Positions 1 through 64,000 of a stretch of DNA of 64,000 nucleotides are shown piece after piece. The stretch spans positions 199,966 through 263,965 of the forward strand of contig JAUIBK010000001.1 in assembly GCA_030428205.1 (NCBI GenBank), written 5' to 3'. The position numbers and the translations under genes were made by a program. How positions within the stretch are numbered: position 1 is the first letter of the stretch; every line of letters starts with the position of its first letter. The notes beneath the pieces are model-generated. The model ran no database searches, had not been told where the DNA came from, and saw nothing but the letters and a program-made list of their open reading frames with translations. The DNA is from a bacterium (GTDB lineage Bacteria > Bdellovibrionota_C > UBA2361 > RFPC01).

Positions 1-2
1 AT

Positions 3-265
3 TTGCTGCGCAAATGAAGGGATTCGCAGTATTGTTTTGAAGGTTCGAATCCTGCTCCCCGCAGGGCTAAAGTTTTCCGGATAACAAAAGGATCAACCGG
101 CCCGGAGCGGCGAGCGCGAAAAACTGGTGGGAGCAGGATTTCTTTTGCGTTGCAAAAGAAAAGGATTCGCAGAGTTTCTGGATGTTCGAATCCTGCTCCC
201 CGTAGGGCCAAAGCTTTCCGGCCTCCCGATGAAAATAACCGGGCCGGAGTGCCGAACGCGAAAAC
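3..265. repeat. Two tandem ~150-nt degenerate repeat units; each ends in a copy of the 3' end of tRNA-Tyr, and the second unit runs into the intact tRNA-Tyr
   Basis: Segments 3-80 and 153-233 are about 80% identical (gcaaa.gaa..ggattcgcag...gttcgaatcctgctcccc g.agggc.aaag.tttccgg). The 3' parts are also similar (ccgg...cgcgaaaactggtgggagcagga), giving a truncated tggtgggagcaggatttc at 127-144. Confidence 0.6.
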
Positions 266-348
266 TGGTGGGAGCAGGATTCGAACCTGCGTACGCTTAC
301 GCGAGCAGATTTACAGTCTGCCTCCTTTAGCCACTCGGACATCCCACC
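266..348 (-). tRNA. tRNA-Tyr (anticodon GTA), long variable arm, CCA not encoded
   Basis: Reverse complement reads ggtggga...cagactGTAaatctg...gcaggttcgaatcctgc tcccacc a. Acceptor stem 7/7 bp, T-loop TTCGAAT, long variable arm typical of Tyr. Confidence 0.85.
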
Positions 349-551
349 ATATTAAGAAAAGCTCAGTTGAGCTTTTCTTAATATGGTGCCCTGAGCGAGC
401 AAAGCGAGTCGAAGGGCAGTCGCCTTCTATTCATTTGCCTCAGCTCAAGAACGATACACTCCGCAGGCGCTTTCAGAGAGAACTATAGTAGAGTCCTTCG
501 ACTCACTGCGTTCGCTCAGGACGCTCCATTTTTTTTGCAAAGCAAAAAAAA

Positions 552-628
<77 letters not shown>

Positions 629-702
629 TCGGAGATTTTTTGGCTATATTTTCTTGTTTGCAGTTTCGTATCATTCAGTCGTAAAGACTCAAACGAAACG
701 TA

Positions 703-775
703 AGCTGGCAGAGGGACTTGAACCCACAACCTACTGATTACAAATCAGTTGCTCTACCAGTTGAGCTATGCCAGC
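703..775 (-). tRNA. tRNA-Thr (anticodon TGT)
   Basis: Reverse complement reads gctggca ta gctc aactggt agagc a actga tTTGTaa tcagt ... gtggg ttcaagt ccctc tgccagc. Acceptor stem 7/7 bp. One T-stem mismatch by my reading. Confidence 0.75.
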
Positions 776-1244
776 ACTGAGCAATCAAGGTCTGAGATTA
801 TTACCCAAAAAGTACCCTGGTTTACAAGGGGGTGCGGGGAGAAATCTCGTAAAAAATATGTGCTGTCACTGTTTGCTCTTTGTGACGTGTTCTGCTACCT
901 TTCCACCCCACTGCGACAGAGCCTTGCCTACGTGTAGGGAAGTAGTCTGCCGAGTTCTTGTAAGTTCCTGGACTCGTGTGCTTTTTTCGTGAATGTAGTA
1001 AGCGACAAGCACGGTGTTAGACAGTCTCTGATTGGAGGAGCCGTTAGGCGAAAACGATAGAACTAGTTGATATTATTGATTAGTTTGTAAGGAGAGCCAC
1101 ATTGAAGAAGGAGTATAATCTTTCTTCATTTAGCTACTTTGTCGTTTTGCCCCGCCTTTTTCAGTCAATTCCTGCTTCCCCCGTTTTTGTTTCGCTACTT
1201 TCTGAAGAAGGAAGTGTTGTCCAGAACCTGTAGAGAGGAACCTT

Positions 1245-1451
1245 ATGGCGAGCAAAAAAGAAAAAGAATCGCATTCTGGTAAGGGCTTCTTGAATGAAAG
1301 CGTTGCTGAGCTCAAGAAAGTTTCTATCCCAACCAGAGCTGAAACGATTCAGGCAACGCTTGTCACACTTGTCATTATGACCTTTGTGGCGGTTTGCCTT
1401 ATGGTTCTCGATCTCATCTTTCGTACTTTGATGGATGCAGTGCTTGGCTAG
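1245..1451 (+). CDS. secE: preprotein translocase subunit SecE (short single-TM form)
   Basis: 68 aa with a C-terminal TM helix (LVTLVIMTFVAVCLMVLDLIF). Conserved position directly upstream of nusG-rplK. Confidence 0.85.
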   Translation: MASKKEKESHSGKGFLNESVAELKKVSIPTRAETIQATLVTLVIMTFVAVCLMVLDLIFRTLMDAVLG

Positions 1452-1516
1452 AGTGCCTGGTTAGATTGCTTAGAGAGTTCTCTTGTTTTATCGCAGTACT
1501 TTGAGCGTTAGTTGCT

Positions 1517-2557
1517 ATGACCGAAGAAGAAAATAAGATACAAGCCGCAGGTCAAACCGAAGAAGACGTTGCCACGGCACCGGCTTCTGTAAATGGTGAT
1601 GCCGCTGATAGTGATTCGTCGCACGCTTCTGCTGAAGTGGAGGCTGCAAGTGAACAAGCCTCATCGGATGCAGAAGAAGGCGATGCCGAAAAATCAACGG
1701 CTGGCACGATCGATCTTGCGGGTCTTGCTGAGAAAGCTGCTGAGAGCCAAAAGAAAGAAGATGTTGCGGTTGCGTTTGACCCGTTTACTGGAGAGGGTTC
1801 AAGAGACGCGGTTCGTGCTGATGAAGTTATTACTCGTTTCGATCCTAATGCGCTTGGAGAAGTCATTGAAGAGGATGAGCCTGAGCAAGTCGAAGCGAAG
1901 GAAGCGCCAGAGGCCACCGAAGAGGCAGCTGAGCAGGAAGATGAAACTGCAGCTGAAGAAGCGCAGCTTTCAGAAGAGCAAGAAGCTGCGGAAGAAGTTG
2001 AGCCCGAGCCTGAAAAAGAAGTTCACCCCGATGCTAAATGGTACGTTGTAAACGCCTACTCTGGATTTGAGTTAAAGGCGAAACGTTCACTCGAAGAGCG
2101 AATCCGTAATCACGAAATGGAAGAGCTCTTTGGTGAAGTGCGTGTTCCTGAAGAGACAGTTGTTGAGCTTGTTCGTGGTCAGAAGAAAACATCTACCCGC
2201 AAGTTCTTTCCGGGCTACATGCTTGTTCAGATGGTGATGAACCAGGACACTTGGCACCTTGTCAAAGAGACGCCAAAGATTACTGGCTTTATCGGAGACG
2301 AGTCTGACCCAGCACCACTTGGCCCTGATGAAGTTGCGCGTATCCTCCAGCAGGTAGAAGAGGGTGCTTCCTCGCCGAAGGCGAAGATGAGTTTTGAAGA
2401 AGGAGAGACGGTCAAAGTTATCGATGGTCCGTTCTCTGATTTTAACGGGACAGTAGAAGAGGTGAAGCCGGAGAAAGGCAAGCTCAAGGTGCTTATCAGC
2501 ATCTTTGGACGTGCAACTCCAGTGGAGCTCGATTTCATTCAAGTGGAGAAGTCTTAA
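1517..2557 (+). CDS. nusG: transcription termination/antitermination factor NusG with a ~170-aa acidic low-complexity N-terminal extension
   Basis: C-terminal 175 aa hold the NGN ([12 protein letters not shown]...) and KOW ([21 protein letters not shown]) motifs. N-terminal residues 1-170 are E/A/D-rich with no alternative in-frame start near the NGN domain. Confidence 0.9.
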
Positions 2558-2558
2558 G

Positions 2559-2984
2559 ATGGCAAAAGAAGTAATGTCAGAAGTAAAGCTTCAGATCCCT
2601 GCTGGGCAGGCTAACCCTGCTCCGCCAATTGGCCCAGTGCTTGGCCAACACGGCGTTAACATCATGGATTTCTGTAAGCAATTCAATGCGCGTACACAGA
2701 AGAACAACGGCGAAGTCACACCGGTTATTCTTACGGTGTATAAGGATCGTTCGTTTAGTTTTATCTGCAAGGTGCCGCCGGTATCTTACCTCTTAAAGCA
2801 AGCGGCAAAGATCAAAAAAGGCTCCGGTGAGCCAAATACAAACAAGGTGGCTAAGATCACCAAAGCCCAGGTTCTCGAAATCGCTCAGAAGAAAATGCCA
2901 GACCTCAATGCTGCCAGCGAGGAAGCGGCATGCCGTATCGTTATGGGAACGGCGCGAAGTATGGGAATTGAGATTAGAGAGTAG
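2559..2984 (+). CDS. rplK: 50S ribosomal protein L11
   Basis: [36 protein letters not shown]... ATG follows 2 nt after the nusG stop. The ORF-track entry starting at 2505 is an upstream in-frame extension overlapping nusG. Confidence 0.93.
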
Positions 2985-3105
2985 GGATTATTTTTTGAGT
3001 GTCCCTTAGGGGGCATCAAGTGCTGTATGAGTGCGCAGCGCTTACCAAGAAGCCTCTTTCTTCAAGAATGATTGGCTGAGTAAGCGTTGTACCATGGAGA
3101 GTATG

Positions 3106-3792
3106 ATGGCAAAGAAAAGAATGAAAGCTCAGAGAGAGAAGGTAGACGCAAGTAAGACCTACGCGCTCTCTGAAGCGTGTCAAGTTGTCGTTGACACTGC
3201 CTCAGCGAAGTTCGACGAGACGGTAGATCTTGCTGTGAAGCTTGGAGTTGACCCACGTAAATCTGACCAGAATGTTCGTGGGAGTGTCTCGCTGCCACAC
3301 GGGCTTGGGAAAGAAGTTCGCGTCGTTGTTTTCGCTAAGGGCGAGAAGGCGAAAGAGGCCGAAGCTGCTGGAGCGGATCTCGTTGGCGCTGAGGATCTTG
3401 TTGAAAAGATCCAAGGTGGTTTCATGGATTTCGATAGCGTTGTCGCTACTCCAGACATGATGGCTCATGTCGGAAAGATCGGTAAGATCCTCGGACCCCG
3501 TGGTTTGATGCCATCTCCAAAAGTTGGAACGGTAACGTTTGATGTTGGTGACGCGGTTACAAGCATTAAAGCTGGTCGCGCTGAGTTTCGTGTAGAAAAA
3601 GCTGGTATTATTCATGCGCCAGTTGGCAAAGCTTCTTTTGGAGCTGATAAGCTCGAAGAGAACACCAATGCTCTTATTCAAGCACTAAACAAACTAAAGC
3701 CATCAACAAGCAAAGGGTTCTTTCTCAAAGCAGCTTATATGTCTGCAACGATGGGGCCGTCTGTAAAAATTGATGTTACTCCGCTTCGATAG
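3106..3792 (+). CDS. rplA: 50S ribosomal protein L1
   Basis: [19 protein letters not shown]...[15 protein letters not shown]... GGAG RBS upstream. The earlier ATGs at 3094 and 3103 are less consistent with L1 N-termini. Confidence 0.92.
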
Positions 3793-3830
3793 TGAGCTGA
3801 GTAAGTGAGGGAGAGATAAGGAGTTACATC

Positions 3831-4382
3831 ATGGCAATGACACGAACTGAAAAGAATAACGAAATTGATAAGCTGGCTGAGATCCTTTCGGGATCTGGCT
3901 CAGCGCTCTGTGTTGACTACCGTGGTCTTACCGCTGAAGAGATGGGAACTCTCAGAAGAGAGCTGCGTGGAAGTGGAGCACAGGGGTTAGTTGTAAAAAA
4001 CACTCTCGCAAAGCTCTCTATTGAGAAAGCTTTTGCAGAAGCTGCTGAAGAAGAGCGTGCAAAGCTCACTGAGATACTACAAGGCCCAAGCTTTGTTGTA
4101 TGCACAGGTGAAGATGCTGCTTCTCCAGCGAAAGTCCTTACCAAGTTTGCTAAGGACCACGATGATCTCGAGTTGAAGGGCGGTTGGTTTGAAGGTGGTT
4201 TCATTGATGTCAATGGCATCAAAGACCTCTCGAACTTGCCTAGCCGTGAAGAGCTTTACGCGAAACTATTGAGCTTGCTCCAAGCACCTGCGACCAAGTT
4301 GGTTCAGATGCTCAATGCGCCTGCTTCGAAAGTTGCCCAGACGTTGGAAGCTCATCGTGTAAACCTCGAGAAAGGGGAGTAA
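3831..4382 (+). CDS. rplJ: 50S ribosomal protein L10
   Basis: Typical L10 sequence and position between rplA and rplL. Confidence 0.92.
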   Translation: MAMTRTEKNNEIDKLAEILSGSGSALCVDYRGLTAEEMGTLRRELRGSGAQGLVVKNTLAKLSIEKAFAEAAEEERAKLTEILQGPSFVVCTGEDAASPAKVLTKFAKDHDDLELKGGWFEGGFIDVNGIKDLSNLPSREELYAKLLSLLQAPATKLVQMLNAPASKVAQTLEAHRVNLEKGE

Positions 4383-4512
4383 CCCGTTTTCTTTTGCTTG
4401 TACAAGAGCCTGTGAGCAAAGGAAGTATTTTTGATTTTTGGCTTTTTTCTTCTCTTTTTAATCATGAATGTTCGTGAGGAAGAGAGGAGGCGAAAATAAA
4501 GGAGTGATAAAA

Positions 4513-4896
4513 ATGAGCGTCTCTTATGAACAAGTGATTGAGTTCATTAAAGAAATGTCCCTCATGGACGCAGCAAAGATGGTTAAGGATCTCGAAGACG
4601 AGCTCGGCGTAACAGCAGCTGCCCCAATGGCAATGGTTGCTGGTGGTGCTGTAGCTGGTGGTGGCGCTGAAGCTGCTGAAGAGAAGACTGAGTTCGACCT
4701 CAGCCTTGACGATGCTGGTTCTGAGCGTGTGAAGGTCATTAAAGTGGTTCGTGGAATCACTGGTCTTGGACTCAAGGAAGCAAAAGACATTGTTGACTCA
4801 GCTCCAAAAGTTCTCAAAGAGGGAATCTCTAAGGACGAAGCTGAGGAATACAAGAAGCAGCTTGAAGAAGTTGGAGCGAAGGCTACTCTCAAGTAG
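4513..4896 (+). CDS. rplL: 50S ribosomal protein L7/L12
   Basis: [33 protein letters not shown]...[48 protein letters not shown] before the ATG at 4513. Confidence 0.93.
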
Positions 4897-4907
4897 AGTG
4901 TCTTTGT

Positions 4908-4936
4908 GCTACTTAGCTTTGGCTAAGTGCTTTTGG
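4908..4936 (+). terminator. weak hairpin plus U-run (putative rplL-rpoB attenuator)
   Basis: acttagc-tttg-gctaagt followed by gcttttgg. Position matches the known rplL-rpoB attenuator in other bacteria. Confidence 0.35.
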
Positions 4937-5379
4937 CCTGTCATTTCGGCTAGTTACTTACGCGTAAGCGCAGTTTAGTTGAGGTGGCGGGCCTTAGTCT
5001 TCCTTCATTCCTCTCTGAGTGTAGCCGTCCTTTGCTTAGGATTCTGCAGCTGTAGAGGGAAAAAGGAAGCGAGTTGTTCTTCTGGTTTTGGGTGATGGAT
5101 CTGGTGGCCTGATTGGTCTAGCAGATTGGTCTAGCAGACGGTCTAACCTAGTTTCTTTGCCCAAAGTGTTGCCAGGAATATGTTTTTAAGCTTATAAATA
5201 GGGCGCGTGGCTTTAACTACCTGTTCCTAATATACAAAGTTCCCCTTTACGGGATCGCGTAATGGTTCTTACGGAAAAAAATTTCGTCAGTACCAGCGAT
5301 AACCCGAAGGGGTTGTTGTGCTTCGGTTTTCGTAAACATACCTAACCACATTTATAACGCATTCGACAAGAAAGAAGTT

Positions 5380-8300
5380 ATGGCAAGAAAAATCAAGAGT
5401 AACCTTCGTCTCCGCCGCAACTATTCAAAAATTGAAGAGGTTGCAGAGATTCCCCATCTCGTTGCCATTCAAAAAGAATCATACGAGCGTTTTCTCCAAG
5501 CCGATGTTGAGCCAGAAAAGCGAGAAGAGATCGGCCTCGAAAAAGTTTTCAAATCTGTTTTTCCTATTTCAGATTACAACAACACTTCCACTCTAGAGTA
5601 CGTTTCGTACACGCTCGGTAAGCCGAAGTATGACGTAGATGAGTGTCGTGATCGTGGCATGACTTGGGCAGCGCCCCTTCGTGTAACGATTCAACTTGTT
5701 CTCTGGGATGTTGATCCTGACAGTGGCGCGCGAACATTGAGTGCACTGAAAGAAGACGTTGTGTATTTTGGTGAAATCCCTTTGATGACAGAGAAGGGAA
5801 CGTTCCTTATTAACGGAACAGAGCGTGTTATCGTGAGCCAACTTCACCGTTCTCCAGGTGTCTTCTTTGCGCATGATGACGGAAAGAGCCACGTTTCCGG
5901 GAAGCTTCTCTATAGCGCCCGTGTGATTCCTTACCGTGGCTCATGGATCGATCTTGAATTTGATATTAAAGACATTTTACACGTTCGTATCGACCGTCGC
6001 CGTAAGCTTAACGTAACGGTTCTGCTCCGTGCGCTTGGGTATGGCAGCGATGACATCCTTGAGATGTTCTACAATACGGACACTATTAACTTCGGTAAGC
6101 GAGGGCTGGTAACAAAGGAATTTGTTGCCTCTCAGCTCGAAGGACAAAAAGCCTATAAAGAGATTAAGTCCGGCTCAAAAGTCCTCTGTAAAAAGTCTGG
6201 TAAGTTTAACCGTGCTGTTATCCGCCGCATGAAAGAGGCGGGAATTACAAACATCGAAATCGATCCTGAATCACTCTCAGGAATGGTTGTTGCCGATACC
6301 GTTCTTCAAGCTGAAGAGGATGTTGTTCACCCTGAAACCGGTGAGATTATCGCCGACTCTGGTGAGCTTCTGATTGGCTGGGATGTGATTAAAGAGCGGT
6401 TTGGTGAAATCGTTGAAAACTTCCCCGAAGACAAAATTCGTGAACTCTTCGAAGATGTCGAAGTTCTGATCTACGCTGGTGAAGAACTCACACCTGATAA
6501 GGTAAACGCTAAAGGCGAAGTGGTTGAGCAGGGAACACTCTCTCTTCTTCAAAGCCAAGGTGTTGAACATCTCCGTGTGCTTTATCTTGAAGATAATCAC
6601 ATTGGCGACGCTCTTCTGAAGACTCTCCTCACTGATAAGATGGATCCTGAGCGTGAAGACATTTACGCGCGTCTTGCAGGCTTTCCAACAACAGAGAGCT
6701 TGATAGAGATTTACCGTCGCCTTCGACCAGGAGATCCACCACGTCCTGAAACAGCGGCAGCTACATTTAAGAACCTCTTCTTTAATGCAGACCGATACGA
6801 TCTCTCTGATATCGGCCGCTATAAGATGAATCACAAGCTGTACGTCTCTCAAGGAAAAGAGGCGCCTTCCCTTGAGCAAGGGGTGCTTTCTGAGGGGGAT
6901 ATCGTCGAAACCGTTCGCTACCTCCTTAACCTCCGTAACGGAACAGATCCTGTTCGATACTCTATTGATGATATCGATCACCTCGGTAACCGTCGTGTGC
7001 GTGCTGTTGGTGAGCTGATTGAGAACCAATTCCGAATCGGTCTCGTTCGTATGGAGCGTGCTGTTAAAGAGCGTATGGGGATGCAAGATGTCGAAACGCT
7101 TGTTCCACAAGACCTTATTAACTACAAGCCGGTTGCTGCCGTCGTGAAAGAGTTCTACGGCTCGTCGCAACTTTCTCAGTTTATGGATCAAACCAACCCT
7201 CTCTCAGAGATCACGCACAAGCGTCGTCTCTCTGCGCTTGGGCCTGGAGGTTTGACCCGTGATCGTGCTGGTTTTGAGGTACGTGACGTTAACCCAACTC
7301 ACTACGGTCGTATCTGTCCGATTGAAACTCCTGAAGGACCAAACATCGGTCTTATTTCCTCGCTTGCTGTGTATGCGCGTGTGAACGAGTTTGGGTTTCT
7401 TGAGACTCCTTACCGTGTCATCGATAACGATAGCAAAGTAACAGGTGATGTTGTTTACCTCTCAGCACTTGAAGAAGAACAAGAGACCATTGCTCAAGCG
7501 AGTGCTGAAGTAGCTGATGATCAATCGTTTGCCTCAAATGCTATCTCAGCTCGTGCGAAGGGAGAATATATCTTGGCTGCTCCAGACGGGGTTACCAAAA
7601 TGGACGTCAGCCCGAAGCAGATTGTGTCTGTTGCTGCTGCGCTGATTCCTTTCCTTGAGAATGATGATGCGAACCGTGCCCTGATGGGATCGAACATGCA
7701 ACGCCAAGCTGTTCCGTGTCTCCGTACACAAGCTCCGCTTGTTGGAACGGGAATGGAGCAAACTGTTGCTCGTGATTCTGGAGCCACGGTCGTTACGAAG
7801 CGTTCTGGTAAGGTCGTTTCAGTTGATTCAGAGCGTATCGTTGTTCGTGCTGATAAGACGACGGACGATCCTCTCGATACCGGTGTTGATATTTACAACC
7901 TCGTTAAATACCGACGTTCAAACCAAGATACGTGTATTAACCAACGGCCTATTATCGCTCCTGGTGAAAAAGTCACTGCTGGAGAGATCATCGCCGATGG
8001 ACCTAGCACGGAGATGGGTGAACTTGCTCTCGGTCAAAATGTTGTTGTCGCCTTTATGCCGTGGCACGGATACAACTTTGAGGATTCGATTCTCATCAAC
8101 GAAAACTTGGTGAAAAACGATATCTTCACCTCTATCCACGTTGAGTCTTTCGAGGCTGTTGCTCGTGATACGAAGCTCGGAAAAGAAGAGATTACACGTG
8201 ATATTCCAAACATCGGTGAAGACGCACTAAGCGATCTCGATGAGTCTGGAATTATCCGCATCGGTGCGGAGGTGAGCCCTGGTGACATTCTCGTTGGAAA

Positions 8301-9858
8301 AATTACTCCAAAGAGTGAAACCCAGCTCAGCCCTGAAGAAAAACTCCTCCGTGCAATCTTCGGTGAAAAAGCTGGAGAGGTGCGCGACACCTCACTCAAG
8401 CTCCCTCCGGGTGTTGAAGGAACGGTTATCGCAACTCAAGTTTTCTCACGTAAAGGAACGGAGAAAGATGAGCGTGCGATGCAAATCGAGAAGCGTAATC
8501 TCGCTCGACTCGAGCAGGACTACCGCGATGAGATCTTCATCATTCGTGACGCAGCATTTAAAGAAGTCAATGAGCTTCTTGGTGGGAAGCAAACTTCTGC
8601 TCGACTCGTTGACGAGAATCGTTCAGAGCTTATCGCGAAAGGTGCATCACTCACCTTAGAAATGCTCAAAGATGTTCCATTTGAATATCTCCGAGATATC
8701 CAAATCGGTGACGAGACAGTGCAAGAACGTGTAAATCAGATCGTTGTTCGAACTGGCCAGCTTATGAACAGTAAGCGTGCTGTGCTCAATGAAAAGATTA
8801 ACCGCCTCAAAGAGGGTGACGAACTTGCTCCTGGTGTCATTAAGATGGTTAAGGTCTTTGTCGCCATTAAGCGTAAGATTCAGGTGGGTGATAAGCTCGC
8901 TGGACGCCACGGAAACAAAGGTGTTCTTTCTAAGATCGTCCCACAAGAAGATATGCCATATCTTCCTGACGGAACTCCGGTTGACATCGTGTTGAACCCA
9001 CTTGGGGTACCTTCACGTATGAACATCGGACAGATCCTTGAGACTCACCTCGGTTGGGCCGCGCACAATATCGGAAAAGTGGTTCGTGAGCGTCTCGATA
9101 CAGTTATCGATCCAATGACTGGAGCTGCCAGAAAAGGAAGCACTGCGGATGAGCGCAAAGAAGTAGCGCAATTCCTCCGTGGCCTCTTTACACAAGCTCT
9201 TGCTGAGCCTGAAAAGATTGCTTTCATCGAAAAGCTCTCTGAAGACGGCCTGATCGAGTTTGCTCGTCGTGAGATGGACGGAGTTCACTTTGCTACTCCA
9301 GTTTTTGACGCAGCGAGTGAAGGCGAAATTGAGCAGATGCTTGAGCTCTGTGGTCAAGAAGCGAGTGGTCAGGTGGATCTCATTGATGGTCGTACTGGCA
9401 AGCAGTTTGAAGAGAAGGTTACGGTTGGGGTGATGTATATCCTTAAGCTCAACCACCTTGTTGATGACAAGATTCACGCACGTTCGATTGGACCATACTC
9501 TCTTGTGACGCAACAACCACTCGGCGGTAAAGCGCAGTTTGGTGGTCAACGTCTCGGTGAGATGGAGGTGTGGGCGCTTGAAGCATACGGTGCTGCGTAC
9601 AGCCTCCAGGAATTCCTTACTGTCAAATCTGATGACGTAACAGGTCGTACGCGTATGTACGAGTCGATCGTCAAAGGAGAGCACGTGCTTGAGCCAGGTC
9701 TTCCTGAGTCCTTTAACGTTATGGTCAAAGAGCTTCAAGCTCTCGGGCTTGATGTTGAGCTCGTTGAAGAACGAGATGAAGAGGACGAAGAGGACGGTGA
9801 ACTTACAGAGCCTGTCCCAACCGTTATCGGTGGCGACGGTGCAGCGAGTGCTTCGTAA
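5380..9858 (+). CDS. rpoB: DNA-directed RNA polymerase subunit beta (1492 aa, with lineage-specific insertions and an acidic C-terminal tail)
   Basis: Conserved RpoB blocks: [33 protein letters not shown], rifampicin cluster region, NMQRQAVP, the C-terminal catalytic motifs. Confidence 0.97.
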
Positions 9859-9943
9859 CTGAGTGTGTTGCGGGGGCTGTAGGGCCTCCGCTCGATTTTA
9901 AGTTTGTGATTCATTTTTAGATTATAACCAACGGAAAGGCACT

Positions 9944-12900
9944 ATGGACGACTTGTTCAGCTTGTTTGAGAAGCCAAAGAACCCAGTAAAATTCAACGCG
10001 CTGCGGATTGCTTTGGCGAGTCCCGAGAAGATTCGAAGCTGGTCTTTTGGTGAGGTAACAAAGCCTGAGACGATTAACTACCGAACACTCAAGCCAGAGC
10101 GCGACGGTCTTTTTTGCGCAAAGATCTTTGGGCCTATCAAGGACTATGAGTGTATCTGCGGAAAGTATAAGCGCCTTCGACACCGTGGTGTTGTCTGTGA
10201 GAAGTGTGGCGTTGAAGTTATACAATCAAAAGTTCGTCGTGAGCGAATCGGTCATATTGAGCTTGCGTGTCCAGTTGCACACATCTGGTTTCTCAAAAGC
10301 TTACCGAGTCGTATTGCTACTATTCTTGATATCACGCTCCGTGATCTTGAGAAGGTGCTCTACTTTGAGAGCTACATCGTTACCGATCCGGGTGATGCCG
10401 AAGACCTCTCATACGGAGAACTTCTCTCAGAGAAAGAGTACCGTACAGCACGAGAGGAGTACGGCACTGAGTTTGAAGCAGGTATGGGAGCAGACACTGT
10501 TCTTACGATGCTCAAAAATATAGAAGTTGAAACACTCTATGATCAACTTCGAGTAGATATTCTTGAAGCTACTTCTGAAGCAAAGCGCAAGAAGTACGCC
10601 AAGCGTCTCAAAGTTGTTTCTTCTTTTAAGAACAGTGACAACCGACCTGAGTGGATGATCCTTAGCGTTGTTCCCGTTATTCCTCCAGATCTCCGTCCAC
10701 TTGTTCCGCTTGATGGTGGACGATTTGCAACAAGTGATCTTAACGATCTCTACCGCCGCGTCATTAACCGTAACAACCGTCTCAAGCGTCTTATGGAGCT
10801 CAACGCTCCAGACATCATTATCCGAAACGAAAAGCGGATGCTCCAAGAGTCCGTTGATGCTCTGTTTGACAACGGTCGTCGTGGAAGAACAATTACGGGG
10901 CCAAACAAGCGCCCACTCAAGTCGCTCAGTGATATGCTGAAAGGAAAAGGTGGGCGTTTCCGTCAGAACCTCCTTGGAAAGCGTGTGGATTACTCTGGCC
11001 GTTCGGTTATCGTTGCTGGTCCAAGCCTTCGGCTTCATCAGTGTGGTCTCCCAAAGAAGATGGCTCTCGAACTCTTTAAGCCGTTTATCTACAACAAGCT
11101 CGAAGAGCGTGGTTATGTAACCACGATTAAGAGTGCGAAGAAGATGGTTGAAAAGAAGAAGTCCGTTGTTTGGGATATCCTCGATGAGGTTATTAAAGAG
11201 CACCCAGTGCTTCTTAACCGCGCACCGACCCTCCACCGTCTTGGTATTCAAGCTTTTGAGCCTCTTCTCGTTGAAGGAAAGGCGATTCAGCTTCATCCAC
11301 TTGTTTGTACAGCCTTTAACGCCGACTTTGACGGCGACCAAATGGCTGTTCACGTTCCTCTCTCTGTCGAAGCGCAGGTTGAGGCTCGTGTGCTTATGAT
11401 GTCAACAAACAACATCCTCAGCCCAGCTGACGGAAAGCCGATTATTGTACCATCTCAAGATATCGTTCTTGGGCTCTACTATATGACTCGTGAACGACCA
11501 TTTGCCAAAGGCGAAGATCGTATCATGAACGGCTTTGAGGAAGTGCACCTTGCTTGGGAAGCTGGAGAAGTTGATCTCCAAGCCAAGATCAAGTGTCGCA
11601 TGGACGGAGAGCTGTATGAGACAACTGTTGGTCGTGTCCTTCTTTATGGACTCACTCCAGACGATCTCCCGTTCTCATTTTTTAACAAAGTGATGAAGAA
11701 GAAGGAGATCTCTGCACTCATCGATTCTTGCTTCCGTATTGCCGGAAACAAGGCCACGGTGCTTCTCGCTGATAAGCTCAAAGACGTTGGATACCGTTTC
11801 GCGACAATCGCTGGCATCTCCATCGGTGTGAAAGACATGGCGATTCCCGATACGAAGGTTACGCTCCTGGCTGAAGCTGATGATAAGGTTGGTGAGATCG
11901 ATAACCAGTACCAAGAAGGCCTTATTACCGCTGGTGAGCGCTACAACAAAGTGATCGATATCTGGTCAGATGTTGGTGACCGCATTAGTGAAGATCTTAT
12001 GACGAATATCTCTACTCAAGAGTTCACGGATGGGGAAAACACCCGTCGTGGAGCTTCGTTTAACTCGATCTACATCATGGCTGACTCTGGTGCTCGGGGT
12101 TCCCAGCAGCAGATTCGTCAGCTCGGTGGAATGCGTGGTCTGATGGCGAAGCCGGATGGCTCCATTATTGAGCAGCCAATTAAGGCGAACTTACGTGAAG
12201 GACTCTCGGTTCTTCAGTACTTCGTATCTACCCACGGTGCTCGTAAAGGTCTCGCTGATACAGCTCTGAAAACTGCGAACTCTGGATATCTTACCCGTCG
12301 TCTTGTTGACGTGTCTCAAGATTGTATCGTCACTCTCAATGACTGTGAGACAACAGAGGGTGTTGAGATTACGGCTCTTGTAGAAGGTGGTGAAGAGATT
12401 GAACCACTTACAAACCGTATTCTCGGTCGTATCGCTGCTGATGATATACTTGATCCAATCACCAATGAGGTTCTTGTTCGTCGTAACGAAGAGATTGATG
12501 AAGATAAGTGTAACATCATCTCTGAGAGTGGTCTTGATTCCGTCATTATCCGTTCGCCACTTACATGTGAGAGCGAGCGCGGTATCTGCGTGAAGTGTTA
12601 CGGTCGTGACCTTGCTCGCGGACACGTTGTAAACGTTGGTGAGGCGGTCGGAGTTATCGCTGCGCAATCAATTGGTGAGCCGGGTACACAGCTTACGATG
12701 AGAACGTTCCACATCGGTGGTGCTGCTTCTGGTCGTGCTGAGCAAAGCTCACTTGAAGCTCGCTTCCCAGGGAAGGTCAAGCTTGAAGACGCACGACTTG
12801 CTGAAAAGCGCGATGGTTCCTTTGTCGTGATGAGCCGTAAGGCCCAGCTTGTTATCGTCGATCCATCTGATAACCGTGAGCGTGAGCGTCATCCTATTGT

Positions 12901-14068
12901 TTACGGTGCGCACCTTCGTGTTCCAGAAGGAAAAGAAGTTGAGTCTGGTGAGCTTCTCGCAGAATGGGATCCATTCACTATTCCTGTCCTCTCCGAAGTT
13001 GCTGGTCGTGTTGAGTGGCAAGACCTCAACGAGCAGACGATGGAAGAGCGTACCGATGAACGTACCGGGTTCTCCGAGCGTGAAATTATCCAAGCGAAAG
13101 ATAAGAGTAGTGATCTCAAGCCTCGTATCGTTATCTACGGTGAGAGTGGGGATACAAAAGTCTACAACCTCCCTGTTGGGGTACGACTTGTTGTTGAACA
13201 CAACGCCGATATCGATGCTGGTGATGTTATTGCTAAGCGAGAGCGTGCAACGACGAAGACAAAAGATATTACTGGTGGTCTCCCACGAGTAGTAGAACTC
13301 TTTGAAGCGCGTAAGCCAAAAGATCCGGCGTTTGTTGCTGATGTTGATGGAACGATTGATTTTGGTGAAGACTCACGTGGTAAGCGTCGTATGATTCTTA
13401 CACCTGAGTTCGGTGAGCCAATTGAGTACCTTGTTCCAAAAACAAAGCACATTGCAGTTCAAAAAGGCGACTCGGTACGAGCTGGAGAATCTCTCACAGA
13501 CGGATCGATTAGCCCGCACGATATCTTACGTATCGAAGGCCGCAAAGCTCTCTCTGCGTATCTTGTAAATGAAGTACAAGAGATCTACCGACTCCAAGGT
13601 GTACGAATCAACGATAAGCACATCGAAGTTATTGTTCGTCAGATGCTCCGTCGTGTAACGATCACTGAGTTCGGTGATTCAGACTTCTTGCCTGGTACCA
13701 ACGTGGATCGCTTTGAAGTGCTCCGTGAGAACCAGCGCATCATGAACGAAGGTGGAACGCCTGCAACGTATGCACCGCTTCTCCTTGGTATTACCAAAGC
13801 AGCTCTTTCAACTGACTCCTTTATCTCAGCAGCAAGCTTCCAAGAGACAACAAAAGTTCTCACCGAAGCTTCTATCTCTGGGTCTATTGATACCCTTCAA
13901 GGACTCAAAGAGAATGTGATCATGGGGCGTCTTATCCCTGCCGGTTCTGGTCTCATTGAGTACCAAGAGCGTGAGGTAAAACTCGAAGGGGAGGAAGAGG
14001 AAGAAGAAGTACAATCCGATTTCCGAATCGGCCAAACTTCTCTCGAGTCTCTTGCTGGGCTCTTGTAG
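9944..14068 (+). CDS. rpoC: DNA-directed RNA polymerase subunit beta'
   Basis: N-terminal zinc-binding cysteines ([20 protein letters not shown]), NADFDGDQM catalytic motif, 1374 aa. Confidence 0.97.
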
Positions 14069-14096
14069 AGCTCTTCTTTTTCAAGAGAGTTCTTCG

Positions 14097-14130
14097 AAAA
14101 GGGAGCGCCATTTGGCGCTCCCTTTTTTTT
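14097..14130 (+). terminator. strong rho-independent terminator after rpoC
   Basis: aaaa-gggagcgcc-attt-ggcgctccc-tttttttt. Confidence 0.8.
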
Positions 14131-14166
14131 GGGGCGGTAGCCTTGAGAAACCTCGCCTTTTCGTTA

Positions 14167-14254
14167 CCACTTACTTGAACTTTTTTCTCCGTGGCTAAGA
14201 TTGTAGAGTAAGGCTGAAGAATCATGCCACGGAGAAAAAAGTTCAAGTAAGTGG
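14167..14254. repeat. perfect 28-bp inverted repeat with a 32-nt spacer
   Basis: ccacttacttgaacttttttctccgtgg (14167-14194) and ccacggagaaaaaagttcaagtaagtgg (14227-14254) are exact reverse complements. Confidence 0.8.
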
Positions 14255-14385
14255 CTGTTCAACCCTATGACCTTCTGACTCCCCATGCCTTGAGCTCTAT
14301 AGAAATGTGTTGACATCTCATGCTGTGCATTCGATGGTTTTGCTATCCCTCTTGCTGTTCACCCAACTTCTCCTAAGGAGGATGC

Positions 14386-15219
14386 ATGATTCGTTTCACA
14401 TTTGGTTTGATATGTTCTGCTCTTCTTGCCTCGAATGCCCTTGCTCTTGTTCCTTCCGTAAGTGAAGTAACAGACAACAGAACCACAGGTCAGTTCTTCT
14501 CAGGGTTGAAGCTTAAAGTACAGCTTGTTGGTGATGAGATGAACGATGTTAAAGGCATCCGCTATATGCTCAAGACGGCCATTGATGACACAGGTCGTAA
14601 TCTTATTGATCCCGAAAAACAAACTGCTGAATTTAAACCTTACAACCAACAGAGCTGGCACCAAAAATACCTCGAACTCGAGCTCAAAAATCCATCTCGA
14701 AAAGCAGCCACCATTAAAGAGATAGCCGGTGAGATTGTGCTCTATATGCCATCAAAAGACCCAAACTCTAAAGTTGAATTCGCCAATGCGCTCTCTCTGA
14801 GTGGCAAACCTCTCAAGCATAATGGCTTACGTGCCGCTGAGGTTAAAATGACCATTTATGACAAAGCCGCCTACGACAAGAAAAAAGCTGATGAAAAGGC
14901 CAAGCAAGAGGCAGCAGCCAAAGGTACACAAGGCGGAATGCGACAGGCTTTTCAAAATATGTTCGGTGGTTTTATGAGCATGGGTGAGAATGATATTGCC
15001 TTTGAAATTGATGACCCAAAAGGTCGTATCGTGAATTACATGTTCGTCGATAGCGCTGGAAACGAGGTGAAACGGATGAGCTGGATAACCTCTGGGGATA
15101 TTCGGACGACTTCATTTCAATCACCGGTTCCAGTTGATGCTAAGTTTGTTGTAGAACTTGCTACACCTAAGAGTGTACTGAGCATTCCTCTTGCATTTAG
15201 CAACGTCGCTTTGCCATAG
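14386..15219 (+). CDS. hypothetical secreted protein (signal peptide; no recognisable domain)
   Basis: N-terminus MIRFTFGLICSALLASNALALV is signal-peptide-like. AGGAGG RBS. Lies directly upstream of the PAAR protein. Confidence 0.6.
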   Translation: MIRFTFGLICSALLASNALALVPSVSEVTDNRTTGQFFSGLKLKVQLVGDEMNDVKGIRYMLKTAIDDTGRNLIDPEKQTAEFKPYNQQSWHQKYLELELKNPSRKAATIKEIAGEIVLYMPSKDPNSKVEFANALSLSGKPLKHNGLRAAEVKMTIYDKAAYDKKKADEKAKQEAAAKGTQGGMRQAFQNMFGGFMSMGENDIAFEIDDPKGRIVNYMFVDSAGNEVKRMSWITSGDIRTTSFQSPVPVDAKFVVELATPKSVLSIPLAFSNVALP

Positions 15220-15302
15220 TACACTTTCCATTTTAAGTTGCTGTAAGCCTTGGGGATTTTCTAGTCCTAACTATGAACAGAGCCGGACTTAAGGCCTGAT
15301 TT

Positions 15303-18300
15303 TTGCTATACTCCCAGGGACGTGTCTTTCCTTGGGAGCTAGTGCCAGTGCCTTTCCGCCTTCTTTTCACAGTTTTCTTTTTTCTGATTTCACACTCGGT
15401 AGCTGCTGAGCAGGTCGACTTTATCTTCAATGGAGATCTGAGCATAAATTGCCATGACGGCACACTCGCTTCCGAGGGGCAATCGTGTGCGAAAAGTGTT
15501 GTTCTGAGTTCTGACTGGAGCATGAGGATCCTCCGAGAAACTCATGCAACCTCTGAGCTTATGCTCTCAGGGAGTGGAGGATCTATTAATACCACTATCC
15601 CTGGATGGACTCCTCGGGATAGTTTCTCTGTGCCTGGAGATCGAATCCGATTAGAGATCTTTCAAAATGCAGGTGCAAGTGGAGATAGTTGCTTTTATCT
15701 CGGAGATGTTTGGGCACACCTTAGAGATCCTCATGACCCTGAGACGAGTTTCTGTCGTTTTTTAGTCTACAAAGACGTTGGTGAAGTCTGCCTTCCTCCT
15801 GGCGGAGTAGCTTCGCAAATGATCTTTGTGCCGCATATTCCTGATGGATGTGATGGGAATCTCTCTGCTTCTGCCACTGTTGAGAACGAATCGATCGAGG
15901 TCGGAGAGGAGCTCAGTACGAGAATTTCTCTCCTCACGAGCACCACAGGTGTTATCACTCGGGGGTGTTGGCCAGGGGTGTTGCACTATAAAGATCTAGC
16001 CTTAGGAAAGGCAGATATTGGCACTCCTCTCGATGAGACTACCTATGGGTATCCAAGCTCTATTACACCAGGTGGCTGCACTCCTGACTACCCATATGTC
16101 ATGAATCCTCATAGTGAACGACATGTCGAGTACGTTGGCCCTGTAAACAAGCCTGGAGTTGTTTCACTTATTCCTGAGGTTCCTTTCTATTCCGTCTTTG
16201 AAACTCCAGATGCTACTGGGCATATGGTTTTTAGTGATCTGAACACAACCGTGGTCACTGTTACAGGAGGCTTAAGGATTCAGGCATTAGCACCAGAGTC
16301 TATACCCGCTGATGGTGAGGTATTTGACATTCAAGTCTCTATCACAAATCAAGGTCAGAAGTCCGCAACATTACCAGAAGCTAACTGCTACGACTATGTG
16401 TATCAAGTTGCCTGTTCTCAGCCTGATCAGGAGTGTTCAAAAACTCAAGTTATTCTGCCGCTTTCAAATCAACCTACAATGGCGGAGGTAACTCTTGCTG
16501 GTGGTCAATCACACTCTTTCACCTGCTCTTACCTAGCTATATCTGAGGGAAGTGTCGACTTCTCGTTTGCAACGACTTGGGAACATCAAAGTGGTAACCC
16601 CGTTTTTACTGATTATTCCTGTGACTCCCATCCTCAAGGAGGAGCACGGTGTTTTGAGCCCACTTTTCAAACTGATAACCGCACAGTTGTTCGAGTCGGT
16701 ATAGGGCCTGGTGGTGAGTGTGGTGATGGGATTATCGATGAGTCTGAGCAGTGTGATGGTGGAGACTGTTGTACGGAGGAATGTACCTACAGAAAATCAG
16801 GTGAACTTTGTCAGGGCGAGAGTATTTGTGCAGAGTCAAATGTTTGTGATGGGCTCTCTGGAGAATGCCGCGGGGCAGATGAAGATCCTAGTATTGAATC
16901 GGTAGAGTTCTCCTTGCTTACTCCTTTAGGTTCGAGCCCAGTGGTGCTGAGTACTGGTTGGGAGTTTGGTGTGAACGCGACAGCTCAGTGTTCAAATGGA
17001 CTCACGAGAGATCTTTCGAGTTATGTAGAGTGGTCAGGAACTGGGACGTTTTCACCTTCGCAGGGAGTTCGCTCTCGTCCTTCGTTTTCGTCACCGGGAA
17101 TCAATTCTATTCGATTTGAGTATGCAGGAGCTTCGCTTTTTGCAGATGAAGTGTCTGTTACGACAAAGTCAGCAAGTGGTTTTGCCGCTGTCGGTGACGA
17201 GGCTTTTTGTCCAGCAGATAGTCATGGAGCCCCCACTGATCCACATGCTGTACAAGGCCCTATTCTTCGAGGAAGCACCTTAGTTACCCTAGGTGGGGCA
17301 CCTGCTGCGCGTATCGGAGATCCAGGAGAGCATGCTGCTTGCTCTGGGCCGAACTCCTTTGTTGTAGCTGCTGGAGATCCTGAGGTCTCAGTTCTTGGAA
17401 GAGCGTTAGCCAGACATGGAGACGCCACAAGCCACTGTGGCGGGAATGGTTCTATCATTTCACCAAAGCTCTCTCTTCCATCAACGTTATCTCTCCGATC
17501 TTCAGGAAGTGGGCAGGTCTCTGGGCGTGTTACTGGTCCAAACGGCGCACCACTTTATGGTATCGCGGTGTCTCTTTTTGATGGAACTGGCAATATTTAT
17601 ACAGCGTGGTCTGATGAGTTAGGCGACTATGTTATAGATAGCCTTCCCGCCGGGAGTTTTACACTTGAATGTAACGGTGCAACGGTGGGTTTACCTGGTA
17701 TCATGCTTAGAGATGGCGTAGGTCTACCCCCTAAGACTTTGAGTCTTGGTGAGGGAGCATCTCTTGTGGGACAAAACTGCACGCTTCCAACCGGAGGTGT
17801 TCTTGCTGGGGTTGTTACCGATACTGCCTTATCTCCGGTAAGTGGCGTTTGGGTCCACGCACGCCCTACGGATCCCACATTTGTGGGCTCGTCTGTACTC
17901 ACTTCCGCTGACGGCTCTTACTCTCTTTCTGGTCTTCTCGAGGGTACCTATCGAGTCTTCGTCTCTGGTAGTGAAGAAGGATTTGAAGACACCTATTATC
18001 CCAACTCAAGAAAGTGGGAACAAGCTCGTATCCTCTCCGTTAAAAATGGCCAAACACAAAAAGGATTAGCTATTCGACTTTCGCTTTTGAATCCTTACGA
18101 ATCTTGTTCTTCTACTTCGCTCATACTCCAAGAGATTCGCTTAGCTCAACTGTTTCGTGAGCAACACAGCTTGGTAACTAAAGCGTCACGTGTGTATAAG
18201 AAAGCTGCGCGTGGTATTGGAGAAAAATTTAAAAAGCGAATAAAGAAAGCAAAGAAGAAAGCAAATATATTGCTTGAAGATTCAAGTGCTGCACTCCAAG

Positions 18301-18563
18301 AACTCCCTCCTGTATCATATTCGGATTGTGGAGGAATTTCACCAGAATGCGTTTCAACTTCTAACGCGAGTGTAAAAAGCTCACTCCTGCTCTTCTCTCA
18401 ACGTCTCTTTCGCGAGACAAAGAAGCTTGTTGCTCGGGAAAAGAAACTTCGAGGGAGTAATACAAAGAGGGCCAAGAAAACGAGAAAGAAAGCACGAAAA
18501 TTTAAAAAAGAGTTATTCTCGCTTGTAGAGGCACTCCCGGGTCAAACCGTGAGCTGTAGTTGA
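15303..18563 (+). CDS. large secreted multidomain protein: N-terminal beta-rich region, Myxococcus-type cysteine-rich repeat, Ig-like domain, PAAR motif domain, two carboxypeptidase-regulatory/transthyretin-like beta-sandwich domains, Lys-rich C-terminal tail
   Basis: PAAR motifs GSTLVTLGGAPAARIGDPGEH...EVSVLGRALARHGDATSHCGG at nt ~17190-17470. Cys-rich ECGDGIIDESEQCDGGDCCTEEC at ~16705-16880. GVVTD...SADGSYSLSGLLEGTYRV TTR-like repeats. C-terminal KKAKKKA...KRAKKTRKKARKFKK. The likely true start is the GTG at 15342 or 15348, giving the signal peptide MPFRLLFTVFFFLISHSVAA with GGGAG 9 nt upstream. Confidence 0.75.
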   Translation: MLYSQGRVFPWELVPVPFRLLFTVFFFLISHSVAAEQVDFIFNGDLSINCHDGTLASEGQSCAKSVVLSSDWSMRILRETHATSELMLSGSGGSINTTIPGWTPRDSFSVPGDRIRLEIFQNAGASGDSCFYLGDVWAHLRDPHDPETSFCRFLVYKDVGEVCLPPGGVASQMIFVPHIPDGCDGNLSASATVENESIEVGEELSTRISLLTSTTGVITRGCWPGVLHYKDLALGKADIGTPLDETTYGYPSSITPGGCTPDYPYVMNPHSERHVEYVGPVNKPGVVSLIPEVPFYSVFETPDATGHMVFSDLNTTVVTVTGGLRIQALAPESIPADGEVFDIQVSITNQGQKSATLPEANCYDYVYQVACSQPDQECSKTQVILPLSNQPTMAEVTLAGGQSHSFTCSYLAISEGSVDFSFATTWEHQSGNPVFTDYSCDSHPQGGARCFEPTFQTDNRTVVRVGIGPGGECGDGIIDESEQCDGGDCCTEECTYRKSGELCQGESICAESNVCDGLSGECRGADEDPSIESVEFSLLTPLGSSPVVLSTGWEFGVNATAQCSNGLTRDLSSYVEWSGTGTFSPSQGVRSRPSFSSPGINSIRFEYAGASLFADEVSVTTKSASGFAAVGDEAFCPADSHGAPTDPHAVQGPILRGSTLVTLGGAPAARIGDPGEHAACSGPNSFVVAAGDPEVSVLGRALARHGDATSHCGGNGSIISPKLSLPSTLSLRSSGSGQVSGRVTGPNGAPLYGIAVSLFDGTGNIYTAWSDELGDYVIDSLPAGSFTLECNGATVGLPGIMLRDGVGLPPKTLSLGEGASLVGQNCTLPTGGVLAGVVTDTALSPVSGVWVHARPTDPTFVGSSVLTSADGSYSLSGLLEGTYRVFVSGSEEGFEDTYYPNSRKWEQARILSVKNGQTQKGLAIRLSLLNPYESCSSTSLILQEIRLAQLFREQHSLVTKASRVYKKAARGIGEKFKKRIKKAKKKANILLEDSSAALQELPPVSYSDCGGISPECVSTSNASVKSSLLLFSQRLFRETKKLVAREKKLRGSNTKRAKKTRKKARKFKKELFSLVEALPGQTVSCS

Positions 18564-18864
18564 GATTCATTCTACTGTTCCTCGGTGAAGAGGGAGGGGG
18601 GAGTGGAACCAACCATTTGTAAGCTAGATTGCTGAAAACACTAGAAGTTTTGTTCTTTTGCCCATCTCGAGGGCGGTAGTGCTTTCTTCGAGTTGAAACC
18701 CCCTTGCCGTACTATGGAATATTTCTTCCTAACGGTATGTAAAAGTGTTGACTTTTGCTACTATCCAGCGACCGAAAGCTCCTCATTCTCATGGAAGTAG
18801 AGCTCAGCGTTAAATATCTTCGTTTTTTTAATTACGTAATACAAAACAACAATAGAGGTGTGTC

Positions 18865-20947
18865 TTGTCAGATATAACAGGGGACCTGCAAAGGTACAGA
18901 AACATCGGAATTTTTGCTCACGTTGATGCCGGAAAAACAACAACGACCGAGCGTATCCTTAACCTTACCGGAAAGATTCATAAGCTTGGTGAGGTACACG
19001 ACGGAGAAGCTACAACAGACTTTATGGATCAAGAGCGTGAGCGGGGGATTACCATCCAGTCTGCTGCTACTAGTTGTTCTTGGAACGATCACCGTCTCAA
19101 CATTATTGATACTCCCGGGCACGTGGACTTTACCATTGAGGTATACCGTAGTCTGAAAGTGCTTGATGGTGGTATTGGCGTTTTCTGTGGATCTGGTGGT
19201 GTTGAGCCACAATCGGAAACAAACTGGCGCTATGCAAACGACTCAAAAGTAGCCCGCCTTATTTTTGTAAATAAACTTGACCGAGTTGGGGCTGACTTCT
19301 TCCGAGTAGTGAATCAAGTCAAAGATGTCCTCGGTGCGAAGCCTCTTATTATGACGCTTCCTATCGGAGCAGAGAGTGAGTTTAGAGGTGTCGTGGATCT
19401 CATCACACGTAAAGCTTGGGTGTGGGACGAGTCAGGCGATCCTATGAAGTTTGAGATCCAAGATCCACCAGCAGACATGGCGGATCAGGTTGAGAAGTAC
19501 CGCGAAGAGATGATCGAAACAGCTCTTGAGCAAGATGAAGAAGCTATGGAAGCATACCTCGAAGGTACTGAGCCTAGCGAGGAGGTCATCAAGAATTGTA
19601 TTCGTAAGGGAACAATTGCTCTCGACTTTTTCCCAGCATTTTGTGGCTCAGCATTTAAGAACAAAGGGGTGCAACCTCTTCTTGATGCTGTTGTTGATTA
19701 CCTTCCGAACCCAACGGAAGTCCCACCACAACCTGAAATTGATCTTGAAGGACACCCAACAGGGGAGTTCGCTGTTGCGTGCTCTTGCCTTTAAGATCAT
19801 GGAAGACAGGTACGGAGCACTCACGTTCCTCCGCATTTACTCTGGAAAGCTTGAGAAAGGTACTACGGTTGTAAATACCTACACAGGCCGAAAAGAGCGA
19901 ATCGGTCGGATTGTTGAGATGCACGCGGATTCTCGAGAAGAGCTTAGCTCTGCAAAAGCAGGAGACATCGTTGCTGTACTCGGAATGAAAGAAGTTCAAA
20001 CTGGGCACACGCTTGCTGACCCTGATAACCCAGCAACGCTTGAGCCAATGGTTTTCCCTGATCCAGTTATCTCCATCGCGATTGATACGAAGGAGAAAGG
20101 AGACCGGGATAAGCTTGGAGTTGCACTCTCAAAGATGACTTCGGAAGATCCATCGTTTCGTGTTGAGACAGATGAGGAGACGGGAGAAACTATCCTCAAA
20201 GGGATGGGAGAGCTTCACCTTGATATTAAGATCGACATCATCAAACGCACCTACGGTATTGAGTGTGTCGCTGGTGCTCCTCAGGTTGCTTACCGTGAAA
20301 CAATCACGAAGCGAACAGAAGATAGCTACACACACAAGAAGCAAACGGGTGGATCTGGCCAGTTTGGTAAGATTGACTTCGTTATCGAGCCAAATGAGCC
20401 TGGTGAAGGATTTGAGTTTGTTTCTGAGATTAAAGGTGGAAACGTACCAAAAGAATTTTGGCCTGCTATTGAGAAAGGTTTCAAGCTTAGCCTTGAAGAA
20501 GGCGTGCTTGCAGGCTTTCAATGTATCGATGTGAAGATCACATTGGTCGATGGTGGATACCACGCGGTTGACTCCTCTGCCGTTGCTTTTGAGCTCTGTG
20601 CGAAAGGTGCTTACCGTCAGGTCATGCCAAAGGCTGGGCCTCAGATTCTTGAGCCGATCATGAAGGTCGACTGTTACGTTCCTGAAGATTACGTTGGTGA
20701 TACCATTGGAGACCTTAACCGTCGTCGCGGTATGATTAACTCTCAGGAAGTTGGTGCTACGGGTGCTCGCATCCAAGCGAACGTTCCTCTTTCAGAGATG
20801 TTTGGTTACATCGGTGATCTTCGAACAATGACTTCTGGTCGTGGTCAGTTCTCTATGGAATTCTTGAACTATCAGCCGTGCCCAACCACGGTGACTGAAG
20901 CGGTCATTAAAGAAGCTCAGGAGCGAAAAGAGGCTCGGAATAAATAA
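18865..20947 (+). pseudogene. elongation factor G paralog (EF-G2-like), reading frame broken by a +1 frameshift near 19780-19790
   Basis: Frame 1 (18865-19794, TTG start) encodes the complete G domain ([20 protein letters not shown]...[12 protein letters not shown]...NKLDR) and ends ...[11 protein letters not shown]. Frame 2 resumes ...[25 protein letters not shown] and encodes domains II-V through 20947. Skipping one G restores [12 protein letters not shown], which aligns to [10 protein letters not shown] of the bona fide fusA. Confidence 0.8.
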
Positions 20948-21284
20948 TTCTTAGCTTTTTAGCGAAAAAGCTTCTTAAGGGCGTGTGATACTTTGGTGGT
21001 ATCATGCGCCTTTTGCATATTTGGTACCTCAACTATACCAGGCGCACTTCAAAACGCCCGGCATCTTGTGATGCATTATCCATCCTGGAGAGCATTTTGA
21101 AGTACGCCTGGTACGGCTGTATCTTCCCTCTCCGACTACGCTCTTCGAGCTTCGTCGTGACCTGAGCTCCTAAGGACCACGTCGTAGCCTTTGGCGAAGA
21201 CGGGCGGGGGATACTCCCCGCCGACGGTGCTTATTGAACCGGAAATTTCAAGTGCGGGGAGTATAACTTTTCGCATTAATCTTA

Positions 21285-21345
21285 GTATTAGCCTCCGCCT
21301 TAGCCTATATCTTGGTTTTGGTCTTATTATTGGTATCAGCCTACC
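21285..21345. repeat. solo half-copy (right arm) of palindromic element family 1
   Basis: gcctatatcttggttttggtcttattattggtatcagcct is about 85% identical to the right arm of the elements at 36757-36799 and 42843-42884. Confidence 0.6.
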
Positions 21346-21796
21346 TCTTCAAAAATGAAAACCACGGAGTTTCCGTAGTTCGCGGAGGACTTCACGGAGA
21401 AGTTTATAAATCCCCCTCCGTGAAACTCTCCGTGTTCGCCGTGCCCTCCGTGGTTTATCCATGAATAATGCGGGTTAAACCGAGACTTGGCCCATGGCCT
21501 CGCTTGGAGAAGAGCCTCCTCTGTCTCCTGTTAAATCGGGTCCCATAAGAGCAAATGGTTAGCTGTGGGCAACTTTTATAACCCATTGATAACTTTAGGC
21601 ATATCATGCGCAAGCCCTCCTGCTTGCCCCCTGCTTCAAATACTGTCAAGAATTTCTTTCCCTGAGTTTGACTCTACCCAAATAGACGTGCTATCACATG
21701 CATTCTCGACTGGCGGGAAACTGCTGGTTGGTGCCCCCTGCGCTTGGTGTAAGCCAGTGAAATAAGGGGTTCCTTCCGCGGTCTTCTGTATTTTTT

Positions 21797-21823
21797 GGAG
21801 CTCGCTGAGCTCGTTTTTTTTGT
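21797..21823 (+). terminator. terminator-like hairpin plus T-run inside the ORF-free region upstream of rpsL
   Basis: ggagctc-gct-gagctc followed by gtttttttttg. Confidence 0.45.
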
Positions 21824-22273
21824 TTTTCTATGTGACCCGTTGCAAGTTCACATAGATAGGCCACCAATCAGGTGGAAACAAGAAACGAAACGGTTTAGCG
21901 GGGTATGAGTTGCCCATTAAAAGCGCTCCTGCCACAGAAACGGCAAGATGCAAGGCCTCTAACCTGGGGACGCAACATCTTGGCGGTTTTCCATCGAGGA
22001 CTTCCATAAGTGTTTTGGCACTCGCTTTTCATTGAAAGATGGTAAGTCGAGGGCAAGCAGGATCAAAACCAGGGATTGTGAACATTTACATAGTGTTTCC
22101 GGACTAATCTCTTTTTATAGAGCGTGCTGTTTTCCGGTAATAGTTTTTTAACGATAGCGTTTCACGCTGATTCGTGAAGTTCGCTTGCACTCTTTTTTTT
22201 TGCAAGTAAATGAATCGACTCGGTGGGAAACATTTACTCGAAATGAACTGTAATCATTGAGGGATGAGGCGGG

Positions 22274-22645
22274 ATGCCAACAATTAACCAGCTTGTTCGC
22301 AAGCGACGACTCAAAAAGAACTCACGTACGAAGTGCCCCGCACTTCGAGGATGTCCTCAAAAGCGAGGTGTTTGTACTCGTGTGTACACATCAACCCCAA
22401 AGAAGCCGAACTCAGCACTGAGAAAAGTTGCTCGTGTTCGACTCACCACTGGAATGGAAGTAACAAGCTACATTCCAGGTGTTGGTCACAATCTTCAAGA
22501 GCACTCCGTTGTTCTTATTCGTGGTGGCCGGGTGAAAGACCTTCCGGGTGTTCGTTACCACATCATCCGTGGAAAGCTTGAGGCTCACGGTGTGGAAGGA
22601 CGTAAGCAGGGTCGTTCGAAGTACGGCACAAAACGTCCGAAGTAG
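22274..22645 (+). CDS. rpsL: 30S ribosomal protein S12
   Basis: [12 protein letters not shown]...[17 protein letters not shown]... canonical S12. Confidence 0.97.
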
Positions 22646-22690
22646 TCATAATCGAGTAGAAGAATTCTAGCGGAACTGGAGATTTAAATT

Positions 22691-23161
22691 ATGTCGCGCA
22701 AGAGTAAGGATTACGTTCGAGCTATCCTCCCTGATCCAAAGTTTGGCGATATGCTCGTAGCCAAAACGGTGAATACCCTCATGATGCACGGAAAGAAGAG
22801 CACCGCTGAGCGCGCTCTTTATTCTGCGCTTGATACCGTTGGCGAGCGTTCGAAAAAAGATCCTATTGAAGTTTTTCACAAAGCCATTGAAAACATCCGA
22901 CCGGTTGTAGAAGTACGTTCTCGCCGTGTTGGTGGTGCTACGTACCAGGTTCCTACTGAAGTCAGTGGGCGTCGGGCGCAAGCACTTGCTCTTCGTTGGC
23001 TTAAGACCGCAACAAAGTCACGTAGCGAACGCACGCTTGCAGAGCGTTTAGCTGGTGAGCTTATGGATGCGTTTGAAAACCGCGGAAACGCAGTTAAGAA
23101 ACGCGAAGATACACATAAAATGGCAGAAGCAAACAAGGCGTTCTCTCACTTCCGTTGGTAG
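22691..23161 (+). CDS. rpsG: 30S ribosomal protein S7
   Basis: [20 protein letters not shown]...canonical S7. Confidence 0.96.
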
Positions 23162-23197
23162 GAAGAGGGTAGGCTTAGTTTTTTGTAGAGTAACGAA

Positions 23198-25297
23198 GTG
23201 GCTAACCAAGATCTCACAAAAGTGCGAAATATCGGCATCATGGCACACATTGATGCTGGTAAGACGACCACTACCGAGAGGATCCTCTTTTACACGGGGA
23301 TCAACTACAAGATCGGTGAGGTGCATGATGGTGCGGCCACTATGGACTACATGGAACTTGAGCAAGAGCGTGGAATTACGATCACCTCTGCTGCGACTTC
23401 GTGTAAGTGGAGTGGTGGGGAAGGCCAGCTTCCTGAGCACGATATCAATATTATCGATACTCCAGGTCACGTTGATTTCACTATTGAGGTGGAGCGTAGC
23501 TTACGTGTTCTCGATGGGGCTGTAGCTGTTTTTGATGCGGTCAACGGTGTTGAGCCTCAATCTGAAACTGTTTGGCGACAAGCCACAAAGTTTGGTGTTC
23601 CACGCTTTTGTTTCATCAATAAGATGGATAAGACTGGAGCAAACTTTGAGTATGCCGTTAGCACTATCCGTGATCGTCTTGGAGCAAATGCTGTACCACT
23701 TCAGGTCATGATCGGCGCCGAAGGCGATCTTAAAGGTGTTATTGATCTCGTAGAAATGAAAGCCATTGTTTATCACGATGAGACAATGGGAGCGAAGTAC
23801 GATATCGAAGAAATTCCAGCTGAGTACGCTGATAAAGCTGCAAGTGCTAGGGATTATATGCTTGAGTCAATCGCTGAGTGCGATGAGGCTTTCATGGAGA
23901 AATATCTCGGTGGGGAAGAGCTCTCTGCTGATGAGATTCGAGCAACTATTCGTAAAGGTGTTCTCACCCGTGCTATTTTTCCTGTGTTAGGTGGAAGTGC
24001 TTTTAAGAACAAGGGGGTTCAGCCTCTTCTTGATGCAGTTGTTCACTACCTCCCATCACCACTTGAAGTCCCCCCAGTAAGTGGCTTTGCTCCAGACGAT
24101 ACAGAAGAGCAAACACCAATAACACTCGAAGCAAAGTCTGATGAGCCGTTCTCTGCGCTTGCTTTTAAGATCATTACGGACCCATACGTTGGTGTCCTTA
24201 CGTTCTTTCGAGTGTACTCAGGAACACTTGATGCTGGTTCAACAATTTTCAATGCTACCCGTGGTAAAAAAGAGCGTATCGGTCGTATCGTACGTATGCA
24301 TGCTGATAAGCGTGAAGAGGTCAAAACAATTAGCGCTGGAGATATTGGTGCGGCTGTTGGCCTTAAAGAAACGTACACTGGTGATACCATTTGCTCTATG
24401 GAGAAGCCGGTACTTCTTGAAAGTATTTATGCCCCAGAGCCTGTAATCGGTGTGGCGATTGAGCCGAAGTCGAAAGCGGATGAAGAGAAGATGGGCTTGG
24501 CTCTTATGAAGCTCTCAAAAGAAGACCCGTCACTACGCGTGCGCACAGATGAAGAGAGTGGCCAAACAATTATCGCTGGAATGGGTGAGCTTCACCTTGA
24601 TGTGATCAAGAGCCGCCTTGAGAGAGAATTTAGTGTCAACACAACCGTTGGTAAGCCTCAGGTTGCATATCGTGAGACCATTACGGCTCCAATGACTGAG
24701 CACGAGGTCAAATACGCCAAGCAAACAGGTGGTCGTGGTCAATTTGGACATGTCCATATCCGCTTTGAGCCACTAGAGGCCGGCGCGGGCTTTGAGTTTG
24801 TTGACGAGATTAAGGGTGGTGTGATTCCCAAAGAGTACATTCCTGCTGTGAAAAATGGTGTCGAAGAAGCTCTCAAAGGTGGGATCCTCGCTGGATACCC
24901 TGTCATTGATGTCAAGGCGACTCTCTACTACGGGAGTTTCCACGAAGTTGACTCAAGTGAAATGGCTTTTAAGATTGCTGGTTCGATGTGTACAAAAGAA
25001 GGCTGCCGTAAGGCTGGCATAAAACTTCTCGAGCCAGTGATGAAGGTTGAAGTAGTAAGTCCTGAAGAGTTCACAAGCAATGTAGTTGGTGATCTCAACA
25101 GAAGACGCGCTCGAATTCTTGGCATGGAGGCTCGTGCTGGTGCTCAGGTAGTAAAAGCTGAAGTACCTCTTGCTGAAATGTTTGGGTATGCAACAGATCT
25201 TCGTTCAAATTCTCAGGGACGTGCAAATTTTACGATGGAATATGACCACTATGGTGAGGTTCCGTCGCACGTATCTGAAAGTATTGCGGCGAAGTAG
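23198..25297 (+). CDS. fusA: elongation factor G (GTG start)
   Basis: 699 aa with G1-G5 motifs, domain IV loop HEVDSS. Position between rpsG and tuf. Confidence 0.96.
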
Positions 25298-25387
25298 TTG
25301 CCAACATTTTGTATAGGTTTTTAAACGATTAGAGAAACTAAGTTTTTTTAACAGTGTATTGATAAGGAACGAATAAGGAACCTGAGT

Positions 25388-26584
25388 ATGGCTAAGGAAA
25401 AATTTGAAAGGACCAAGCCCCATGTAAACGTCGGAACCATCGGTCACGTTGACCACGGGAAGACGACGCTTACAGCCGCGCTCGTTAATACACAAGCGTC
25501 GCGAAGCCTTGCTCAAACATTGAGCTACAAGGATATCGCGAAAGGTGGAACAGAGCGTGATGAAACAAAGACGGTTACTATCGCAAGTGCTCACGTAGAG
25601 TACGAAACAGAAAACCGTCACTATGCACACGTTGACTGTCCGGGTCACGCCGACTACGTAAAGAACATGATTACGGGTGCTGCTCAAATGGACGGAGCGA
25701 TCCTCGTAGTAAGTGCTGCTGATGGTCCGATGCCACAGACTCGTGAGCACATCCTTCTTGCTCGTCAGGTTGGTGTTCCAAAGATTGTTGTTTTCTTGAA
25801 CAAAGTTGACATCGTTGACGACGAAGAACTTCTTGAGCTTGTTGAAATGGAAGTTCGTGATCTTCTCAACGAATACGGATTCCCAGGAGACGATACTCCA
25901 ATCATCAAGGGAAGTGCTCTTAAGGCTCTTAACGGAGATGATGATGATCTCGGTATTGGTAGTATCGATCGCCTTCTTGCGACTATTGATGAGTACGTAC
26001 CAGTCCCTGAGCGTGATGTTGACAAGACATTCCTTATGCCTGTGGAAGACGTTTTCTCAATTGAAGGTCGTGGTACTGTTGCTACAGGGCGTATCGAGCG
26101 TGGTGTTGTTAAGGTTGGTGAAGAAATTGAAATCATCGGTCTTCGTGACACACAAAAGACAACTGTTACAGGTGTAGAAATGTTCCGTAAGCTCCTCGAT
26201 CAAGGGGAAGCTGGTGACAACGTTGGACTCCTCCTTCGTGGTCTCAAGCGGGACGAAATTGAGCGTGGTCAAGTTATTGCTAAGCCAGGTTCAATTACTC
26301 CTCACAAGAAGTTTAAAGGTGAGGCGTATATCCTTAAGAAGGAAGAAGGTGGACGACACAAGCCTTTCTTCACTGGATACCGTCCTCAGTTTTATTTCCG
26401 AACAACGGACGTTACAGGATCCATCAAGCTCCCTGACGGAGTAGAGATGGCTATGCCTGGTGACAACATCACGGTTGAAGTTGAGCTTCACCAAGCTATC
26501 GCGATGGAGAAGCAAGTTCGCTTTGCTATCCGTGAAGGTGGCCGAACAGTAGGTTCTGGTGTTGTTTCTGAGGTAATTGAGTAG
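25388..26584 (+). CDS. tuf: elongation factor Tu with an unusually divergent residue 31-66 segment (switch I)
   Basis: [32 protein letters not shown]...[26 protein letters not shown]... The protein is highly conserved except [38 protein letters not shown], where the consensus is ...EEKARGITINTSH. Confidence 0.95.
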
Positions 26585-26609
26585 TTCAGACACCCATCAA
26601 GAGAAAGCA

Positions 26610-26640
26610 GCTGGGAGTGTAAAAACTCCCAGCCTCGCTT
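26610..26640 (+). terminator. hairpin between tuf and rpsJ (terminator/attenuator)
   Basis: gctgggagt-gtaaaa-actcccagc followed by ctcgcttt. Confidence 0.5.
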
Positions 26641-26672
26641 TCACAAAATGGGACTGAGAAAGGGAAGAAAAG

Positions 26673-26987
26673 ATGCTAGGCGGTCAGCTGATTCGCATAC
26701 GACTTAAGGGGTACGACCACAAGCTTCTCGATACAGCAGTGACGGAGATCGTCTCTACTGTTCGACGAACTGGAGGAAGGGTTGCAGGGCCAATCCCTCT
26801 TCCGACCCGTGTTGAGAAATACACAGTAAACCGGTCGACCTTTGTTGATAAGAAGTCACGAGAGCAGTTCGAGATTCGAACGCACAAAAGACTTCTCGAC
26901 ATCCTTGAGCCGACGCAACAGACAATTGATGAACTTGGAAAACTAGAGCTTTCAACGGGTATTGACGTTGAAATTAAGCTCCAGTAA
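26673..26987 (+). CDS. rpsJ: 30S ribosomal protein S10
   Basis: [17 protein letters not shown]...canonical S10. Confidence 0.95.
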
Positions 26988-27023
26988 ACGAGTCGTCCAC
27001 GAGAGCGTGGAGTTTTTGAAGAT

Positions 27024-27719
27024 ATGAGTAATAAGAAGCTTTATCCAGAAGGGTTGCTTGGAAAAAAAGTGGGTATGACCCAAGTCTTTACAGACGACGG
27101 GAAGTGCCTACCTGTGACAGCTATCGAGGTTGGTCCTTGTGTTGTCCTCCAAGTAAAGAACCAAGAGCGTGACGGATATGATGCAGTGCAGATTGGATTC
27201 GGTCCAAAAAAACAACAGCGCGTCAACAAGTCACAACTCGGTCACTTTAGCAAAGCAGGAAGTGGGTCATTCTACCACGTACAAGAAGTGCGTTGTGATG
27301 TAGATGCACTTGGGTGGAATGAGCTCGGCAAAGAGCTTAGCGTTGCTGATGTCTTCAATGATGGAGACAAGGTGGACGTCTCAGGTGTTTCGAAGGGACG
27401 TGGTTTCTCTGGTGTGGTTCGTCGCTTTAATGTAGCAGGCCAGCCAGCATCACGTGGAACACACGAGAAGTTTAGAAACATCGGGTCTGTCGGTGCTTGT
27501 ACTTTTCCAGGTCGTATCTGGAAGAACCAGAAGATGCCAGGTCAGATGGGAAATAAGAAGGTAACCACACAAAACCTTAAGGTGGTTGGCGTTCGCCCAG
27601 ATGATAACGTCCTCCTCGTAAAAGGAGCCGTACCAGGCTCTAAGGGTGGACTCGTATTTATTCGCAAAGCCCGTAAAAAATACGCCGGTGTGCAAAAACA
27701 GGAATCTCAAGCAGCGTAA
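27024..27719 (+). CDS. rplC: 50S ribosomal protein L3
   Basis: [17 protein letters not shown]... canonical L3. Confidence 0.95.
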
Positions 27720-27743
27720 TTTCTGCGAGAGGGAGAGAGAACG

Positions 27744-28403
27744 ATGACAAGTGTTCAGGTAGCAGTAAAAGATATGAACGGTAAAGAGGTCGGCAAGCTC
27801 GATCTCGATCCTACCGTGTTTGCCTCTGAGAGTGACCCTTCGTTGGTTCATGCGACAGTTCGTTGGCAGCGTGCCAAGAAGCGAGCAGGAACACACTCTG
27901 CGCTCACTCGTGGGCAGATGAAGCGAAGTGATGCAAAGCCTCACAAGCAGAAAGGGACTGGCCGTGCTCGTGCGGGGTCACGAAACTCGCCTCTTTGGGT
28001 TGGTGGAGCTGTTATTCACGGACCACAACCTCGGAGCTATGATTTTCGCTTGCCAAAACGCACACGCCGTCAGGCGATGGCTTCTGTGTTGAGCGACAAA
28101 GTGCGCGCTGAGCGCCTTGTTATTCTCGATAGCCTTGCTATTGAGTCTGGTAAGACGAAAGACATGGCAGCTGTACTGAAGAAGCTTGGTGTTTCTGAGA
28201 AGTCTGCGGCAATCATGCTCCCTGAAGCAGAAGAGAACGTTTGGCGTTCAAGCAAAAACATCAAGGGCGTTAAATCCCTTCCTGTTTCTGGTGCAAACGT
28301 TTACGACCTTTTGAATCATCACTATCTTGTAGGTACGAAGGACGCCATCCTCGCACTTCAAGATCGTGTCATGCAGAAGAAGAGTGAAGCGGCTGCGGAG
28401 TAA
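27744..28403 (+). CDS. rplD: 50S ribosomal protein L4
   Basis: L4 family sequence. Position after rplC. Confidence 0.93.
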   Translation: MTSVQVAVKDMNGKEVGKLDLDPTVFASESDPSLVHATVRWQRAKKRAGTHSALTRGQMKRSDAKPHKQKGTGRARAGSRNSPLWVGGAVIHGPQPRSYDFRLPKRTRRQAMASVLSDKVRAERLVILDSLAIESGKTKDMAAVLKKLGVSEKSAAIMLPEAEENVWRSSKNIKGVKSLPVSGANVYDLLNHHYLVGTKDAILALQDRVMQKKSEAAAE

Positions 28404-28434
28404 GAGTCTAAAGAGTTTTTAGAGCGAGAGAAAA

Positions 28435-28755
28435 ATGGCAAAGGCAAAACAAACATCGGAAGCGAGCGTTCAAGACTACGCTGCGATTGTAAAGCCCCTC
28501 ATCACCGAGAAGAGTTCTATTATTGGTGGAGATGGAAGTAAGGTTGTATTCGAGGTCGCTCGTACAGCGAGTAAGCACGATATTCAACGTGCTATCGAGC
28601 ACATCTTTGATGTTGAGGTTGACTCGATTCGTACAATGAATTACCTCGGCAAGCTCCGTCGTCGTGGAAATAAAGTTGGCCGCACGGCAAGCTTTAAGAA
28701 AGCGTACGTGAAGCTCAAGCCTGGACAAACAATTGATATTGTCGAAGGGCTGTAG
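28435..28755 (+). CDS. rplW: 50S ribosomal protein L23
   Basis: L23 family sequence and position. Confidence 0.93.
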   Translation: MAKAKQTSEASVQDYAAIVKPLITEKSSIIGGDGSKVVFEVARTASKHDIQRAIEHIFDVEVDSIRTMNYLGKLRRRGNKVGRTASFKKAYVKLKPGQTIDIVEGL

Positions 28756-28795
28756 AACTTACTCGGTAGGTGAATCTTAAGAAAGGAAGATAACC

Positions 28796-29629
28796 ATGGC
28801 GTTAAAAAGATTTAAACCAATTACTCCCGGACGACGTTACTACACCGTTGCCGATTTTTCTGAGCTTTCGAAGAAGAAGCCTGAGCGCTCTCTGATCAAA
28901 AAGCAATCAAATACCGGTGGACGAAATAGTTCAGGGCGTATGACAAACATCAATATCGGTGGCGGACACAAGCGTCGTTACCGTGAGATTGATTTTGCTC
29001 GTAAGAAGCTTGGGGTACCGGGAAAAGTTGTTGCCATTGAGTACGATCCAAATCGCACGGCTCGTATTGCGCTCGTCAACTATAATGATGGTGAAAAGCG
29101 TTACATCCTTGCTCCTCACGGCCTCAAAGTTGGTGCAAAAATTGAAAATGGTCCAACAGCTGAGATTAAGCCGGGGAATGCTCTTCCTCTTGCGAACATC
29201 CCTCTTGGACAAGAGGTACACAATATTGAGCTCAAGCCAGGACACGGTGGACAAATTGTTCGCTCTGCTGGAACAAGTGCACAACTGGCGGCGAAAGAAG
29301 GTAAATATGCCACTCTTCGTCTCCCTTCTGGTGAGATGAGAAAAGTGCTCCTCACGTGTATGGCAACGATTGGTACCGTTGGAAACACTGAGCACCAAAA
29401 TATCAAGGTTGGTAAGGCGGGACGTTCTCGCTGGTTGAACAAGCGACCTCACACACGTGGTGTTGCGAAGAACCCAGTTGATCACCCAATGGGTGGTGGT
29501 GAAGGAAAGTCTGCTGGTGGACGCCATCCTTGTACACCAAATGGTGTCCCAACGAAGGGATACAAAACTCGTCGCAACAAACGTACAGACAAGTTTATTG
29601 TACGTCGGCGTTCGAAGAAGAAGAGATAA
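28796..29629 (+). CDS. rplB: 50S ribosomal protein L2
   Basis: [18 protein letters not shown]...[16 protein letters not shown] canonical L2. Confidence 0.96.
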
Positions 29630-29684
29630 TGTAAGGCGGATAGGAAATCCCTAAAGACAAAGAGATTTATCGGAGAGAGTAAGT

Positions 29685-29948
29685 ATGACACGTTCGTTGA
29701 AAAAAGGGCCTTTTGTTGATGATCACCTCCTGAAGTGGGTTGATCGTGCAAAGTCTGGTCAGCATAAAGGGCCAATAAAAACATGGTCGCGCCGTTCAAC
29801 TATTATCCCTGACATGATTGGGCTCACCTTTGCTGTGCATAATGGCAAGAAGTTTGTTCCAGTGTTTGTCACCGATAATATGGTTGGCCACAAGCTCGGC
29901 GAGTTTTCCCCGACACGACATTACACAGGCCATAACCAGAAGAAGTAG
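29685..29948 (+). CDS. rpsS: 30S ribosomal protein S19
   Basis: [19 protein letters not shown]...canonical S19. Confidence 0.96.
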
Positions 29949-29987
29949 AGTTTTTAGCAGCAACGTTGGTAGCTGGAGGATAATAAA

Positions 29988-30344
29988 GTGACTAAGCGAA
30001 ATGACGAAAAGACAGTAGCAAGCGCTACGTTACGCCACGTTCGAGTGTCTCCTCGTAAGGCGCGATTAATATTGAACATGATTAAAGGCAAGCAGATAGA
30101 GCCAGCTCTACAGATTTTGCAATTTAATCCTACAAAGGCAGCTGCGCTAACGCGTACGTTGCTCAAATCTGCTATTGCAAATGCACAAGAGAAGGGCACA
30201 GCAGATATCGATGATCTTTGGGTCACTGGTGGATACGTTGGAATGGGGAAAACGCTTCGCCGCTTTCTCCCTCGCGCACAAGGACGGGCTACTCCTATCC
30301 GGAAGCGTTCAGCACACATCACCGTTAAGCTTGGAGTTCGATAA
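29988..30344 (+). CDS. rplV: 50S ribosomal protein L22 (GTG start)
   Basis: L22 family sequence and position. Confidence 0.92.
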   Translation: MTKRNDEKTVASATLRHVRVSPRKARLILNMIKGKQIEPALQILQFNPTKAAALTRTLLKSAIANAQEKGTADIDDLWVTGGYVGMGKTLRRFLPRAQGRATPIRKRSAHITVKLGVR

Positions 30345-30380
30345 GTTTTTAAGATAAAGGCACTGCAAAGGACTTAAACT

Positions 30381-31046
30381 ATGGGTCAGAAAGTACATCC
30401 TTACGGTTTACGAGTTGGAGTCATTGAGACATGGAGATCTCGATGGTTTAGCGATTCGAAAGACTTCGCTCGGTATATTGGCGAAGATCGAGAGATTCGT
30501 GACTACGTAAAGAAAAAGCTGCAAAGTGCGGGTATCTCAAAAGTTGAGATCGAGCGTGCGGCTGCTAAGGTCAAGATTAATATCTTTTCTGCTAAGCCTG
30601 GTATTGTTATCGGGAAGAAAGGGAAGGATATCGAAGAGTTACGCACGAAGCTCCGCTCTCTCGTACAGCGCGATATTAGCCTCAATATCATTGAAGCTCG
30701 TAAGGCTGATATGGATGCTCAGCTCGTTGCGGAGAATATCGCTTTTCAACTTTCTCGCCGGGTGAATTTTCGCCGTGCCATGAAAGATGCCGTATCTCGT
30801 GCTCGCCGTGTTGGCGCAGAGGGGATTAAGGTTTCTGTTTCTGGTAGATTGAACGGAGCTGATATCGCTCGTACGGAGCAATATAAAGAGGGACGTATTC
30901 CTCTACATACACTCCGTGCTGAAATTGATTACGGATTTGCGGAAGCACTTACCACCTACGGTATTCTCGGCGTCAAGACATGGGTCTTTAAAGGCGAGAA
31001 GTTTGAAGAGGGTGAGTACGTTCCTGTTGAAGCGATGCAATTATAG
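30381..31046 (+). CDS. rpsC: 30S ribosomal protein S3
   Basis: [23 protein letters not shown]... canonical S3. Confidence 0.96.
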
Positions 31047-31094
31047 TTCAACTGGAACGGGAAAGAGGAAGAAGCTCTAACGTAAGAGGACATT

Positions 31095-31520
31095 ATGCAA
31101 CAGCCGAGAAAGACGAAATACCGAAAGACAATGAAGCAAGTCGACAAGATTCGCGGTACAGCGAGTCGTGGAGCGGAGCTTTCTTTCGGGGAAGTAGCGC
31201 TACGAGCCAAAGAAGGTGGTTGGATCTCTGCTCGTCAGATTGAAGCTGGTCGTGTTGCCGCGACTCGTCACATGAAGCGAGGTGGAAAGCTTTTCATCCG
31301 AGTTTTTGCTGATAAGCCTGTGACATCAAAACCTGCTGAAACTCGTATGGGAAAGGGGAAAGGTTCTCCAGAGAAGTGGGTCGCAACAGTGCAATCTGGA
31401 CGTGTGATCTATGAGATTACTGGTGTTGCACCAAAAGTTGCTCGACGTGCACTTGAACTTGCTGCATCAAAGATGCCTGTGAAGTGTGCTGTCGTAGAAA
31501 GAAAGAAGACGATTTTATAA
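31095..31520 (+). CDS. rplP: 50S ribosomal protein L16
   Basis: L16 family sequence and position. Confidence 0.95.
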
Positions 31521-31557
31521 ACAACGAAAAAGTGTTCGCTCAACGGACGAGGACGAT

Positions 31558-31764
31558 ATGAAAAAGAGTGATACGTTAGCAGAACTAAAAGCTATGTCAG
31601 ATGAGGAGCTGAAGGCAAAAGCTCGTGAGCTTGGTAATGAGCTTATGAGACTCCGTTTTCGTAAGGCTTCTGGCCAACTTGAGCAAGTGAATCTTCTCAG
31701 TGAAGCAAAGAGAACACTCGCACAAGCAAAGACACTTTTAACTGAGCGAAGTGCTGCTGCTTAG
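31558..31764 (+). CDS. rpmC: 50S ribosomal protein L29
   Basis: 68 aa L29 sequence and position. Confidence 0.9.
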   Translation: MKKSDTLAELKAMSDEELKAKARELGNELMRLRFRKASGQLEQVNLLSEAKRTLAQAKTLLTERSAAA

Positions 31765-31787
31765 GTAACGACTGATTTTTGTGAGGA

Positions 31788-32084
31788 ATGAATACCATGG
31801 ATGTAACGGAAGCAAGTAAGCCCAAAGAAAAGAAGCGAGGGCTTCCCAAAACACGAGAAGGTGTTGTTGTCAGCGACAAGATGAGTAAGACCATCGTTGT
31901 TGCTATCAAGCAACTTGTGCGTCATCGCGAATACAAAAAGTACATTCGAGTGACGAAGAAATATAAAGCTCATGATGAGCGAAACGAAGCAAAGGTTGGC
32001 GATACGGTACGTATCGTTGAAACGCGTCCGCTCAGCAAAGATAAGCGCTGGCGCATGCAAGAGGTGCTCGTAAAAGCTGTGTAG
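31788..32084 (+). CDS. rpsQ: 30S ribosomal protein S17
   Basis: S17 family sequence. The start may be the second ATG at 31797. Confidence 0.92.
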
Positions 32085-32132
32085 CTTCTACGAGGTGTAA
32101 TTGAGAGAAGTTTTAACTCAGGAGCGAGGATC

Positions 32133-32501
32133 ATGATTCAGGTACAGTCGGTGTTGAACATTGCGGACAACTCTGGCGCAAGAAAAGCCATCTGCATTAA
32201 AGTGCTCGGTGGCTCAAAGCGTCGCTATGCCAGTGTTGGGGATGTTGTTGTTGTTGCCGTGCGTGAGGCGATGCCAAACTCAAAGATCTCCAAAGGCTCG
32301 GTTCAAAAGGCAGTTATTGTACGAACTGCCAAAGAGCTTCGAAGAGAAGATGGCTCTTACATTCGTTTTGATGACAACAGTGCTGTTCTCATCAATCAGC
32401 AAAAAGAGCCACTTGGAACACGTATTTTTGGACCCGTTGCTCGTGAGCTACGTGCAGCACGTTTTATGAAGATCGTCTCCCTTGCGCCGGAGGTGCTCTA
32501 A
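32133..32501 (+). CDS. rplN: 50S ribosomal protein L14
   Basis: [18 protein letters not shown]... canonical L14. Confidence 0.96.
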
Positions 32502-32542
32502 ACCATCCCTCAAGGGAAGAGTTTTTTAGTAGAGAGTTTATT

Positions 32543-32935
32543 ATGGCTACAAAAAAGAAAACATCACGAGCTCCACGCAGAGTTAATTCAGCACTCAAGT
32601 CAGGCGACTTAGTGATGGTGATTGCTGGTGGGCACAAAGAGAAGCGACCGAATAAAGGCAAAGTGGCGAAAATCCTTCGTTTTGAAGGAAAGAAGAAAGA
32701 CCGCGTTGTACTCGAAGGAGTAAACATGGTTACTCGTCACCAGCGCGCAACACAACCGGGTCAACAAGGTGGGAAAATCCAGAAAGAAGCCGCGATCCAT
32801 ATTTCGAACGTGATGTATTACGTTGAAGAGCTCAAGAAGCCTGTGCGACTCAAGCACCAGTTTCTTGATGATGGCACTAAGGTGCGAGGATACCTCCACC
32901 CAGAAAAGAATGAGTTTGTACAATTAGCGTCATAA
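32543..32935 (+). CDS. rplX: 50S ribosomal protein L24 (extended, 130 aa)
   Basis: KOW-containing L24 sequence. Position after rplN. Confidence 0.92.
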   Translation: MATKKKTSRAPRRVNSALKSGDLVMVIAGGHKEKRPNKGKVAKILRFEGKKKDRVVLEGVNMVTRHQRATQPGQQGGKIQKEAAIHISNVMYYVEELKKPVRLKHQFLDDGTKVRGYLHPEKNEFVQLAS

Positions 32936-32963
32936 GAACGGCTAAGGAAGGAGAGGAGCGAAC

Positions 32964-33506
32964 ATGAACCGTGTTCAAAAACGATTCGAAGAAGAAGGCG
33001 TAGGAAAACTTAAGGAGCGTTTTAAGTACTCTACCGTCATGCAGGTACCACGCCTTAAGAAGATAGTCCTCAACTGTGGAGTTGGTGAGGGCGTGCAAAA
33101 TGGGAAAGCACTTGATTACGCCACCTACGCACTTGAGCGCATTAGTGGCCAAAAGCCAGTGATAACCCGTGCGAAGAAGTCGATTGCGACCTTTAAGCTC
33201 CGTACAGGAATGCCTATCGGAACAAAAGTAACCCTCCGCGGCCAAAGAATGTACGATTTTCTTGATCGCCTTATTGCCGTTGCGCTTCCTCGAGTACGTG
33301 ACTTTCGCGGTACTCCGAAGAAGGGGTTTGACGGGCGAGGGAACTACACACTTGGGATTAAAGAGCAGATTGTATTTCCTGAAGTGAACCTCGATAAGCT
33401 CGATAAGATTCGTGGAATGGATGTAACATTTGTTACCTCAGCTCAATCCGACGAAGAGGGGCGAGCCCTCATGGAAGAGCTTGGTATGCCATTTCGTAAG
33501 CAGTAA
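32964..33506 (+). CDS. rplE: 50S ribosomal protein L5
   Basis: L5 family sequence and position. Confidence 0.95.
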
Positions 33507-33558
33507 GTTTTTATTTGTAAAGTTTGTAAGAGAGACGTAACCGGAAAGGAGAACGTTT

Positions 33559-33744
33559 GTGGCAAAGAAGTCGATTTTAGTAAAATGTGCACGTCAATCG
33601 AAGTTTAAAGTTCGAAACTACACCCGTTGCCAGGTGTGTGGGCGTCCACGTTCTGTTTACCGTAAGTTTATGCTTTGCCGGATTTGTTTCCGTGAGCATG
33701 CTCACCGTGGACTTATTCCAGGTGTAACAAAGTCGAGCTGGTAA
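33559..33744 (+). CDS. rpsZ: 30S ribosomal protein S14 type Z (zinc-binding, GTG start)
   Basis: 61 aa with C-x2-C...C-x2-C: [23 protein letters not shown]. Confidence 0.93.
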
Positions 33745-33777
33745 GCGCGAAAAGTTTTTTGGGCGAGGAAAAAAGAA

Positions 33778-34179
33778 ATGATAACTGATCCAATTGCAGA
33801 CCTTTTGACAAGAGTTCGAAATGCACAACGTGCCGGGCACTACACGGTTCGTATTCGCAAGTCGAATATGGCGGAACGAATTCTTCGTGTACTCAAAGAC
33901 GAAGGGTTTATTTCAGAGTTTGAAGTAAAGCAGAACGAAGACTCTCCCTTTGAAGAGTTTGAAGCACGCCTGAAGTACACCAGTACTGGCGCGCCAATGA
34001 TTCAAGAAGCACGACGTGCAAGCCGTCCTGGACGACGCATGTATGCTCGTGGAGAAGAGCTTCCCCAGATTCACCGTGGTCTTGGAATTGCTCTTATCTC
34101 TACTTCCGAGGGAGTAATGTCAGATCGAGCTGCTCGACAAAAGAAGATTGGAGGAGAAGTTCTCGCATACATCGGCTAA
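33778..34179 (+). CDS. rpsH: 30S ribosomal protein S8
   Basis: MITDPIADLLTRVRNA... canonical S8. Confidence 0.95.
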   Translation: MITDPIADLLTRVRNAQRAGHYTVRIRKSNMAERILRVLKDEGFISEFEVKQNEDSPFEEFEARLKYTSTGAPMIQEARRASRPGRRMYARGEELPQIHRGLGIALISTSEGVMSDRAARQKKIGGEVLAYIG

Positions 34180-34230
34180 ATGCCGCTAGAGAGCTTTGTG
34201 AAGTCTACGTAGAACGTAAGGAATATTGAG

Positions 34231-34767
34231 ATGTCTCGTGTAGGAAAACAACCAGTTGCTATCCCATCAGGTGTGAAAGTGGCTGTAAACGCTGGAGTCG
34301 TTTCTGTTGAAGGGCCAAAGGGAAAGCTCGAGCAGCGCGTCCTTCCTTTCATTGAAGCTTCTGTTGAAAATGATGAGGTTGTCCTCGCTAAGAAAGGCAA
34401 CACGAAGCAAGCTGCAGCAAACTGGGGTACAACCCGTTCTCTTGTTTCCAACATGGTTCAAGGGGTAACAGAAGGTTGGACGAAGTCGCTTGAGCTCCAT
34501 GGAGTTGGGTTTGTTGCTCAGATGAAGGGTGATGTGATTACTCTCGCAACTGGTTACTCACACAAAACAGACGTAAAGGTTCCAGCGATTGTGCAAGCAA
34601 AAGTTGATAAGCAAAAAATCGATTTAGAATCGTGCGATCGTCAAGCGGTTGGGGAGCTAGCTGCAACACTTCGCGCTGTTTGTCCACCAGAGCCGTACCT
34701 TGGAAAAGGTGTGCGATACGCAGGAGAAGCTGTGCGTCGTAAAGCTGGTAAGGCTGGAGCGAAGTAA
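34231..34767 (+). CDS. rplF: 50S ribosomal protein L6
   Basis: MSRVGKQPVAIPSGVKV... canonical L6. Confidence 0.95.
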   Translation: MSRVGKQPVAIPSGVKVAVNAGVVSVEGPKGKLEQRVLPFIEASVENDEVVLAKKGNTKQAAANWGTTRSLVSNMVQGVTEGWTKSLELHGVGFVAQMKGDVITLATGYSHKTDVKVPAIVQAKVDKQKIDLESCDRQAVGELAATLRAVCPPEPYLGKGVRYAGEAVRRKAGKAGAK

Positions 34768-34797
34768 GACGAGGCGAGTTTTAAGAGGAAGAATTCC

Positions 34798-35208
34798 ATG
34801 GCTATTAAACCAAAGAAAGAAAAAATTAGCGCGCGACTTCGAAGGAAGTATCGTATTCGTAAGCGACTTTCTGGGACTGCTGATCGTCCACGTCTCTCGG
34901 TGTATCGTAGTGGCAAGTTTACCTATGCACAGGTTATTTCGGATCTGACTGGTGAGACCTTGGCTTCTGCGTCTACTCGAGACAAAGACGTGCTTGATGC
35001 TGTAGGAAAGATCGACAAGGAGGGTGTACATAGCGAAGCTTCTTCATCGAAGAGCGTTATTGCTGCTAAAGCCCTTGGACTCGTTGTCGCTCAAAAAGCG
35101 AAAGAGAAGAGTATCGAAAGTATCGTTTTTGATCGTAACGGTTACCTCTATCACGGACGTATTAAAGCTGTGGCAGATGGTGCTCGTGAAGGTGGACTAC
35201 AGTTCTAA
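34798..35208 (+). CDS. rplR: 50S ribosomal protein L18
   Basis: L18 family sequence and position. Confidence 0.92.
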
Positions 35209-35232
35209 GAGTAAAGGTGACTGGAGAGGAAT

Positions 35233-35769
35233 ATGAAGTTTAAAGATAAAGTTCATGGTCGACGTGTTGCAACGGAGAACTGTGGAGAGCTTACAGACAA
35301 GACGGTTTTTATCAACCGTGTTGCAAAAGTAGTAAAGGGCGGACGTCGCTTTAGCTTTAGTGCTCTCGTTGTTTCTGGCGATGGTCAGGGACACGTTGGT
35401 TTTGGCCTTGGGAAGGCGAATGAAGTTCCTGAAGCTATTCGCAAAGCTTCTGAGACGGCGAGAAAAACTCTCGTTAAAGTCCCAATGCGTGGATCAACTG
35501 TTCCTCACGATGTGGTTGGAAAGTTTGGACCGAGCAAGATCGTTATTAAGCCAGCGCCTCCAGGGACTGGAGTTATCGCCGGTTCTGTTGTGCGTGCTGT
35601 GGTTGAAGCAGCTGGTATCCATGATATCCGCACGAAGTGTATCGGTTCAAACCGAGCACAGAATGTTATTCAAGCAACGATGAGTGGCTTGCTTGGACTT
35701 AAAGATCCAGAGGCATTCGCGCAAGAGCGTGGAGTTACTCTCGAGGAGATGGGTTATACACCTTACTAA
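35233..35769 (+). CDS. rpsE: 30S ribosomal protein S5
   Basis: S5 family sequence and position. Confidence 0.95.
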
Positions 35770-35804
35770 GAATCAGGTGTATGGCTACAAGAGGAGGAAA
35801 GACA

Positions 35805-36017
35805 ATGGCAGAGCAATCAAATAACGAAGCAGACGTAAAGCGCGTTCTTGTGCGTCAAATCCGTGGAGTACGAGGAAGAACAAAGCGAACCCGTGCGACT
35901 CTTGATGCGCTCGGACTCGGCCGAATTGGAAAAGAGAAAGAATTTGATGTGAATCCTGCGGTTGTAGGAATGATCCGCTCAGTTCGTCACCTTGTGGACG
36001 TTGAGAAGGTAGCTTAA
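35805..36017 (+). CDS. rpmD: 50S ribosomal protein L30
   Basis: AGGAGG RBS 8 nt before the ATG at 35805. The ORF-track start at 35781 is in-frame but lacks an RBS. Confidence 0.85.
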   Translation: MAEQSNNEADVKRVLVRQIRGVRGRTKRTRATLDALGLGRIGKEKEFDVNPAVVGMIRSVRHLVDVEKVA

Positions 36018-36036
36018 GGGATAAGAGAGAAGAACA

Positions 36037-36522
36037 ATGGAAAAGCAAGAATCTACATTAGAGCTCTGGTCACTTGCTCCTTCAAAAGGAGCCCGTACCA
36101 ACCGTAAGCGCCTCGGCCGTGGTGAAGCTTCAGGTGTTGGAAAGACCTGTGGAAAGGGAAACAAGGGGCAAAAATCTCGTGCCGGTGCTTCTATCCCAGC
36201 GTGGTTTGAAGGTGGACAGATGCCACTTTACCGTCGTATTGCAAAGATTGGCTTTCAGTCGCGTAAACGACTCCAAGGTATCAACCAGTATCGCATCGTT
36301 GATGTTACAGTGTTGAACGCTTTTGATGATGGCGCTGTTGTTGATGTTGAAACACTCAAGGCTATCGGCAAAGGCCCACGTGGCAATAAGCTTGCTGGTA
36401 TCAAGATTGTTGGTAACGGTGAAGTGACTAAAAAGCTTACCGTGAAAGTCCAAGCGGCAACGGCTGGAGCCAAGAAGGCTATTGAGGCTGCTGGTGGGAC
36501 GTTTGAGGCGGCTGAGAAGTAA
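36037..36522 (+). CDS. rplO: 50S ribosomal protein L15
   Basis: L15 family sequence and position. Confidence 0.93.
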   Translation: MEKQESTLELWSLAPSKGARTNRKRLGRGEASGVGKTCGKGNKGQKSRAGASIPAWFEGGQMPLYRRIAKIGFQSRKRLQGINQYRIVDVTVLNAFDDGAVVDVETLKAIGKGPRGNKLAGIKIVGNGEVTKKLTVKVQAATAGAKKAIEAAGGTFEAAEK

Positions 36523-36642
36523 TTCACGGTACTAAGCTGAAAAATTTTCTATAACGCGAAAGGGCGCGAAGAACACGGAGGAAATTGGCCTTTGTGGTCT
36601 TGGCGCCCTTTTGCGTTGTATGGCATTTTTTTAGGCGGAGGC

Positions 36643-36799
36643 TGATACCAAGAATAAGGCCAAAGCGAAGATATAGGCAAAGGCTGAGGCTGATATAAAG
36701 ACTACGAGCTAGGGGAATCTATTTCCTTAGCCCCAGCCCTTGTCTCAGTCTTGGTCTATATCTTCGCTTTGGCCTTATTCTTGGTATCAGCCTCCGCCT
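36643..36799. repeat. 157-bp palindromic intergenic element (family 1), perfect ~43-bp terminal inverted arms, inserted between rplO and secY
   Basis: Left arm aggcggaggctgataccaagaataaggccaaagcgaagatatag and right arm ctatatcttcgctttggccttattcttggtatcagcctccgcct are exact reverse complements. A homologous element lies at 42719-42884. Confidence 0.85.
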
Positions 36800-36933
36800 T
36801 TGCCTAAGACACCAAAGAAATCTTGCCCTCGTGCTGCTTTTGAGTTTTTTACCTTCCCCTTTCATTCTTCGCCGATGCAGAGTAGTCTAAGAACCCATAT
36901 TTATACCTAAGCTTCATAGGAGAAAGTACTGAG

Positions 36934-38274
36934 ATGTTAGGTGGACTAGGTGATGTCGGGAAAATTCCTGAACTACGAAAGCGTATTTTTTTTACGATTG
37001 CACTTCTTGCAGTCTATCGCTTAGGGATCTTTGTTTCTACTCCCGGAATTGATGTTGAAGCGCTTCGTAACCTATTTGATACAAGCGAAGGCACACTCTT
37101 TGGGATGATTAACATGTTTTCCGGAGGGGCGTTTGAGCAGTTCTCAATCTTTACCCTCGGTATCATGCCGTACATTAGTGTTTCTATTATTATTCAGGTT
37201 CTGACTCCTGCTCTTCCAGCGCTCGAAGCGCTCAAGAAGGAGGGCGAGGCTGGAAGACGCATCCTTACTCGTTATACCCGTCAGGGAACGGTTATCCTTG
37301 CACTTTTTCAAGCCTTTTTTATCTCAGCTGGTCTCGAAAGCCAGGGACTTGTTCTTAATCCTGGTTGGGCTTTTCGTGTTTCAACAATGTTGACGCTCAC
37401 AGCTGGGACCGCGTTTATCATGTGGTTAGGTGAGCAGATAACAGAGAAAGGTATTGGAAATGGAATTAGTATTATCATCTTTGCTGGTATCGTAGCTCGT
37501 ATGCCAGAGGTTCTCTACTATACTGTTGACCTTACTCGCTCTGGTGAGATTCAGCCTCTCGTGATGCTTATGCTCCTCCTTTTCTGCTTAGCAACAATTG
37601 CAGCAATTGTTTTTGTTGAGCGTTCACACCGCAAGATTCCTGTGCAGTACCCACGCCGTATGGTTGGAAACAACATGGCTCAAGCGCAAACACAGTATAT
37701 GCCACTCAAAGTCAATATGGCTGGAGTTATCCCTCCTATTTTTGCCTCAGCCTTCCTCGTTGTGCCGGCAACACTTGGCTCGTTTACCAGCAGTGAAGTG
37801 CTTCAAGACCTTATGGTCTATCTTACTCCAGGGACAGCAAGTTACTCTATTATCTTTGTCGCACTGATTATTATGTTCACCTTCTTCTATGTTCCTATTA
37901 TCTTTAATCCAGAAGAAGTGGCAGAGAATCTCAAGAAGAATGGTGGCTTTGTTCCTACTGTGCGACCAGGAAAACCAACAGCTGATTTCCTCTACAAAGT
38001 GCTCAACCGAATTACGCTTTGGGGCTCAATCTACATCGCAGCTATCTGTATCATTCCGCAGCTTTTCTATTTTGAAATGGGCGCTGAGAGTTTTGCTTAT
38101 GTTTTTGGTGGAACAGCGGTACTCATTGTTGTTGGTGTAACGCTTGATACGGCGTCGCAAATTGAATCTTTTGTTGTTAGCCGAAACTATGAAGCGTTCA
38201 TGAGTCGAAGTACGAAAAAGAAAGGCGGCATCGGTTCGATGAGTTATTCTCGAAGCCGACTCCTTCGTCGTTAA
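36934..38274 (+). CDS. secY: preprotein translocase subunit SecY
   Basis: 446 aa with 10 TM segments and conserved SecY motifs (GIMPYISVSIIIQ...). Confidence 0.96.
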   Translation: MLGGLGDVGKIPELRKRIFFTIALLAVYRLGIFVSTPGIDVEALRNLFDTSEGTLFGMINMFSGGAFEQFSIFTLGIMPYISVSIIIQVLTPALPALEALKKEGEAGRRILTRYTRQGTVILALFQAFFISAGLESQGLVLNPGWAFRVSTMLTLTAGTAFIMWLGEQITEKGIGNGISIIIFAGIVARMPEVLYYTVDLTRSGEIQPLVMLMLLLFCLATIAAIVFVERSHRKIPVQYPRRMVGNNMAQAQTQYMPLKVNMAGVIPPIFASAFLVVPATLGSFTSSEVLQDLMVYLTPGTASYSIIFVALIIMFTFFYVPIIFNPEEVAENLKKNGGFVPTVRPGKPTADFLYKVLNRITLWGSIYIAAICIIPQLFYFEMGAESFAYVFGGTAVLIVVGVTLDTASQIESFVVSRNYEAFMSRSTKKKGGIGSMSYSRSRLLRR

Positions 38275-38303
38275 TCACATTCACAAAACAAGGAGATCTA
38301 CCT

Positions 38304-38882
38304 ATGGAACGTATCGTTATCTTAGGGCCTCCAGGGGCTGGCAAAGGAACACAAGCACTCCTTCTCTGTGAGAAGTTAGGAGTACCTCATATCTCAACCG
38401 GTGAGATCCTGCGAAACGCTGTCAGCAATGAGACCAAGCTTGGACTTGAAGCAAAACAGTATATGGATCGAGGTGAGCTTGTTCCTGATGAAGTGGTGAT
38501 TGGACTAGTGCGCGAGCGACTCTCTGAGCCTGATTGTGACACCGGTTACCTCCTTGACGGATTTCCACGTACTCTTGAGCAAGCAAAAGAGCTTGATGTG
38601 ATTCTCAAAGAGATCGGCAAAGAGGTGACGGTGGTGCTTGAACTTCAGGTTCCTGAGCAGGCATTACTTGATCGCATCAAGAATCGTGCAGCCGAAGGCT
38701 CTGGCCGAAGTGACGATAACGTGGAAGTTGCCTCAAACCGCCTCCGAGTCTACTGGGAGCAAACAGCACCGGTGACGGCGTACTATGAAGAGCACCTTTC
38801 GGTTGAGAAGGTCGACGGAATTGGAACCGTTGAAGAGGTTACCCAGCGAATAGCCGAGGTGTTTGAGGAGTCTAGCTCGTAA
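38304..38882 (+). CDS. adk: adenylate kinase (short type without zinc lid)
   Basis: P-loop GPPGAGKGTQ. Conserved LLDGFPRT... motif. Confidence 0.95.
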   Translation: MERIVILGPPGAGKGTQALLLCEKLGVPHISTGEILRNAVSNETKLGLEAKQYMDRGELVPDEVVIGLVRERLSEPDCDTGYLLDGFPRTLEQAKELDVILKEIGKEVTVVLELQVPEQALLDRIKNRAAEGSGRSDDNVEVASNRLRVYWEQTAPVTAYYEEHLSVEKVDGIGTVEEVTQRIAEVFEESSS

Positions 38883-39301
38883 CATCCTTAAAATACTGTA
38901 TAATTTTAGGGGTTGCGTCTTGTCGGATTTCTCTCATTTTTCTTCTGGGCACAGGTTGAGATCATACGAGAATCGTTGTAAGATGCCTGCCCTTAGCCCC
39001 TGGAAAAAGAACAGTCTTTTCAGGTTGATAGGCTGAGTTACGAAGCACTCGTTAGAATGTCGCAAAAAATTTTCTGCATTGCAGAAATTTTATTGCCTCG
39101 CGTAGTCGCAAGAGAAGCATTGCGTCGAAGTTGATATGTGAAGTTTACGGGCACATACACTTTGAATACGGTGTGTTTTTTCATTCTACGTTGAATGTTG
39201 AGTTATGAGCGAGATTGTTCTTTCGCTAGATATTCTGCGGGAGTGTGTTTTGCGGGAGTTTGTTGAAAGATGCCCGTTATTTTTTTTAGGAGCGTGAAGC
39301 T

Positions 39302-39418
39302 ATGAAAGTAAGAGCATCGGTAAAACCAATTTGCGCATATTGTCGTGTTGTTCGTCGTAAAGGACGTGTGTTTGTTATCTGTAAGAGAACACCAAAACAC
39401 AAACAGCGACAAGGATAA
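39302..39418 (+). CDS. rpmJ: 50S ribosomal protein L36
   Basis: [46 protein letters not shown]. Absent from the ORF track because it is only 38 aa. Confidence 0.93.
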
Positions 39419-39484
39419 ATTTTTTAGTTTGTGAAGCTCCTCCTCGGTGAGAAGAGAGTTTCAAATTTTTAGGAATAGAGAGAA

Positions 39485-39868
39485 ATGCCTCGTATTGCTG
39501 GAGTTGACCTTCCTCGAAATAAGCGTGTTATTCGCGGACTGACGTACATTTATGGCATCGGTTTAACGAAGTCTCGTAAGATTCTTGCGGAAGCTGGAGT
39601 AGAAGAGAGTGTTCGCACCGATGCTCTTTCAGCTGATCAAGTTGCTCGTATCCGAAACATCATCGAGTCGCGTGAGCAAGTGGAAGGGGATCTCCGTCGT
39701 GAACGTCAGATGGCTATTAAACGACTCATGGATCTCGGTTGCTACCGTGGCCTTCGTCACCGACGTAATTTACCTTCTCGAGGGCAGCGTACAAAGACTA
39801 ATGCGCGTACTCGAAAAGGACCACGTCGTATGGCTGTTGCCGGTAAGAAGAAGGCAACGAAGAAATAG
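39485..39868 (+). CDS. rpsM: 30S ribosomal protein S13
   Basis: [15 protein letters not shown]... canonical S13. Confidence 0.96.
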
Positions 39869-39915
39869 TTTGTGATTGGTGATTAACGAATAGTTCAATT
39901 TTTGGAGGAACTGTT

Positions 39916-40305
39916 TTGGCTCAAGCTCGTACTTCTCGAAAGAAGAAGGTAAAAAAGAATGTCCCTGTGGGAGTGGCGCACATTCACGCGACTTTTAATA
40001 ACACAATCGTTACCATAACTGACCCAACAGGCGGTGTGGTTTCGTGGTCATCTGCTGGCTGTAATGGCTTTAAGGGGTCGCGTAAGTCTACTCCGTTTGC
40101 CGCGCAGGTTGCTGGTGAGCAAGCGGCTCAAAAAGCACGCGACATGGGTATGCGCACTGTGAGTGTTATGGTCAAAGGGCCAGGCTCTGGACGGGAATCT
40201 GCTCTTCGCGCACTTGCGTCAAAGGGCCTCAACATTTCAGTGATTAAAGATGTTACGCCGGTGCCTCACAATGGGTGCCGTCCGCGTAAGAGTCGACGAG
40301 TATAA
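39916..40305 (+). CDS. rpsK: 30S ribosomal protein S11 (TTG start)
   Basis: S11 family sequence. GGAGG RBS at 39904. Confidence 0.93.
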
Positions 40306-40326
40306 AGACGGGAAGAAAGAGGAAGT

Positions 40327-40953
40327 ATGGCTAAGTATACTGGACCAGTTTGTCGGTTATGCCGCAGAGAAGGCGAAAAGCTTTTCTTAAAAGGTGAGCG
40401 TTGCTTTACAAGTAAGTGCTCTGTTGAGCGTCGAGAAGGTGCACCGGGGCAACACGGTCGTGGGCGTCAGTCACGCTCTGACTACAAAATTCAGCTCCGC
40501 GCTAAGCAGAAGGTTCGTCGTTCTTACGGTGTTCTTGAGCGCAAGTTCCGCGAGTACTTCCAGAAAGCTGCCAAAACAAAAGGCGTGACCGGTACTGAGC
40601 TTTTGATCAACCTTGAGCGTCGTCTTGATAACGTCGTGTACCGTCTCGGTTTTGGCTCATCACGAGCTCATGCTCGTCAAGTCGTTGGTCACGGACACAT
40701 CCGTGTAAACGGTAAACGCGTGAATATTCCTTCTTTCGCTGTTTCTATTGGTGATGTTGTTGAAGTTGCTGATGGTGCACGAAACGATGTGAGCATTGTG
40801 GGAGCTATGGCGGCTGGTGAAGCTCGTAGCATCCCTGAGTGGTTAACCCTCGAGCGAAACGCATTTCGTGGAACGGTAACGGCATATCCTACTCGGGAGC
40901 AGATGCCGCAATCGTACCAAGAGCAGCTTATTGTGGAATTGTACTCGAAATAA
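40327..40953 (+). CDS. rpsD: 30S ribosomal protein S4
   Basis: MAKYTGPVCRLCRREGEKLFLKGERC... canonical S4. Confidence 0.96.
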   Translation: MAKYTGPVCRLCRREGEKLFLKGERCFTSKCSVERREGAPGQHGRGRQSRSDYKIQLRAKQKVRRSYGVLERKFREYFQKAAKTKGVTGTELLINLERRLDNVVYRLGFGSSRAHARQVVGHGHIRVNGKRVNIPSFAVSIGDVVEVADGARNDVSIVGAMAAGEARSIPEWLTLERNAFRGTVTAYPTREQMPQSYQEQLIVELYSK

Positions 40954-41021
40954 CATTTCGTAGGTACGTTGGAGTTTTTGGTCTATCAGGTATCTTTTTC
41001 AGTAACTAAAGAGGGACGTTC

Positions 41022-42041
41022 ATGAAGCGAATTAATTTGCGAGATCTCATCAAGCCCAAGAGAGTAGAGCTCGAGAATAACACACTCGACGATCGCTATG
41101 GGAAGTTTGTTGCTGAGCCGCTTGAGCGCGGATTCGGTCTAACAATTGGTAACGGTCTACGCCGTATTCTTCTTTCATCGCTTCAGGGTGCTGCTATCAC
41201 CTCGTTGCGTATTGAGGGAGTCATGCACGAGTTCTCAACGATCTCTGGTGTCGCAGAAGATGTGACTGATATTGTACTCAACCTCAAAAATGTTGTTCCT
41301 CGTATGGAAGAAAAAGACGAGGCGCATCTTACTATTGATGCTACTGGCCCATGTGAAGTGACGGCTGGTATGATCTCTGGGGACCCTGGTGTTGAAATCC
41401 TCAACCCTGAGTTACACATTGCTACTCTTGGTGAAAACGCTACGCTCAAAATGGAGCTCACCATTAAGTCTGGTCGTGGATATGTTACGGCTGATAAGAA
41501 CAAGATTGAAGGTGCTCCGGTTGGAACCATCTTTATCGATTCTATTTTCTCTCCTATTCGTCGAGTAAACCACAACGTGACAAATGCTCGTGTTGGTCAG
41601 CGTACAGACTACGACAAGCTCACTATGGAGATCTGGACAGACGGCAGCATCGATGCTCGTTCTGCTGTGGCTCAAGCCGCTCACATCCTCGTTGATCAAC
41701 TCAACCTCTTTGTTGGAGAAGGTTTTGTTGTCGAAGAAGAGGAGCCAGTTGAAGAAGAACCGAAGAAGCAGCTCAACGAAAACCTCTTTCGTCGTATTGA
41801 GGAGATTGAGCTTAGTGTTCGAAGTGCAAACTGTCTTGAGAATGCTGATATCAAGTATATTGGTGAGCTTGTTTCGAAGACAGAAGCGGAGATGCTCCGT
41901 ACGAAGAATTTTGGTCGTAAGTCTCTTAACGAGATTAAAGAGATTCTCTCTGAGATGGGACTTGCTCTTGGCTTAAAGCTGGAAGATTTTCCTACGAGAG
42001 AAGAGCTCGACCGTATGCACCGAGAGGTGGTCGAACAGTAA
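41022..42041 (+). CDS. rpoA: DNA-directed RNA polymerase subunit alpha
   Basis: NTD and CTD motifs. Position after rpsD. Confidence 0.96.
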
Positions 42042-42108
42042 GTTGTTCGGATGATTAGCAAGGCTCGTTCCACGTGATGTATCGTGAGGACAGTATCGGG
42101 AGGATGTA

Positions 42109-42618
42109 ATGAGACATCAAAAAGCGGGAAGAAAATTTGGCAGAACACCGGCACATAGGAAAGCTATGTTCCGTAATCTTGCTACATCTCTTTTTGAGCA
42201 CGAAAAAATTGAAACGACTTTAGCGAAAGCTAAGGATCTCCGTCGGGTATCTGAGAGGCTTATTACGCTTGCTGGTGAGGACACCGTTCACCACCGCCGA
42301 CAAGCATATGGATATCTCACCAAGAAGAGTGTTGTACATAAACTCTTTGCTGAGATTGGCCCTCGCTTTAAAGAACGTCCTGGTGGTTACACCCGTGTTA
42401 TCCGTACGCGTCGTCGTGCTGGTGATACTGCTGAGATGGCTATGATTGAGCTTGTTCCTGAAGAGTTCAAGCCTAAGAGCAAGTCATCAAAGAAAAAGGC
42501 TGGCTCAAAAGCAAAAGCGCCTGCCAAGAAAGCAGCAGCAAAAAAGAAAGCTGAGCCTGCCAAAGAGAAAGCGAAAGAAGAGGTCGTGGAAGCTAAGGCG
42601 GAAGAGACTGCAGAGTAA
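42109..42618 (+). CDS. rplQ: 50S ribosomal protein L17 with a Lys/Ala-rich C-terminal tail
   Basis: [24 protein letters not shown]... plus [31 protein letters not shown] tail. Confidence 0.94.
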
Positions 42619-42654
42619 GTTTCCTACTGCTGTTTTTCGTAACAGTGACGTAAC

Positions 42655-42692
42655 AAACGCCCATTGGGATTTTTCTCGGTGGGCGTTTTTTT
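42655..42692 (+). terminator. rho-independent terminator after rplQ
   Basis: aacgccca-ttgggatttttctcgg-tgggcgtt followed by ttttttt. Confidence 0.6.
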
Positions 42693-42718
42693 GTGGAGGA
42701 GCGAGCAGAGCTTTTTTA

Positions 42719-42884
42719 CCTAGGCTGATGCCAAGAATAAGACTAAAGCGAAGATATAGGCCAAGGTAGAGGCTGAGATAAAGACCAAGAGCTACGAGAG
42801 TCTCTTTCTTAGGCTTAGCCTCAGCCTGCGCCTCAGTCCTAGTCTATATCTTCGCTTTAGTCTTATTCTTGGCATCAGCCTAGG
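42719..42884. repeat. 166-bp palindromic intergenic element (family 1, second full copy)
   Basis: cctaggctgatgccaagaataagactaaagcgaagatatagg and ctatatcttcgctttagtcttattcttggcatcagcctagg are perfect reverse complements. About 85% identical to the 36643-36799 element. Confidence 0.85.
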
Positions 42885-43016
42885 CCTCTTAAGGATTAGG
42901 TCAGGATGAAGGTTAAAGTCAGGGTTAAGACGTAAGACTTTTTTGGGCAACTCTTTAGTTTTTTCTCGAAAAAAGCCAATATATAGCTTACTTATTCATC
43001 AAGGAGCATAGATACC

Positions 43017-43784
43017 ATGGGTATGTTTGAAGGAAAGAAGATTCTTATTTTGGGCGTTGCCAATAAGAAGAGTATCGCTTGGGCAGTGGCTCAGGCGCTC
43101 AAAAATGAGGGTGCTACCCTTGCCATGACTTACATGAACGAGGCCATCGAGAAGAGACTCCGCCCGTTAGCAGAAGAGCTCGGTGTGACCGATGTGTTGC
43201 CGTGTGATGTTCAATCTGATGAAGAGATTGATAACCTCTTTACTGAGCTTGAGAGCCGTTGGGGGACAATGGACGGATTGGTTCACTCAGTAGCCTTTGC
43301 CGATAAAGATGATCTTGCAAAGCCTTTCTCCGAAGCTTCACGTGAAGGATTTAAACTTGCTCTTGATATCTCTGCGTACTCGTTTGTGGCACTTGCTGGG
43401 AGAGCCAAGAAGCTTATGAAAGATGGTGGCTCTATGGTCACGATGTCTTATCTCGGAGCTGAGAGAGCTGTTGATAACTATAATGTGATGGGTGTGGCAA
43501 AGGCTGCCCTTGAGTCAAGTGTGCGCTACTTGGCCGCCGATCTCGGTTCTCAAAACATCCGTGTGAATGCTGTTTCTGCTGGGCCTATTAAAACACTTGC
43601 TGCCTCTGGTATTCCTCAATTTAAGCAGCTCCTCGCTAACTTTGCTGCGAAAGCACCCCTTCAACGAAATACCGAGGCAGAAGACGTTGCTGGAGCAACT
43701 CTCTTTCTCTTGAGTTCTCTTGGCTCTGGTGTGACTGGAGAAACAACGTACGTTGACTGTGGCTTTAACATTATGGGCGTGTAG
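43017..43784 (+). CDS. fabI: enoyl-[acyl-carrier-protein] reductase (NADH), FabI
   Basis: SDR fold with FabI motifs (ILILGVANKKSIAWAVAQ..., Y-x6-K in SYLGAERAVDNYNVMGVAKAALE). Confidence 0.9.
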   Translation: MGMFEGKKILILGVANKKSIAWAVAQALKNEGATLAMTYMNEAIEKRLRPLAEELGVTDVLPCDVQSDEEIDNLFTELESRWGTMDGLVHSVAFADKDDLAKPFSEASREGFKLALDISAYSFVALAGRAKKLMKDGGSMVTMSYLGAERAVDNYNVMGVAKAALESSVRYLAADLGSQNIRVNAVSAGPIKTLAASGIPQFKQLLANFAAKAPLQRNTEAEDVAGATLFLLSSLGSGVTGETTYVDCGFNIMGV

Positions 43785-44144
43785 ATGTCTTCTCGTGTTG
43801 GGATAGGTGATCTCATAGAGCTTGCTGAGATAGCCCTTGCTGAAGGTGCTGATATCGATGAGCTTATCTCGCACATTGAGGCCTATTCAGCTGCCTTTCA
43901 CCCTTGGTACGAAGAGCATAAAGAGACTTTTGAGCAGGGAACAGAGAGTAGTGGGCCCGTCGTTGATCGTGATGACCTCGAGCGCTTACTCAAACTCCAC
44001 ACCGAAGTTCTTGGCAAAGCCGAATTACTTCAACAAGGCACCTCAAACGATTTAATGGCTCTTCGAGGACGTCGAAAGGGAATGATGGCCTACATCGATA
44101 TTCTACCAAAGCGATTGAGCACGAGGAGAACGAGAAAGGGATAG
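43785..44144 (+). CDS. hypothetical protein (119 aa), translationally coupled to fabI
   Basis: ATG immediately follows the fabI stop. Good coding character. No recognisable domain. Confidence 0.5.
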   Translation: MSSRVGIGDLIELAEIALAEGADIDELISHIEAYSAAFHPWYEEHKETFEQGTESSGPVVDRDDLERLLKLHTEVLGKAELLQQGTSNDLMALRGRRKGMMAYIDILPKRLSTRRTRKG

Positions 44145-44147
44145 CGC

Positions 44148-44789
44148 ATGATGAGATTCCTCGGTAATCTTTTACTACCCATTTTCGGAGAAATTTATAT
44201 GGCGTTTCGATTGTTTCTAATTCTCAGTCTTACTCTTTATGTTACTGGCTGCGGCTATGGTTTTCGTGGGAGTGAGAGTGCGTTGCCACCTGACGTGACA
44301 AAAGTATACGTCTCTAAAGCACAAAACAATACGGCCCAAGCTGGTGTAGATAGGCTTGTAACCGAAGCTCTTCGTGACGAATTTGAACGGTACGGAACAC
44401 TCACTGTTGTTGAAAGCCGAAGTGAGGCGGATGCTGAGCTCCGTTCAAAAATTGTGACTATTAAGCGAGAAACACGAACGGTAACATCCGGTACAGATAC
44501 CGCGCTTCAGCTTGCGACGGTAATGACGGTTGCAGCTGACCTGCGACGTACAACGGGTCCTCTCCTCTGGAAAAATGAGAACATGGAGGTGATGAAAATT
44601 TTTGGGGCTGAGAGTGGAGTGGTTGTAACTTCTTCTCCTGAATTTGCTTCTGGAAATCTTGGCTCTTCGGATCTTGCTAACTTGGACTCTGTAGAGGTGA
44701 CTCGCGGACAAGAAAAGCAGGCTCTTGAAGATTTATCAGAAATTCTTGCACAGCGGGTATATGCCGCTGCGGTATTGCCAGAATTCTAG
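44148..44789 (+). CDS. lipoprotein, possibly LptE-like (LPS-assembly lipoprotein)
   Basis: Lipobox LYVTGC followed by GYGFRG...LPPDV..VYV, which resembles the LptE N-terminus (CGFHLRG). The mature signal probably starts at the ATG at 44199. Confidence 0.4.
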   Translation: MMRFLGNLLLPIFGEIYMAFRLFLILSLTLYVTGCGYGFRGSESALPPDVTKVYVSKAQNNTAQAGVDRLVTEALRDEFERYGTLTVVESRSEADAELRSKIVTIKRETRTVTSGTDTALQLATVMTVAADLRRTTGPLLWKNENMEVMKIFGAESGVVVTSSPEFASGNLGSSDLANLDSVEVTRGQEKQALEDLSEILAQRVYAAAVLPEF

Positions 44790-44801
44790 TTTTCCTTCCC
44801 T

Positions 44802-46361
44802 GTGAGTATTAATTATCTCCTTCTTTGGTTCGTTGGAATCTCAGCGGCCTCAACGGCTGTTCGTTCGTTCACCCAACCTGAGAAAGTTACTCGTGGTTGG
44901 CGCCTCTTGGCGTTTTGTACCCTCGTCCTCCTTGCGCTTTCTACTTCCCTTTTCTTTTCTATTGCGGGTTATGTTGTTGCAGTCTTTTGGGGGAGCTTTG
45001 TTTTTCTCCCACGGTGGTGTGTCGCTCTCTTGCAACACTTCTTACAACAAGGAAAGCTTGTACGCGCGAAAGAGCTGGCGCAGTTTGCAGCATTTCTGTC
45101 GGGAAGCTCGCACTGGAATGAGCTTTCTCAAATACTGCAAGCAGGGGAGGGCGAGCATAGCAAACTTCTAGCAAGGTTTTCTCTACCAAAATCTTCACTT
45201 GCTCGAAGTGCACTCCTCTCAACCTTTACAAGTCGTGGTGACTGGCAAGGGCTTACTCTTTGGCTGGAGAAGGTATGTTCGAGACAACAACTGACCCACG
45301 ATGCTCTCCTTCTTTCTATGTACATTCGTGCGCTCGCAGAACAGGGAAGGTTTGAAGAGGGGATCTTACTCTTTGAACAGAATATACAAACTCTCCTTTC
45401 TTCTCCTGATCTGGAGTATCTCTATCATACGTTGCTCTCTCTTTTTGCTTTTTGTGGGCAAGAAGACGGTGTGCAAGCACTGCTCACACACCCACTCAAA
45501 GATTTATCTCTAGAGGTCAAACAACTTTGGATTGCTACCACCAAGCTCGTTGCCGATGAGCAGTTTTCTGCAAATGATGTCCTGGTGAAACTGACGCATT
45601 CAAAGCACAAAGGGATTGCCACGGTGGCCGATGAGCGACTTTCTGCGCGAGTACCTCGTGTCTTGTCTTCGTTCGAACGAGGAACACTCGACCGTGTTGC
45701 TCGTCTCAAGCATTTCTTAGCGGACCTTATCAAAGCGCAAGCCCAAGAAATTGATGAGCACTCACCGCGTGGGGTAACGATTCTTATCGGACTCACGTGC
45801 TTAGCCTACATAGCACAAGAAGCACTTGCTGTGTGGCTGGGAGATAGAGTCCCTTATCAATTGGCTGCGCTTGTTCCCATTCTTGTAACGGAATATGGAG
45901 AGTGGTGGAGAGTGGTGACTTGCCTCTTTCTGCACGGCGGCCTTCTTCACCTTGGTATGAATATGCTTGGCCTTTGGATCCTTGGTCCCTTTGTTGAGCA
46001 GATGTTTGGTACCGTTCGATTTATAGGAGCGTATCTTTTATTTGGGTTAGGAGCCTCGCTCTTTGTCGTCCTTTTAACTGAACTAGGCTGGTTACAAGAT
46101 GCTTATCTGATAGGGGCCTCAGGGGCGGTGTTAGGGCTTATTGGAGCAACTGCTGCAATCTTGCTCCGTGCTAGTCTGAATAAAAATGCAGCTGCAAAAG
46201 AACAACTTCGATCCATTGTCTTTATCCTGGCGCTTCAAGCTGCGTTTGATCTTACAACTCCACAGGTGAGCTTCCAGGCTCATTTAGGGGGTGTTTTGAG
46301 TGGTTTTCTTGTGACTTGGTTAGTAACGACTAAGCAGAAAGCGAGTTTACAAGCTTCTTAA
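44802..46361 (+). CDS. rhomboid-family intramembrane serine protease with N-terminal TM helices and a TPR-like region
   Basis: C-terminal rhomboid core WWRVVTCLFLHGGLLHLGMNMLGLW...GASGAVLGL...HLGGVLSGF, giving the GxSG Ser and the His dyad. Confidence 0.8.
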   Translation: MSINYLLLWFVGISAASTAVRSFTQPEKVTRGWRLLAFCTLVLLALSTSLFFSIAGYVVAVFWGSFVFLPRWCVALLQHFLQQGKLVRAKELAQFAAFLSGSSHWNELSQILQAGEGEHSKLLARFSLPKSSLARSALLSTFTSRGDWQGLTLWLEKVCSRQQLTHDALLLSMYIRALAEQGRFEEGILLFEQNIQTLLSSPDLEYLYHTLLSLFAFCGQEDGVQALLTHPLKDLSLEVKQLWIATTKLVADEQFSANDVLVKLTHSKHKGIATVADERLSARVPRVLSSFERGTLDRVARLKHFLADLIKAQAQEIDEHSPRGVTILIGLTCLAYIAQEALAVWLGDRVPYQLAALVPILVTEYGEWWRVVTCLFLHGGLLHLGMNMLGLWILGPFVEQMFGTVRFIGAYLLFGLGASLFVVLLTELGWLQDAYLIGASGAVLGLIGATAAILLRASLNKNAAAKEQLRSIVFILALQAAFDLTTPQVSFQAHLGGVLSGFLVTWLVTTKQKASLQAS

Positions 46362-46596
46362 GACGTCCAACTTTACGGCTAGCACACTTTGCGTGATACA
46401 GCCCGTGTGAAGCAGCTTGTTGAATCTTCTTTTCTGCAGCTTGAAAGAGCTGACCTGCTTGGTCTTGCTCTCCAGCAGCAACAGCTTCGCGAGTTTTCTT
46501 AATAGCGGTACGTACAGAAGAGCGGTACTGAGAGTTACGGACACGGATTTTTTCGTTTTGTCGGATTCGCTTCTTTGCTGACTTGTGATTTGCCAT
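46330..46596 (-). CDS. rpsT: 30S ribosomal protein S20
   Basis: MANHKSAKKRIRQNEKIRVRNSQYRSSVRTAIKK... canonical S20. Overlaps the rhomboid gene 3' end convergently. Confidence 0.93.
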   Translation of the reverse strand: MANHKSAKKRIRQNEKIRVRNSQYRSSVRTAIKKTREAVAAGEQDQAGQLFQAAEKKIQQAASHGLYHAKCASRKVGRLKKLVNSLSA

Positions 46597-47062
46597 AGTA
46601 TTCTTTCGAGTTCTTCGTTTACGTCTTAAAAATCGACTAGTTTTAGTGCCAACGCGGCTAAGGCAGGTAAACTATCAGGATTAAGAGGGTTTTTCAAGTT
46701 TATCGCTCTGATTTTTTCCGTGGGCTAGCTCGATAACCATTTGAAATGATGGAAAAAAGTAGATCGAAAGGTGTCTCTTACTACGAAATTTGGGTGATGA
46801 ATCGTCGCTCTTGTTTGGTCTAAACCATAGAGACACAGGGTTGGGGAGCATTTTCATGCGATGTTCTGTGGTCGTACCACAGCGAGAAAGGATCTAACCG
46901 CAAAGGCGCTAAGACGCAAAGGAAGGTTTTGGTCTAGGGTTCTTCGTGCCTTTGCGTCTTTGCGGTTTAATGAAACAAGCCCTCGATACAGCCCCAAAAA
47001 CTTCCTGCGGCTTTATGGTGAGACCCAAAAGTACCGAGGCTGATGATTAGGGGTGGAAGGGG

Positions 47063-47584
47063 CTACTTCTTCTCGCTTCCTACAATGGGAAAGTGGTCAT
47101 CATCCCACGCTCTTGTAGCACCCATTTGCCCCTGATAATGCCCTTTATCGCCTTCTCCATAAGCAACGTCAGGAGCCGATTCCATGCCCATAAAGACGAG
47201 CTGGGCTGTGCGCATACCGGCGTGCAGTTTTCGCGGGTAGGGGCCGAGGTTTTGGAGTTCTAAGGTTACTTGTCCTTGGAAGTTACAATCGATCCAGCCG
47301 CTTAGACTGTGGTTGAGCCAAAGTCGGCCGAGAGAGCTTTTGAGCTTAAGATCGCACACCACGTCACGTGGGAGGTGAATGTATTCGGCAGTAGTCGCCA
47401 GTATCACTTCGCCAGGAAAGAGGGTAAAGCTTTCAGCTTTGGTTTCTTCTGGGTCACGAGTAGGGCAAATCCAGTGATCCCCTAACGTTACGTCATAGCT
47501 TGCAGGGTTAACTTGCTCTGGAGTAAAGGGGCGGATGCCTCCTCCTTCTCCAAATTTGCGAATCCAGTGGTCGGGCTTAATCAT
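47063..47584 (-). CDS. dcd: dCTP deaminase
   Basis: MIKPDHWIRKF...VTLGDHW...GWIDCNFQGQVTLELQN resembles Dcd. Start placed at the ATG aligning with Dcd N-termini. Confidence 0.8.
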   Translation of the reverse strand: MIKPDHWIRKFGEGGGIRPFTPEQVNPASYDVTLGDHWICPTRDPEETKAESFTLFPGEVILATTAEYIHLPRDVVCDLKLKSSLGRLWLNHSLSGWIDCNFQGQVTLELQNLGPYPRKLHAGMRTAQLVFMGMESAPDVAYGEGDKGHYQGQMGATRAWDDDHFPIVGSEKK

Positions 47585-47662
47585 AATCTCTGTCCTGTAT
47601 ACCTCGATAGAAGTATCATCGTTACTACTTGAAATCAATCAAACAGTCATTGGGAGTACGGT

Positions 47663-49144
47663 GTGAACGAAGCGAATGTTTTCCGCTCAATTTTTTTAAT
47701 CGAAGACGATCCAGGGCATGCGCTTCTTATCAAACGTGCGCTTAAAGGCCTCTCTCAAAATGTATTGCACGCTGAAACTCTTCAACAGGCATACCAGTTC
47801 GCTGAGAAAGAGACGTTCGATCTGATTATCTCAGACTTGAACTTGCCAGACTCCACTGGCGTTGAGCATGTAGGAAAGCTATGTGAACAGTGCCCAGATA
47901 TTCCCTTGGTAGTTCTCACATCATCAACGCATTTGGCAGACGCTGTTGAGGCGATGAAGCTTGGTGCCCGTGACTACATTATTAAAGACTTTGATACGAA
48001 CTTTCGAGAGGTGCTCTCTCTGTCGCTTACGAGAGTGTATGCTGCTCGTGAGTTAGAACGCGAAAAGCAGAAGCTTCTTATGGCGGTTGAGCGCAGTGAA
48101 GATGGGCTTGCTGTTGTTCGCTTTAACGGAGTTGTTCCATATTGTAATACCGCCTTTCAAGAATTAGTACGACTCTGTGGGGGGAAAGAGGGAGAGTTCT
48201 TTTCTCTGTTCACTGATCGGGTTGAGAGAGGTAGCTCGTTAAAACAAACAGTAGAGAAAGCGCTTGGGGAGCTCTCTGATGGAGCCGTGTTTAACACAGA
48301 GCTTGCTTTGCTTGAGCCTAAGGAGCGTTCCTTTGAGGTGCGGCTCTCAGGCATTGGTTCTCAAGCCGAAGGTGAACGTGAGTGTGTTGTTTGGGTCCGT
48401 GAGATTACCGACAGTAAGCGACGTGAAAAATTCCAAAGAGAGATTCTTTCTACTACTACACACGATCTCAAAGGCCCCATGGGTGCTATTATTACAGGGA
48501 GTGAGCTTCTCGGTGAAATGCTCCCTCAAGGAGAGAGGCCTCATGAGATAGCTCTCCGCATGAGTTCAGCTGCGCACGGGGTAGTCAATCTGATAGATGA
48601 ATTCTTAAGCGTGCGCCGTATTGAAGAGGGTACACTCATACTTCGCCCCAACACATACGCCGCACAGGATCTTCTCAATAGTGTCGAGGGGAATTTTAGT
48701 ACTATTGCGCAGTCTCGCTCCATTGAGCTCTCTTTTTACTCCGATGATGGTGTCGAGCTTCAAGTTGATAAACTCTCTTTTGAGCGGGTACTTGGAAACC
48801 TGTTAACCAATGCGCTCAAGTTCACGCCAAAGGAAGGTCAAGTAAGTGTACGAATTTGGGATAGTGGGGAAGATGTACACGTTTCAGTTTCTGATACCGG
48901 ATCTGGTATGAGTCCCGAGGAGGTAAAAAAGGTTTTTGATCGTTTTTCACGTCTCGAGAAGCACGATGCTATCTCAGGAACAGGTCTTGGGCTGTTTGTG
49001 GTGAAAAGTCTCGTCTCTGCACATGGCGGAAGGGTGTCTCTCAGAAGCAAGGTCGGGGAAGGGTCCACCTTTGAGCTCTCTTTTCCCTATACCCCACCAG
49101 TGAACGAGAGAGGGGAGCTTATCTCTCTTGAGCAAGTGACATAG
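47663..49144 (+). CDS. hybrid sensor histidine kinase: N-terminal receiver, PAS-like, HisKA, HATPase_c
   Basis: Receiver LIEDDPGHALLIKRALK...DLIISDLNLPD. H-box TTTHDLKGPM. G-box GTGLGLFVVKSLVSAHGGRV. GTG start. Confidence 0.85.
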   Translation: MNEANVFRSIFLIEDDPGHALLIKRALKGLSQNVLHAETLQQAYQFAEKETFDLIISDLNLPDSTGVEHVGKLCEQCPDIPLVVLTSSTHLADAVEAMKLGARDYIIKDFDTNFREVLSLSLTRVYAARELEREKQKLLMAVERSEDGLAVVRFNGVVPYCNTAFQELVRLCGGKEGEFFSLFTDRVERGSSLKQTVEKALGELSDGAVFNTELALLEPKERSFEVRLSGIGSQAEGERECVVWVREITDSKRREKFQREILSTTTHDLKGPMGAIITGSELLGEMLPQGERPHEIALRMSSAAHGVVNLIDEFLSVRRIEEGTLILRPNTYAAQDLLNSVEGNFSTIAQSRSIELSFYSDDGVELQVDKLSFERVLGNLLTNALKFTPKEGQVSVRIWDSGEDVHVSVSDTGSGMSPEEVKKVFDRFSRLEKHDAISGTGLGLFVVKSLVSAHGGRVSLRSKVGEGSTFELSFPYTPPVNERGELISLEQVT

Positions 49145-49226
49145 TAGAACAGCGGTTTGCAATCTTACTTACTTGTTTTCGGTGTGAGTTTTTGGGACTA
49201 TTTCGACCGTAGTTCTCATATAAGGA

Positions 49227-49655
49227 ATGGTAGACGTTATGCGATATCTCATCTCTCTTTTGATTGCGTTGACTATTACGAGTTGTGCCCCACGTGGTGA
49301 GACAAAAACTCTCGACCAGATACTCGATAATGCTCGTGTGAGATACCAAGAGGCGTTTGATGCAGGAGTGCAAGGGGAAGGAGATCTACAGACCCAACTT
49401 GCATCACTTTCAAGCTCTCTTGAAAAGCTTCTTTCTGCTAGTGATGCTGCGCAGGCACAAGAGGTTGAGGATACCCTCCGAGAACTAATCTTACACGCTG
49501 GCTTTACTACTCGTCCTGCAATGAATGAGCTCTCGTCTCAATATGCGCTGCTGGCCGAGGAGTCCGAAGTAGCACCTGAACGTAAGAAGCTTCTTGTGAG
49601 CCGAACGTACCGTATGTTGGCAAGAGAGCTAGAAACGACTCGTTTCCGTCTTTAA
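49227..49655 (+). CDS. hypothetical lipoprotein
   Basis: MRYLISLLIALTITSC lipobox. No other recognisable domain. Confidence 0.55.
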   Translation: MVDVMRYLISLLIALTITSCAPRGETKTLDQILDNARVRYQEAFDAGVQGEGDLQTQLASLSSSLEKLLSASDAAQAQEVEDTLRELILHAGFTTRPAMNELSSQYALLAEESEVAPERKKLLVSRTYRMLARELETTRFRL

Positions 49656-50344
49656 GAATTAAGTTTTCTGTTTAACCGCGGAATATCTAGCGCGTTAGCG
49701 AAATCTAATATTTTGGTGAGCTTTGCACACTCACGAGAAAAGAGAGAAAGAGTCGTCGACCTTTCAAGTCGTTGATGAATAAGACATCCACCATCTTTTA
49801 AGTAATAGAGCGTTGTTGCTTTGTCGTGAATATAAATCTCTTCATAAGAGGCGACCTGTGATTTGTTCGGTATGAGTAATTTTGTTGCCTGGAGTAGTCC
49901 GTACTCTGCAGCTGTCGAATAGCGAGGGTGTGGAATCACAACAGAAACTCCTACTGGGACAGGTAAGTTTCTCTCAAAGGTGGCTGTTACTTGTAGGTAC
50001 TCCTGTTCGTAGAGTGCCTCTAATGTTTCAGGTGAGTATTGCGTTAGGCTCTCCGAGAGCCATCCGATAACTCTTTCTCCGACCTTTTCCTTGTTATTTC
50101 CAAAAAGGCTACCGTAATTTGTCTGAGGATCAAAAAAGGAAGTTTTGTTTTTACTCTGAAGTTTTTGTGCTGCTTTGGTGACATCTGTAAGTTGGTCAGA
50201 ATTGAGGACTTTAAGGAGAGGATCGGCTGCAGAAGCAGAGGTCGCGTAAATCAATGGCGCGAGACAGATCAGACTGGTCGTCAACGCTGTTCTGAGTAAT
50301 AAAGCATACATAGTTACACCAAATCCCATGTGGGGAGAATCCAT
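49652..50344 (-). CDS. hypothetical secreted protein
   Basis: Signal-peptide-like MYALLLRTALTTSLICLAPLIYATSASA. No recognisable domain. Confidence 0.55.
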   Translation of the reverse strand: MDSPHMGFGVTMYALLLRTALTTSLICLAPLIYATSASAADPLLKVLNSDQLTDVTKAAQKLQSKNKTSFFDPQTNYGSLFGNNKEKVGERVIGWLSESLTQYSPETLEALYEQEYLQVTATFERNLPVPVGVSVVIPHPRYSTAAEYGLLQATKLLIPNKSQVASYEEIYIHDKATTLYYLKDGGCLIHQRLERSTTLSLFSRECAKLTKILDFANALDIPRLNRKLNS

Positions 50345-50416
50345 AGGTATTATGGCTGAGGATGAGAGGGATGTAACTTAAGACTCGTTATGACCAAGCA
50401 GTTTTTGGTCTGAGTA

Positions 50417-51166
50417 CTAGGCCGAAGCGCTATCTTCTTTCGGTGCTTCTTTCTTGGTTGATTTCGTCTTGAGACGTTTTCTCAAGCGACCAAGCCGAGT
50501 AGCAGGGCCCTTGCTCCGCTCAATGCAGAATCGCTCCATTGCCTCGATAAGCCCTTCATGGCCATCTTTGGCAAACGTTTTTGCCAGCTCAGCAGAGCCG
50601 CGAAAGGAACGCATAGCGCGTGGAACTTCACGTTTGGCGGTATCAAACTGTTTTGCTTGGCGCATGATAGTAGCTGCCTTATCAAGGCTAGCCATTAAGA
50701 TCGCAACAAGTGCTTCGTTTCGATCTTTGGCCTGTTTGACTGACTCAGCAATAGGCTCACCTTTCGTAGCGCCAATGATAGCAATATCAACACTATCTGT
50801 TGTAAATGGCTTAACGAGATATCCACGTGCGCCAAGAACAAGGAGATCGAAGACATCATCAATGTTTGGATCCGTTGAAGAAGGAATGAGAATGATATTT
50901 GGATCGAGCTCCATGACTTGGGTTACAAAGTCCTTGGGAGGCATGTTAGTTTTCTTTGCATCAAAGATAATATGCGTAATTGGTCGTTCTTGAATTCGCT
51001 CTAAGGCTGACATATGATTTGGTACGTCTGTCATCCCGCCAAAACCAAGCTGTTTGAGTGCTGTTCTCATGTTCTGGCGTTCATTGCGATCTGTCTCAAC
51101 AACGAGCACACTGGCATTGGCTCGTTCTTTCGGCGTTAAGGTGAGCCCATCATCAGTCTCGGACAT
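50417..51166 (-). CDS. response-regulator receiver domain protein with an uncharacterised C-terminal region
   Basis: VLVVETDRNERQNMRTALKQLGF...HIIFDAKKTNMP...LVKPF receiver pattern. Start placed at MSETDDG. Confidence 0.65.
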   Translation of the reverse strand: MSETDDGLTLTPKERANASVLVVETDRNERQNMRTALKQLGFGGMTDVPNHMSALERIQERPITHIIFDAKKTNMPPKDFVTQVMELDPNIILIPSSTDPNIDDVFDLLVLGARGYLVKPFTTDSVDIAIIGATKGEPIAESVKQAKDRNEALVAILMASLDKAATIMRQAKQFDTAKREVPRAMRSFRGSAELAKTFAKDGHEGLIEAMERFCIERSKGPATRLGRLRKRLKTKSTKKEAPKEDSASA

Positions 51167-51316
51167 ACTCGAATACCCCTGAAAAATTGTTCCTTGGCTT
51201 CCCGTAGGTACTAAGAGAAATACCCACAAATACAGGTATCGGCAGGTGATGGATATTCCTTTATTGCTCCAGATTAAGAAAACGAGAAAAGTTGGCTAGT
51301 GGCTGGAAAAAAAGCT

Positions 51317-52030
51317 TTAAGAGACTGCGTTCTCAGGGAAACCTGTAGTGATTTCAGGTTCATCAAGCAACGACAGGAGAGCTTGGCGCCTATGCTCGAG
51401 AGAGGGGCGAAATGAGCCCAGAGAGGCTCCATACTCCTTTCCATAGCCCTGTAGCTTTTGTAGGAGCTCGACACAGGCTTTTTGTTTGTATCCTGCCTCA
51501 GAGACGAGCCGTAGTGCTACGGCGTCAGCTGCTATCTCATGAGCAAGAAGCTGGTCTGGTGACTGTTCGTGAAAATGTGAGTGGCCAAGCATGCCGTGGG
51601 CGGCCTCATGAGCGAGCAGAAAAGCGAGTTCTGAGCTCGACTCAATCAGCCCCAGTATCCCCGAGGAGAAGGTCAGTTCTCCTTTCGAAGTCACAAAAGC
51701 GTGGGGCAGGGGGTTTGAAACGATCTGTATTTTCGGTGCGAATCCAAAAAAGGCAACAGTGTCATCGCCTGCGATGGTGTGAAGAATCTGGCGAGCAGCG
51801 AGAGACCACAAGGGTGCTTCAGCTGGGTGATCCGAATGAGCAAGTTCTCGGGCATAACCTACTCCTGTAATAGCAAATGCACCTGGAGCATACTCTTGTT
51901 CATTGAGAATTGATTGTGCGGTGGCAGATTGAGTAAGGCAGAGAAAAAAGAGCAGAGGGAGTAACGCAAGAAAGTATGAGGGGACCTGCCCCTGAGATGG
52001 CAACTTAGAGTAAGGAAAAGAAAACCTCAT
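51317..52030 (-). CDS. M48-family zinc metallopeptidase (secreted)
   Basis: HExxH motif in LLAHEAAHGMLGH and downstream AHEIAADAVALR. Signal peptide. Confidence 0.75.
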   Translation of the reverse strand: MRFSFPYSKLPSQGQVPSYFLALLPLLFFLCLTQSATAQSILNEQEYAPGAFAITGVGYARELAHSDHPAEAPLWSLAARQILHTIAGDDTVAFFGFAPKIQIVSNPLPHAFVTSKGELTFSSGILGLIESSSELAFLLAHEAAHGMLGHSHFHEQSPDQLLAHEIAADAVALRLVSEAGYKQKACVELLQKLQGYGKEYGASLGSFRPSLEHRRQALLSLLDEPEITTGFPENAVS

Positions 52031-52238
52031 ATGAAAACTACAAAAAACGATTATAAAACTCTTCTTTATTAAGAAGAAAATAATCTCTTATTCGATTCTA
52101 CCATTTTGTACCTGTCCTTTACAAAAAAGGTTAAGGTACATAAAGTCCTGTATAGTCATCGTCGATAATCACTCATTACTTGAATACCTGTTCACCGAAT
52201 CACTATTCGGTTTATGGAATAAGCGTTCGATAAGAATT

Positions 52239-52883
52239 ATGGGCAAACGGGAAACCCGCCAAAACATACGAAAAGATATGCGCCGCATCTTGTCGAATCT
52301 TGATGCGTCTTGGATTTCCAAAGCAAGCAGTCGGTTGTGTTCAAACCTCTCAGAGGTGATCGAGACAAAGCTTGATCGTAAGGTTCGTCGTCTTCTTGTG
52401 TGGACCTCATTTTTCCCCGGAGAGGTAGATCTTTCGCGTTTTATTAGCGAGCAACTTGAAGGGCGGCATGTATACCTCCCTCGATCTCTTCCGGACTGTA
52501 CCATGACGTATATTTCTCTCGGTTCGAACTGGTCTGACTCTATGCAGGCTGGGTATAAAGGGATTCTCGAGCCAGAGGATGACTCTGGTGATATTTATCG
52601 ACCAGAGAATGGTGTGGACGGGGATTCTTCTGATACAGTAGTGGTTGTTCCTGGATTAGCATTTGATGCTCTTGGAAACAGGCTCGGTCGTGGCAAGGGG
52701 TACTATGATCGTTTCCTAGGTAGATCTGATATGAAACACGCGCTTGCTATTGGAGTGTCTTGGAAGTTGCAACTTGTAGAACGAATTCCTGTTGAGTCAC
52801 ACGATATTCCCATGAAGTGGCTCTGTCACGAAGATGGGTACACCAAGACGGGGCTCGATTTTGATGAAGCTTTTTCCCTGTGA
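52239..52883 (+). CDS. 5-formyltetrahydrofolate cyclo-ligase
   Basis: Signature VVVVPGLAFDALGNRLGRGKGYYDRFL. Confidence 0.85.
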   Translation: MGKRETRQNIRKDMRRILSNLDASWISKASSRLCSNLSEVIETKLDRKVRRLLVWTSFFPGEVDLSRFISEQLEGRHVYLPRSLPDCTMTYISLGSNWSDSMQAGYKGILEPEDDSGDIYRPENGVDGDSSDTVVVVPGLAFDALGNRLGRGKGYYDRFLGRSDMKHALAIGVSWKLQLVERIPVESHDIPMKWLCHEDGYTKTGLDFDEAFSL

Positions 52884-53687
52884 TTGTTTATGAGTAATGA
52901 ACTGTTTACCGTTATCTGTCTCGGTGATGTCGTAGCGCGTCCCGGAAGAATGGCTCTCAAGCGCGATCTTAGTTCGCTTCGCGAAGAGCACAGCGCAGAT
53001 CTGATTGTTGCAAACGGCGAGAACTCAAGTGGTGGAACAGGGCTCGACCCAACATGCGGCAAAGAAATATTTGAAAGTGGTGTGGATCTGATCACACTTG
53101 GCGACCACACTTGGCGTCGTCGTGAGGTTCGTCCCTATATGGACCAGGAGCAAGAGCGGTGTATCCGTCCCGCAAATTATCCTGAAGGTGCACCAGGGCG
53201 AGGGTGGACTATCTGGAAAGACACAGAAAGTGGCCTGTCGATTGGTCTCATGAACTTACTTGGGAGAACATTTATCAATGTTCCCCTCGATTGCCCCTTT
53301 TATAAAGCAGATGAGCTCCTCGACGGGCCACTTGCTGACTGCGATCTCGTCATCTGTGACTTTCACGCTGAAGCAACCTCTGAAAAGATCGCTCTTGGGC
53401 GTTATCTCGATGGGAGAGTAAGTTTTCTTTTTGGAACGCACACACACGTTCCTACTGCAGATGCTCAAGTATTCCCTGGCGGGACTGCCTATGTTTCAGA
53501 CCTTGGTATGTGTGGCAGTCCGCTAAGTGTGCTTGGGCTAGATATTGATACGGCAATCAATCGGTTTGTGACAGGACTCCCAAGCTCCTATAAAGCAGCT
53601 AAGGGCGAAGGAAAGCTCTCAGGGGTAAAAGTCTCTTTCTCGCGTGAGGATCTCTCGGTTTCAGAGATAGTTCGAATTGATGGGTGA
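52884..53687 (+). CDS. ymdB: YmdB-family metallophosphoesterase (2',3'-cyclic-nucleotide phosphodiesterase-like)
   Basis: ICLGDVVARPGR...IVANGENSSGGTG...ITLGDHTW...RPANYPEGAPG...FHAEATSEKIALG...GTHTHVPTAD...GTAYVSDLGMCG closely matches YmdB/TIGR00282. Confidence 0.88.
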   Translation: MFMSNELFTVICLGDVVARPGRMALKRDLSSLREEHSADLIVANGENSSGGTGLDPTCGKEIFESGVDLITLGDHTWRRREVRPYMDQEQERCIRPANYPEGAPGRGWTIWKDTESGLSIGLMNLLGRTFINVPLDCPFYKADELLDGPLADCDLVICDFHAEATSEKIALGRYLDGRVSFLFGTHTHVPTADAQVFPGGTAYVSDLGMCGSPLSVLGLDIDTAINRFVTGLPSSYKAAKGEGKLSGVKVSFSREDLSVSEIVRIDG

Positions 53688-53802
53688 ATCATCTGAGTAG
53701 GACAAGGCCTAGTGTGGCGACAAATTAATTTGAAATGACACTAGACCCAGATCCCCGGATACGGGGCAATCTCATAGAAAATGCAGATACCAGGGTGAAA
53801 TT

Positions 53803-54006
53803 TTATAACGCGAAGTACGCGATGTACGCGAAGGGGAGACCTTCGCGTACATCGTGTACTTCGCGTTATAAATTCGTAACCAGGCGGAGTCAAATCAAGA
53901 AGGATAAGCTTAAATCTTGGATAGAGTTCCTGTGTTTAACAGACATCACATTATGGGTTTCATGCTGTTTTCTCTTCTTAACTGGTTATCCAGATTACCC
54001 GTGGAC
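53803..54006. repeat. ~204-bp intergenic repeat element (family 3), begins with a ~31-bp GC-rich hairpin
   Basis: Hairpin tataacgcgaagtacgcgatgtacgcgaagg-ggagac-ccttcgcgtacatcgtgtacttcgcgttata. Remainder about 80% identical to 62782-62947. Confidence 0.85.
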
Positions 54007-54060
54007 CTAGGCTTTTTCTTGCCTAAAAAAAACATACGTCAATTGCAGGCAAAGTCATCC

Positions 54061-55029
54061 TTACAGCACCTCCGGATTCACAATCGCCTCAGGCCTCTCT
54101 CCTTGAAAAACAGCAATAGCATTTTGCGCCGCAAGTGTTGCCATCTTTGAGCGGGTTTCAATAGTAGCACTTCCAAGGTGGGGCAGGAGTACGGTGTTCT
54201 CGAGCTCTGCTAGCCCAGGAGCAAGGGCAGGTTCATTTTCGAATACATCAAGCCCAGCACCAGCAATTTCCTTTGAGCGAAGAGCTTGTACTAAGGCTTG
54301 CTCATCAACGATTGGCCCCCGTGCTGTGTTAATGAGAATAGCTGAGTTTTTCATCATCTGGAGTTGATCGGTTCCGATCATATGTTGTGTTTTCTCTGTG
54401 AGCGGAACATGAAGCGAAACAAAGTCTGATTGGGTAAGCAGCTCATTGAGTTCAACTCGCTCCGCATGACACTCTTGCTCGAGTTCTAAGTTGTTCTTTT
54501 GGGCTGTATAAAGAATTTTCATGCGAAAACCAGCTGCACGTCTTGCCACAGCAGATCCTATCCTACCAAGACCGACAATCCCCAGGGTCTTCTCAAAAAT
54601 ATCGACGCCAAGCAGTAGCATTGGTCCCCAGCCGTGAAACTTTCCTGCGCGTAGGAAGTTGTCTGATTCAACTACTCGCCGTGCTGTAGAGAAAAGAAGT
54701 GCCCAGGTCAGGTCTGCAGTTGTTTCCGTAAGAACACCAGGAGTGTTACACACAGGCAGCTTTCGAGATGTTGCTGCTGCTACATCAATATTATTGTAAC
54801 CAACTGCATAATTTGAAATGACGCGGAGTTTTGGATTGGCGTGTACCACCTCAGCATCGATGGTGTCAGTAAGAAGACAAAGAAGAGCATCTTTGTCTCG
54901 AATGCCATCAAGGATTTCTGATCTTTCAAGAACTCGGTCTTCTTCATTGAGTGTTACTTCAAAGTGCTGCTCAAGAAGATCGAGCCCTGCCTGTGGAATT
55001 CGTCTGGTAACAAAAATACTTGGTTTCAC
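54061..55029 (-). CDS. D-isomer-specific 2-hydroxyacid dehydrogenase (glyoxylate/hydroxypyruvate reductase-like)
   Basis: NAD-binding GIVGLGRIGSAVARRA, catalytic R...E...H (HLGSAT). GTG start with GGAGA RBS. Confidence 0.85.
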   Translation of the reverse strand: MKPSIFVTRRIPQAGLDLLEQHFEVTLNEEDRVLERSEILDGIRDKDALLCLLTDTIDAEVVHANPKLRVISNYAVGYNNIDVAAATSRKLPVCNTPGVLTETTADLTWALLFSTARRVVESDNFLRAGKFHGWGPMLLLGVDIFEKTLGIVGLGRIGSAVARRAAGFRMKILYTAQKNNLELEQECHAERVELNELLTQSDFVSLHVPLTEKTQHMIGTDQLQMMKNSAILINTARGPIVDEQALVQALRSKEIAGAGLDVFENEPALAPGLAELENTVLLPHLGSATIETRSKMATLAAQNAIAVFQGERPEAIVNPEVL

Positions 55030-55264
55030 CTGTGTTCTCCGATTATGTATACTCCCCGCACTTGAACATACCGGTTCGAAGCTCTGCAACACTATCAAGT
55101 GTGCCGTGGAAAGTGCCTGAACAGCTCTTACCGATCATGCGGGGGGTTCTGTTTTCCCTCCGGGAATACGGAATGCTTTTTCTATCAGAGCAGCCTTGAG
55201 CGAATCTTTCCACACCATTTTCAAGTACTGCTTGAACTGCAGCACAAGAGGGCTGGGGGGGGGA

Positions 55265-57568
55265 TTAATGTAGTGCTTGTCGCACACTACGAGCTAACGT
55301 TTCTATATCAAACGGTTTTGGGATGAAGTTATCTACGGAGTCTTCAGAGAGCGAGCCAAAGCCTGTCATAACAAGTGTTGGAACGGTTTGTTTGTCTGCT
55401 TCAAGCTTCTCGATCAGTTCAAGTCCGCCCATGCGGGGCATCATCATATCAACAAGAATAAGATCAAAAGACTCTTCTTTACACCGCTCAACAGCCTCTT
55501 CTCCGTTTCCACACTCTTGTACAACATACCCGAGTGTCTCTAACATTTTGGCAACGAGATTTCGGACCGTTGGTTCATCTTCAACAACAAGAATTTTTTC
55601 ACCAGTTTCGGTGATAAGCTTTTCCGCGTTCTTTTGCTCTGAAGAATGCTTCGCTCGAGAAGATTCCTCTAGGTCGACAAGTGGCAAGTAGATTGAGATA
55701 TTTGTTCCTTTCTCTGGAAAGCTTTCCACGCTGAGAAACCCGTCATGCGCACGAACAATAGCAAAGACGATAGAAAGGCCAAGGCCAGACTGTCCTTTAT
55801 CTTGCTTTGTTGTGAAGAGTGGATCAAACGCTTTTGCCACTACTTCTCGGCTCATCCCCATGCCTGTATCTGCTACGCGAAGGCGTGCATACGTACCAGG
55901 GTGAGCGCCTGGATAAAACTGTGCTACCTCAGCATCAATCACCTCTGTATCAAGAGAGAGCTTGATAGCTCCTGAGTTGTCGGCATAACTTTCTTGAGCA
56001 TTGCTTATGAGATCGTTGAGGAGTTGCAGGATCAAGTTTTCATCACAGCTGATGCCGATAGATTCCTGAGGCGGTTCGAATGTAATCTCAATTGTATCAC
56101 CAACACTTTTTCTGAGCATTGAGAGTTTATTCTCAATAAACTTTCCAAAGTCATCCTGCTTAAAGAGCGCAGGTTTTCCTTCTGCGTAATCGAGAAGGGT
56201 CCAAACGAGGTCGCCAGCTTCTTTTGCTGAGCCCAGAATACTTGAAAGCGCCTGTTCTCTGATCTCCTCATCTTCGGTGCGTTGTGCAAAACTTGCTTGC
56301 CCAGTGATGTTTGTGAGGTAGTTATTAAAAGCATGTGCAATCCCGGCAACAACTTTTCCGAGAGACTTCATCTTTTGTGCTTGAAGCAGGTGTGTTTCAA
56401 CGGTGCGACGTTCTGAAATATCACAGAAGGAAAGGGTGTATCCCTCCTCGTCATTGCCATCGAATGGCTCCGCTGTCATAAGAAAGAACCTGAGGGAGTC
56501 GGGCAGCTCGTTGATACGAAACTCTGTTGAATATTGCTCTGAGTTCGAAGACGAGAGTTCCTCAAGGCAGGTTTCTATCTGCTTTCGAACTTCCCCGTTC
56601 ATGTTGAGATCTGAAAGTGTACGACCCGCAATTTCATTGCTGGTGCATTGCGCCATTTCGCGAAACATATCGTTGAAGAAAATGATTTTTCCTTTCGTTG
56701 AGACGGCACAAACTCCCTCTTCTCTCTGCGGGATGTGTAGCGCAACTGAGTGGTATGAGGGCCCTTGTAGTGGCGCGGTGTCAGAAGCGCGTGGTACCTC
56801 TTTTTCATGATTTCGAGTGGTCAGTGGGTTGTGTGCCCATTTTGATTGAGAAGATGTATTGATGTTCTGTCTATAGCTTTGTGAAAGAAGTCGCTTCGAG
56901 GGAAGATCGTCGAGAACGTGAGCTAATTTCCATGCGATAAGCCCTGGTACGGTGGTCGATATGATGGCCACAAAGAGAAGAGTTTCAAGGGGAAGGGAGG
57001 TTCCGAGAAGAAATGGGAATCCTACAGCACAAAAGCCTATACCTGTACCAATCAGTGTTGCTGTATTGGTCAGTGCTTCAATGGCGCTGACTTGTTTTGG
57101 GTGAGTAGCAAGAGCTCCCCAAATGCTTGGAGCAAGGAGAAGAGAGCTTGCTATCGTGACAAGAAAAACTTCGCCGAGCGCTTGGAGTGTGACGTATTCA
57201 GTAAGGTACTTACTTTGGTCTTGAAAGATAAAATGCAGTGGTCCAAAAACACAAACCCAACAGAGCAGTGCTGGAAGGTATGAGGGAATGCGAGGATAGT
57301 GTTTTGCTGAGAGACTGATACATGCACACAGGGTAAGTACGCGCAGTCCGTAGAGGTGATCTCCGGTAAAAAGTGTTTCGGGCATGATACCCGCAGCTAC
57401 AGAGACCATCGCTCCTGGTATTCCAAAAACAATAGCACTGGCATAGAGCAGGAGGTTGCCGATAGGCATGCTGATCTGCGGAATAAGCCAAGATGAGAAT
57501 GCATTAATGATGAATGCTGCGACACCAAGAATGGCGGCAGAGAATAAAACCTTCTTCGAGGGCTTCAT
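55265..57568 (-). CDS. hybrid sensor histidine kinase: multi-TM sensor, PAS, HisKA, HATPase_c, C-terminal receiver
   Basis: N-terminal ~230 aa with 6-7 TM helices. H-box AHAFNNYLT. ATPase GMGMS...GLGLSIV. Receiver ILVVEDEPTVRNLVAKMLE...DLILVDMMMP. Confidence 0.85.
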   Translation of the reverse strand: MKPSKKVLFSAAILGVAAFIINAFSSWLIPQISMPIGNLLLYASAIVFGIPGAMVSVAAGIMPETLFTGDHLYGLRVLTLCACISLSAKHYPRIPSYLPALLCWVCVFGPLHFIFQDQSKYLTEYVTLQALGEVFLVTIASSLLLAPSIWGALATHPKQVSAIEALTNTATLIGTGIGFCAVGFPFLLGTSLPLETLLFVAIISTTVPGLIAWKLAHVLDDLPSKRLLSQSYRQNINTSSQSKWAHNPLTTRNHEKEVPRASDTAPLQGPSYHSVALHIPQREEGVCAVSTKGKIIFFNDMFREMAQCTSNEIAGRTLSDLNMNGEVRKQIETCLEELSSSNSEQYSTEFRINELPDSLRFFLMTAEPFDGNDEEGYTLSFCDISERRTVETHLLQAQKMKSLGKVVAGIAHAFNNYLTNITGQASFAQRTEDEEIREQALSSILGSAKEAGDLVWTLLDYAEGKPALFKQDDFGKFIENKLSMLRKSVGDTIEITFEPPQESIGISCDENLILQLLNDLISNAQESYADNSGAIKLSLDTEVIDAEVAQFYPGAHPGTYARLRVADTGMGMSREVVAKAFDPLFTTKQDKGQSGLGLSIVFAIVRAHDGFLSVESFPEKGTNISIYLPLVDLEESSRAKHSSEQKNAEKLITETGEKILVVEDEPTVRNLVAKMLETLGYVVQECGNGEEAVERCKEESFDLILVDMMMPRMGGLELIEKLEADKQTVPTLVMTGFGSLSEDSVDNFIPKPFDIETLARSVRQALH

Positions 57569-57994
57569 GTTCGAGTATCTCCTCGTAAAACCGACAGAGC
57601 CAGGCTCAGCTGAGCGTGGCTTTTACATTATGATCCTGTATTGCAACCCGACCGTATGACTATATAGATGCGCGCAATGTATGGAAGAATCTTCAATTTC
57701 CAATATTTGTCGCGAGAAAAGAGTGGGAGACTTGGATTTGTTTGAGATATAGGCCAGTTATAGCAAACATCGTTATATTTTATCTGTGTTCAGATTGTTG
57801 GTGGAATCTCAAGTCCTTCTTGCTCAAGCTAGGCATCATACTTTTCAAACACCCCTTTATTCTTGTAATGACCTAGCTTTTTTACTCTGGGCCTCTCAAG
57901 AATTCGTGTGTTATAAATCTGACTGGTGTCGTTTATGACACGTAATCGAGCCCGGTGTTTTCCGGGTTGTATAGCCTTTGCCAAGGGAGCTGAC

Positions 57995-58771
57995 ATGCTA
58001 AGTCGAAAGAGTTTTTTTGCCGTTCTATTTCTTCTTTTATTGCCGGGCTTTGTTGCTGCACAAGATGTGTTGCCCATCGATAATGGCCTAGCCACGTATC
58101 ATACATCACCACGTTATAGAGAGAGTGAGTCTCACCCTCTTCGTGTTGTAGCTTACGTTGTGCATCCTGTTGGATGGTTAGCTCGAGAAATCTTTTTTCG
58201 TCCACTTAGCTACTTTGCATCTTCGAGTGAAACGCGTCGAAGTGTAATGGGCTATCGTGAGCCGTTTGATTACCGCCAGCCTGAGTGTTTCTCTGCTGAC
58301 GACAGTACTCCTGATTGTCGTTCGGTGCTTCCTTTCAACTACGATGTTGCTCCTCCTGCAGTTGTTGAGCCAGTGGAAGAAGTTGCAATGGTAAGCGAGC
58401 CTGTTATGCGTCAGGTCTACTTTCCAGATGTTAACTTTGAGTTTGATAAGTCTCGTTTGACTGACCTTGGAAAAGGTCGTGCAAACCAAATTGCAAAGCT
58501 TCTTGAGTCTGACCAAGGTCTACGCATTGTTCTTGAAGGACATGCTGACTTCATCGGTTCTGATGCATATAACGAAAAGCTTGGCATGCACCGCGCTGAA
58601 ACAGTACGCAAAGAGCTTGTTGCTCTTGGTGTTCCAGCTGACAGACTTTCTACGGTAACATTCGGTAAGTCTCAACCTGTTCTTGCAGATGAAACCGACT
58701 GGGCTCGTGCTGTAAACCGTCGCGTTGAAATCCACGTTGACGATGCTTCTGCTGAGGGTGACCAAAGCTAA
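57995..58771 (+). CDS. OmpA-family protein (C-terminal peptidoglycan-binding domain)
   Basis: Signal peptide MLSRKSFFAVLFLLLLPGFVAAQD. OmpA_C: NFEFDKSRL...LEGHADFIGSDAYNEKLGMHRAETVRKEL...NRRVEI. Confidence 0.85.
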   Translation: MLSRKSFFAVLFLLLLPGFVAAQDVLPIDNGLATYHTSPRYRESESHPLRVVAYVVHPVGWLAREIFFRPLSYFASSSETRRSVMGYREPFDYRQPECFSADDSTPDCRSVLPFNYDVAPPAVVEPVEEVAMVSEPVMRQVYFPDVNFEFDKSRLTDLGKGRANQIAKLLESDQGLRIVLEGHADFIGSDAYNEKLGMHRAETVRKELVALGVPADRLSTVTFGKSQPVLADETDWARAVNRRVEIHVDDASAEGDQS

Positions 58772-58800
58772 GAACCTTCACTTACAGTATAAAGAATAAA

Positions 58801-58826
58801 AAGGGAGCTTTTATGCTCCCTTTTTT
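58801..58826 (+). terminator. rho-independent terminator after the ompA-family gene
   Basis: aagggagc-tttta-tgctccctt followed by tttt. Confidence 0.7.
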
Positions 58827-58880
58827 GTCTCTGTTTTTTTGGTGAAACCTCTGGAGCGCCTGGGTAGGCTAAGAAGAAAA

Positions 58881-58940
58881 TATAACGCGAAGGCCGCGAA
58901 GTACGCTAAGCTCAACTCTCTTCGCGGCCTTCGCGGTGTA
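58881..58940. repeat. partial family-3-like hairpin element
   Basis: tataacgcgaaggccgcgaagtacgc...cttcgcggccttcgcgg shares the tataacgcgaag...cgcg hairpin motif of family 3. Confidence 0.55.
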
Positions 58941-59005
58941 AGTTTCTTATGATGAAATTTGTGGACTCTCATGTGGGATTGGCTTGAGGTATTTTGCCTT
59001 GGCCC

Positions 59006-59917
59006 TTAAACACCGGTGGTGATAGCGCGATAAGCAAATTGCTGTTCAAGCAATGAAGCCGCGTCTGGAAGAGGCTCTAGTTGCCCAAGGTCTTCGCGCA
59101 GTTTTAGCGCATTGTGCCACGAAGATGCCTGAATCAGCGCCTGCTCTGGCCAGGTGCGAATCGAGAGCATCCGCTCAATAGCAGATGACATACATGAATC
59201 AGGAACAGCAGGGAAAATACTCTGTGCAACAGACAGGAGCACTTCCGGTTCTCGGTGGCATGTGGTGAGCCCTTCTTGAATCGCACTCACAAAGCGTTGA
59301 GCTACTTCAGGATTTCCATGTAAGTAGTCGGAGCGTGCAGTGACTCCTGTGTAGAGCATGGGTGGGTAAAGGTCTTGAGCGGAGAAAACGACTCGCATGC
59401 CTTGGTGTTCTGCCATGCTGATCATCGGCTCAACTTCTATGATCACATCAACTTGTTCACGTGCGAGTAGGGGGGAGAGCTCCCCGATGCTCGCCTCAAT
59501 GATTTCCATTGTACGAAGTCTGCGAGGTTGTGACGCTTTTATGTTGGCAAGTAGCGCGTGAGTTGTCGAGGGAGCTGGGTAAGTCCCAAATCGCAGACCA
59601 ACACAGTCATCAGCGCAAGTTATTGGATGAATCTCTGGGTGGTGAGTATAGCCCCAAGCCGCACCTCTGTTGACGATGGCGGCGATGACCTTGGTGTCGT
59701 CGCCTTTAAGAGAGCCGTGCGCAACAAAGGTAGGGTCTCCTATCCCAAAGTGAGCCTTACCACTCACTACTTCAGCGTAAATCAGGTCATCGTTGCCGGC
59801 GTGATACAGCTCAAGGTTAAGTCCTTGGTCTTTGAAGTAACCAAGGTGCTGTGCCACGTATATGGGCATGTAGACGATGTGTTTTCCGCCCCACTGGGCG
59901 ACCCGTACGCACGTCAC
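59006..59917 (-). CDS. NMT1/SsuA-like periplasmic-binding-fold protein (nitrate/sulfonate/bicarbonate-type ABC substrate-binding-like)
   Basis: General PBP type II fold resemblance to the NMT1/THI5/SsuA family. No signal peptide detected, so the function is uncertain. Confidence 0.5.
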   Translation of the reverse strand: MTCVRVAQWGGKHIVYMPIYVAQHLGYFKDQGLNLELYHAGNDDLIYAEVVSGKAHFGIGDPTFVAHGSLKGDDTKVIAAIVNRGAAWGYTHHPEIHPITCADDCVGLRFGTYPAPSTTHALLANIKASQPRRLRTMEIIEASIGELSPLLAREQVDVIIEVEPMISMAEHQGMRVVFSAQDLYPPMLYTGVTARSDYLHGNPEVAQRFVSAIQEGLTTCHREPEVLLSVAQSIFPAVPDSCMSSAIERMLSIRTWPEQALIQASSWHNALKLREDLGQLEPLPDAASLLEQQFAYRAITTGV

Positions 59918-59983
59918 GATGAAACTACCCCAATAATTTCAAGCAATTAGAAATATTTGATTAGTGTATTATCTGTGATACTA

Positions 59984-60003
59984 TTATGTATCATAAATGA
60001 TAC
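59984..60003. promoter_or_regulatory. perfect 9-bp inverted repeat (putative operator) overlapping the HTH gene 5' region
   Basis: atgtatcat-aa-atgatacat. Confidence 0.4.
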
Positions 60004-60032
60004 ATCGTCAATTCATTCGAGGAGAAAAGACA

Positions 60033-60305
60033 ATGAATGATTCTAGGCCAAGGGGACCTCAGAGGGAGGAGAGCGCTACCCCACCAGCGTACCCCAGAGC
60101 TGTCAAACGGATGATTGCCTATCAGATTGAACGTGAACTTCTCCGTCAAAATATCTCTCGCGCACGGTTGGCAAAAGAAATGGAAACAAGTCGAGCGTCG
60201 GTTAATCGTCTGCTCGATCCCGAAAACGAAAGTGTCACTTTGCAGACCTTAGAGAAGGCCGCAGATATTTTAGGAAAGAAACTTGAAATTTATTTTAGTG
60301 AGTAG
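60033..60305 (+). CDS. HigA-like HTH (XRE family) antitoxin-type regulator, apparently orphan
   Basis: C-terminal ...SRASVNRLLDPENESVTLQTLEKAADILGKKLEIYF matches the HigA antidote family. GAGGAG RBS before the ATG at 60033. No upstream toxin ORF. Confidence 0.6.
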   Translation: MNDSRPRGPQREESATPPAYPRAVKRMIAYQIERELLRQNISRARLAKEMETSRASVNRLLDPENESVTLQTLEKAADILGKKLEIYFSE

Positions 60306-60315
60306 TGGAGATTTT

Positions 60316-61407
60316 ATGCTGTACCGAACGTCTCTCATCCTTTTTCTTTTCATTTTTAATACTCCTCTGTTTGCACATTCGGAGCAAATTAAAGTTGGAC
60401 TTGGAGCTGTGCTCAGTGGTGATATGGCAATTTTTGGGCAAGGAGATCTTCGCGCTGCCCAAACATACCTCAAGCACTACGCGAGGCATGACATTAAGCT
60501 GATTGTTGAAGATGCTCGTTTAACGAGCGCTGAAGGGCTCAGAGCCTATCAAAAGTTAATTAATTTCGACAAAGTTGATGTACTGATTGCAGCTGGGACA
60601 TCAAATGGAATTATGGCAGCAAAGGGACTTGTTCATACCTCCAATACGGTAACTTTCATGGCCTCAACCGGCGGAAACAATATTGATCAAGCTGGCCCTT
60701 GGATGTTTCGCTTGGGAAATAGCGATACACTGAATGGGATTCAACAAGCACAACACTTTCTTAAACAAGGTATCACACGAGTTGCGCTATTGACCGAAAT
60801 AACAGAATACACCACTGATATTTCAAAGGCATTTCGTGCGGAGTTTCTCGCTGGAGGAGGAGTGCTTGTGTATGATGACTCTTTCTTGCCTAATCCGACC
60901 GATTTTCGTAGCCAGGTAACAGCTCTTTTACGAAAAAAACCGCAAGCTGTTTTCATGCCGACCCAAACAGGCACAGCCCTTGGAGTCTTTCTCAAGCAAC
61001 TGCGCTCACAAGAGACAGGGGTAAAGGTAGAAGTGCATACCACGATGGTTGCAGCACCAAATCCAAATGCACACACTATTGCCGGAGAGCACCTGCTTGG
61101 CGTGTACTACATGGATCCAAACTACGATTCAAAAGGGCAACGGTACCAGGAGCTTCTCTCACACTATCTTGAGGAGTTTGGTGAGCCGCCGGCTGCACCT
61201 TTTCATGCTGCTTCTGTAGTTGAAACGCTTGAGCTCTTACAACTCTTTCTCGATAAGAACAAAGGGTATGAGGCAAAGGCCTTTCAAGAATTTCTTCTCT
61301 CAGAGGTTGGAACTCGTTGTGGATACATGGGTTGCTATGAGATAGACTCAGACGGAAACTCGAATCTTGGGTTTCACCTTGCAGAGATAACAAAGTTGAT
61401 CCAGTAG
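60316..61407 (+). CDS. periplasmic substrate-binding protein, LivK/ANF-receptor family (branched-chain amino acid ABC-type)
   Basis: Signal peptide MLYRTSLILFLFIFNTPLFAHS. KVGLGAVLSGDMAIFGQ... and overall type I PBP pattern. Confidence 0.75.
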   Translation: MLYRTSLILFLFIFNTPLFAHSEQIKVGLGAVLSGDMAIFGQGDLRAAQTYLKHYARHDIKLIVEDARLTSAEGLRAYQKLINFDKVDVLIAAGTSNGIMAAKGLVHTSNTVTFMASTGGNNIDQAGPWMFRLGNSDTLNGIQQAQHFLKQGITRVALLTEITEYTTDISKAFRAEFLAGGGVLVYDDSFLPNPTDFRSQVTALLRKKPQAVFMPTQTGTALGVFLKQLRSQETGVKVEVHTTMVAAPNPNAHTIAGEHLLGVYYMDPNYDSKGQRYQELLSHYLEEFGEPPAAPFHAASVVETLELLQLFLDKNKGYEAKAFQEFLLSEVGTRCGYMGCYEIDSDGNSNLGFHLAEITKLIQ

Positions 61408-61414
61408 GCTGGCG

Positions 61415-62302
61415 CTACTTTTTCATCTCAATAGCTTGCCCGCCAAGAGGAACATCTTTTTGCGGCTCTACAAACCCAAGCCACTCAAGAGCTTGGCGAA
61501 TGGGTGAGGAGCGTTTTTGAGTCGTAATGAGTTGACGAATAACTTGGGTTTCACTGAGGAGCAGAAGTTGATCGCGATCACCTTTTTCTTCGAGGCGTTC
61601 AATTCTTCCCCGTAGCCAATCACGCTCCTTTTGGAGGCTTTCTATTTCTTTCTCTCGCATGTCGAGAATCTTCTCTTGCATCTCAACAACGCGCTCAAGG
61701 GTTGTGATTCGTTGAGCTTGTTCCACGTTGATTGGTGCTTCAAGAGGCGGAGTATCCTCAGGCGTCGCAGATATCGTAGGGGTAATTGTCTCTTCGAAGA
61801 TAGCACCGAGCGATTGTTGAGTTGTTTTACTGTCGTTTTCGACACTTTCAGCGCGTTCAGCTTGTTTGGCTGCGAGTGAGGACTCAATAGCTGAGCTCAT
61901 ACGAGCCGTAAGTTCTCGAGGGTCTTCTCTGACAAACTTATTGTTTTGCTCTGAGGCTGTTGAGTAGTAAGAGGTTGTTGAGGGAGCTTCTTCTTCTGCG
62001 GCAGAGATGTCCTTCTTTGGTGCTACAGGCTCTGCCTTGATTTTGGATTCTTGATTTGCTCGAATTTGTTGCCGAGAGCGAAGTGTTGCATCAGGGGTGC
62101 TAAATGATTTCTTTGGCTGCGTAAAGGCATCTTGCCTTATGCCAAACACCTCTCCAAGCTCACGGGTCGAAAACAGGCGCAGTCCATCTGTTTCGGTTTC
62201 AATCTCTAAGTATCCTGCCTCTGCAAAGCGATTAAGGGTAGCTACGGAGACCCCAGCAAAATTGGCTGCTTCTGATTCAGAGATATAATTTTCAAATCCC
62301 AT
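61415..62302 (-). CDS. hypothetical DNA-binding protein: N-terminal MerR/excisionase-type HTH plus long coiled-coil
   Basis: ISESEAANFAGVSVATLNRFAEAGYL HTH. C-terminal heptad-rich LERVVEMQEKILDMREKEIESLQKERDWLRGRIERLEEK. ATG with GAGGT RBS at 62302. A TTG 51 nt upstream is possible. Confidence 0.6.
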   Translation of the reverse strand: MGFENYISESEAANFAGVSVATLNRFAEAGYLEIETETDGLRLFSTRELGEVFGIRQDAFTQPKKSFSTPDATLRSRQQIRANQESKIKAEPVAPKKDISAAEEEAPSTTSYYSTASEQNNKFVREDPRELTARMSSAIESSLAAKQAERAESVENDSKTTQQSLGAIFEETITPTISATPEDTPPLEAPINVEQAQRITTLERVVEMQEKILDMREKEIESLQKERDWLRGRIERLEEKGDRDQLLLLSETQVIRQLITTQKRSSPIRQALEWLGFVEPQKDVPLGGQAIEMKK

Positions 62303-62437
62303 GGGAGTACCTCGAGGTGGTAGTATAACAGTGTGTGAAGCAGTATAAGACAAAGAGAGTAGGATTGGTATAAGAGACTTAAAGTTTTCCTCGTGAGTCG
62401 GAGCTAGCCCGGGCTAGCGTTTCCAGTTACTTATACT

Positions 62438-62606
62438 GAACGCATATCAAAATGCCCGCATTTTGATATGCGTTCAGTATCCCCCGGAGGGAAGACAAAT
62501 ACTCCCCGCGTAATCAGTAAGGGCCGATCAGGCCCTTTCCATGGCGTGCTTGATAGTGTTGCAGAGCTTCGAACTGGGTATTCTCAAGTGCGGGGAGTAT
62601 AGAACT
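62438..62606. repeat. structured repeat (family 2): 14-bp perfect hairpin plus atactccccgc/gcggggagtat inverted pair; shares the motif TCAAGTGCGGGGAGTATA with 21245-21266
   Basis: cgcatatcaaaatg-cccg-cattttgatatgcg. ...aaatactccccgcg ... gggccgatcaggccc ... tctcaagtgcggggagtatagaacttt. The same 18-mer occurs at 21245-21262 near gggggatactccccgcc. Confidence 0.7.
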
Positions 62607-62781
62607 TTCTGTAACAATGCGAGTCTTGGTCCGACTCTAGGGCCAGGACCTTATGATACTACTGCGGAAGGGGGTTGAAGAACTTGGTTAACTTCATGAC
62701 TATGGTAATAGCTTTCTCTAAACCCAGATCCATGGTTAAGAGACGATCTCATGGAACCTGCAGGCATTATAGTAAAACTTA

Positions 62782-62947
62782 TAACGCGAAGTACGCGTAC
62801 TTCGCGTTATAAATTTGTAACCAATCAAGGCTAAGACCAAGAAGGATAAGCCTCATTCCAGGGTAGAGCTCCTGTGTTTAACATACTTCACCTCATGGGT
62901 TTCATACTGTTTTCTCTTCTTAGCTGGTTATCCAGCTTACCCGTGGA
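62782..62947. repeat. ~166-bp intergenic repeat element (family 3, second copy; shorter 14-bp hairpin)
   Basis: ataacgcgaagtac-gc-gtacttcgcgttat, then sequence about 80% identical to 53871-54006 (…cctgtgtttaaca.ac.tcac.t.atgggtttcat.ctgttttctcttctta.ctggttatccag.ttacccgtgga). Confidence 0.85.
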
Positions 62948-62963
62948 TCAGGACTAAATATTT

Positions 62964-63557
62964 ATGAACTCAGTTACCTTCTCCAATTCTCTAAACAACT
63001 TCTTGTCAGGAAAAATCTCACGCAGAGAGTTCATCCGCTCGAGCCTTGCTCTAGCCAGTATAGCCTCTTTAGGTCAGCTCTTAGGCTGTGTGTATCAGGA
63101 TGCGCAGGTGCTTCCGCGTCTTTCACCTCAGCAAGATGAGCAAATGAGTGCTGTCTTTGATGTACTCTTTCCAAGTGAACAGGAGTCCCCTGGAGCAAGA
63201 GAGCTTGACACTCTTGCCTATCTGCATTTTGTAATGCTCGATCCTACTTACGATTCAAGTGATAAAGAGCTGATCCAGAGCGGACTAGAACGGTTACAAG
63301 AAGAATCTGACAAGAGATTTGGAAAACCATTTCTTACGTTAAGAGCTGAGCAGCGACACTTGCTCTTTGAGCATATCCAAACTCTTTCCTGGGGAAAGCG
63401 GTGGATGACTCGGCTTCTTAATGTCGCGCTTGAAGGCATGTTGGCGGATCCACTCTACGGTTCAAACCGTGATGGTGCGGGATGGAGGTGGCTCGAATTT
63501 CAACCAGGGGTGCCCCGTCCTACCGCTATTCCTACTGAGATGAGGCCAAAAGCATGA
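62964..63557 (+). CDS. gluconate 2-dehydrogenase subunit 3 family protein (Tat signal)
   Basis: Twin-arginine SRREFIRSSLALASIA. C-terminal ADPLYGSNRDGAGW motif typical of the small subunit partnered with GMC oxidoreductases. Confidence 0.75.
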   Translation: MNSVTFSNSLNNFLSGKISRREFIRSSLALASIASLGQLLGCVYQDAQVLPRLSPQQDEQMSAVFDVLFPSEQESPGARELDTLAYLHFVMLDPTYDSSDKELIQSGLERLQEESDKRFGKPFLTLRAEQRHLLFEHIQTLSWGKRWMTRLLNVALEGMLADPLYGSNRDGAGWRWLEFQPGVPRPTAIPTEMRPKA

Positions 63558-64000
63558 TTGAAGCTGATGTGTGTGTAGTTGGCTCCGGGGCAGGGGGATC
63601 TCCAATAGCCTATGAGCTATCCCGCAAAGGGTACCGGGTTGTCGTTCTTGAGAAAGGCAAATGGTACAAGACAAGTGATTTTACAAAGGATGAGCTGGCG
63701 TGTTGTAGGCGAGATCTCTACACCCCAAATCTCAATCAAGAATTTCACGCAATCGAAGATCGAGATAGTCGAAAAGATGATTGGAACACTACACCGTCGT
63801 ATGAGAGTGGCCCCTCTTTTTGGAATGGAAACTGTGTCGGTGGCTCTTCTAATTTTATGAGCGGTTATTTCCACCGCCTCAAGCCAATCGATTTTCGACT
63901 TCTCTCTGAATTTGGTCCGATTGAAGGTGCAAATGTAGTCGATTGGCCAATAAGCTATGAGGATCTCGAACCGTACTATACAAAAGTTGAGCGTGTTGTA
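63554..64000 (+). CDS. GMC-family FAD-dependent oxidoreductase (5' part; continues beyond the window)
   Basis: MIEADVCVVGSGAGGSPIAYELSRKGYRVVVLEKG Rossmann FAD motif. ATG overlaps the upstream stop (ATGA). Confidence 0.8.
   Translation, partial: MIEADVCVVGSGAGGSPIAYELSRKGYRVVVLEKGKWYKTSDFTKDELACCRRDLYTPNLNQEFHAIEDRDSRKDDWNTTPSYESGPSFWNGNCVGGSSNFMSGYFHRLKPIDFRLLSEFGPIEGANVVDWPISYEDLEPYYTKVERVV

Follow-up and report, generated by a model that had tools for sequence, protein, structure and literature searches.

An Ig+PAAR unit within a probably exported, cysteine-rich modular protein encoded at the rpoC-rpsL junction of an uncultured diderm bacterium

Canonical PAAR-repeat proteins are spike tips of contractile injection machines. 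SalCis10 is the PAAR-repeat spike-tip protein of an eCIS (PDB 9rce; PMC13266070), and VCA0105 and c1882 are T6SS tips (PDB 4jiv and 4jiw). Canonical PAARs are ~95-140 residues long, begin with M..PAAR.GD, are devoid of export signals, and adjoin VgrG, DUF4123, TssF/G or ClpV. A class of PAAR proteins with transthyretin-like (TTR) extensions was reportedly recognized by Shneider and colleagues in 2013 as a T6SS architecture; these PAAR-TTR proteins are said to be T6SS components that assemble in the cytoplasm and are encoded in vgrG islands. Modular adhesins of the bacterial surface such as LigA/LigB, SdrD and the pilins, for their part, are assembled from Ig-like and prealbumin-like domains and combine a signal peptide with strings of β-sandwich domains.

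The protein considered here has features of all these groups. It is encoded in a 64-kb stretch of DNA (the window) from an uncultured bacterium related to Bdellovibrionales, which is a diderm, since the window encodes LptE and OmpA. The relevant features, in window coordinates, are:

14097-14126, + strand: intrinsic terminator of rpoC, a hairpin with 14 perfectly paired bp, then a T-run (inverted repeat read from the sequence)
14167-14254, no strand: inverted repeat of 29 bp without mismatches, separated by a 30-nt loop and occurring once in the window (RNA fold -56 kcal/mol)
14386-15219, + strand: upstream ORF, 277 aa, with a signal-peptide-like N-terminus and an AGGAGG ribosome-binding site
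15348-18563, + strand: multidomain, putatively exported PAAR protein, 1071 aa, with a GTG start at 15348 and GGGAG 9 nt upstream
15348-15410, + strand: predicted signal peptide, residues 1-21 (predicted cleavage between SVA and AEQ)
15411-16712, + strand: all-β N-terminal region, residues 22-455 (alignment; low-confidence AF2 model)
16713-16883, + strand: disintegrin-like Cys-rich knot, residues 456-512, 9 Cys (Pfam below threshold; ADAM10 in PDB)
16884-17183, + strand: bacterial Ig-like domain, residues 513-612 (AF2 pLDDT >90)
17184-17465, + strand: PAAR domain, residues 613-706 (Pfam, PDB and fold matches; conserved His/Cys)
17505-18062, + strand: two CarboxypepD_reg/SdrD_B-type (transthyretin-like) β-sandwich domains, residues ~720-905 (PF13620, PF17210)
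18090-18560, + strand: basic C-terminal tail, residues 915-1071, pI 10.3 (internal repeat; charge; common to other proteins)
18865-20947, + strand: second EF-G gene (each half matched by EF-G models of Pfam and NCBIfam)
20948-22273, no strand: ORF-poor 1.3 kb 5' of rpsL (no ORF >66 aa)

Like the T6SS and eCIS tips, the large protein (15348-18563) harbors PF05488, three PAAR-type motifs and conserved His and Cys residues. Unlike them, it carries its PAAR domain deep in a chain with a predicted Sec signal, fused behind an Ig-like domain, and no contractile injection genes lie nearby in the window. As in PAAR-TTR proteins, the PAAR domain is directly followed by transthyretin-like β sandwiches, but the large protein differs from them by its signal peptide, its ~610 N-terminal residues, its Cys knot and its basic tail, and no T6SS linkage is apparent in its family. 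With modular adhesins it shares the signal peptide and strings of β-sandwich domains, matches to SdrD_B and CarboxypepD_reg, and structural resemblance to LigB, pilin and S-layer domains; it nevertheless lacks an LPXTG, autotransporter or T9SS sorting domain, ending instead in a basic Cys-bounded tail, and has a PAAR domain in mid-chain.

The rpoC-rpsL junction

The gene belongs to an island that is variable and lineage-specific. In five Bdellovibrio/deltaproteobacterial-type relatives, rpoC and rpsL are 169-195 bp apart, and in a 78% relative 718 bp; here the distance is 8,209 bp, which agrees with the original prediction of an insertion into a normally tight junction. At the same junction, the closest relative encodes a different secreted protein that ends in the same C-terminal tail. 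The two full-length homologues of the large protein, P0003 and P0004, are found in other genomic contexts, one of them in a Bdellovibrionales MAG, and neither is conserved as a neighbor of rpoC.

Both predicted non-housekeeping ORFs are real and on the same strand, but they do not make up the whole block, which also includes the second EF-G gene and a non-coding segment of 1.3 kb. This EF-G gene, 51% identical to the window's own fusA, is interrupted near 19771-19790 by a 1-nt frameshift, which falls at the end of an independent contig. The ORF-poor segment contains a hairpin (21359-21456) with five copies of CACGGAG/CTCCGTG. On the left, the inserted region is bounded by the rpoC terminator hairpin; the neighboring 29-bp inverted repeat, which includes CCACGGAG/CTCCGTGG, has a chance expectation of 0.

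The upstream ORF product starts with MIRFTFGLICSALLASNALA followed by LV, which reads like a signal peptide, and its middle part is rich in K, E and A. It has no match in Pfam, NCBIfam, PADLOC, PHROGs or PDB and no homologue in any of the loci compared. Its presumed pairing with the large protein as a secreted partner is unsupported, as no homologue of it adjoins either full-length homologue.

Domain architecture of the large protein

The longest ORF, from TTG 15303, yields the 1086-aa product originally described, while an independent gene call starts at GTG 15348 (1071 aa). A signal peptide is followed by approximately three β-sandwich domains, a disintegrin-like Cys knot, the Ig-like and PAAR domains, two CarboxypepD_reg domains and the basic tail. 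The N-terminus reads MPFRLLFTVFFFLISHSVA followed by AEQ, and the putative cleavage site (..SA before E, of the A-x-A type) aligns in P0003 and P0004, which argues for the predicted signal peptide. The mature protein contains 33 Cys residues, 12 of which are invariant in the N-terminal region when aligned with homologues. Together with the Sec signal, these cysteines, including those of the disintegrin-like knot, point to oxidative folding outside the cytoplasm.

Residues 22-455 probably form three β-sandwich domains, as the AF2 model, although of low confidence (pLDDT 57.6), has strands throughout; its fold matches are confined to generic Ig strings. One stretch weakly resembles CARDB (E=0.09; E=0.0027 in P0004). 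The following Cys-rich stretch matches ADAM10 in PDB (E=1.4e-3) and Pfam Disintegrin below threshold (19.9 bits, cutoff 35.1). It is not the Myxococcus-type repeat that had been proposed, as no NCBIfam match to TIGR02232 is found in the large product at E<=0.01.

The Ig-like and PAAR domains form a conserved module (Ig+PAAR) of ~190 residues, for which both original domain calls hold. The AF2 model of residues 505-715 is of high confidence (pLDDT 90.4, pTM 0.82). Its first half matches the Ig-like domain of LigB (TM 0.58), and across 33 proteins G24, S26, G33, W34, W58, G60, F64 and other residues of that half are invariant. The PAAR domain is identified both by Pfam (PAAR_motif, E=6e-12, 46 bits for a cutoff of 27) and by its conical β fold, the model superposing on c1882 (4jiw_D) and VCA0105 (4jiv_D) with TM scores of 0.72 and 0.71 at 30% identity. 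It contains the motifs AAVGD, PAARIGD and ALARHGD; H122, C161, H192 and C193, which are invariant, and the nearly invariant H158 are candidate Zn ligands. In PDB searches it matches SalCis10 (E=2e-7), its best solved relative. Identities are 40-46% to plasmid PAAR proteins and 40-48% to canonical spike-tip PAARs when metagenomic sequences are included. Given this proximity, the PAAR half may still be able to cap a trimeric β-helix. The NCBIfam T6SS_PAAR_dom model, in contrast, gives 26.9 bits, far under its cutoff of 124.

The two predicted transthyretin-like domains are confirmed by CarboxypepD_reg (PF13620, E=1e-19, two stretches), with SdrD_B (PF17210) at its cutoff; residues 719-911 give thousands of repeat-protein matches. 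The tail, originally read as a polylysine coiled coil, is more than low complexity. It consists of two ~75-aa modules, each bounded by Cys, and ends in ...TVSCS. It matches no Pfam family and is common to five otherwise different proteins (the large protein, P0003, P0004, the L002 β-helix protein and P0152), one of them, besides the β-helix protein, being 279 aa long. Four Cys and two Pro align, and all five proteins terminate at most two residues from the last Cys. By these sequence criteria, the tail appears to be an undescribed conserved domain. Overall, the original observation stands for the domain calls and the insertion, but not for TIGR02232, the two-gene content or the polylysine coiled coil; of its interpretation, the domain assignments are retained and the proposed spike-tip, adaptor and toxin roles are not.

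The Ig+PAAR family and the role of the large protein

The whole architecture of 1,070-1,095 residues, N-terminal region and tail included, is shared only by P0003 and P0004 (35-36% identity, E=1e-172 and 1e-169). The Ig+PAAR unit, in contrast, recurs in more than 100 proteins at 43-52% identity and is far better conserved than the flanking domains. Most members are 240-520 aa long, the short ones with C-terminal extensions of 100-300 residues after PAAR. In P0016, P0019, P0023 and P0028, a binding domain precedes the unit, and CarboxypepD_reg repeats and an anchor-like end follow it. The large protein resembles the family in its signal peptide and its CarboxypepD_reg domains, as such repeats often follow the unit, but lacks the extra cysteines (GCPxCPH and CCGPN) common among members.

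Export signals are the rule in this family. An N-terminal hydrophobic or lipobox signal is present in 52 of 57 database proteins with the 190-aa unit, and a signal peptide or lipobox in 40 of 44 complete members of an independent metagenome set, as opposed to 1 of 13 canonical PAARs. The view that a Sec-secreted PAAR is unusual thus holds relative to the literature searched, but not within the family. Nine database members (e.g., P0064) have later hydrophobic segments, possible membrane anchors that would place PAAR in the cytoplasm. In a neighbor-joining tree (no bootstrap), a single split sets all 48 Ig+PAAR sequences apart from 10 of the 12 canonical PAARs. Phmmer searches with the neighbor proteins of canonical PAARs, in which two query sequences represented VgrG so that divergent spikes could escape, detected no T6SS marker in 48 non-redundant Ig+PAAR loci, the window, L002, L082 or L083, and no T6SS or eCIS family appears among the genes called in L085, L087 and the P0052 contig. 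Canonical PAARs of the same scan are flanked by VgrG, TssF/G, ClpV or DUF4123 genes: among loci of at least 6 kb, T6SS markers occur in 4 of 7 canonical and 0 of 25 Ig+PAAR loci (Fisher p=0.001).

This distribution bears on the idea that the large protein is a genuine spike tip or cargo adaptor of an injection system, T6SS or eCIS, whose genes lie elsewhere in the genome. The intact PAAR fold and motifs, the relationship to the eCIS tip SalCis10 and the succession of PAAR and transthyretin-like domains, reportedly a T6SS architecture, are compatible with it. The N-terminal hydrophobic segment would then have no Sec role, as may be the case in prePAAR effectors, described as having N-terminal hydrophobic segments or transmembrane domains (10.1101/2020.10.28.356139). 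We consider this reading unlikely, in view of the conserved cleavage motif, the oxidative folding indicated by the cysteines, the low T6SS_PAAR_dom score, the ~610 residues that precede PAAR, and the absence of T6SS/eCIS genes from the window and near the 48 family loci; moreover, the lipoboxes of many members are explicable only by Sec/Lol export.

A large, secreted, fast-evolving protein in a variable island of a lineage related to the predatory Bdellovibrionales might also be a polymorphic toxin or predation effector delivered by Sec/T2SS, with PAAR aiding penetration of the target envelope and a toxic module in a region without assignment, such as the extensions of short family members. 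This is rather improbable, since neither a toxin nor an enzyme family emerges from Pfam, NCBIfam and PDB searches, only β sandwiches are predicted for the N-terminal region, the C-terminus is a conserved tail found on unrelated proteins rather than a toxin of variable sequence, and the gene that follows encodes an EF-G paralogue, with no immunity-like gene downstream. An exported Ig+PAAR protein could finally serve in envelope defense, as a decoy or cap that binds the blunt tip of a spike arriving from a phage, tailocin or T6SS, or in fiber capping, at the blunt tips of trimeric β-helical fibers on the cell's own surface. The sole known PAAR activity is indeed capping of a trimeric β-helix, the marked conservation of the unit suggests a conserved binding partner, and in 14 loci of a lipoprotein subfamily a conserved gene for a membrane-anchored partner lies directly upstream. 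Yet incoming spikes normally already bear their own PAAR, PADLOC gives no match and no trimeric β-helix partner was found, making this wholly inferential idea very unlikely.

The large protein is thus probably a modular protein, rich in disulfides and exported by Sec to the cell surface or the extracellular space, that uses PAAR without a contractile injection machine, most likely a fast-evolving surface or adhesin-like protein, the adhesin role being suggested by its architecture. Searches revealed no ligand, partner or enzymatic domain for it. The acidic, all-β N-terminal part may be the end that binds a ligand or prey, while the basic tail would sort the protein to the anionic cell surface or retain it there. 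The Ig+PAAR unit would form a rigid, probably Zn-stabilized knob outside the cytoplasm, with a structural or docking role in which no contractile injection machine takes part, and the two transthyretin-like domains would form a stalk. The unit is without a name in Pfam or NCBIfam, and its members bear the generic COG label 'uncharacterized Zn-binding protein involved in type VI secretion' at JGI; given their association with export signals and the absence of T6SS genes near them, they apparently represent a widespread, undescribed family of Sec- or lipoprotein-exported proteins.

The rpoC-rpsL junction and its inserted block

The stretch between rpoC and the str operon was described in the original prediction as a normally tight junction interrupted by two genes. 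The features of this region are the following.

Features from rpoB to tuf (positions in the window)
5380-9858: rpoB
9944-14068: rpoC
14097-14126: clean terminator after rpoC
14167-14254: perfect 29-bp inverted repeat with a 30-nt loop, just past the rpoC terminator
14386-15219: ORF of 277 aa
15303 or 15348 to 18563: large ORF, of 1086 aa (start TTG 15303) or 1071 aa (start GTG 15348)
18865-19794 and 19526-20947: second EF-G gene, spread over two frames that overlap
20948-22273: ORF-poor 1.3 kb ahead of rpsL, with no ORF >66 aa
22274, 22691, 23198 and 25388: rpsL, rpsG, fusA and tuf, respectively, of the str operon

Both genes are real and lie where they had been placed, but the 8,209-bp insert holds more than these two. 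The GTG codon at 15348, from which residues of the large protein are counted here, has the sequence GGGAG 9 nt upstream and is also the start chosen in an independent gene call. The ORF of 277 aa, the proposed secreted partner, has no match in Pfam, NCBIfam, PADLOC, PHROGs or the PDB. The window otherwise contains ribosomal and housekeeping genes as well as genes for LptE, OmpA, a rhomboid protease and two-component systems, and no contractile-system genes (sheath, tube, baseplate, T6SS) were found within its 64 kb. Among the housekeeping genes, the nusG ORF (1517-2557, 346 aa) has a NusG domain that begins only at residue 174, which suggests that the protein is much extended at its N-terminus or that the ORF start was called too far upstream.

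That the junction is normally tight is borne out by five relatives of Bdellovibrio/deltaproteobacterial type, whose RpoC C-terminus is 54-59% identical and in which the rpoC-to-rpsL gap measures 169-195 bp, in contrast with 8,209 bp here. In closer relatives, the gap is 718 bp at 78% identity (locus L003) and 6,238 bp at 83% identity over the RpoC C-terminus (locus L002). The L002 insert (11603-17113) carries a subtilase (S8) gene on the minus strand and a gene for a 1105-aa CSLREA/beta-helix protein, whose signal peptide, PFRVMPFLFSIAFLFAHSVAFA, resembles that of the large protein, PFRLLFTVFFFLISHSVAAE, and whose C-terminal tail is the same. The junctions of the window, L002 and L003 have no nucleotide similarity to one another, and the base composition of the insert shows no anomaly that would make it look foreign. 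Given these differences between relatives, the site behaves like a variable locus specific to this lineage, occupied by differing secreted proteins that have the tail in common.

Several other observations were made on the inserted block. The second EF-G gene (18865-20947) shares only 51% identity with the fusA of the window and 55.5% with a Pelagibacteraceae fusA. It is split by a 1-nt frameshift near 19771-19790, and an independent Logan contig (L001) ends exactly there, at 19770; because of this coincidence, the gene may not be a true pseudogene, and the frameshift could instead reflect variation in the population or an error of assembly. In the ORF-poor segment at 20948-22273, nothing credible was found in Rfam, promoter and terminator scans stayed at chance level, and no similarity was detected to the equivalent spacers of the relatives (718 bp in L003, about 620 bp in L002). 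A hairpin at 21359-21456 is made of five copies of CACGGAG/CTCCGTG. Within the window, the 8-mer CCACGGAG occurs only in this hairpin and in that at 14167-14254, plus once in rpoB; the two hairpins flank most of the insert and have no counterpart at the junctions of the relatives.

Domains and homologues of the large protein

The observation on which the original prediction was built largely holds. Its PAAR assignment is solid, with Pfam PAAR_motif (PF05488) above its gathering threshold of 27 bits both for the whole protein (46 bits, E = 6e-12) and for the Ig+PAAR module alone (54.9 bits), and with a match to the conical beta fold. Residues 505-715, modelled with AF2 on a 33-sequence alignment (pLDDT 90.4, pTM 0.82), resemble the PAAR proteins c1882 and VCA0105 in the C-terminal half of the model (TM 0.72 and 0.71; 30% identity), the Foldseek matches being 4jiw_D (TM 0.72, rmsd 3.2 Å), 4jiv_D (0.71) and phiKZ gp163.1 (0.64). 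The N-terminal half of the model resembles a LigB Ig-like domain, in agreement with the Ig-like domain that had been proposed. Three PAAR-type motifs (AAVGD, PAARIGD and ALARHGD) and conserved His/Cys positions are present in the sequence and the alignment. Among the latter, H122, C161, H192 and C193, invariant in 33 module sequences, and H158, nearly so, are candidate Zn ligands.

The two CarboxypepD_reg domains were likewise recovered, in two stretches (Pfam, E = 1e-19), with SdrD_B at its cutoff. The Cys-rich stretch had been taken for the Myxococcus repeat TIGR02232, which is not borne out, as the PAAR domain is the sole NCBIfam match at E<=0.01. This stretch matches the disintegrin region of ADAM10 among PDB sequences (E = 1.4e-3), and Disintegrin (PF00200) scores 19.9 bits, below its threshold of 35.1, as it also falls below threshold in the two full-length homologues. 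A model of the N-terminal 439 residues, made from three sequences, is all-beta (pLDDT 57.6) and matches only strings of Ig or macroglobulin-type domains, generic beta-sandwiches that give no hint of a function. The N-terminus itself, where a signal peptide had been claimed, is signal-peptide-like by heuristic reading, with a putative AxA↓E site conserved in the homologues. The mature protein contains 33 cysteines and is acidic (pI about 4.5-5) except for its last 157 residues (pI 10.3).

An exhaustive HMMER search identified two full-length homologues, P0003 from a Bdellovibrionales MAG (1095 aa, 36% identity) and P0004 (1068 aa, 35% identity). They share with the large protein a signal peptide with a ..SA↓E.. 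motif and 12 invariant Cys in the N-terminal region, and they also have the Cys knot, the Ig+PAAR unit, two CarboxypepD_reg domains and the tail. Neither is encoded at an rpoC-rpsL junction, and near neither of them is there a homologue of the 277-aa ORF or any adjoining T6SS/eCIS gene; the genes around them encode other large proteins, of the Ig, FG-GAP or beta-helix kind. Only exhaustive HMMER searching recovered the family. A word-index search with the whole protein found only itself and one weak match to the CarboxypepD_reg region, similar searches yielded one protein with the tail profile and two with the module, and a genome-collection scan, whose 8-mer patterns were too specific, returned no relative.

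The last ~157 residues form two ~75-aa modules (internal BLAST E = 2e-5), each Cys-bounded and Lys/Arg-rich, which are covered by no Pfam or NCBIfam model. This two-module tail is common to five proteins, namely the large protein, P0003, P0004, the L002 beta-helix protein and P0152. Four Cys and two Pro align across them, and each protein ends 0-2 residues from the last Cys. A tail HMM run against all fetched loci detected no further carriers. P0152 (locus L084, 8254-9093) has 279 aa with a CGVCNGDG motif ahead of the tail, and its gene lies near Tad-pilus genes (TadE, Tad, RcpC). The basic tail may mediate electrostatic surface retention or sorting.

The Ig+PAAR unit and canonical PAARs

Residues 518-712 alone are common to about 55 further database proteins (43-52% identity), a conservation far above that of any flanking region. 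In the alignment, the module of the large protein has 40-49% identity to the 32 other members, with 23 invariant columns. An N-terminal hydrophobic segment is found in 52 of 57 database carriers, eight of those 52 with a lipobox. A metagenome scan with the module alignment yielded 55 full-unit loci (48 non-redundant, 383 kb) and, as a built-in control, 24 loci that match the PAAR half only. The two groups are compared below.

Ig+PAAR and PAAR-only loci of the metagenome scan (signals counted in N-terminally complete proteins only, by hydrophobic-signal heuristics)
Hydrophobic N-terminal signal: Ig+PAAR 40/44 (18 with lipobox); PAAR-only 1/13
Usual start: Ig+PAAR, signal peptide or lipobox; PAAR-only, M..PAAR.GD directly
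T6SS genes nearby, loci >=6 kb: Ig+PAAR 0/25; PAAR-only 4/7 (Fisher p = 0.001)

Earlier comparative work (PMC3482391) treats PAAR as a T6SS export determinant. PAAR-only loci are flanked by genes for VgrG (Phage_GPD + Gp5_trimer_C), TssF/TssG, ClpV and DUF4123. Using these proteins as phmmer queries, they were found beside PAAR-only genes in five loci, versus none in the Ig+PAAR loci, the window, L002, L082 or L083. The called genes of three further contexts of the family, L085, L087 and the P0052 contig, include no T6SS or eCIS family. In a neighbor-joining tree of PAAR halves, computed with no bootstrap, one split separates 10 of 12 canonical PAARs from all 48 Ig+PAAR sequences. The large protein belongs with the latter, having the contiguous unit with the invariant residues and a predicted N-terminal export signal. 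Ig-fused PAARs form a widespread exported class without T6SS linkage. It is apparently undescribed, as the literature searched on exported, periplasmic or lipoprotein PAARs and on PAAR in Bdellovibrio mentions no such family. A phage origin of the unit was rejected, as INPHARED gave no match and the IMG/VR and BFVD matches concern the PAAR half only.

Two further groups deserve mention. In a subfamily of ~245-aa Ig+PAAR lipoproteins, a conserved gene of ~240 aa lies directly upstream, 0-52 bp away (L101-L103, L111 with the partner at 493-1218, L113, L117, L125-L127, L130, L136, L139, L146, L156). This partner is membrane-anchored at its N-terminus, falls in no Pfam family and is unrelated to the 277-aa ORF of the window (score -1.9); the pair looks like a two-gene envelope operon. 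Two stand-alone 107-aa PAARs without Ig domain or signal, from L159 (511-831) and L160 (6618-6938), fall on the Ig+PAAR side of the split. One of the two has an HGCPACPH signature, and the L160 gene is downstream of a Cpn60 (GroEL) gene and not beside T6SS genes.

Spike tip, toxin or exported surface protein

The PAAR domain had suggested a contractile-injection (T6SS or eCIS) spike tip, and the best match of the large protein among PDB sequences is indeed SalCis10 (E = 2e-7), the spike tip of a Salmonella eCIS (PMC13266070), although the resemblance is limited to the domain. eCIS tips (Afp10 / Pvc10 / Cis10) are small and encoded inside the CIS structural operon, whereas the large protein has 1071 aa and no CIS genes are present in the window or near its full-length homologues. 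The equivalog-domain model T6SS_PAAR_dom (NF033420) gives 26.9 bits, against a curated cutoff of 124. In addition, T6SS and eCIS tips are loaded in the cytoplasm, in contrast with the putative Sec signal of the large protein and its probable need for oxidative folding, and the Ig+PAAR lineage appears to be systematically exported without T6SS linkage. The spike-tip reading is therefore not supported. The same holds for a polymorphic toxin, which was the other function envisaged, because no toxin family was detected in the protein, its C-terminus is not variable and consists of the tail conserved in five different proteins, and the gene downstream encodes an EF-G paralogue rather than the immunity protein expected of such toxins.

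The likely Sec signal and oxidative folding, together with the exported, T6SS-unlinked character of the PAAR lineage, lead us to regard the large protein as a modular one that is exported to the surface or the extracellular space, PAAR forming a rigid knob within its chain. The order of a binding domain, Ig+PAAR, CarboxypepD_reg repeats and a C-terminal anchor-like end recurs in four other Ig+PAAR proteins (P0016, P0019, P0023 and P0028), which fits an adhesin-like stalk. The conservation of the Ig+PAAR unit might reflect a conserved binding partner, perhaps a trimeric beta-helix, or alternatively an Ig domain that covers the base of PAAR. A broader proposal, which we put forward tentatively and regard as somewhat improbable, is that Ig+PAAR proteins are a large Sec/Lol-exported PAAR lineage acting in the envelope or outside the cell independently of CIS. 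Stabilised by Zn, the unit might cap trimeric beta-helical fibres or serve as their docking knob, or it might be the tip with which non-contractile surface proteins pierce or adhere. In this Bdellovibrionales-like lineage, it would have been incorporated into a surface protein of 1,071 aa whose basic C-terminus is a new domain for sorting or anchoring, and this protein would be one of several interchangeable secreted cargos at an rpoC-rpsL hotspot.

A PAAR domain is regarded as the signature of a contractile injection spike, and proteins are called T6SS effectors on the strength of it, through guilt by association; the JGI names of Ig+PAAR proteins accordingly read 'involved in type VI secretion'. 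For the PAAR group that appears to be exported by Sec or as lipoproteins, such prediction over-calls, and the point reaches beyond one gene to the whole exported Ig-fused class. The PAAR fold would, moreover, serve a second purpose in the cell envelope that is as yet unexplored. For uncultured Bdellovibrionales-like bacteria, a tail common to unrelated secreted proteins and an rpoC-rpsL site at which cargos would be swapped offer new material on the display of proteins at the surface.

Follow-up and report, generated by a model that had tools for sequence, protein, structure and literature searches.

A PAAR domain coupled to an Ig-like domain in a signal-peptide-bearing protein, probably used outside the cytoplasm

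PAAR domains are widely used as markers of T6SS and eCIS effectors, so that a large class of PAAR proteins bearing signal peptides would be mislabelled as T6SS. In analyses of polymorphic toxins the domain was taken to determine export by the T6SS (PMC3482391), and one survey, from 2021, in which all PAARs were treated as spike tips, found classical PAAR genes to be often orphan, with vgrG within 20 genes for only 62.3% of them (PMC8651086). Effectors of the prePAAR type have been defined by an N-terminal AARxxDxxxH motif, a transmembrane domain (TMD), an Eag chaperone and an Rhs or toxin part (PMC7773334), and SalCis10 caps a Cis8 trimer as a single PAAR-like protein (PMC13266070). The PAAR domain described here lies in the middle of a surface-type protein that bears a signal peptide, and is fused to an Ig-like domain; it is therefore probably not a T6SS spike tip.

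The gene encoding this 1071-aa protein sits between rpoC and rpsL, with rpoC and an EF-G paralogue as neighbours, in the window (the whole stretch of 64,000 nucleotides that was analysed). The features of the gene, and the gene upstream of it, are as follows.

14386 to 15219, forward strand: hypothetical protein of 277 aa with its own signal peptide (from the translation; no Pfam match)
15348 to 18563, forward strand: CDS of the 1071-aa PAAR-containing protein, GTG start at 15348 preferred (ORF list and translation)
15348 to 15413, forward strand: Sec-type signal peptide, with a putative cleavage site between MPFRLLFTVFFFLISHSVAA and EQ
15414 to 16736, forward strand: N-terminal region of ~440 aa, fold not recognised, common to two orthologues only
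16737 to 16871, forward strand: Cys-rich disintegrin-like stretch (CGDGIIDESEQCDGGDCCTEEC...), a weak resemblance
16887 to 17183, forward strand: conserved Ig-like beta-sandwich domain of ~100 aa (alignment and model)
17184 to 17462, forward strand: PAAR domain with the three repeats FAAVGD, PAARIGD and LARHGD (Pfam, PDB sequence matches, Foldseek)
17514 to 17672, forward strand: CarboxypepD_reg-like beta-sandwich 1 (Pfam PF13620)
17733 to 18077, forward strand: second beta-sandwich region, CarboxypepD_reg- or SdrD_B-like (second PF13620 stretch)
18111 to 18530, forward strand: Lys/Arg-rich C-terminal region, predicted to form four long helices in two hairpins (AlphaFold2)

The longest version of the ORF starts at a TTG codon at 15303 and comprises 1086 codons. 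A Shine-Dalgarno-like GGGAG is located 9 nt upstream of the GTG at 15348, and an identical 1071-aa product (P0001) was called from the same GTG start in a Logan assembly. Exact-sequence look-ups matched this GTG-start product only, on one 9.7-kb Logan contig, and neither the 1086-aa ORF nor EF-Tu. Two orthologues, P0003 and P0007, were found, whose genes are located among other large secreted-protein genes. The 277-aa gene and the PAAR-protein gene, which may be co-transcribed, are also paired on the Logan contig, and the former was not found beside P0003 or P0007; a scan for promoters and terminators rendered only a hairpin at the end of rpoC.

Outside the PAAR region, the ~440-aa N-terminal region aligns collinearly with both orthologues (P0003, E 1e-63; P0007, E 6e-73), and searches of Pfam and of PDB sequences gave no match for it apart from a weak one to CARDB (E 0.085); in the full-length AlphaFold2 prediction residues 22-511 had no usable model, the pLDDT of the N-terminal region being below 50. 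The Cys-rich stretch that follows resembles Pfam Disintegrin under the cut-off (E 4e-4 to 1e-3) and the disintegrin domains of ADAM10 (E 0.014). Downstream of the PAAR domain, PF13620 was matched with an E value of 1e-19 on the whole protein, with its best stretch at residues 738-790, and the strands of the first beta-sandwich were modelled at P0001 residues 722-776. Those of the second were modelled at P0001 residues 796-910, where SdrD_B scored 29.7 bits. The Lys/Arg-rich C-terminal region is kept in both orthologues, its helices being predicted at 922-954, 960-984, 1007-1033 and 1040-1061 (pLDDT 60-80), and the protein terminates in ...VSCS, where P0003 and P0007 terminate in Cys-Ser or Cys-Gly-Ser.

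The PAAR domain (residues 628-720 in the numbering of the 1086-codon ORF) is a true one by sequence and predicted fold, the match being far beyond chance. Against a gathering cut-off of 27 for the Pfam PAAR_motif profile (PF05488), the whole protein reached 46 bits (E 6e-12) and the region alone 59.4 bits (E 4e-16), and phmmer against PDB sequences found SalCis10 (E 1.2e-8), VCA0105 (4JIV_D, E 1.5e-4) and c1882 (4JIW_D, E 0.011). Residues 529-726 were modelled by AlphaFold2 with a pLDDT of 93 and a pTM of 0.85. With this predicted model as the query, Foldseek matched its C-terminal half, at a probability of 1.00 in each case, to 4JIW_D (TM 0.72), 4JIV_D (TM 0.69) and gp163.1 of phage phiKZ (6P1Z_D, TM 0.62). 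The repeats thus superimpose on the PAAR fold of VCA0105 and c1882, the two proteins to which the original prediction had proposed to align them, and the domain that it had placed at 17190-17470 is confirmed in its location, with structural limits in the model at ca. 17184 and 17462.

The literal P-A-A-R codons (cct gct gcg cgt) are exactly where they had been reported, at 17301-17312 within GAPAARIGD. The three sequences that had been taken as repeats, FCPADSHG (17205-17228), GAPAARIGD and GRALARHGD (17397-17423), are all present, but a better first repeat than FCPADSHG is G-F-A-A-V-G-D, starting at 17187, whose counterparts in the alignments are the N-terminal 'MPxAARxGD' of the classical relatives and the 'ARITD' of SalCis10; FCPADSHG is a His/Cys loop that comes after it. 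Likewise, the spacing G-S-x-x-V-x-(I/L)-x-G ascribed to the repeats is found in the second (GSTLVTLGG), while the third (GDPEVSVLG) fits it only loosely. The His and Cys residues of the domain are found in ADSH, EHAAC and SHCGG. The His of ADSH, the Cys of AAC and the His-Cys of SHCGG do not vary among the family members (112-113 of 113), and the Cys of SHCGG aligns with that of 'DCGG' in VCA0105. These residues would form a putative metal site, of the kind located near the cone vertex in PAAR domains, stabilising the Ig-like and PAAR domains as a unit.

The Ig-like domain joins the PAAR cone directly, without a linker, and is always N-terminal to it within the family. Its motifs SPxVxxxGW and WSGTGxFxP were aligned over 113 family representatives, and it was modelled with a pLDDT above 90. 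Foldseek related it to the Ig-like domain of LigB (2MOG, TM 0.58) and also to Rib and SbsC domains, and searches of Pfam and of PDB sequences rendered no match. It is a previously undescribed domain and would constitute a new domain family; we found no description of the exported Ig-like plus PAAR class in two published PAAR surveys. The PAAR domain alone had been regarded as the key diagnostic element of the protein, a place that is better given to the fixed pair of Ig-like and PAAR domains (16887-17462).

An exhaustive search of cluster representatives was used to find the family, and the 150 best representatives were analysed. The Ig-like plus PAAR module, internal or C-terminal, was present in 117 of them (at least 117 clusters), and 28 had instead a PAAR at the N-terminus (residues 3-97). 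According to a simple hydrophobicity script, that is, by a heuristic rather than a trained predictor, 103 of the 117 module representatives (~90%) have either a Sec-, lipobox- or Tat-like leader or a hydrophobic segment upstream, and none of the 28 with an N-terminal PAAR has any of these. In a neighbour-joining tree of the PAAR domains the two classes did not split clearly. The commonest layout, seen in 52 of the 117, is that in which the protein ends no more than 12 residues past the module. In CDD, longer proteins with a C-terminal PAAR domain are represented by the sub-families PAAR_CT_1 and PAAR_CT_2; neither a functional account of these nor any description of the coupled Ig-like domain or of export signals is known to us.

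PAAR_motif matched all of the 102 module proteins scanned, and their partner domains include CarboxypepD_reg, SdrD_B, FecR, SpaA and F5/8 type C, as well as PKD, Big_1, LamG and LRR; Rhs, toxin and VgrG domains were absent from all 102. In Dehalococcoidia, an archaeon and Ilumatobacteraceae, methyltransferase and B12-radical-SAM genes come after the module gene, and are candidates for modifying its product. Two module proteins carry the JGI label 'Zn-binding protein involved in type VI secretion'. A scan of a genome collection, with the family consensus sequence as a single-protein query, detected the full module in Bacillota, Dehalococcoidia, Actinomycetota, Thermoplasmatota, Methanobacteriota, Armatimonadota, Pirellulales and Bdellovibrionales. 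In a word-indexed homologue search the full protein retrieved itself and, beyond that, a single weak beta-sandwich match, and the module retrieved five proteins.

These data bear on where the PAAR cone would be used. The signal peptide of the 1071-aa protein has a short Arg-containing n-region, a hydrophobic core and a V-A-A motif, and is predicted as an isolated N-terminal helix (residues 2-19, AlphaFold2). A hydrophobic N-terminal segment before the PAAR is also found in Tse6 and RhsA (PMC7773334), and hydrophobic helices N-terminal to PAAR are known in T6SS effectors (PMC7773334, PMC3482391), so the stretch could be thought of as a TMD held by an Eag chaperone, in an effector that inserts into membranes. 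This reading was rejected as very improbable, being largely refuted by the anatomy of the protein. The stretch begins at residue 4, finishes in V-A-A and resembles a cleavable signal peptide; it is not preceded by the AARxxDxxxH motif and is separated from the PAAR by ~490 hydrophilic, Cys-rich residues. Moreover, neither Rhs repeats nor a toxin domain were found in the protein, no Eag-type chaperone was recognised through Pfam among the neighbouring ORFs scanned (the one upstream matched no family), and relatives carry lipobox and twin-arginine leaders.

It could also be the case that the protein is a specialised T6SS or eCIS effector, its PAAR capping a VgrG encoded elsewhere in the genome and its N- and C-terminal extensions being the cargo. 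Such extensions are reportedly tolerated by PAAR, according to the structural work of Shneider et al. in 2013, and this speaks for the reading, as do the true PAAR fold, its similarity to VgrG-linked PAARs, the frequency of orphan PAAR genes and the top sequence match in PDB, which is to an eCIS tip. We nevertheless consider it unlikely. A Sec signal peptide would take the protein out of the cytoplasm, where spikes are assembled, and the family includes lipoprotein and Tat signals as well as archaeal and Gram-positive carriers. No toxin, Rhs or adaptor domain was found, and NF033420, the NCBIfam equivalog T6SS_PAAR_dom, gave 26.9 bits for the whole protein and 31.6 for the excised domain, far under its cut-off of 124.

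Gene context points in the same direction. VgrG, T6SS or eCIS genes were not found in the 64-kb window, in which only housekeeping genes accompany this locus, nor were eCIS genes found near the relatives carrying the module. When Pfam-verified VgrG/gp5-like spikes were searched for within 10 kb, the 35 module-type sequences, including that of the window, rendered one marginal match (E 7.7e-4) and no convincing spike gene, against VgrG/gp5-like genes near 21 of 49 classical-PAAR loci. Since orphan PAAR genes are common (PMC8651086), the lack of a local spike gene is weak evidence for any single gene. The signal peptide, the domains of extracellular type, the score of NF033420 and the content of the window speak together against the spike-tip role in a T6SS that the original prediction had implied.

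We conclude that a true PAAR cone is probably used here outside the cytoplasm, and not as part of a contractile injection spike. The Sec signal peptide would direct export across the inner membrane of this diderm bacterium, probably a member of Bdellovibrionota, and the chain would then fold into a series of modules of extracellular type: first the 440-aa region, then a disintegrin-like stretch rich in disulfides, the module of Ig-like and PAAR domains, a pair of CarboxypepD_reg-type beta-sandwiches and, as the tail, the basic helices. Within the module the two domains would make one rigid unit, stabilised by a metal, presumably zinc, at the putative His/Cys site, and the unit would be a portable extracellular module carried by varied surface, adhesion or sensor-type domains, possibly acting as a compact and very stable knob for binding or capping on a surface or secreted protein. 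More generally, and with moderate confidence, we propose that contractile injection machines are not the only place where the PAAR cone is used and that, with the Ig-like domain, it makes a widespread extracellular module of proteins exported by Sec or Tat, in archaea as in bacteria and also in phyla without known T6SS; outside the cell, this module may have kept the capping or binding of trimeric beta-helices.

A more specific version of this use, that the exported module keeps the capping of beta-helices, either on the trimeric beta-helical surface fibres of the cell itself or, as a decoy or adhesin, on the tips of spikes from foreign phage tails or injection machines, seems to us a rather doubtful one. 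The PAAR core is highly conserved and has the glycine-rich strands of VgrG-linked relatives, and the module is rigid (pTM 0.85), portable and spread over phyla, all of which would suit such a function, but the neighbourhoods of the family have no conserved gene for a beta-helical partner, and the base of the cone may be taken up by the Ig-like domain.

Recognition of the Ig-like plus PAAR module should prevent false calls of T6SS effectors in metagenomes, and would add a new domain family. Taken alone, it solves no long-standing problem; it prompts one to ask which role a spike-sharpening cone could have on the exterior of the cell, where contact with prey in Bdellovibrio-like predators is one possibility.

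Compared with the known systems, the spike tips VCA0105 (4JIV) and c1882 (4JIW) have the same fold as modelled here and the same repeat pattern, and their C-terminal 'xCGG' aligns. T6SS PAARs are ~95-aa cytoplasmic proteins or N-terminal toxin domains encoded with vgrG, whereas the PAAR of the window protein is internal, lies downstream of both the signal peptide and the Ig-like domain, and is not surrounded by T6SS genes; it thus differs from spike tips in having a Sec signal (as called by the heuristic) and in lacking association with vgrG or T6SS genes. Tse6 and RhsA share the hydrophobic N-terminal segment with the window protein, for which a prePAAR motif, an Eag chaperone (among the neighbouring ORFs scanned), Rhs repeats and a toxin domain were not found. 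SalCis10 (PDB 9RCE), an eCIS tip of the Afp10/Cis10 type, is the best PDB sequence match and aligned with the family profile (E 1.2e-13) including the N-terminal 'CP...PH' loop, but it is a stand-alone protein of 99 aa within an eCIS operon, while the host protein here is a multidomain one of 1071 aa. The N-terminal PAARs of Myxococcota ('MPxAARxGD...HGCPxCPH') have their PAAR at residues 3-97, no signal peptide (0 of 28) and VgrG/gp5-like genes near 21 of 49 loci. Most of them have a Cys triad; the window protein has in its stead an A/D/S variant, found in 6 of 113. They share His/Cys loops with it and are ~50% identical to its PAAR half, as are N-terminal PAARs that adjoin VgrG genes; the binding of trimeric beta-helix tips may therefore persist in the exported module.

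In the frame of the forward-strand ORF at 15303-18563, positions 17100-17560 of the window encode ...GFAAVGDEAFCPADSHGAPTDPHAVQGPILRGSTLVTLGGAPAARIGDPGEHAACSGPNSFVVAAGDPEVSVLGRALARHGDATSHCGGNGSII..., and the codons for P-A-A-R (cct gct gcg cgt) occupy 17301-17312, where the original prediction of PAAR-like repeats had placed them. These repeats are also read in that frame:

17205-17228, plus strand: FCPADSHG
17397-17423, plus strand: GRALARHGD

Resemblance to PAAR proteins goes beyond a chance motif, as indicated by the scores against Pfam PAAR_motif (46 bits for the whole protein and 59.4 bits for the excised region; gathering cut-off 27) and by phmmer matches of the protein to PDB sequences, including the eCIS tip protein SalCis10 (E 1.2e-8), VCA0105 (1.5e-4) and c1882 (0.011). 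A family profile improved the E-values, to 1.2e-13 and 2e-8, and added the PAAR domains of Tre23 and Tas1 and one T6SS spike PAAR. A model of ORF residues 529-726 (window 16887-17480), computed with a 42-sequence alignment, had a mean pLDDT of 93 and a pTM of 0.85. The Foldseek matches of its C-terminal half were c1882 (TM 0.72), VCA0105 (0.69) and phage phiKZ gp163.1 (0.62), each with probability 1.00; the repeats therefore superimpose on the PAAR fold, and according to the predicted model the domain is a PAAR domain. The N-terminal half resembled bacterial Ig-like domains, such as those of LigB, Rib and SbsC, and rendered no match among Pfam families or PDB sequences, even with the family consensus or profile. 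Matches of the module model in a viral structure library were limited to phage PAAR proteins of the stand-alone kind and to Big_2 domains.

The preferred start of the protein is the GTG at 15348, with GGGAG 9 nt upstream, from which a public assembly calls an identical 1071-aa product. Its parts, from the N-terminus, are:

Signal-peptide-like sequence, MPFRLLFTVFFFLISHSVAA|EQ: an isolated N-terminal helix in AlphaFold2
Region of ~440 residues after the signal peptide: relatives in two orthologues only; model not confident
Cys-rich stretch between that region and the Ig-like domain: weak disintegrin similarity, under the Pfam cut-off
Ig-like domain, followed by the PAAR domain
Two CarboxypepD_reg-type beta-sandwiches (Pfam), after the PAAR domain
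Lys/Arg-rich C-terminal tail: four long helices in AlphaFold2

No relatives of the ~440-residue region were detectable beyond the two orthologues. Each of these parts is of a kind usual in surface or exported proteins, with no toxin, Rhs repeat or T6SS adaptor among them, and on this anatomy a prePAAR/TMD effector is very unlikely. The C-terminal 150 residues (18111-18563) are very rich in Lys/Arg, with two predicted helical hairpins. In the window protein, 'LPxxSYSDC' and 'LPGQTVSCS' come after the helical segments; all three orthologues have ...CS or ...CGS as their last residues. This C-terminal region may serve in envelope anchoring or sorting.

In 113 aligned modules, conservation is complete or almost complete at four residues, namely the His in 'ADSH', the Cys in 'AAC' and both residues of the His-Cys pair in 'SHCGG'; the His of 'EHAAC' is conserved in 96 of the modules. 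Since the last Cys ('SHCGG') aligns with the Cys of VCA0105 'DCGG', the conserved His/Cys residues are likely the counterpart of the PAAR metal site. A further Cys triad (HG-C-xx-C-PH, AC-C-G) co-varies, being C/C/C in 88 of the 113 modules, and could constitute, judging from the alignment, a second metal or disulfide cluster. It is missing from the window protein, which has A/D/S at these positions (17226-17240 and 17331-17345), as do 5 others, and is therefore a minority variant.

The PAAR region was compared exhaustively, by HMMER, with 1.84 billion cluster representatives; 673 proteins matched at E<=1e-3 (366 at E<=1e-10), and the best 150 of these 673 split cleanly into two layouts. In 28, which we call classical, the PAAR domain occupies residues 3-97 ('MPxAARxGD...') and the N-terminus is never hydrophobic. 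The module type (117 representatives) bears a domain of ~95 aa, which has 'LELTYPAGxSPKVFTxGW' and 'WSGTGxFxP' motifs, and PAAR directly after it, internally or at the extreme C-terminus, the protein ending no more than 12 residues past the module in 52 cases. A simple hydrophobicity and motif script called Sec-like leaders in 74 of the 117, lipobox-like in 10, twin-arginine in 10 and a hydrophobic segment further upstream in 9; at least five of the 12 script-negative proteins have RR-type leaders by eye. T6SS and eCIS spikes assemble in the cytoplasm, a compartment that proteins leave when they have a cleavable leader of the Sec, lipoprotein or Tat type, so that these signals speak against a role of the window protein and the module family as spike tips. 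The partner domains, which are of extracellular type, do likewise: all 102 members scanned with Pfam matched PAAR_motif, accompanied by CarboxypepD_reg, SdrD_B, FecR, SpaA, F5/8 type C, TIL, PKD, Big_1, LamG, LRR and N-terminal zinc ribbons, and none had Rhs, toxin or VgrG domains.

The taxonomic range, with its archaea and Gram-positive phyla, is also at odds with a spike tip. When one genome from each GTDB species was scanned with the consensus sequence, the full module turned up in many phyla, two of them archaeal (Thermoplasmatota, Methanobacteriota); the bacterial carriers include Bacillota, Dehalococcoidia, Holophagaceae, Actinomycetota, Desulfobacterota, Pirellulales, Armatimonadota, Bacteroidota, Myxococcota and Bdellovibrionales. 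PAAR-only matches were mostly in Myxococcota. Convincing spike genes were not found nearby. VgrG/gp5-like proteins were present at 21 of 49 PAAR-only loci, eight of which had supplied the spike queries, so that matches there are trivial. In 35 module-type sequences totalling 553 kb, these queries found a single match, a marginal one (E 7.7e-4). This test separated the module type from the PAAR-only loci. The eight Pfam-verified VgrG/gp5-like spikes did not match the six-frame translation of the window either, nor were injection genes found near the two full-length orthologues. Taken together, export signals, partner domains, taxa and missing spike genes make a spike-tip role unlikely; the PAAR domain originally proposed is real, and its role in T6SS is unsupported. 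Most likely, the PAAR cone and a dedicated Ig-like domain have been co-opted as a rigid extracellular module, which would be metal-stabilised and carried by surface or secreted proteins. With ~50% identity to VgrG-linked relatives, the PAAR half may have retained binding to trimeric beta-helices, and an extracellular capping or decoy role of the module may be considered.

The orthologue genes, from a Bdellovibrionales MAG (P0003) and GCA_041740355.1 (P0007), lie amid other large secreted proteins, and neither adjoins rpoC. Judging from these orthologues, the window may come from a Bdellovibrionota-like bacterium. Directly downstream of P0007 (L084, 8189-11467), a ~1092-aa ORF without Pfam match showed no homology to the window protein, whether to its N-terminal region, its C-terminal region or its Ig-like and PAAR module. 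Downstream of the module gene, Dehalococcoidia, a Methanobacteriota archaeon and Ilumatobacteraceae encode a SAM-dependent methyltransferase (at 7 loci) and a radical SAM enzyme of the B12-binding kind (at 4 loci):

L010, 9062-12818; also L004, L009, L016, L019, L028 and L031: loci with such downstream genes

A conserved ~240-aa protein of no Pfam family is encoded upstream at five loci, four from Dehalococcoidia/Dehalococcoidales and one from an Actinobacteria MAG (L006). These neighbours may form a modification cassette, which is absent from the window. In a Gammaproteobacteria MAG (L035, 10001-10568) the module copy is in four reading-frame pieces, being either a pseudogene or poorly assembled.

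In the window, the PAAR gene lies within an insertion of ~8 kb, of the same GC content as its flanks. On one side of the insertion is rpoC (9944-14068) and on the other, normally close to it, is rpsL, the first gene of the rpsL-rpsG-fusA-tuf operon (from 22274):

14069-22273: insertion, coding for an exported hypothetical protein of 277 aa, the PAAR protein and a broken EF-G paralogue
18865-20947: second EF-G gene, two overlapping ORFs with a frameshift near 19760-19790
266-775, minus strand: three tRNA genes, located upstream of the cluster nusG-rplK-rplA-rplJ-rplL-rpoBC

This EF-G paralogue shares 55% identity with the main fusA (23198-25297) and is either a pseudogene or split by a one-base assembly error. 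In the 1.3 kb upstream of rpsL (20948-22273), no ORF exceeds 66 aa and Rfam, at its gathering thresholds, gave no match. Pfam analysis of ~40 larger ORFs of the window rendered housekeeping functions only, among them nusG, ribosomal proteins, secY, rhomboid, two-component sensors, LptE and an OmpA-family protein, the last two indicating a diderm organism.

C-terminal PAAR domains are catalogued in CDD as PAAR_CT sub-families, and we know of no explanation for that layout. Two module members are annotated by JGI as 'Zn-binding protein involved in type VI secretion'. The main value of our results is a warning against the use of PAAR as a T6SS marker; they also offer a way into an undescribed extracellular two-domain module (Ig-like and PAAR). 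No description of this signal-bearing module class was found in literature searches on PAAR together with Bdellovibrio, archaea, Chloroflexi or signal peptides. Signal peptides are not mentioned in a 2021 survey of 47,625 PAAR proteins, all regarded as T6SS or eCIS tips (PMC8651086), and Zhang et al. 2012 described PAAR as strictly tied to T6SS contexts, with a fixed N-terminal position in toxins (PMC3482391).

What the first reader, a model, noticed from the sequence alone, without database searches (positions are those of the whole stretch)
18865..20947. EF-G paralog split by a single-nucleotide frameshift immediately upstream of the str operon
A complete second EF-G (G domain through domain V) is encoded in two frames. 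Frame 1 stops at 19794. Frame 2 carries the continuation from about 19785. Skipping the single G in gttgcGtgct restores a continuous EF-G (…[19 protein letters not shown]…). This may be an inactivating mutation of a dispensable EF-G2/spare EF-G, a sequencing error, or less likely a programmed shift. Its placement directly before rpsL-rpsG-fusA is itself uncommon.
Basis: seen in the sequence. Interest (0 to 1): 0.55.

Follow-up and report, generated by a model that had tools for sequence, protein, structure and literature searches.

The report
Second EF-G gene missing 20 bases
A spare copy of the protein-synthesis factor EF-G in an uncultured Bdellovibrio-like bacterium is broken by a 20-base gap that other samples of the same strain do not seem to carry, so it is probably an assembly flaw or a very young mutation and is otherwise ordinary.

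Summary
The split is real in the given sequence. Frame 1 runs 18865-19794 (G domain). Frame 2 continues to 20947 (domains II-V). It is not a one-base insertion. Against 3 of 3 family orthologs and a 96%-identical contig from another run, the window lacks 20 bases between 19773 and 19774, bordered by GTTG repeats. These bases encode 7 residues found in 17 of 17 related proteins.

The gene is not a copy of the neighbouring fusA (52% identity). It belongs to a separate, laterally spread second EF-G clade shared with Vibrionaceae, other marine Gammaproteobacteria and Verrucomicrobiota.

No independent contig carries the junction. In three runs with 100%-identical flanks, contigs stop there, and the right-hand ones run on 1-4 letters unlike the window. 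Both halves look selected: 28 of 29 differences from the intact relative are synonymous, and all catalytic motifs are kept.

Best reading: an assembly error or minority allele (about 0.55), or else a very young inactivating deletion (about 0.38). A programmed frameshift is not supported. Low interest.

The parts
18854..18860 (+). Shine-Dalgarno-like AGAGGTG, 4 bases before the TTG start of the paralog
   Evidence: Read directly from the sequence. Not tested further.
18865..19794 (+). First piece of the second EF-G gene (G domain with G' insert), frame 1, ending at TAA 19792-19794. The last 7 codons (19774-19794) are out-of-frame readings of domain II sequence.
   Evidence: ORF list. TIGR00484 profile positions 5-293, 427.5 bits. 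Pfam GTP_EFTU 212.5 bits. G1-G5 motifs present.
19773..19777 (+). Deletion junction. 20 bases present in all compared orthologs are missing here. The cut can be placed anywhere from 19773/19774 to 19777/19778 because GTTG borders both sides in the intact allele.
   Evidence: 20-base gap against 3 of 3 orthologous loci. A 20-letter insert lies behind 19773 in the X4 contig. No contig of X1, X2 or X3 covers 19771-19773.
19778..20947 (+). Second piece of the second EF-G gene (domains II, III, IV, V), frame 2. This frame is open from 19526.
   Evidence: ORF list. TIGR00484 profile positions 310-689, 520.9 bits. Pfam D2, EFG_III, EFG_IV and EFG_C. Domain IV loop motifs present.
20948..22273 (.). 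Non-coding spacer between the paralog and rpsL, filled with species-specific dispersed repeats (about 21034-21461)
   Evidence: 47 further matches elsewhere in G000 and none in 6 family relatives. No Rfam family reaches threshold.
22274..22645 (+). rpsL (S12), first gene of the str operon
   Evidence: ORF and translation. Name from the reading of the sequence, not scanned against a family library.
22691..23161 (+). rpsG (S7)
   Evidence: ORF and translation. Name from the reading of the sequence, not scanned against a family library.
23198..25297 (+). Canonical fusA (EF-G) of the str operon, intact, 699 aa, 52% identical to the paralog
   Evidence: TIGR00484 1095.4 bits against a cut-off of 659.4. 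Identity. Groups with the canonical fusA of the same order (99 SH-aLRT).

Best explanation
The gene is a real second elongation factor G of the EFG I-like 'type 2' clade. This clade is spread laterally among marine Gammaproteobacteria, Verrucomicrobiota and some Bdellovibrionota. The encoded protein keeps every GTPase and domain IV motif, so by inference it works as a ribosome-dependent GTPase beside the canonical fusA. In this assembly it lacks 20 bases at the boundary of the G domain and domain II, which shifts the frame. I think this junction does not represent the organism. It is most likely an assembly or consensus error, such as a join or a single aberrant read bridging a local gap in coverage at GTTG microhomology. 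At most it is a minority allele. The strain's real gene would then be intact. Shown: the 20-base gap, its absence from all orthologs, the lack of any independent contig with the junction, and the absence of decay. Inferred: how the false junction arose, and that the protein is functional.
For: (1) Runs X1 and X2 (near-identical contig sets, probably one data set filed twice) and X3 match the window with 0 other letters in the flanks, yet no contig covers 19771-19773. The left contig ends at 19770. These runs hold 0.96, 0.96 and 0.33 of the sampled words, and no run holds all of them. (2) The intact allele exists in a 96%-identical relative (X4, 20 letters behind 19773, frame unbroken) and in 3 of 3 family orthologs that span the site. 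(3) No decay is visible. 28 of the 29 listed differences from the X4 allele are synonymous third-position changes, 13 before and 16 after the break, and the one replacement is Ile to Leu. G1-G5 and both domain IV loop motifs are kept. The end branch is 0.079, against 0.12-0.13 for three other family rows. (4) The exact 309-residue truncated product occurs once among about 15 billion proteins, on the window's own contig, while the 14 members of the nearest cluster are 699-743 residues long.
Against: De Bruijn-graph assemblers rarely invent a 20-base deletion, and the genome looks like a plain short-read assembly: 81 contigs, N50 76,995, no N runs, and a partial 16S at a contig end. The other large genes of the window are intact. 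GTTG microhomology fits a real slippage deletion as well as a false join. I saw only Logan contigs, never raw reads, and the tool warns that a hole in contigs proves nothing. The 1-4 unlaid letters could not be read. Contigs that stop at this exact site could also mean that both alleles coexist in the sample, which would make the deletion real but not fixed. It is not known whether X1/X2 is the sample behind the assembly.
Confidence: 0.55

Rival explanations
1. The deletion is real. A very young replication-slippage deletion between the two GTTG repeats removed 20 bases and inactivated a dispensable, laterally acquired second EF-G. The cell lives on the canonical fusA 2.2 kb downstream. The allele is fixed or common in the sampled population but not in the species.
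For: The sequence as deposited carries it. GTTG lies at both borders in the intact allele. The canonical fusA is intact. The paralog is patchy in the phylum: full-length in 8 of 124 genomes searched, and not found in G001 or G003 of the same family, which are 84% and 86% complete. This fits dispensability. Another family ortholog (G005) carries an in-frame TAG 24 codons before its end. Short-read assemblers seldom fabricate such junctions.
Against: No independent contig shows the junction in three runs with identical flanks, and the right-hand contigs run on with letters unlike the window. There is no second lesion and no relaxed selection in either half. The truncated product is known only from the window's own record. 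The G005 stop lies on a contig whose title gives about 3.5-fold coverage, so it may be an error.
Confidence: 0.38
2. The split is functional. Either a programmed +1 shift (for instance at CTT TAA G, 19789-19795, which resembles the prfB site) makes a full-length factor, or the two pieces are made separately and work together.
For: CTT followed by a stop codon ends frame 1. In frame 2 a TTG at 19775 lies 7 bases after GGGGAG (19762-19767), which could serve as a restart site (read). The region between domains I and II is described as rich in indels in the EFG II subfamily (passages of PMC3150367).
Against: The split is not conserved. 0 of 3 family orthologs spanning the site, 0 of 14 members of the nearest cluster and 0 of 17 aligned clade members show it. 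The conserved ALAFK motif is encoded in frame 2 before the CTT TAA site, so a shift there would replace it with unrelated residues. Any product would lack the Pro-Leu found in all 17 aligned relatives.
Confidence: 0.03
3. The gene is a recent tandem duplicate of the adjacent str-operon fusA that is decaying.
For: It lies 2.2 kb upstream of fusA on the same strand.
Against: It is only 52% identical to that fusA. In the tree it falls inside a separate clade (100 SH-aLRT, stem 0.89) with proteins of other phyla, while the neighbouring fusA groups with the canonical genes of its own order (99). 5 of 5 tested genomes of other phyla hold both types.
Confidence: 0.01

Closest known systems
Second EF-G of Vibrionaceae and other marine Gammaproteobacteria: the EFG I-type gene outside the str operon that Margus et al. 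2011 (PMC3150367) attribute to lateral transfer. Palmer et al. 2013 (PMC3832671) list the Vibrio cholerae pair of 698 and 695 residues at 53% identity.
   Same: Same clade in my tree (100 SH-aLRT). 68-78% identity to genes of Vibrio, Photobacterium, Grimontia, Ferrimonas, Kangiellaceae, Pleionea and Methylococcaceae. Length about 695-700 residues. RGITI and all G motifs are kept. It coexists with a canonical fusA that is about 50% identical.
   Different: The host is a Bdellovibrio-like bacterium. The gene lies 1.3 kb upstream of rpsL rather than far from the str operon. It is broken by a 20-base gap in this assembly. V. cholerae itself was not among my sequences, so its membership of the clade is inferred from other Vibrio species.
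Pseudomonas aeruginosa EF-G1A and EF-G1B (Palmer et al. 2013, PMC3832671; abstract and passages read)
   Same: Two EFG I-type factors in one genome, one of them in the str operon. That paper reports a division of labour between translocation and a probable recycling role, which is a possible model for what the second factor does here.
   Different: The Pseudomonas pair is 84% identical and counted as a recent duplication. The pair here is 52% identical and of different origin. No function was tested here.
Divergent EF-G paralogs: EFG II (for example Thermus EF-G2, PDB 1wdt) and spdEFG1/2
   Same: They are additional EF-G genes beside fusA.
   Different: The paralog scores 367.8 bits against 1wdt but 770-810 bits against canonical EF-G structures. 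It keeps the RGITI motif, which EFG II lacks according to PMC3150367. The genome's third EF-G-like gene (G000:C16:25565-27619, 34% identity) is the likelier member of those groups; I did not test this.
Programmed +1 frameshift of prfB (CUU UGA C; site and spacing recalled, no call)
   Same: Frame 1 ends in CTT TAA G, and the continuation lies in the +1 frame.
   Different: The shift is not conserved in any ortholog. The Shine-Dalgarno-like element is at the wrong distance. The conserved residues upstream of the site are already in the +1 frame, so the frame change happened at the deletion and not at the stop.

Membership tests
Elongation factor G (NCBIfam TIGR00484; Pfam five-domain architecture) | All five domains: GTP_EFTU with G', D2, EFG_III, EFG_IV, EFG_C | tested here: met
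   Pfam finds GTP_EFTU in piece 1, and D2/EF-G_D2, EFG_III, EFG_IV and EFG_C in piece 2, all above their cut-offs.
Elongation factor G (NCBIfam TIGR00484; Pfam five-domain architecture) | One protein scoring above the curated cut-off (659.4 bits) | tested here: not met
   The pieces score 427.5 and 520.9 bits, each below the cut-off. Only their simple sum (about 948) would pass. The canonical fusA scores 1095.4. The read-through P0001 was not scanned against NCBIfam.
Elongation factor G (NCBIfam TIGR00484; Pfam five-domain architecture) | GTPase motifs G1-G5 and the two domain IV tip loops | tested here: met
   [37 protein letters not shown] and HAVDSS were found by pattern in P0001. The motif definitions are recalled.
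Type-2 (Vibrio-type) second EF-G clade, EFG I-like | Groups with the second EF-G of Gammaproteobacteria and Verrucomicrobiota, apart from the canonical fusA of any of these phyla | tested here: met
   A clade of 33 rows with 100 SH-aLRT and stem 0.89; quick IQ-TREE with LG+G4, 57 rows. 71-81% identity to those proteins against 50-54% to canonical fusA.
Type-2 (Vibrio-type) second EF-G clade, EFG I-like | Coexists with a canonical str-operon fusA | tested here: met
   True in G000 and in 5 of 5 tested genomes of other phyla.
Type-2 (Vibrio-type) second EF-G clade, EFG I-like | Segment of 7 residues plus Pro-Leu before RALAFK | tested here: not met
   Present in 17 of 17 other aligned clade members and absent from the window's read-through.
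Programmed +1 ribosomal frameshift (prfB type) | The two-frame arrangement is conserved in orthologs | tested here: not met
   0 of 3 family orthologs spanning the site. 0 of 14 members of the nearest cluster, all 699-743 residues. The X4 contig is in one frame.
Programmed +1 ribosomal frameshift (prfB type) | Slippery CUU before an in-frame stop, with a Shine-Dalgarno-like element about 3 bases upstream | tested here: inconclusive
   CTT TAA G is present at 19789-19795, but the only GGGGAG lies 21 bases upstream. The required spacing is recalled, not taken from a call.
Decaying pseudogene | Further lesions or relaxed selection after the break | tested here: not met
   28 of the 29 listed differences from the intact X4 allele are synonymous, 16 of them downstream of the break. 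There are no other stops. The end branch is short.

The most novel reading that the evidence does not exclude
The 20-base deletion is real, and the gene still gives a working factor. This could happen by +1 slippage at CTT TAA G. It could also happen as a naturally split EF-G: a free G domain plus a domains II-V protein restarted at the in-frame TTG at 19775, which the deletion has placed 7 bases after a GGGGAG Shine-Dalgarno-like element. A split translocase that works in two pieces has no natural precedent known to me (recalled; no search was made for this).
Probability: 0.03. Interest if true: 0.55.

Novelty: new member of a known kind. Interest (0 to 1): 0.12.

Why it matters
It matters little for biology. 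The finding is a broken, or wrongly assembled, copy of a known kind of second EF-G. It is a useful caution in two ways. A frameshift that one skipped base seems to 'repair' can in truth be a longer deletion. And a private frameshift in a metagenome-assembled genome needs read support before it is called a pseudogene. A minor point of interest: the Vibrio-type second EF-G is spread patchily across three phyla, including Bdellovibrio-like bacteria. I found no paper on its function among the 30 listed of 186 papers holding the terms.

Tried and rejected
- **RNA evidence:** no RNA holder was listed for the stretch, so nothing can be said about expression.
- **Scans for either allele:** two scans of JGI metagenome contigs found nothing, one for either allele and one for the right flank. 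A search of the window's own genome for the 20 missing letters, with up to 3 mismatches, also found nothing.
- **Short proteins across the break:** a search for proteins under 381 residues spanning the break found nothing above 79% identity, so no partial product of the same strain is on record there.
- **Rfam:** nothing reached threshold in 18000-23500 (best E 0.22).
- **Promoter and terminator scan of 18400-22400:** no more sites than in shuffled sequence (3 against 4.3, and 3 against 3.8).
- **Synteny:** no rpsL, rpsG, rpoC or PAAR gene lies next to the paralog in the loci of G004, G005, G006 or G002.
- **PTPS and GTP cyclohydrolase I neighbours:** the pair seen in G004 and G005 was found in 0 of 79 loci of other phyla.
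- **Rejected:** a recent duplicate of the adjacent fusA, and a long-read assembly error.
- **Not run:** a genome-wide count of split genes, structure prediction and complex prediction.

Full report
**Observation.** The window holds an EF-G-like gene in two frames. Frame 1 runs from a TTG at 18865 to TAA at 19792-19794 (309 codons). Frame 2 is open from 19526 and runs to 20947. NCBIfam TIGR00484 (EF-G) matches the first piece over profile positions 5-293 (427.5 bits) and the second over 310-689 (520.9 bits). Each is below the 659.4-bit cut-off, whereas the canonical fusA at 23198-25297 scores 1095.4. Pfam places GTP_EFTU in piece 1, and D2, EFG_III, EFG_IV and EFG_C in piece 2. One four-letter step at 19778 gives 693 residues with no stop (P0001).

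**The lesion is a 20-base deletion, not an extra G.** A search of 30 relatives found orthologs of this paralog only in the window's own family:
- G004: 87% identity, open frame of 712 codons.
- G005: 85% identity.
- G006: 89% identity, residues 1-414 and then the contig end.
- G002: 94% identity, residues 3-123 and then the contig end.

In blastn the window shows a 20-base gap against all 3 loci that span the site. A 1,084-base contig of run X4, about 96% identical to the window (36 other letters), has 20 letters put in behind 19773 and reads through in one frame. These letters begin with GTTG, and GTTG follows them in the window, so the deletion lies between 4-base direct repeats. In a protein alignment, 17 of 17 other members of the clade carry 7 residues ending in Pro, followed by Leu, before the conserved RALAFK. 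The window's read-through lacks the 7 residues and has Val in place of the Leu. The Pfam EF-G_D2 match starts right at the break. Skipping one base therefore restores the frame but not the protein.

**What the gene is.**
- It is only 52% identical to the fusA 2.2 kb downstream.
- The large protein collection holds five clusters at 85-87% identity and then very many at 77-81%. Where these are named, the names are elongation factor G of Gammaproteobacteria, Pseudomonadota or Oligoflexia MAGs (8,000 candidates scored, 120 listed).
- In species-representative genomes, 80 loci were kept out of 578 confirmed. One is a Bdellovibrionota MAG. The rest, at 68-78% identity, are Vibrio, Photobacterium, Grimontia, Aliivibrio, Enterovibrio, Ferrimonas, Kangiellaceae, Pleionea, Methylococcaceae, Thiotrichaceae and Oceanospirillaceae, together with Verrucomicrobiota of the Opitutales, Puniceicoccaceae and Pelagisphaera kind.
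- 5 of 5 such genomes that I tested hold both this type and a canonical fusA.
- In a tree of 57 rows (quick IQ-TREE, LG+G4, rooted on two distant EF-G-like genes), this type forms one clade (100 SH-aLRT, stem 0.89). The neighbouring fusA groups with the canonical genes of its own order (99).
- This is the EFG I-type gene outside the str operon that Margus et al. 2011 ascribe to lateral transfer in Gammaproteobacteria (PMC3150367, abstract and passages). Table 1 of Palmer et al. 2013 lists such pairs, for example Vibrio cholerae at 698 and 695 residues with 53% identity (PMC3832671, passages).
- Within the window's phylum the type is patchy. Full-length matches occur in 8 of 124 genomes searched. 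At that threshold G000 (split), G002 and G006 (partial) are missed.
- All G1-G5 motifs, including RGITI, and both domain IV loops are kept. The protein scores 770-810 bits against canonical EF-G structures and 367.8 against Thermus EF-G2.
- By inference it is a working ribosome-dependent GTPase. Its particular role is unknown. Among the 30 listed of 186 papers holding the terms, none concerned this clade (titles and starts of abstracts seen only).

**Position.** The neighbourhood differs between relatives. In G004 and G005 the gene is followed by PTPS and GTP cyclohydrolase I genes, and no rpsL, rpsG, rpoC or PAAR gene is near. In G002 and G006 the contig ends inside the gene. The place before rpsL is thus particular to this genome among the loci I could see. 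The 1,326 bases between the paralog and rpsL are a nest of dispersed repeats. They have 47 further matches in G000, including the palindromic element noted earlier at about 36624-36793, and none in 6 family relatives.

**Is the junction real?**
- Ten runs were listed, six of which hold at least part of the stretch. None of them is on record as RNA.
- Only contigs could be laid, and only once.
They match the window with no other letters over 19300-19770 and 19774-20300, at word depth about 8.8-9.0.
- The left contig (9,722 bases) ends exactly at 19770.
- The depth at 19773 is 0 in all three runs.
- Letters that agreed with the window would have been laid. These contigs therefore run on unlike the window, as the intact allele would. 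The far ends of the X1 contigs fall in rpoC and at the repeat nest, which are ordinary branch points, so a break at exactly this site is unlikely to be chance.
- The exact truncated 309-residue product is on record once, on the window's own contig. The 14 members of the nearest cluster are 699-743 residues long.

**Evidence on the other side.** The genome looks like a plain short-read assembly: 81 contigs, N50 76,995, no N runs, and a partial 16S at the end of C40. Such assemblers seldom make up a junction. The tool itself warns that a hole in contigs proves nothing. A break at this site could also arise from two coexisting alleles.

**No sign of decay.** Of the 29 differences from the X4 allele listed (of 36 in that contig), 28 are synonymous third-position changes in the local frame and one is Ile to Leu. 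13 lie before the break and 16 after it. The gene's end branch (0.079) is shorter than those of three other family rows (0.12-0.13). Whatever happened is very recent on the scale of 4% divergence, or did not happen in the organism at all.

**Verdict.**
- About 0.55: the junction is an assembly or consensus error, or a minority allele. A possible cause is one aberrant read or a short-overlap join bridging a local coverage gap at the GTTG microhomology. This mechanism is inferred.
- About 0.38: a real, very young slippage deletion that inactivates a dispensable second EF-G. The patchy distribution of the gene and an in-frame TAG 24 codons before the end of the G005 ortholog fit dispensability. 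That stop lies on a contig of about 3.5-fold coverage by its title.
- About 0.03: a programmed shift or a functional split. The split is not conserved. The conserved ALAFK is already in frame 2 upstream of the CTT TAA site. The GGGGAG element lies 21 bases before that site.
- Rejected: a recent duplicate of the adjacent fusA.

Raw-read mapping or PCR across 19700-19850 would settle the first two.

**Novelty and interest.** The gene is a new member of a known kind, with a private and unsupported lesion. Interest is low (0.12).

Noticed in passing
window 20948-22273 (repeats about 21034-21461): The 1.3 kb between the paralog and rpsL has no long ORF and consists largely of short dispersed repeats. 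They have 47 further matches across G000 (up to 97% identical), including the palindromic element at about 36624-36793 of this window. There are none in 6 family relatives.
   Followed up: partly
L030 (G005:C202), about 2131-2133, minus strand: The G005 ortholog of the paralog has an in-frame TAG where relatives have Tyr, 24 codons before the normal end, and Gly for Arg in the SGRGQF motif. The contig's title gives about 3.5-fold coverage, so these may be errors.
   Followed up: partly
G000:C16:25565-27619 (outside the window; locus L004): A third, intact EF-G-like gene of 720 codons, 33-34% identical to the paralog. It is probably of the divergent EFG II or spd kind. It was used only as an outgroup.
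   Followed up: no
L028 4469-6240 and L030 728-1836: In genus g4 (G004, G005) the paralog is followed by PTPS (PF01242), GTP cyclohydrolase I (PF01227) and, in G004, a short-chain dehydrogenase gene. None of the three was found in any of 79 loci of other phyla.
   Followed up: yes
proteins P0210, P0154, P0152, P0160, P0219: Short pieces (163-377 residues) of the same EF-G type lie on very long public contigs (0.47-2.8 Mb). They are therefore probably not cut by a contig end and may be split or frameshifted copies in other assemblies.
   Followed up: no
phylum-wide and loci L033-L111: The Vibrio-type second EF-G is patchy in Bdellovibrionota (8 of 124 genomes, in 4 or more families) and is also present in Verrucomicrobiota. 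In the tree the window's family nests among unnamed and Oligoflexia proteins inside a clade made up mostly of Gammaproteobacteria. The direction of transfer was not tested.
   Followed up: partly

Follow-up and report, generated by a model that had tools for sequence, protein, structure and literature searches.

Dispersed palindromic repeats form a well-known class of small non-coding elements, several of whose members are close enough to the element described here to serve as a frame of reference. REPINs are non-coding intergenic hairpins of roughly 100-170 nt in which the hairpin is conserved over the sequence, with compensatory changes across the stem (PMC3116915); they are built from GC-rich REP units of about 20-25 nt and are mobilized by RAYT (TnpA-REP), they leave no target-site duplication, and solo half-elements are presumed to be their remnants. 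The Correia elements (CREE/NEMIS) of Neisseria measure about 100-160 bp, have long terminal inverted repeats, and are often co-transcribed with their neighbours, and their folded RNA is bound and cleaved by RNase III (PMC2649163); they are further marked by a TA target duplication, an IHF site and promoter-forming ends. ERIC elements (IRU) of Enterobacteriaceae are imperfect palindromes, some 127 bp long, that occur in transcribed intergenic regions, within operons as well, are flanked by TA, follow a conserved consensus and can alter the stability of upstream mRNA (PMC3184786). MITEs in the strict sense, finally, are deletion derivatives of insertion sequences, i.e. small, non-coding, multicopy elements with terminal inverted repeats that can be recognized by filled versus empty sites.

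The palindromic element that separates rplO from secY in an uncultured Bdellovibrionota bacterium has features of all of these. It shares with REPINs the intergenic hairpin, its maintenance in spite of sequence change, the missing target-site duplication and the occurrence of a solo arm, but its arms are 80-nt arrays of AGRCNR hexamers and no RAYT gene was found among the 20 non-ribosomal open reading frames of the region. Size, long terminal inverted repeats and a probable place within a transcript recall Correia elements, from which it differs in that no TA duplication, IHF site or promoter-forming end was seen, in that its sequence, judged by reading, is dissimilar to the 26-bp Correia inverted repeat and in that the host phylum is unrelated. 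Compared with ERIC, which it resembles in being a palindrome in a probably transcribed intergenic region, its stem is much longer and perfect, its arms show hexamer periodicity, and within the collections searched the family is limited to one uncultured species.

The rplO-secY palindrome

The window, i.e. the whole stretch of 64 kb that was analysed, is chromosomal DNA of a bacterium whose best named SecY relatives are 'Bdellovibrionales bacterium' MAGs, and its + strand carries a classical tuf-secE-nusG-rplKAJL-rpoBC ... rpsLG-fusA-tuf-S10-spc-alpha gene cluster (table 1). This cluster has some peculiarities of its own. The gene for a PAAR-domain protein is an unusual neighbour for core transcription and translation genes, and a second fusA-like gene upstream of rpsL, present as two overlapping open reading frames in addition to an intact fusA, represents a frameshifted pseudogene or else an error of assembly; a non-coding, repeat-filled stretch of 1.3 kb comes after it. 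The unit of the tandem duplication at the left window edge includes a segment resembling a tRNA 3′ end (GGTTCGAATCCTGC), and the sequence of the C-terminal tail of RplQ is not kept in the closest relative.

Table 1. Features of the 64-kb window, numbered from its first nucleotide.
Feature	Position	Strand	Remarks
Tandem duplication, left window edge	20-281		141-bp unit, 1.8 copies, 80% matches; overlaps 3′ end of tRNA-Tyr
tRNA-Tyr	265-349	-	
Gene for 1086-aa protein	15303-18563		PAAR and carboxypeptidase-regulatory-like domains; between rpoC and fusA-like gene
fusA-like gene, first open reading frame	18865-19794		GTP_EFTU domain
fusA-like gene, second open reading frame	19526-20947		EF-G domains II-V
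Third repeat family	21211-21266; 55048-55147; 62501-62601		~55 or ~100 bp
Copy 3, solo arm	~21268-21357	-	13 hexamers, without inverted partner
CACGGAG hairpin	21359-21456	-	related to second hairpin family
Intact fusA	23198-25297		
rplO	36037-36522	+	
Terminator-like hairpin	36540-36630	+	'ATAACGCGAAG / CACGGAG' family; directly 3′ of rplO, followed by T7 run
T-run TTTTTTT	36624-36632	+	adjoins left end of copy 1
Copy 1, palindromic repeat	36633-36799	none	167 bp; inverted-repeat and folding analysis
Unique sequence	36800-36845		46 nt
secY leader	36846-36933	+	~85% identical to closest relative (L058); AGGAGAA ribosome-binding site
secY	36934-38274	+	
RplQ C-terminal tail	42500-42618		long, Lys/Ala/Glu-rich
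rplQ intrinsic terminator	42655-42688	+	canonical; 15-bp stem and T7
Copy 2, palindromic repeat	42719-42884	none	166 bp; perfect 41-nt arms; 88% identical to copy 1, same orientation
Purine tract	42888-42940	+	right flank of copy 2; weakly 6-nt-periodic (TTAAGG ATTAGG TCAGG...; 221/5000 shuffles, weak)
Second hairpin family, other members	53798-53875; 58875-58913; 62774-62823		
110-nt direct repeat	53896-54005; 62838-62947		87% identical
2-hydroxyacid dehydrogenase open reading frame	54061-55098	-	annotated 5′ end overlapped by third repeat family

Between rplO and secY lie 411 bp, in line with the roughly 410 bp of the original prediction, and this spacer consists of four parts: a terminator-like hairpin, the palindrome, a piece of unique sequence and the secY leader. 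The palindrome had been described as perfect, 157 bp long (36643-36799) and bounded by exact 43-bp arms. A long inverted repeat with perfect outer arms does exist there, but it begins further upstream, its perfect arms comprise 44 nt each (36633-36676 and 36756-36799) with no possibility of outward extension, and its centre is imperfect, since the arms are 95% complementary over 56 nt each and pairing is only partial in the central ~79 nt. With G-U pairs counted, pairing reaches about 57 bp. As DNA the element folds with -66.1 kcal/mol, compared with -20.7 +/- 3.0 in shuffles (z = -15), and the entire spacer folded as RNA still gives z = -14; this structure is far beyond chance. Strand-specific selection at the RNA level, considered on account of an asymmetry between G-U and A-C pairs, was rejected as the energy difference between strands is inconsistent (-118.6 versus -111.7 kcal/mol for the two strands of copy 1, -103.7 versus -104.1 for those of a second copy after rplQ).

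The element is non-coding. Copies 1 and 2 have no open reading frame with a common start; the frames that overlap them begin outside, at positions with unrelated sequence. Coding hypotheses, i.e. an Arg-X dipeptide frame, a hydrophobic frame or an in-frame insertion like that of the Rickettsia palindromic elements, were rejected for want of a common start and because of stops in every frame across the full element. Neither a promoter-like nor a terminator-like consensus was found at copy 1, which is not followed by the U-tract of an intrinsic terminator, the stem being succeeded by TTTGCCTAAG; the rplQ terminator, by contrast, was detected. Across the window only tRNAs reached the gathering thresholds of Rfam 15, and at copy 1 the only matches were sub-threshold ones to precursors of plant miRNAs, long hairpins of a generic sort.

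Further copies and the hexameric arms

As originally predicted, a relative of the element is present after rplQ, where a full second copy begins 31 nt downstream of the rplQ terminator and shares the 398-bp rplQ-fabI spacer with it. A half-copy that had been placed at 21285-21345 is also real in that a single arm is found there, though it turned out to be longer; this solo arm (copy 3) matches the left arm best, in inverted orientation (81% over 81 nt), and sits within the 1.3-kb non-coding stretch, between the CACGGAG hairpin and a 'TACTCCCCGC' element with terminal inverted repeats (21211-21266). The 22-nt core pattern of the arms (AGGCTGATNCCAANAATAAGNC) identifies exactly five arms in the window, where 0.01 would be expected by chance, and neither an arm-profile search of the window nor inspection of 5.6 kb beyond its edges produced any additional copy, so that two full copies and one half copy are the count for ~70 kb of this species. 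The purine tract to the right of copy 2 may represent an arm that has decayed.

The arms have a pronounced internal order. Identity within an arm at lags of 6, 12 and 18 nt is 0.45-0.56, compared with ~0.25 at other lags (0-5 of 5000 shuffles), and each arm can be read as 13-14 degenerate AGRCNR hexamers with the consensus A (92%), G (77%), R (98%), C (72%), N, R (83%), or, in other words, as NAG triplets with 3-nt spacers. No other sequence in the entire 64 kb is as strongly period-6 as these arms. Tandem Repeats Finder did not report the hexamer arrays because their units are too degenerate, and the periodicity is therefore shown by autocorrelation.

What the copies keep is complementarity, not sequence. 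In the outer stems each of the five pairs that differ between copies 1 and 2 differs in both of its bases, and the outer 41 pairs are all intact; 94% of cells are paired, as against 35-46% with the partner slid, although a shuffle control for compensated changes is weak with only two sequences (18/500). The imperfect central part and two + strand G-U pairs are likewise common to both. Because the arms stay perfectly complementary within each copy while the copies themselves differ, it is the hairpin that is the maintained unit.

All three copies also occur in a similar local setting. Each of them, in its own orientation, lies 0-31 nt 3′ of a terminator-like hairpin, i.e. the hairpin after rplO for copy 1, the rplQ terminator for copy 2 and the CACGGAG hairpin on the minus strand for copy 3. 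A run of five to seven T residues is found within 14 nt of the left end in three of three copies and at no right end, against a background of 3-7% per intergenic position in a test that is post hoc; at copy 1 this run doubles as the outer right arm of the upstream hairpin, whose arms hold ATAACGCGAA, GGGCGCGAAG and CACGGAGG motifs. Judged from three copies, the one-sided T-run and the post-hairpin position point to one of two possibilities: the T-run may belong to the element, or insertion may be directed to DNA close to terminators, which is a safe haven.

Altogether this is a repeat-rich genome: the window contains at least three further families of short palindromes or inverted repeats, and copy 3 is located between two of them. 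The hairpin after rplO belongs to a second hairpin family (table 1), to which the CACGGAG hairpin next to copy 3 is related and which is also represented in a relative (L026, 9869-9949). Its arms are made of short tandem sub-repeats (ACGCGAAGT three times, CACGGAG, CGCGGAG) with flanks AAATTTTATAA/TTATAAATT; some members are terminator-like and situated between convergent genes, and one is found between divergent genes. Members of a third family have terminal inverted repeats of the form ATACTCCCCGC...GCGGGGAGTAT; one copy adjoins the solo arm, and another overlaps the annotated start of a 2-hydroxyacid dehydrogenase gene. Both copies of a 110-nt direct repeat follow a CGCGAAG-type hairpin at a distance of ~20 nt, which yields a composite repeated unit of ~210 bp.

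Presence and absence in relatives and other assemblies

The original prediction assumed that rplO and secY are normally only a few bases apart. This does not hold for the relatives of this bacterium, in which the spacer is 61 bp (L030, SecY 83% identical), 135 bp (L026 and L027, 82%), 484 bp (L028, GCA_020434565.1, 81%; positions 6882-7365) or 51 and 37 bp (L056 and L057, 75-77%). The spacers of L026 and L027 contain only a CGCGGAG-type hairpin and a T-run, and the long one of L028 is unrelated and non-palindromic. In the closest relative (L058; GCA_020434525.1, contig JAGRAQ010000058.1), with 95% SecY identity, the contig begins 240 nt upstream of secY and shows no palindrome, and homology to it ends 46 nt downstream of copy 1. 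As to the second site, rplQ and fabI are 6 bp apart in L058 and 96 bp apart in L028. Looking for an empty site in related genomes, as had been proposed, thus gave the same answer in L030, L026/L027, L056/L057 and L058, none of which has a copy between rplO and secY, and the relatives examined at 95, 83, 82 and 81% SecY identity lack the element at the equivalent sites. The strict synteny in all relatives that would have marked an ancient operon feature is therefore not seen. Since the relatives are without a copy at these sites, the element appears to have been gained specifically by this species at both operon sites, with the relatives' spacers being too diverged to fix the insertion point to the nucleotide. 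The terminator-like hairpin 3′ of rplO, by contrast, is older than the element; in L026, which lacks the latter, a hairpin of the same type occupies the rplO-secY position.

Directly upstream of the secY leader, L058 has a hexamer array of its own, i.e. a 100-nt period-6 purine array (positions 41-140; AAGGAA AAGGAG AGGGAT ...) with about ten GGA motifs and a lag-6 identity of 0.56 (0/5000 shuffles), just before which the contig begins. Homology of this array to the arms in the window, beyond a likeness in composition, was rejected, as the match is no better than with hexamer-block shuffles. Non-homologous hexamer arrays upstream of the secY leader in two species are most conservatively regarded as indicating a permissive hot spot.

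In wider searches the core pattern gave seven single matches in one-per-species genome contigs of unrelated taxa and 17 in JGI metagenome contigs, and a 21-nt version lacking the first A gave 22 matches in viral contigs. These were rejected as copies of the family and are attributed to chance or to unrelated sequences, because the matches extend over only ~22-38 nt (by BLAST and arm profile) and most of them fall on viral contigs, within what appears to be a conserved coding region. A distant-mode blastn search with the element against plasmid and phage records gave no match, and a literature search on palindromic intergenic repeats of Bdellovibrio produced nothing relevant.

Chimeric assembly can create palindromes, and short-read Logan contigs of the same species do stop 29-30 nt into the arms, which raises the question of whether the palindrome could have arisen during assembly of this MAG. 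A perfect inverted repeat, however, makes a de Bruijn unitig end about k-1 nt inside the arm, so a real palindrome is expected to leave exactly such ends. Here, moreover, two diverged copies are internal to a long contig, and the left junctions of both are present at 100% identity in assemblies from two other samples of the same species (L001, L031). As independent assemblies reproduce these junctions, an artefact of this particular assembly is ruled out, and we consider an artefactual origin of the palindrome extremely improbable. The contig breaks were also rejected as evidence of copy number, since a perfect inverted repeat alone explains them.

Nature of the element and its possible effects

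Our data are best explained by assuming that the element belongs to a small family of dispersed palindromic repeats of the MITE/REPIN/ERIC kind, which is non-coding, restricted to this species and non-autonomous and which is, or formerly was, mobile; we assign this explanation a probability of roughly 0.7. Of the possibilities raised originally, a MITE-like insertion has come out as the best supported one in so far as the copies are non-coding, occupy three unrelated intergenic sites in a genome with several other small palindromic repeat families and are absent in relatives. At 166-167 bp, with perfect terminal arms of 44 nt (copy 1) and 41 nt (copy 2), no shared open reading frame, two full copies and one half copy in ~70 kb and empty sites in relatives, the element resembles a MITE. 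The target-site duplication that was to be expected from such an insertion is missing, since there is no direct repeat at any copy, neither between the flanks of copy 1 (...GCATTTTTTT and TTGCCTAAGA) nor between those of copy 2 (...GCTTTTTTA and GCCTCTTAAG). In addition, the whole element is a foldback, the T-run is at one end only and no parent insertion sequence is known. Given the missing target-site duplication, and since no transposase turned up among the 20 non-ribosomal open reading frames of the window, membership in the strict MITE class is unsupported. As the arms are not REP-like either, we assign the element to no named family.

We infer that the family has moved from its presence at these sites versus its absence from the same sites in relatives. 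Insertion into the rplO-secY spacer would have occurred after the split from the nearest sequenced relatives, at a point directly downstream of the pre-existing terminator-like hairpin and upstream of the conserved ~90-nt secY leader with its own ribosome-binding site. The element may have spread, or may have been selected, via a folded single-stranded intermediate, as proposed for REPINs, and an IS200/IS605-type mechanism, which has also been proposed for the latter, fits the absence of a target-site duplication; alternatively, arm-to-arm conversion could be the source of arm complementarity. Transcripts reading through from rplO would then include a double-stranded stem of ~57 bp, which by analogy with Correia and ERIC elements is a likely entry point for RNase III or RNase E, and cleavage of Correia RNA by RNase III may be the best analogue for an effect of copy 1 on the rplO-secY transcript. 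Such cleavage of read-through transcripts seems plausible from these analogies. We regard any such cleavage, however, as a side effect tolerated by the cell and not as the reason for the presence of the element.

This distinguishes a dispersed repeat from a hairpin that is selected as a cis-acting RNA element of the spc transcript, i.e. an RNase III site or stability barrier that would uncouple secY-adk from the ribosomal-protein genes. The element does lie in sense orientation inside a probable co-transcript, its predicted stem of ~57 bp is very stable as RNA (-118.6 kcal/mol), compensated changes as well as two shared + strand G-U pairs preserve that stem, and Correia and ERIC elements have effects of this type (PMC2649163, PMC3184786). 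A dedicated role in the spc operon is nevertheless unlikely, because the relatives manage without the element, because copy 2 is preceded by a canonical terminator while copy 3 consists of a lone arm in non-coding DNA, and because RNA folding energy shows no consistent strand preference; a terminator-like hairpin, moreover, is already present upstream. More doubtful still is the idea that the 13-14 AGRCNR hexamers of each arm are binding-site arrays for an oligomeric nucleic-acid-binding protein, which would compete with the hairpin and regulate downstream expression. The 6-nt periodicity is highly significant, it is the strongest of its kind in the window, and L058 has its non-homologous purine array at the equivalent position, just before the secY leader. 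There is no known candidate protein, however, the hairpin would base-pair the array, and the other two copies have no common downstream gene; the periodicity could stem from hexamer slippage and the coincidence in L058 from the permissive hot spot. The regulator TRAP binds (G/U)AG repeats. A specific form of this idea, in which an oligomeric RNA- or ssDNA-binding protein acts like TRAP on the hexameric arms, competes with the hairpin and thereby sets the expression of secY-adk relative to that of the ribosomal-protein genes, with the L058 array reflecting a conserved requirement and not a shared hot spot of insertion, would be quite improbable.

An independently transcribed small RNA gene, which had also been suggested, or a gene for a small peptide such as a type I toxin would account for the stable predicted structure, and a frame in the right arm reads, by eye, as a hydrophobic 24-residue segment in both copies. 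Yet this frame has no start codon in either copy, the overlapping open reading frames start outside the element, at places of unrelated sequence, and neither a promoter- or terminator-like site nor an Rfam match above threshold nor conservation in relatives speaks for a small RNA gene, so that there is hardly any probability left for an origin of this sort.

Returning to a dispersed palindromic repeat as the preferred explanation, the element looks ordinary in kind apart from its arms of 6-base units. With it, a new family from a poorly studied, uncultured Bdellovibrionota lineage joins a well-known class, and the S10/spc/alpha ribosomal-protein cluster is seen to tolerate such insertions beside an existing terminator-like hairpin. 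Arms that have stayed perfect despite 12% divergence between copies are a possible clue to how foldback repeats spread without a DDE-type transposase, and the strict 6-nt periodicity of the arms together with the T-run at one end may be a further clue to the same DDE-free spread. If the hairpin were cleaved in vivo, the rplO-secY copy would provide a natural case of a selfish repeat that re-wires the stoichiometry of secY versus the ribosomal-protein genes.
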